This document shows, piece after piece, positions 1 through 8,301 of a stretch of DNA of 8,301 nt. The stretch lies in NCBI GenBank assembly GCA_004022145.1, contig RCNU01000062.1. One strand, given 5' to 3'. The notes below the pieces were generated by a model. That model made no database searches. It was not told the DNA's origin and worked only from the letters and a program-made list of their open reading frames with translations. The position numbers and the translations under genes were made by a program. The stretch comes from Paecilomyces variotii. Taxonomy: Eukaryota. Numbering within the stretch: position 1 is the first letter of the stretch; each line of letters starts with the position of its first letter.

Positions 1-1420
1 TCTTAGAGATAATAAACTCGCACTTTTAAATCTTTATATATAGGCCTATTTTATACAGCTTCTATAAGATAGCGCGGATATATTAAATATATTTAGAATA
101 AGTTATATTATATACTAAGATATTATTAAGGTATATAGTATAAAAAATATTAAGGTAATCTTATAGAGTATTATTAATAAACTGTTAAAATATTGCTAAT
201 ACTCTTATTAAGCTAAATAATATTATTAATAATTTAAATAGGCTAAGTTAAGTATAGAAGGCAGTTAGATATTCTTATCTTTTCTTAATATAAAGGTTAT
301 TAAACACAGAAATAATATTAATCTTTATAAAATACTTTATTCCTTTTAGATTATTTAAGGTCTTCTTAGTTAAAGGCAAGGGGTATTAATCTTTAATAGT
401 TATTATATTTAAGGCTTAGTAATCTATATAGATCTATATCCCTTTATTAAGCTTCTTAATAAATAGAATTAGAGATATAGTAGGCAATAAGTTTAAGCAA
501 ATAAATCCCTTTTTTAGGTTTTTTTTAATCTATTCCTTTAAAATCTTTAATTTATTTTAGGATATAATATATAGGGGTTTAAAGGAGAGCGACTTCTCCT
601 TTAATAACTTAATATTATAGTTATAAGAATAATATAATAGTAGGCGCTTAGCCTCCTTAGAAGAAAAGATATTAATATAATTCTTAAACTCCTTAGGCAA
701 TAAGTAGGCAGGGTCTTTTTTCTAGACTTATTTAATTCTTAGAGTAGTATCTAAGTTCTCTAAGGTAATTATAAATATTTAAGTATTTTTTTAAGTATAG
801 GTAAAATAGGCGGCTAGAGAAATAAAGGCTATATTTCTCTTTTTTAGTCTTTTAAATCTTAGGGATAAGTATTAAGATAAAGCTTTTAGGGGAATATTAT
901 ATAGGGCGGGTATTTTAATTAGCTTTAAGAATATATTGCAATTTTTTTAATAATAATTATTATTAAAAACAATATTATAAGCGGTAAATTATAAATGCGG
1001 GTTATAATACTTTAATTAAAGAAGTCTTAAAATAATAGAGTAGTACGCTAGTTAAATAATATAGAACTTAGTATTTTTCTTAAAATAATCTTTAATTCTT
1101 ATATTTATCTAAATATAGTATATAATCTTCTTATTCTTTAGTTTTCTTTTATTAAATATATATAGAGTAATTAAGCTCTTTAGGGGGATAGGCTCTAACT
1201 TCTAATTTTTAGCTTATTCTTAGTTTATAAATCCTTATCTTTTAGCTCTAATATTAAGTAGAGCATAAGTTAGTAGATAGATCTTTTTTTTCTTTTTTTC
1301 TAGTATTATAAGTAATATTATTAATTTTAATTATTATAGGTATTCTTTAAGGTTAATTTTATAAATAATAGCGGTAGAGATTTAGATAATATATAGTTCT
1401 TAAGCTTAGCTATAACTTAC
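1..1420 (-). pseudogene. pol: pol polyprotein pseudogene (aspartic protease + reverse transcriptase), RIPed, partial
   Basis: One minus frame gives TYALLNIRA (~1270-1244; de-RIPed ALLDTGA, protease active site) and YSIILRLL*LKYYNP (~1045-1000; PIILGLPWLKHHNP). It then gives FKPLYIIS..KKGFI..ILFIKK..IYIDY*ALN..IKD*YPLP..YFIKINI..YLTAF..YLNNILVY, where YLNN at 133-122 is a RIPed YLDD RT catalytic motif, and KCEF near the window edge. Many premature stops are TAA/TAG, derivable from CAA/CAG/CGA/TGG. Confidence 0.93.
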
Positions 1421-2596
1421 TTTAGGCTTACTCTTTTTACTAAAGACTAGCTAGGGGATAGACTATATAAGTCTAAGAATTAAATTACTTAGAGAGTCTA
1501 GGGATAGAGTTTATATATAGTTATAGTTTAAATCTTCTAATAGTTATCTAAGTGCGGGTAATCTCTAATATAATATTTTAGGGAGCTGTATTAAAAATAG
1601 GCGCTAGTTTTATAGTATAATAGGCTATATCCTCTCTTATTTAGGCATTTAGAAGTATTTAAGTCTATTAGGTTATATAGTTATATTAGGGCTAGTTTAC
1701 TTTTCTATATAGGGCTTTTCTAGAGCTGGCTATTATATTTTATAGTTAAGGCAGGACTTAGAGTAGGCGAGGGAGATTAAGTATACTAAGTAGGTTTTAA
1801 AATAGCAGTATAAGTCTTTATAATAAGGGGCTAATTTATAGTATACTAGCAGCGGTAGTTCTTAAGGTCTTATAAGAATTTAATAAATTAGTAATATTTA
1901 TAACTTAAGGGCTAGCTATATAATAATATTTTTTAAAGTTCTTAGCTAATAGCTTGCTTTAATAAGATAAATAGTATTTTTTTAAATATTTCTCCTTTTA
2001 GCGCTAGGCGCTAGAACTTAATAAAGAAAATTTTAAATTCCTTATTAATTTAATAGAGGTTAAATAGTTTATTATATATATTATTTATATAATTAGAATT
2101 ACTAAATATATATATAAAGATATCTAAAATCTCTTAGTAATTACTAAGAGTATAAGTCCTATCTCTAATATACAGTAATACTTGGGTATAAGGCATATTC
2201 TTTAAGCAATTAGTTATATAAGCTATATAGCTCTAGGGGATCAAAAATTAGTTTTAATTAATTATTATCTTCCTTTAGATCTAGGCTATAAAGCGCTAAA
2301 GGTCCTTTTAATCGCCTTTAAACTTATTAAGGTTAAAGAATCTCTTTAAAAGTCTAGGGGCAAAGGAAAATATAGTAGTAAGTATTTTAAATATTCTTAT
2401 TAGAGCAGCTATAGGCCTCTTAATATTAAGCTTAAGTTTAAATATAAATATAAGTATATTTATAGTAGGAGTAGCTATATAATAAATATAATCCTTCTTA
2501 AGGATAGCTTAAATATATTACTATTTCTTTTTATTAAGCTATATCTCCTAATATTGCTAAATAGTCTTAAGATTAATATTTTCTTATTTAAGTCTT
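1417..2596 (-). pseudogene. gag: gag pseudogene (capsid domain + CCHC zinc knuckle), RIPed; 5' boundary approximate
   Basis: Minus frame from 2340 reads FFNLNKFKGD*KDL*RFIA*I*RKIIIN*N*FLIP*SYIAYITNCLK, which de-RIPs to a typical fungal gypsy Gag (..PDKFEGDRKDLRRFVAQI..KM.VNRDRFP.PQSRMAYV.NRL). The same frame at 1599-1558 reads YF*YSSLKYYIRDY, a RIPed C-x2-C-x4-H-x4-C. Probable native end ...VKRVSLK* with stop at 1419-1417. Confidence 0.85.
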
Positions 2597-3103
2597 TATT
2601 ACGTAGCTGCGAATTCCTACTAAAGTTCTTAAAATTTTACCTTAGTTTATTTAATATATTAACTAGCTTTATTTATAAATAATTTAGCTCTAGTAATATA
2701 TTTATATATTAGGTAATAATAATTATATTATTCTAGCCTATAGCTAGCAGTAATATGCTTAATAAACTCTTCTAGGATTATTAGTAGGAACAGAGAAATT
2801 AGGGCAGGTATTATTAATAGTATTAACTCCTAGGTAAGAGCTATATAATATTAAAATATAGGCTTAAGGAGCGGGTTAAAATAAATAGAATAAAATAGTT
2901 AATACTAGAACTAGCTATAGGATCTCTATTTAGCTAATTTAAACTAAAACAGGCTATTATAGGCAGGTTTAGTAAATAAAATATAGCTTAAAGAGCTTAA
3001 ATTTGGATTAAGCTATATATTAAAGATATTTTCGCGAAGTTATATAATACCTTATATAAGCATTAGCTAGTAAATCTCTGTTTCTTACGCTAGCACTATA
3101 ACA
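2597..3103 (-). repeat. 5' LTR (~507 bp) of the minus-strand Ty3/gypsy element
   Basis: On + it begins TATTAC (RIPed TGTTAC) at 2597 and ends ATAACA (RIPed GTAACA) at 3103, giving TG...CA termini with a short inverted repeat. It abuts gag and is repeated at 4671-5171. There is no polypurine tract on + immediately left of 2597, consistent with a 5' LTR of a minus-strand element. Confidence 0.85.
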
Positions 3104-4670
3104 ATTAAAATATATAAAAACTTTTTACTTATCTTAAACTCTTTATTATAAAAAGTTATAATAATCTTAAGCTTTCTTTTTTTAAAAGAATCTTTCTTTT
3201 TTAAATATAATTTAAATCTTTATATATAATCTCTTTTATTATAGTTAAAATAGTAGTCTTTTTTTTTAAATTAATCTTATTTTATTAATAATTTAAACTT
3301 CTTTTTCTAGGATTTATTTAGTCTTTTACGCTAATTATTAGTCTTTTTTCTCTTTTATCTTAAGAAGAAGTCTTTTAATATATTATATATTAATTTATTT
3401 ATATTTAGTATAGTAAATAAGTTTAAAGGTTTATTTTTTTTAATTTATTTCTTAATTAATAATTAAAGATATTAATTAGTTAAAATTAATTAAGAAGTCT
3501 TAGTAGTTTAATAAGTCTATTTAAACTTTAAGTTATAGTTTTATATAGAAAATATAAGATTAAATAATCTTATTATTATTAAATCTTTTATCTTAATTTA
3601 GCTTTATATAAGCTTATTTAAAATAATATAAAAAAGCTCTAGTAGTTTAATTTAAATATTAAATTAAGATATAAAAATAATTTATTATATTTTATTCTTA
3701 ATAATATAGATTATTAAGTAAGTCTAGTAATTAACCTTTAAATTTATTTTAAATTAGTATTTAAAAGTTAAAATTCTCTTACTAATAAATTTAAGATTAA
3801 GCTAATTTTTTATTTAATAAGGCTATAGTATAAGTAACTTTTTTATCTTTTATTTTAAATAATAAAGTATTATAAGCTAAATATTTATTTATATACTAGT
3901 ATTATTAGTAATAAGTATTAAGTATAATAGCTCTATATCTCTATAGTTTAAATAGCTTAAGCTTTAATTATTTATTAATATAAGAAGTAATAAAAAGCTA
4001 TAAAAATCTCTTTTTATTAATAATTTATCTTTTATTTAAATTTAATTCCTTTTTAAGCTTTATAAAATATCTCTTAATATTTATAAATTAGCTTTAATAA
4101 TTAGTTATTAAGAACTAAGTTTAATAATTTTTAAGTTTTATAGAATATCTTCTATAAGTTAAGAATTAAAATTCTTATTCTTAAAGTTATAGAATATATT
4201 ATTATAGCTACTTATATTATTAAATTAAGTAATTTAAACTATAAAAAATAAGAGTTCTTAAAGATTATTAATAAATTATTCTATTAGTAATTATAATAAA
4301 AGAAGTAATAATTTTATATATTTAGCTTAGAGAAAAATTTACTAGTAAGATAAAGAATTAACTATTAAAATAAAGAGTTTAACTAGTATAAAGAAAGATT
4401 TATATTAAAGAAATCTAGTAATAAAGAGTTTATATAAATAAGAAAATAATAGAGTATATATTATACTAGAATAAATTATTAACTTTTAATAAGATAGTAA
4501 TTTAAAGCTTATTTATATTTTAATCCTTAAGTATTTCTTAACTTTATATTATATAAATCTTAAAAGTAAAAAGTATAGAGTTTAATTAATTACCTTAATA
4601 TTATATTTAGATTTAAGGCTTTATTATAATTCTATAAGCTTATACTTTAGCGAGAAGCTAAAGATATAAT
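3104..4670. repeat. Heavily RIPed sequence of unidentified origin (older repeat relic)
   Basis: More AT-rich than 1-3103, with CpA/TpG essentially absent. No protein motif could be recovered by eye on either strand. Confidence 0.6.
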
Positions 4671-5171
4671 ACTCTTACTAAAATTTTTAAAACCTTATTT
4701 TAATTTATTTAATATATTAATTAGCTTTATTTATAAATAACTTAGCCTTAATAATATATTTATATACTAAGTAATAATAATTATATTATTTTAGTCTATA
4801 ATTAGTAATAATATACTTAATAATCTCTTTTAGAATAATTAGTAAGAATAAAAGAATTAGAGTAAGTATTATTAATAATATTAACTTCTAGATAAAAGTT
4901 ATATAATATTAAAATATAGGCTTAAAAAGTAAGTTTAAATAAATAAAATAAGATAGTTAATATTAAGACTAGCTATAAAATCTTTATTTAGCTAATTTAA
5001 ACTAAAATAAGCTATTATAAGTAAGCTTAATAAATAAGATATAGCTTAAAAAGCTTAAATCTAGATTAAGCTATATATTAAAGATATCTTTATAAGATTA
5101 TATAACTTCTTATATAAGTATTAGCTAATAAATCTCTTTAGTAATTTATTTCTTACGCTAATACTATAATA
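4671..5171 (-). repeat. Second copy of the same LTR (solo or remnant LTR), more heavily RIPed, lacking ~16 bp at its left end
   Basis: Colinear direct repeat of 2613-3103 (e.g. 'atataatattaaaatataggcttaa', 'tatttagctaatttaaactaaaa', 'gattaagctatatattaaagatat', 'tttcttacgcta'). Differences are overwhelmingly transitions, plus a 10-bp insertion near 5137-5146. It ends ctataata versus ctataaca in copy 1. Confidence 0.88.
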
Positions 5172-6030
5172 ATAATAGTTTTTAAAATACTTTTAATAAT
5201 AACTTTAATATACTATTAAATTAATAAAGTTAGAGGATAAAGAAGTTATCTTCTATTAACTATATAAAGAAGTAATTATATAGCTAAGTTATTACTTAAA
5301 GCTTTTATACTTTATACTTTTATACTTTATTAAAGTAATAAGTAGCGCTAAGGTAATATTATATACTTTATATCTCTATTAATATCTCTTATAATTAATT
5401 AATAAGATATAGTTTTAAGCTATTATTTTTTTATAGATTTATTATTTAAATAGTCTTAATATAATATATTATTAAATATAATTTTATCTATAAAGAATTA
5501 TATATCTTTTATATTTAAGTAAGTATATTTTTTATTTATATACTTTATAAAATTATAAGATTAGCTTATTTAATAAAGCTAAGCCTTATTATATAAATAA
5601 ATAAGCTAATTAATTAAGTTAATTAGCTTTTTTAATAGAGAAAGCTACTTACTTAATTAAGTAAATTATATTATATTTTAATATTATAATAGTAAAAAAG
5701 ATTTAAAATCTATATTTAACTAATAATAAATTATAGTAAAAAAAGTAATAATTTAAGTATTAAATAAGTTTTTTATAAGATTTATTTATTAAAAAAAGTT
5801 AAGCTTTAATAATAAGTAATATTAAAGTAATTAAAGCTACTATTAGTATTATAAAAGAATTAAATACTATAATTATATAATAGCGCTAATAAGCTTTATT
5901 AATATATTTAAATTATAATATTAAAAGTTATATAAGAATTAAATACTTTAATTAATATAGTAATTAAATATTATAAAATTTTACTACTATTTAAGTATAA
6001 AATTATATAATTATTTATTTAAGTAATTAA
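5172..6030. repeat. Heavily RIPed sequence of unidentified origin
   Basis: Near-total loss of CpA/TpG and very low GC. No motif recovered. Confidence 0.6.
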
Positions 6031-6485
6031 GGTAATCTGCCTAGTTAGGTAATCCGGTTAGCAGGGAATTACATTATAGTTATAGTAGAGAATGACTAAG
6101 CTAGATGACATAAGAAAAGACTACATGTCCCCGCCCCCTCCGGCAACCAAAGATAACAACCTATTCGTCTTCCTGTACTGCAAGAACTTCTCCACGAGGC
6201 CCCGGAGTTAAACAGAGCGACCATGGTCAAAGTCGAAGCATTTGCTGTTGAGCAAGTATGTCCTTCTGTATTGTACGTGCCTATACCTTGCCTCACGTGA
6301 GTGGTGATGGAAAGATCAACCGTGGACCGGCCTCAGCTTCCGACTTCGCTTCTTCGACCTACGCCTTCCCAAGTAGAATGGAATGGTTCATCACTAGGCA
6401 AGAGCAACTCATAGCTGGGAAACTGGTTTTATCGTGATTTTGTAAGTGTCCCTCGGTTTACTCCTAGATCATCACAACTGAGATC

Positions 6486-7496
6486 ATGGCGACTACAGAC
6501 CGCGAGCGAATGCGCCCACCGGCACTGTCATCATCCCCCGCGCGAGTCCACACGATGTCAGCTGCGTCGTCAAAGTCATCTGGGTTCTCGGATGCAACCA
6601 AGCTAGAAACTCTACGCCTTGCGGGTCCCCATTGTTGGTCGTGCAGTACCTGGCGGCCGCAGATATGCCATGTAGTTGCACTGGAAGATACGCAGGTGTG
6701 CTATAACTTAACTCTTCTATCTACCTATTAAAATTGGGCTAATAAATCTAAATAGACGGATATATGGGAACAAGCCGGCTTGTTCACTTTTCCATATCGC
6801 TCTACCTCGAATGCTGTCCCTCTGTGCCCATCTTGTCACGTCGAATTTGATCGCTCCATTGACCCCGGCTACGTCTTTTTCCCGAGCGATCTCAAGTTTT
6901 TCATAGACTTTGAACTTGAAGACCGAGAACGACGAGAGACTGCAGCTGCGAATGGTAATCCAGTTAAGCGACAAGTCCCAGGAGCCATCCAGTACCGAAA
7001 ATACCAGCAGGACAAAGGTCTAGTTTCGTCAGACGCTATCGGTGGATTGTACAGACGTGTATTCCTGAAAAACTTTCTTCTTGATGGGAGATACCCTGAT
7101 GTACTGCGGGACTGCTCTACTCCCAAAGAGTGGCATGGCAATCCGATAGCTTCGATCAGACGTGCTTTCGCAGCGCTTGGTAGCCCACGAATCTATGTTC
7201 TAGGTTCCGAGATCCGCAAAGAACTCGAATTATTGCGAGATCTTTACTTCGCCGACGTATTTCAGAGTGGCTCTGGTCCTCTTCTTAAACGGCATTTGGA
7301 GGAGGAGGAGGAGGAGGAAGACGATGCACCACCAGCAAAGAAAGCCACCAGAGATCGGGGGCCACAACATCTCACCGATACGTTAGAAGAAAAACACTCA
7401 AGCCAGTCTGTAAAAGACGCAGTCTGGGCGCTGGGGCCAAATTCTACTTCTAGCACCGCCATGCAGCTCTATGCCCCTCTATTTCCATGTCTTTAA
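6486..7496 (+). CDS. HNH endonuclease-domain protein (fungal HNH_2-like, Zn treble-clef), 316 aa; exons 6486-6695 and 6756-7496
   Basis: The ORF-track 81-aa and 238-aa ORFs join in frame across a phase-0 60-nt intron (...EDTQ|TDIWEQAGLFTF...). The joined protein has C50-W-S-C53...QICH62VV...SN89AVPLC94PSC97H98VEFD, matching CxxC..H..N..LCxxCH..FD of HNH nucleases. The C-terminal part has an acidic run (E7D2) followed by PPAKK. There is no hydrophobic signal peptide. Confidence 0.88.
6696..6755 (+). other. Spliceosomal intron (60 nt) in the HNH gene
   Basis: CAG|GTGTGC donor, GCTAAT branch site at 6738-6743, and TAG acceptor at 6753-6755. It is AT-rich, contains the in-frame stop of the first ORF, and its removal restores a continuous HNH motif. 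Confidence 0.88.
7298..7318 (+). repeat. (GGA)7 coding microsatellite giving a poly-Glu tract
   Basis: ggaggaggaggaggaggagga read directly; encodes EEEEEEE. Confidence 0.9.
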
Positions 7497-7860
7497 GGAT
7501 GTCAAGCGCGGGGAAGAACCAACACGAATGTCATTGTCGCCATTGGCTTGAGTCTGTGACTTATAAGTATGCCTTCGTCGAATCTCACCGCTGGGCATGC
7601 GACTGGGTTAAGCCTGTAGCGGGGACAATCGCCTTTGGATTCGGGTTCACTGATTATAACGGCTAAACTAAAGATAGGAGTGTTCAGTATATATTAGTAG
7701 TTTCCCTAGCTTTTTTAGTACCTTCTTGTTGGAGCCCCCCTCTGGTGGTCTATGCTGGGCGCCCCTTTGTACTGGCGATCATGTGACTGGGAGATCCTAT
7801 ATAGGACTTGCCGGCTTCCTAGTTAGTAATTAAGCAAGCTTCTTACCGCTTCCTTTAGGT

Positions 7861-8301
7861 TATATTGCCTTTATTTAAATCCCCTAGCTATAGCTATAAT
7901 TATTTATTATATAATTATTTTAAATTAACTAATTAATTCTATAGAATCTAATTATTTATATATTAATTTTTTAGCATTTAATTCTATTATAAATTAGTAG
8001 TTTTATTAGTTATATAAATATTAAAAATTTTTATCTAAGTTTAATTAAAGAGGCTTAAACTCTTATTTTTAAGAGAAAGTTTAAATAATTATACTACTAT
8101 AATTAATAATATAATTATTTAACTTAATTCTTAAATGCTAGCTTATCTTATAAAGGTTATTAAATATTATTTAGAAACTAATCTTAATATTAATACCTCT
8201 TAAGAAAGGTAAATAAAAGGAATAAGGCTCTTTTACCTTAAAAAAATTCTTATTAACTCTAGAGATTTTATAGAAAATTAAGGCTATAGCTGCTAAAATC
8301 T
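7861..8301. repeat. RIP-mutated AT-rich flank, unidentified repeat relic
   Basis: Return to very low GC with TpA excess and CpA/TpG depletion. No ORFs. Confidence 0.8.

Follow-up and report, generated by a model that had tools for sequence, protein, structure and literature searches.

The stretch analysed here, referred to as the window, is the entire 8301 bp of a small, unplaced scaffold of Paecilomyces variotii, and it raises the question of why one intact gene stands alone between blocks of DNA destroyed by RIP. Such a gene could be a selfish or conflict nuclease, it could be the cargo of a mobile element that arrived after RIP, or it could be a resident gene that RIP has spared. The evidence favours the last of these readings, and the gene is probably a resident, single-copy, expressed nuclear gene of P. 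variotii for a stand-alone, zinc-stabilised His-Me-finger (HNH_2-like) nuclease.

The first-pass annotation had described an un-RIPed island with RIP-destroyed DNA on both sides, a picture which is confirmed by GC content and RIP indices. The GC-normal island (6031-7860) has a GC content of 0.49, a RIP index, (CpA+TpG)/(ApC+GpT), of 1.07 and a TpA/ApT ratio of 0.99, compared with 0.00-0.27 and 1.33-1.55 for the two indices in the flanks. Its edges are sharp: windows of 300 nt between 6001 and 7800 have a GC content of 0.41-0.53, those in the flanks one of 0.10-0.30. In the AT-rich left flank (1-6030; GC 0.10-0.30, index 0.00-0.27, TpA/ApT 1.38-1.55), only 31 CpA and 14 TpG are left in 6030 nt, and the AT-rich right flank, which runs to the end of the scaffold (7861-8301), has values of 0.17, 0.25 and 1.33, respectively. 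Measured against the usual RIP thresholds of 0.75 for (CpA+TpG)/(ApC+GpT) and 0.89 for TpA/ApT, CpA and TpG are depleted in both flanks and TpA is in excess. No open reading frame (ORF) of at least 50 aa is left in the flanks according to the ORF listing of the window. The left flank also holds two direct copies of a repeat, designated family D1, on the plus strand (2615-3125 and the 522-nt copy 4673-5194; 82% identity, blastn E 2e-146), both within RIPed DNA, and a second, less mutated copy of 5800-6106 occurs in another sample, with differences that are mainly transitions, A/T in the window versus G/C in the other copy. The RIP signature, the 522-nt repeat and the less mutated copy together suggest that the flanks are mutated repeat DNA and possibly relics of transposons. 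In P. variotii, for which methods of transformation and crossing are available, RIP has been demonstrated experimentally, and two assemblies consist of AT-rich regions to about 8.5% and 13.8% (PMC6300479).

The island holds one intact spliced gene on the plus strand, whose coding sequence consists of 6510-6695 and 6756-7496 and encodes 308 aa. Contigs of four sequencing runs were aligned, and both introns are spliced out in the RNA contigs of three of them (X17, X18 and X9, from three studies), while the contig of the fourth run, X15, is unspliced. The spliced X9 contig spans 6164-7839 with 0 differences from the window. Where some runs leave a stretch uncovered by contigs, this does not show that it is absent. 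Exon 1 (6164-6441) is non-coding and forms a 5'UTR with upstream ATGs, the 5' end of the transcript lying at 6164 or further upstream. Ahead of the main ORF lie three upstream ORFs (25, 59 and 35 aa); the longest (6258-6437, plus strand) is in the frame of the main ORF and ends at the TGA at 6435-6437. Its 59-aa product has no convincing Pfam family, the best match being Tachystatin_A with an E-value of 0.046, which is below the cut-off. Intron 1 (6442-6498, 57 nt, GT..AG) lies in the 5'UTR, and its joint 6441->6499 is present in X17, X18 and X9, the aligned sides being 105-195 nt long. Intron 2 (6696-6755, 60 nt, GT..AG), which is in frame and contains stops, is removed in the same three runs; its joint was read as 6693->6754, with the cut moved two places to the right. 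The upstream ORFs and the 5'UTR intron suggest translational restraint.

This splicing pattern changes the start of the protein. An intact spliced gene with the intron 6696-6755 had already been proposed from the sequence, and both points stand, but the start codon then chosen, ATG 6486, falls within intron 1 and is therefore absent from the mRNA. For this reason, the coding sequence comprises 308 aa rather than 316, and all residue numbers shift by -8. In the spliced mRNA, the frame is closed by the TGA at 6435-6437, ahead of the junction, and reopens with its first ATG at 6510, and the N-terminus that follows from this ATG agrees with the RNA-derived ORF P0057 and with the Histoplasma homologue P0008. 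The coding part of exon 2 (6510-6695, 62 codons) carries the start codon, the first CxxC and the general-base His. The last coding exon (6756-7496, 246 codons plus TAA; P0001), whose translation matches a P. variotii protein cluster with 100% identity over its length, encodes the second half of the HNH motif, a conserved helical extension, a disordered acidic/basic linker and a conserved C-terminal element. The 3'UTR extends from 7497 to 7839, where the spliced X9 contig ends and with it the RNA cover. The gene is present in public annotation as P0054, a 293-aa member of this cluster that starts at the next ATG, 6555, and equals the spliced product from this second ATG. The 311-aa models deposited for other strains are frame-hopping and are corrected by the RNA-supported model.

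Recognition of the protein family was based on residues, profile and fold. The HNH (beta-beta-alpha-metal) core is encoded by 6633-6851, split by intron 2, and its residues follow the order Cys-x2-Cys, His, Asn, Cys-x2-Cys-His, Asp. They are C42, C45, H54, N81, C86, C89 and H90 in the 308-aa protein, and in P0054 C27, C30, H39, N66, C71, C74, H75 and D79. Apart from the Asp, these are the residues picked out beforehand as H62, N89, H98 and C50, C53, C94, C97; they align with the conserved columns of the family, and only their numbering differs. P0054 matches a single Pfam family, HNH_2 (PF13391), over its residues 30-80 and profile positions 4-60 of 66, with 19.5 bits and an E-value of 8.9e-4, which is 1.5 bits short of the gathering cut-off of 21. 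When the exons were searched against Pfam one by one, nothing matched the one that holds the beginning of the motif, and the last exon reached HNH_2 with an E-value of 0.03. Full-length relatives do clear the cut-off (26.9, 30.4, 32.2 and 38.4 bits). Together with the fold, the profile match bears out the expectation of an HNH_2/PF13391-like protein, though one at the margin of the profile.

The AlphaFold model (mean pLDDT 77.4, pTM 0.68) shows one globular body that begins with the HNH, with a pLDDT of 85-97 in the blocks 11-150 and 171-210 and of 75-79 in 151-170. Its best structural matches are all HNH nucleases, namely TagI (Z 8.6), VcaM4I (Z 7.1), EcoKMcrA (Z 4.3) and the HNH domains of Cas9, IscB and Cap5 (Z 3-4). 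TagI is also the top Foldseek match, with a probability of 0.95 and an E-value of 0.12. As modelled, the protein fits the His-Me finger / HNH superfamily in its fold and in its predicted general-base His, hairpin Asn and metal-binding helix His. Since two CxxC pairs flank the motif and would form a putative zinc site, it can be assigned on sequence grounds to the Cys4 zinc-stabilised HNH subgroup. The N-terminus is polar and rich in Ser and Ala, with no hydrophobic, signal-peptide-like stretch visible, and a conserved KR and a basic cluster are located in the disordered linker, in agreement with the earlier report of an NLS-like motif and no signal peptide. An intracellular, possibly nuclear, location is therefore a reasonable reading.

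Among known structures, the closest are nuclease domains from restriction enzymes of Type IV. TagI (PDB 6ghs) has the same extended HNH fold, and model residues 7-201 superpose on residues 161-311 of the chain with an rmsd of 2.8 A over 109 residues; the nuclease domain of VcaM4I (PDB 6yex) shares this fold over 116 aligned residues, and EcoKMcrA (6ghc) is a more distant match than either. The match to TagI and VcaM4I is not confined to the minimal HNH core but takes in helices on its flanks. At the sequence level, identity of the fungal protein to TagI, VcaM4I and McrA is just 10-19%, and the profile of the family, run against the sequences of solved structures, has 0 matches at E<=1. TagI bears an N-terminal SRA domain and VcaM4I an N-terminal EVE domain as readers of modified bases. 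In contrast to this combination of reader and HNH, the HNH of the fungal protein begins at about residue 27 of P0054 and no other domain is recognised. Unlike TagI and VcaM4I, the protein is eukaryotic, encoded by an intron-containing gene and outside any restriction system. A Type IV modification-dependent restriction endonuclease was therefore rejected, based on the absent reader domain and on the finding of HNH_2 only, with no longer fused forms, evidence that is weak in part.

In the classification of the His-Me finger superfamily by Jablonska et al. 2017 (PMC5714182), HNH_2 appears twice, once in group 6 (AlwI/BbrI/HphI), to which 120 fungal sequences belong, and once in group 38, the CR-HNH found in effectors of eukaryotic pathogens. 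The fungal protein shares a eukaryotic HNH_2-type nuclease domain with the CR-HNH of Crinklers (CRN), but it is a stand-alone protein with the HNH at its N-terminus, and the Crinkler module is C-terminal. In Crinklers, CR-HNH acts as a C-terminal toxin module. A Crinkler CR-HNH effector was rejected as well, as neither a secretion signal nor a CRN header is present at the N-terminus and no header domain is found in Pfam. The genomic setting recalls the AvrLm effectors of Leptosphaeria maculans, which are single genes isolated in RIPed AT-isochores and are likewise lone intact genes amid RIP-degraded repeats. Unlike these effectors, the HNH protein is neither small nor secreted nor lineage-specific.

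Isolated genes of this kind had at first been described as typically lineage-specific, and for the present gene the breadth of the family contradicts this. The full-length family comprises 867 clusters (50% identity) at E<=1e-3, or 247 if E<=1e-30 is required, and it ranges over Eurotiomycetes, Dothideomycetes and lichen-forming Lecanoromycetes. HNH_2 is matched by 14 of the 27 close homologues at E<=0.01 and, among long members, by 8 of 15 at E<=0.001, with up to 38.4 bits. The position of intron 2 is conserved, as several homologue gene models keep an unspliced insert there. In a tree from a quick search with SH-aLRT support only, the window protein falls in a 15-row clade (SH-aLRT 97) with sub-clades of Onygenales, Paecilomyces/Aspergillus and Penicillium, and this sub-tree roughly tracks taxonomy. 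The nearest clusters in the ESM Atlas are fungal hypothetical proteins, some of them with HNH_2. A search of four family proteins against PADLOC and NCBIfam, both prokaryote-centred libraries, gave no match, a negative of small weight, and in the portion of the literature searched no functional study of the fungal HNH family was found, such genes appearing in tables only. Judged by sequence comparison, the family is a large, functionally uncharacterised Pezizomycotina group of stand-alone HNH proteins that is probably old and vertically inherited. Among named species its distribution looks patchy, and several paralogues occur in some genomes; an accessory gene would fit this distribution, too.

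Alternatively, the island might have arrived after RIP within a mobile element, as cargo or as one of its components; the element could be a transposon or a Starship, or the gene could have been captured between LTRs. Both edges of the island are GC-normal. The left one (6031-6129) is multi-copy or occurs in other contexts, with a summed X15 contig depth of 381 against 32.5 over the gene, and X9 contigs over 6096-6129 continue into unlike sequence at 6126 and 6129. The right one (7728-7860) is multi-copy, with an X15 depth of 1269 against the same 32.5 over the gene; contig depth is no measure of expression level. Contigs of X15, X17 and X18 depart from the window at 7727, where other contigs enter, and the piece 7728-7860 is missing at this place in other strains, so that the repeat junctions at the gene edges vary between strains. 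These multi-copy edges and the variable junction would fit a mobile element, as would the position of the gene on an unplaced 8.3-kb scaffold shorter than large elements such as Starships, which are reportedly active in P. variotii (PMC10104507). However, a comparison of the two island edges gave no direct or inverted similarity above shuffled controls (score 22 versus shuffle maxima of 23 and 25), and no homology connects the left flank with the right one. An island bounded by LTRs or TIRs was rejected, since edges and flanks are without common repeats. Furthermore, no reverse transcriptase, transposase or tyrosine-recombinase ORFs adjoin eight homologous loci, and the GC content of the gene is normal. 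Its two spliceosomal introns, one of them at a family-wide site, also mean that it is not a retro-copy. An intron- or intein-encoded homing endonuclease was likewise rejected, as the gene is free-standing, of nuclear type and itself interrupted by two spliceosomal GT..AG introns. A simpler account of the edge pieces is that they are the ends of repeats inserted next to the gene, and an origin as part of a mobile element is very unlikely.

Another possibility is a conflict or selfish nuclease, such as a meiotic-driver toxin, an executor of non-self recognition or cell death, or a defence nuclease, held in a fast-turnover compartment. The location between RIPed repeats, the scattered occurrence among named species with paralogues in some genomes, and the nearest folds, which are nuclease modules of bacterial modification-dependent restriction enzymes, are in line with this, and the upstream ORFs suggest tight translational control. 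In addition, two of the eight homologous loci have neighbours of non-self-recognition type: the L020 copy has NACHT plus ankyrin at a distance of 1.4 kb, and the L027 copy has a HET-domain ORF at about 0.9 kb. Filamentous ascomycetes have very large numbers of HET and NLR genes, so that two neighbours of this type are of little significance. On the other side, the eight loci have neither a partner or antidote gene nor a common neighbour, and other copies adjoin housekeeping genes, for example homoserine dehydrogenase, an SdhB-like gene and a WD40 gene resembling PRP4. Nor were fusions with NLR or further domains observed, the 15 long members having HNH_2 only or nothing, and none was found among proteins of 514-2000 aa, which is weak evidence. 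The taxonomy-like sub-tree and the missing PADLOC match also argue against it.

Occurrence within the species points in the same direction. All eight isolate runs (X1-X8) hold the gene, with a share of sampled words of 0.91-0.99, whereas the share of 0.00 in runs X21-X24 is not evidence of absence, and the protein is annotated in several P. variotii strains. Against another allele, the last exon shows four synonymous and three non-synonymous differences, seven sites only, which give no hint of positive selection. The intact ORF, its splicing and transcription and these allele differences agree with the proposal that selection has maintained the gene as a single copy. The selfish or mobile role offered alongside it has lost ground, given the lack of edge repeats, flank homology, transposon proteins, a conserved partner or fusions and the presence of the gene in all eight isolates. 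In total, the present data give the conflict or selfish reading no support, and we regard it as unlikely.

A related and likewise improbable idea is that the family constitutes a stand-alone, 'restriction-like' nuclease of the fungal nucleus, akin to the nuclease module of modification-dependent restriction enzymes in bacteria, or a cell-death or drive toxin kept in check by upstream ORFs. The targets of a restriction-like nuclease would be modified, RIPed or invading DNA, and its place in RIPed heterochromatin would be no accident; this reading rests on the fold resemblance, the location and the two suggestive neighbours. A preference of family members for sites beside RIP blocks was considered separately and dropped. 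Among metagenome loci flanked by 5 kb or more, four of six sequence clusters have a window of less than 35% GC within 2 kb, a count to be read without a genome-wide background, and the index is RIP-like in one of these four (L027-L029: 0.29-0.58) and 1.2-2.1 in the rest.

The remaining alternative concerns catalysis rather than origin. Residue conservation was counted in 190 family sequences, with the sequences that have a residue at the respective column as denominator. The Cys columns are kept in 100/104 (C27), 96/98 (C30), 155/157 (C71) and 153/158 (C74) sequences in P0054 numbering, the Asn in 148/154, the helix His in 143/158, the Asp in 147/161 and the general-base His in 82/101. In 19 of 101 members another residue thus takes the place of the general-base His, and the closest named homologue, from Aspergillus ellipticus, is among them (His->Pro), so nuclease activity is possibly not the conserved function, although some of these substitutions may be gene-model errors. 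In a catalytically dead or non-nuclease protein, the HNH would be a zinc-finger-like module for binding DNA or protein, with the function in the more strongly conserved C-terminal region. Besides the substituted His, the invariant columns of the family, which mostly fall outside the HNH motif, speak for this. However, the window protein retains all catalytic and metal-binding residues, and the Asn, the helix His and the Asp are each present in 91-96% of the sequences with a residue at the column. We therefore consider the loss of catalysis highly improbable, more so than any of the other alternatives.

For the resident nuclease gene, the course of events would be as follows. As RIP hits duplicated DNA only, repeats that inserted around the gene would have been RIPed to a GC content of 10-25%. 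The gene itself, being unique, would have been spared by RIP together with its promoter and UTRs and kept by purifying selection. The island would thus exist because RIP mutates duplicated DNA only. In the protein, the Cys4 site with its two CxxC pairs would hold the beta-hairpin and the helix together, the His after the first CxxC would serve as general base and the Asn would brace the hairpin. The helix His, together with the Asp four residues on, would bind the catalytic divalent metal, and we infer that DNA is cut. Substrate binding would be provided by the conserved helical extension and the C-terminal element, not by a separate reader domain, and the conserved basic motif of the disordered linker may direct the protein to the nucleus.

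The locus can serve as a calibration case, as a lone gene in a RIP graveyard is striking in the raw sequence and yet proves to be an annotated, expressed member of a widespread family. Evidence that this family acts in genome defence or conflict would be of real interest. What is gained is an RNA-supported gene model, a sizeable family of stand-alone HNH proteins with the Type IV nuclease domains as its nearest relatives in structure, and strain-variable junctions at the edges of the gene. The survival of the gene is what the restriction of RIP to duplicated DNA predicts.

In windows of 300 nt, the GC content lies between 0.10 and 0.30 over roughly the first 6000 nt, is 0.41-0.53 at 6001-7800 and drops again to 0.15-0.20 beyond. 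The (CpA+TpG)/(ApC+GpT) ratio is 0.21, 0.27, 0.07 and 0.00 in four segments of the left flank and 0.25 in the right flank, with a flank TpA/ApT of 1.33-1.55, compared to 1.07 and 0.99, respectively, for the island at 6031-7860. In total, 31 CpA and 14 TpG are left in the 6030-nt left flank, and an ORF scan of the window detected no ORFs of at least 50 AA outside the island. Based on the GC step, the RIP indices and the ORF-free flanks, the un-RIPed island within RIPed DNA that was described in the first-pass annotation is therefore real. Indirect signs point to the flanks as putative transposon relics, namely a direct repeat of 522 nt with 82 % identity (2615-3125 and 4673-5194, 2058 nt apart) and a less A/T-shifted copy of 5800-6106 in a contig of another sample, the differences being mostly A/T in the window and G/C in the other copy. 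The two copies of the direct repeat might represent a pair of LTRs or, alternatively, fragments of a single element in tandem.

The single gene of the island is transcribed and spliced. The previously proposed intron at 6696-6755 (60 nt, GT..AG) is correct, as it was spliced out in contigs from three of the four sequencing runs aligned (X17, X18 and X9), which stem from three studies; the fourth run, X15, provided an unspliced contig over 6088-7727. A further intron at 6442-6498 (57 nt, GT..AG) was removed in the same three runs. Since the start codon originally assumed at 6486 lies inside this removed intron, the predicted product of 316 AA had to be revised to 308 AA. The spliced mRNA spans at least 6164-7839, with 0 differences in the X9 contig, and has an in-frame TGA at 6435-6437 ahead of the junction, followed by the first in-frame ATG at 6510. 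The coding sequence thus comprises 6510-6695 and 6756-7496 on the plus strand, which lowers the earlier residue numbers by 8. The same starting methionine is found in P0057, a 306-AA ORF of a spliced RNA contig from another strain, and the N-terminus of a Histoplasma homologue is similar to that of the 308-AA model. Contigs can neither rank the expression level nor demonstrate absence.

The 5' UTR (within 6164-6509) comprises 289 nt after splicing, contains its own intron and includes three ATGs upstream of the main start, which open ORFs of 25, 59 and 35 AA. The 59-AA ORF shares the frame of the main ORF, from which it is separated by the TGA and five codons, and may indicate translational control or read-through. 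In one X18 RNA contig, 64 nt with GT..AG ends at 6273-6336 are skipped; with just 27 nt on one side, this is a faint hint that the 5' UTR may have a further or alternative intron. Another X18 RNA contig ends in a run of 22 A at 7210, which could stem from internal priming, or else from the use of an alternative poly(A) site in the coding region.

The window represents one entire small scaffold, on which the gene is already annotated. The translated last exon has 100 % identity to a cluster of Paecilomyces variotii proteins, one member of which, P0054 (293 AA, UniRef name 'HNH nuclease domain-containing protein'), corresponds to the spliced coding sequence starting at the second ATG, 6555. In two 311-AA models from other P. 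variotii strains, P0003 and P0053, the real 5' UTR intron is used, followed by a frame hop, and the first HNH CxxC is missing. Their N-terminus is probably mis-annotated, and the homologues favor the 308-AA reading over it.

The expectation of an HNH_2-like match held in part: HNH_2 was the sole Pfam match of the full-length P0054 (19.5 bits, E-value 8.9e-4), but the score is just below the cut-off of 21 bits. HNH_2 was matched by 14 of 27 homologues at an E-value of at most 0.01, and more distant full-length relatives exceed the cut-off with up to 38.4 bits. The AlphaFold prediction, for which 24 aligned sequences were used (mean pLDDT 77.4, pTM 0.68), shows a single, confidently modeled globular body (about residues 9-217), which is followed by a disordered acidic/basic linker (218-267) and a small C-terminal element that is ordered. 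The best solved structures in Foldseek were TagI (probability 0.95, E-value 0.12), EcoKMcrA and Cap5. Exhaustive structural alignment ranked TagI first (Z 8.6, rmsd 2.8 Å, 109 aligned residues), followed by VcaM4I (7.1), McrA (4.3) and the HNH domains of Cas9, IscB and Cap5 (3-4). Because Z-scores of 7-8 are usual for best matches in general, the weight of this result lies in the fact that all top rows are HNH nucleases. A search of the family sequence profile against solved structures gave no match.

Across 190 aligned family sequences, four Cys are near-invariant (100/104, 96/98, 155/157 and 153/158 of the sequences with a residue at the column). The Asn occurs in 148/154, the helix His in 143/158 and the Asp four residues on in 147/161, while the general-base His is less conserved (82/101). 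All of these are kept in the window protein, so that the HNH residues and Cys listed in the first-pass annotation are present and align with conserved family columns. The general-base His is absent in 19 of the 101 members covering the region (P0004, P0010, P0016, P0024 and others), the closest named homologue with its Pro included; either inactive paralogues are common or these are faulty gene models. The never-varying columns are mostly located in the helical extension C-terminal to the motif. The polar N-terminus has no apparent signal peptide, as noted before, and the linker has a conserved KR as well as a basic cluster, a putative NLS-like feature that was also noted before. A Glu run in the linker (7296-7316) shows an in-frame length polymorphism, with 7 Glu in the window and 5 in P0057.

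The isolation of an intact nuclease gene had led to the proposal that it is a selfish or conflict gene, a reading that we consider improbable. It is not supported by the breadth of the family: when 1.84 billion representatives were searched with a profile, 867 clusters were found at an E-value of at most 1e-3, 577 at 1e-10 and 247 at 1e-30, most of them whole-length. Named members, labeled 'hypothetical' or 'HNH nuclease domain-containing' throughout, occur in Aspergillus, Penicillium, Paecilomyces, Thermoascus, Histoplasma, Emergomyces, Helicocarpus and Microsporum, in Cryomyces (Dothideomycetes) and, among lichen fungi, in Caloplaca, Teloschistes and Variospora; a second copy with 53 % identity is present in P. 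variotii strain No. 5. Several deposited homologue models contain an unspliced insert precisely at the position of intron 6696-6755, and this intron site is therefore old. The tree shape does not support a selfish gene either. In a quick maximum-likelihood tree of 38 out of about 220 rows (all named proteins gathered and 5 unnamed ones), the window protein falls into a clade of 15 rows (SH-aLRT 97) that is composed of a pair from Onygenales, a group of Paecilomyces and Aspergillus ellipticus, and a group of Penicillium; a second clade of 13 rows (SH-aLRT 97) holds further Histoplasma, Emergomyces, Aspergillus and Thermoascus copies. This topology, without sign of transfer, fits the vertical inheritance of two or more old paralogous lineages, many copies having been lost.

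Presence across strains, and the lack of partner genes and mobility features, likewise lend no support to the conflict reading. The stretch or part of it is present in 20 of the 24 runs listed, from 8 studies, with 0.91-0.99 of the sampled words in the isolate runs X1-X8; metagenomes and metatranscriptomes from food fermentations and grain contain it as well. The last exon differs from the X17/X18 allele by 7 coding differences (4 synonymous, 3 non-synonymous), and P0057 has one additional replacement near the N-terminus and a Glu run shorter by two residues; these differences do not suggest diversifying selection, even if the counts are too small for a firm dN/dS. The island edges at 6031-6129 and 7728-7860 are multi-copy and occur in other contexts too, with an X15 depth of 381 and 1269, respectively, against 32.5 over the gene. 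Contigs of other strains or samples diverge from or join the window sequence exactly at 6126/6129 and 7727, leaving a unique core of about 6130-7727 that is barely longer than the transcript. The repeat junctions beside the gene are polymorphic, and the right-hand one (7727) varies among strains. Comparing the edges with each other revealed no direct or inverted similarity above shuffled controls, and the left and right flanks share no homology. No transposon protein or common neighbor was found among 128 ORFs of at least 120 AA around 8 homologous metagenome loci, where some copies adjoin housekeeping genes, and no fused forms were found among longer family members.

Of these 8 loci, one has a NACHT (NPHP3_N) and ankyrin gene (L020:12239-14538) 1.4 kb downstream of the homologue, and in another, a HET-domain ORF (L027:8728-9126) precedes the homologue by about 0.9 kb. 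Homologues seemed to lie beside AT-rich blocks, but a link to RIP was not borne out, as a RIP-like block lies within 2 kb in just one of six independent locus clusters. The long AT-rich blocks (GC 22-35 %) beside homologues at L008, L010, L017, L021, L022 and L025, with an index of 1.2-2.1 and no CpA/TpG depletion, are of an origin other than classical CpA-type RIP.

The simplest account is that of a resident single-copy gene. RIP has been shown experimentally in P. variotii and targets duplicated DNA (PMC6300479). Repeats would have accumulated around the gene and been destroyed by RIP, leaving the unique gene intact. A literature search found no paper addressing this fungal HNH family. Judging from fold and residues, the window protein is predicted to act as a zinc-stabilised, metal-dependent nuclear DNA nuclease.
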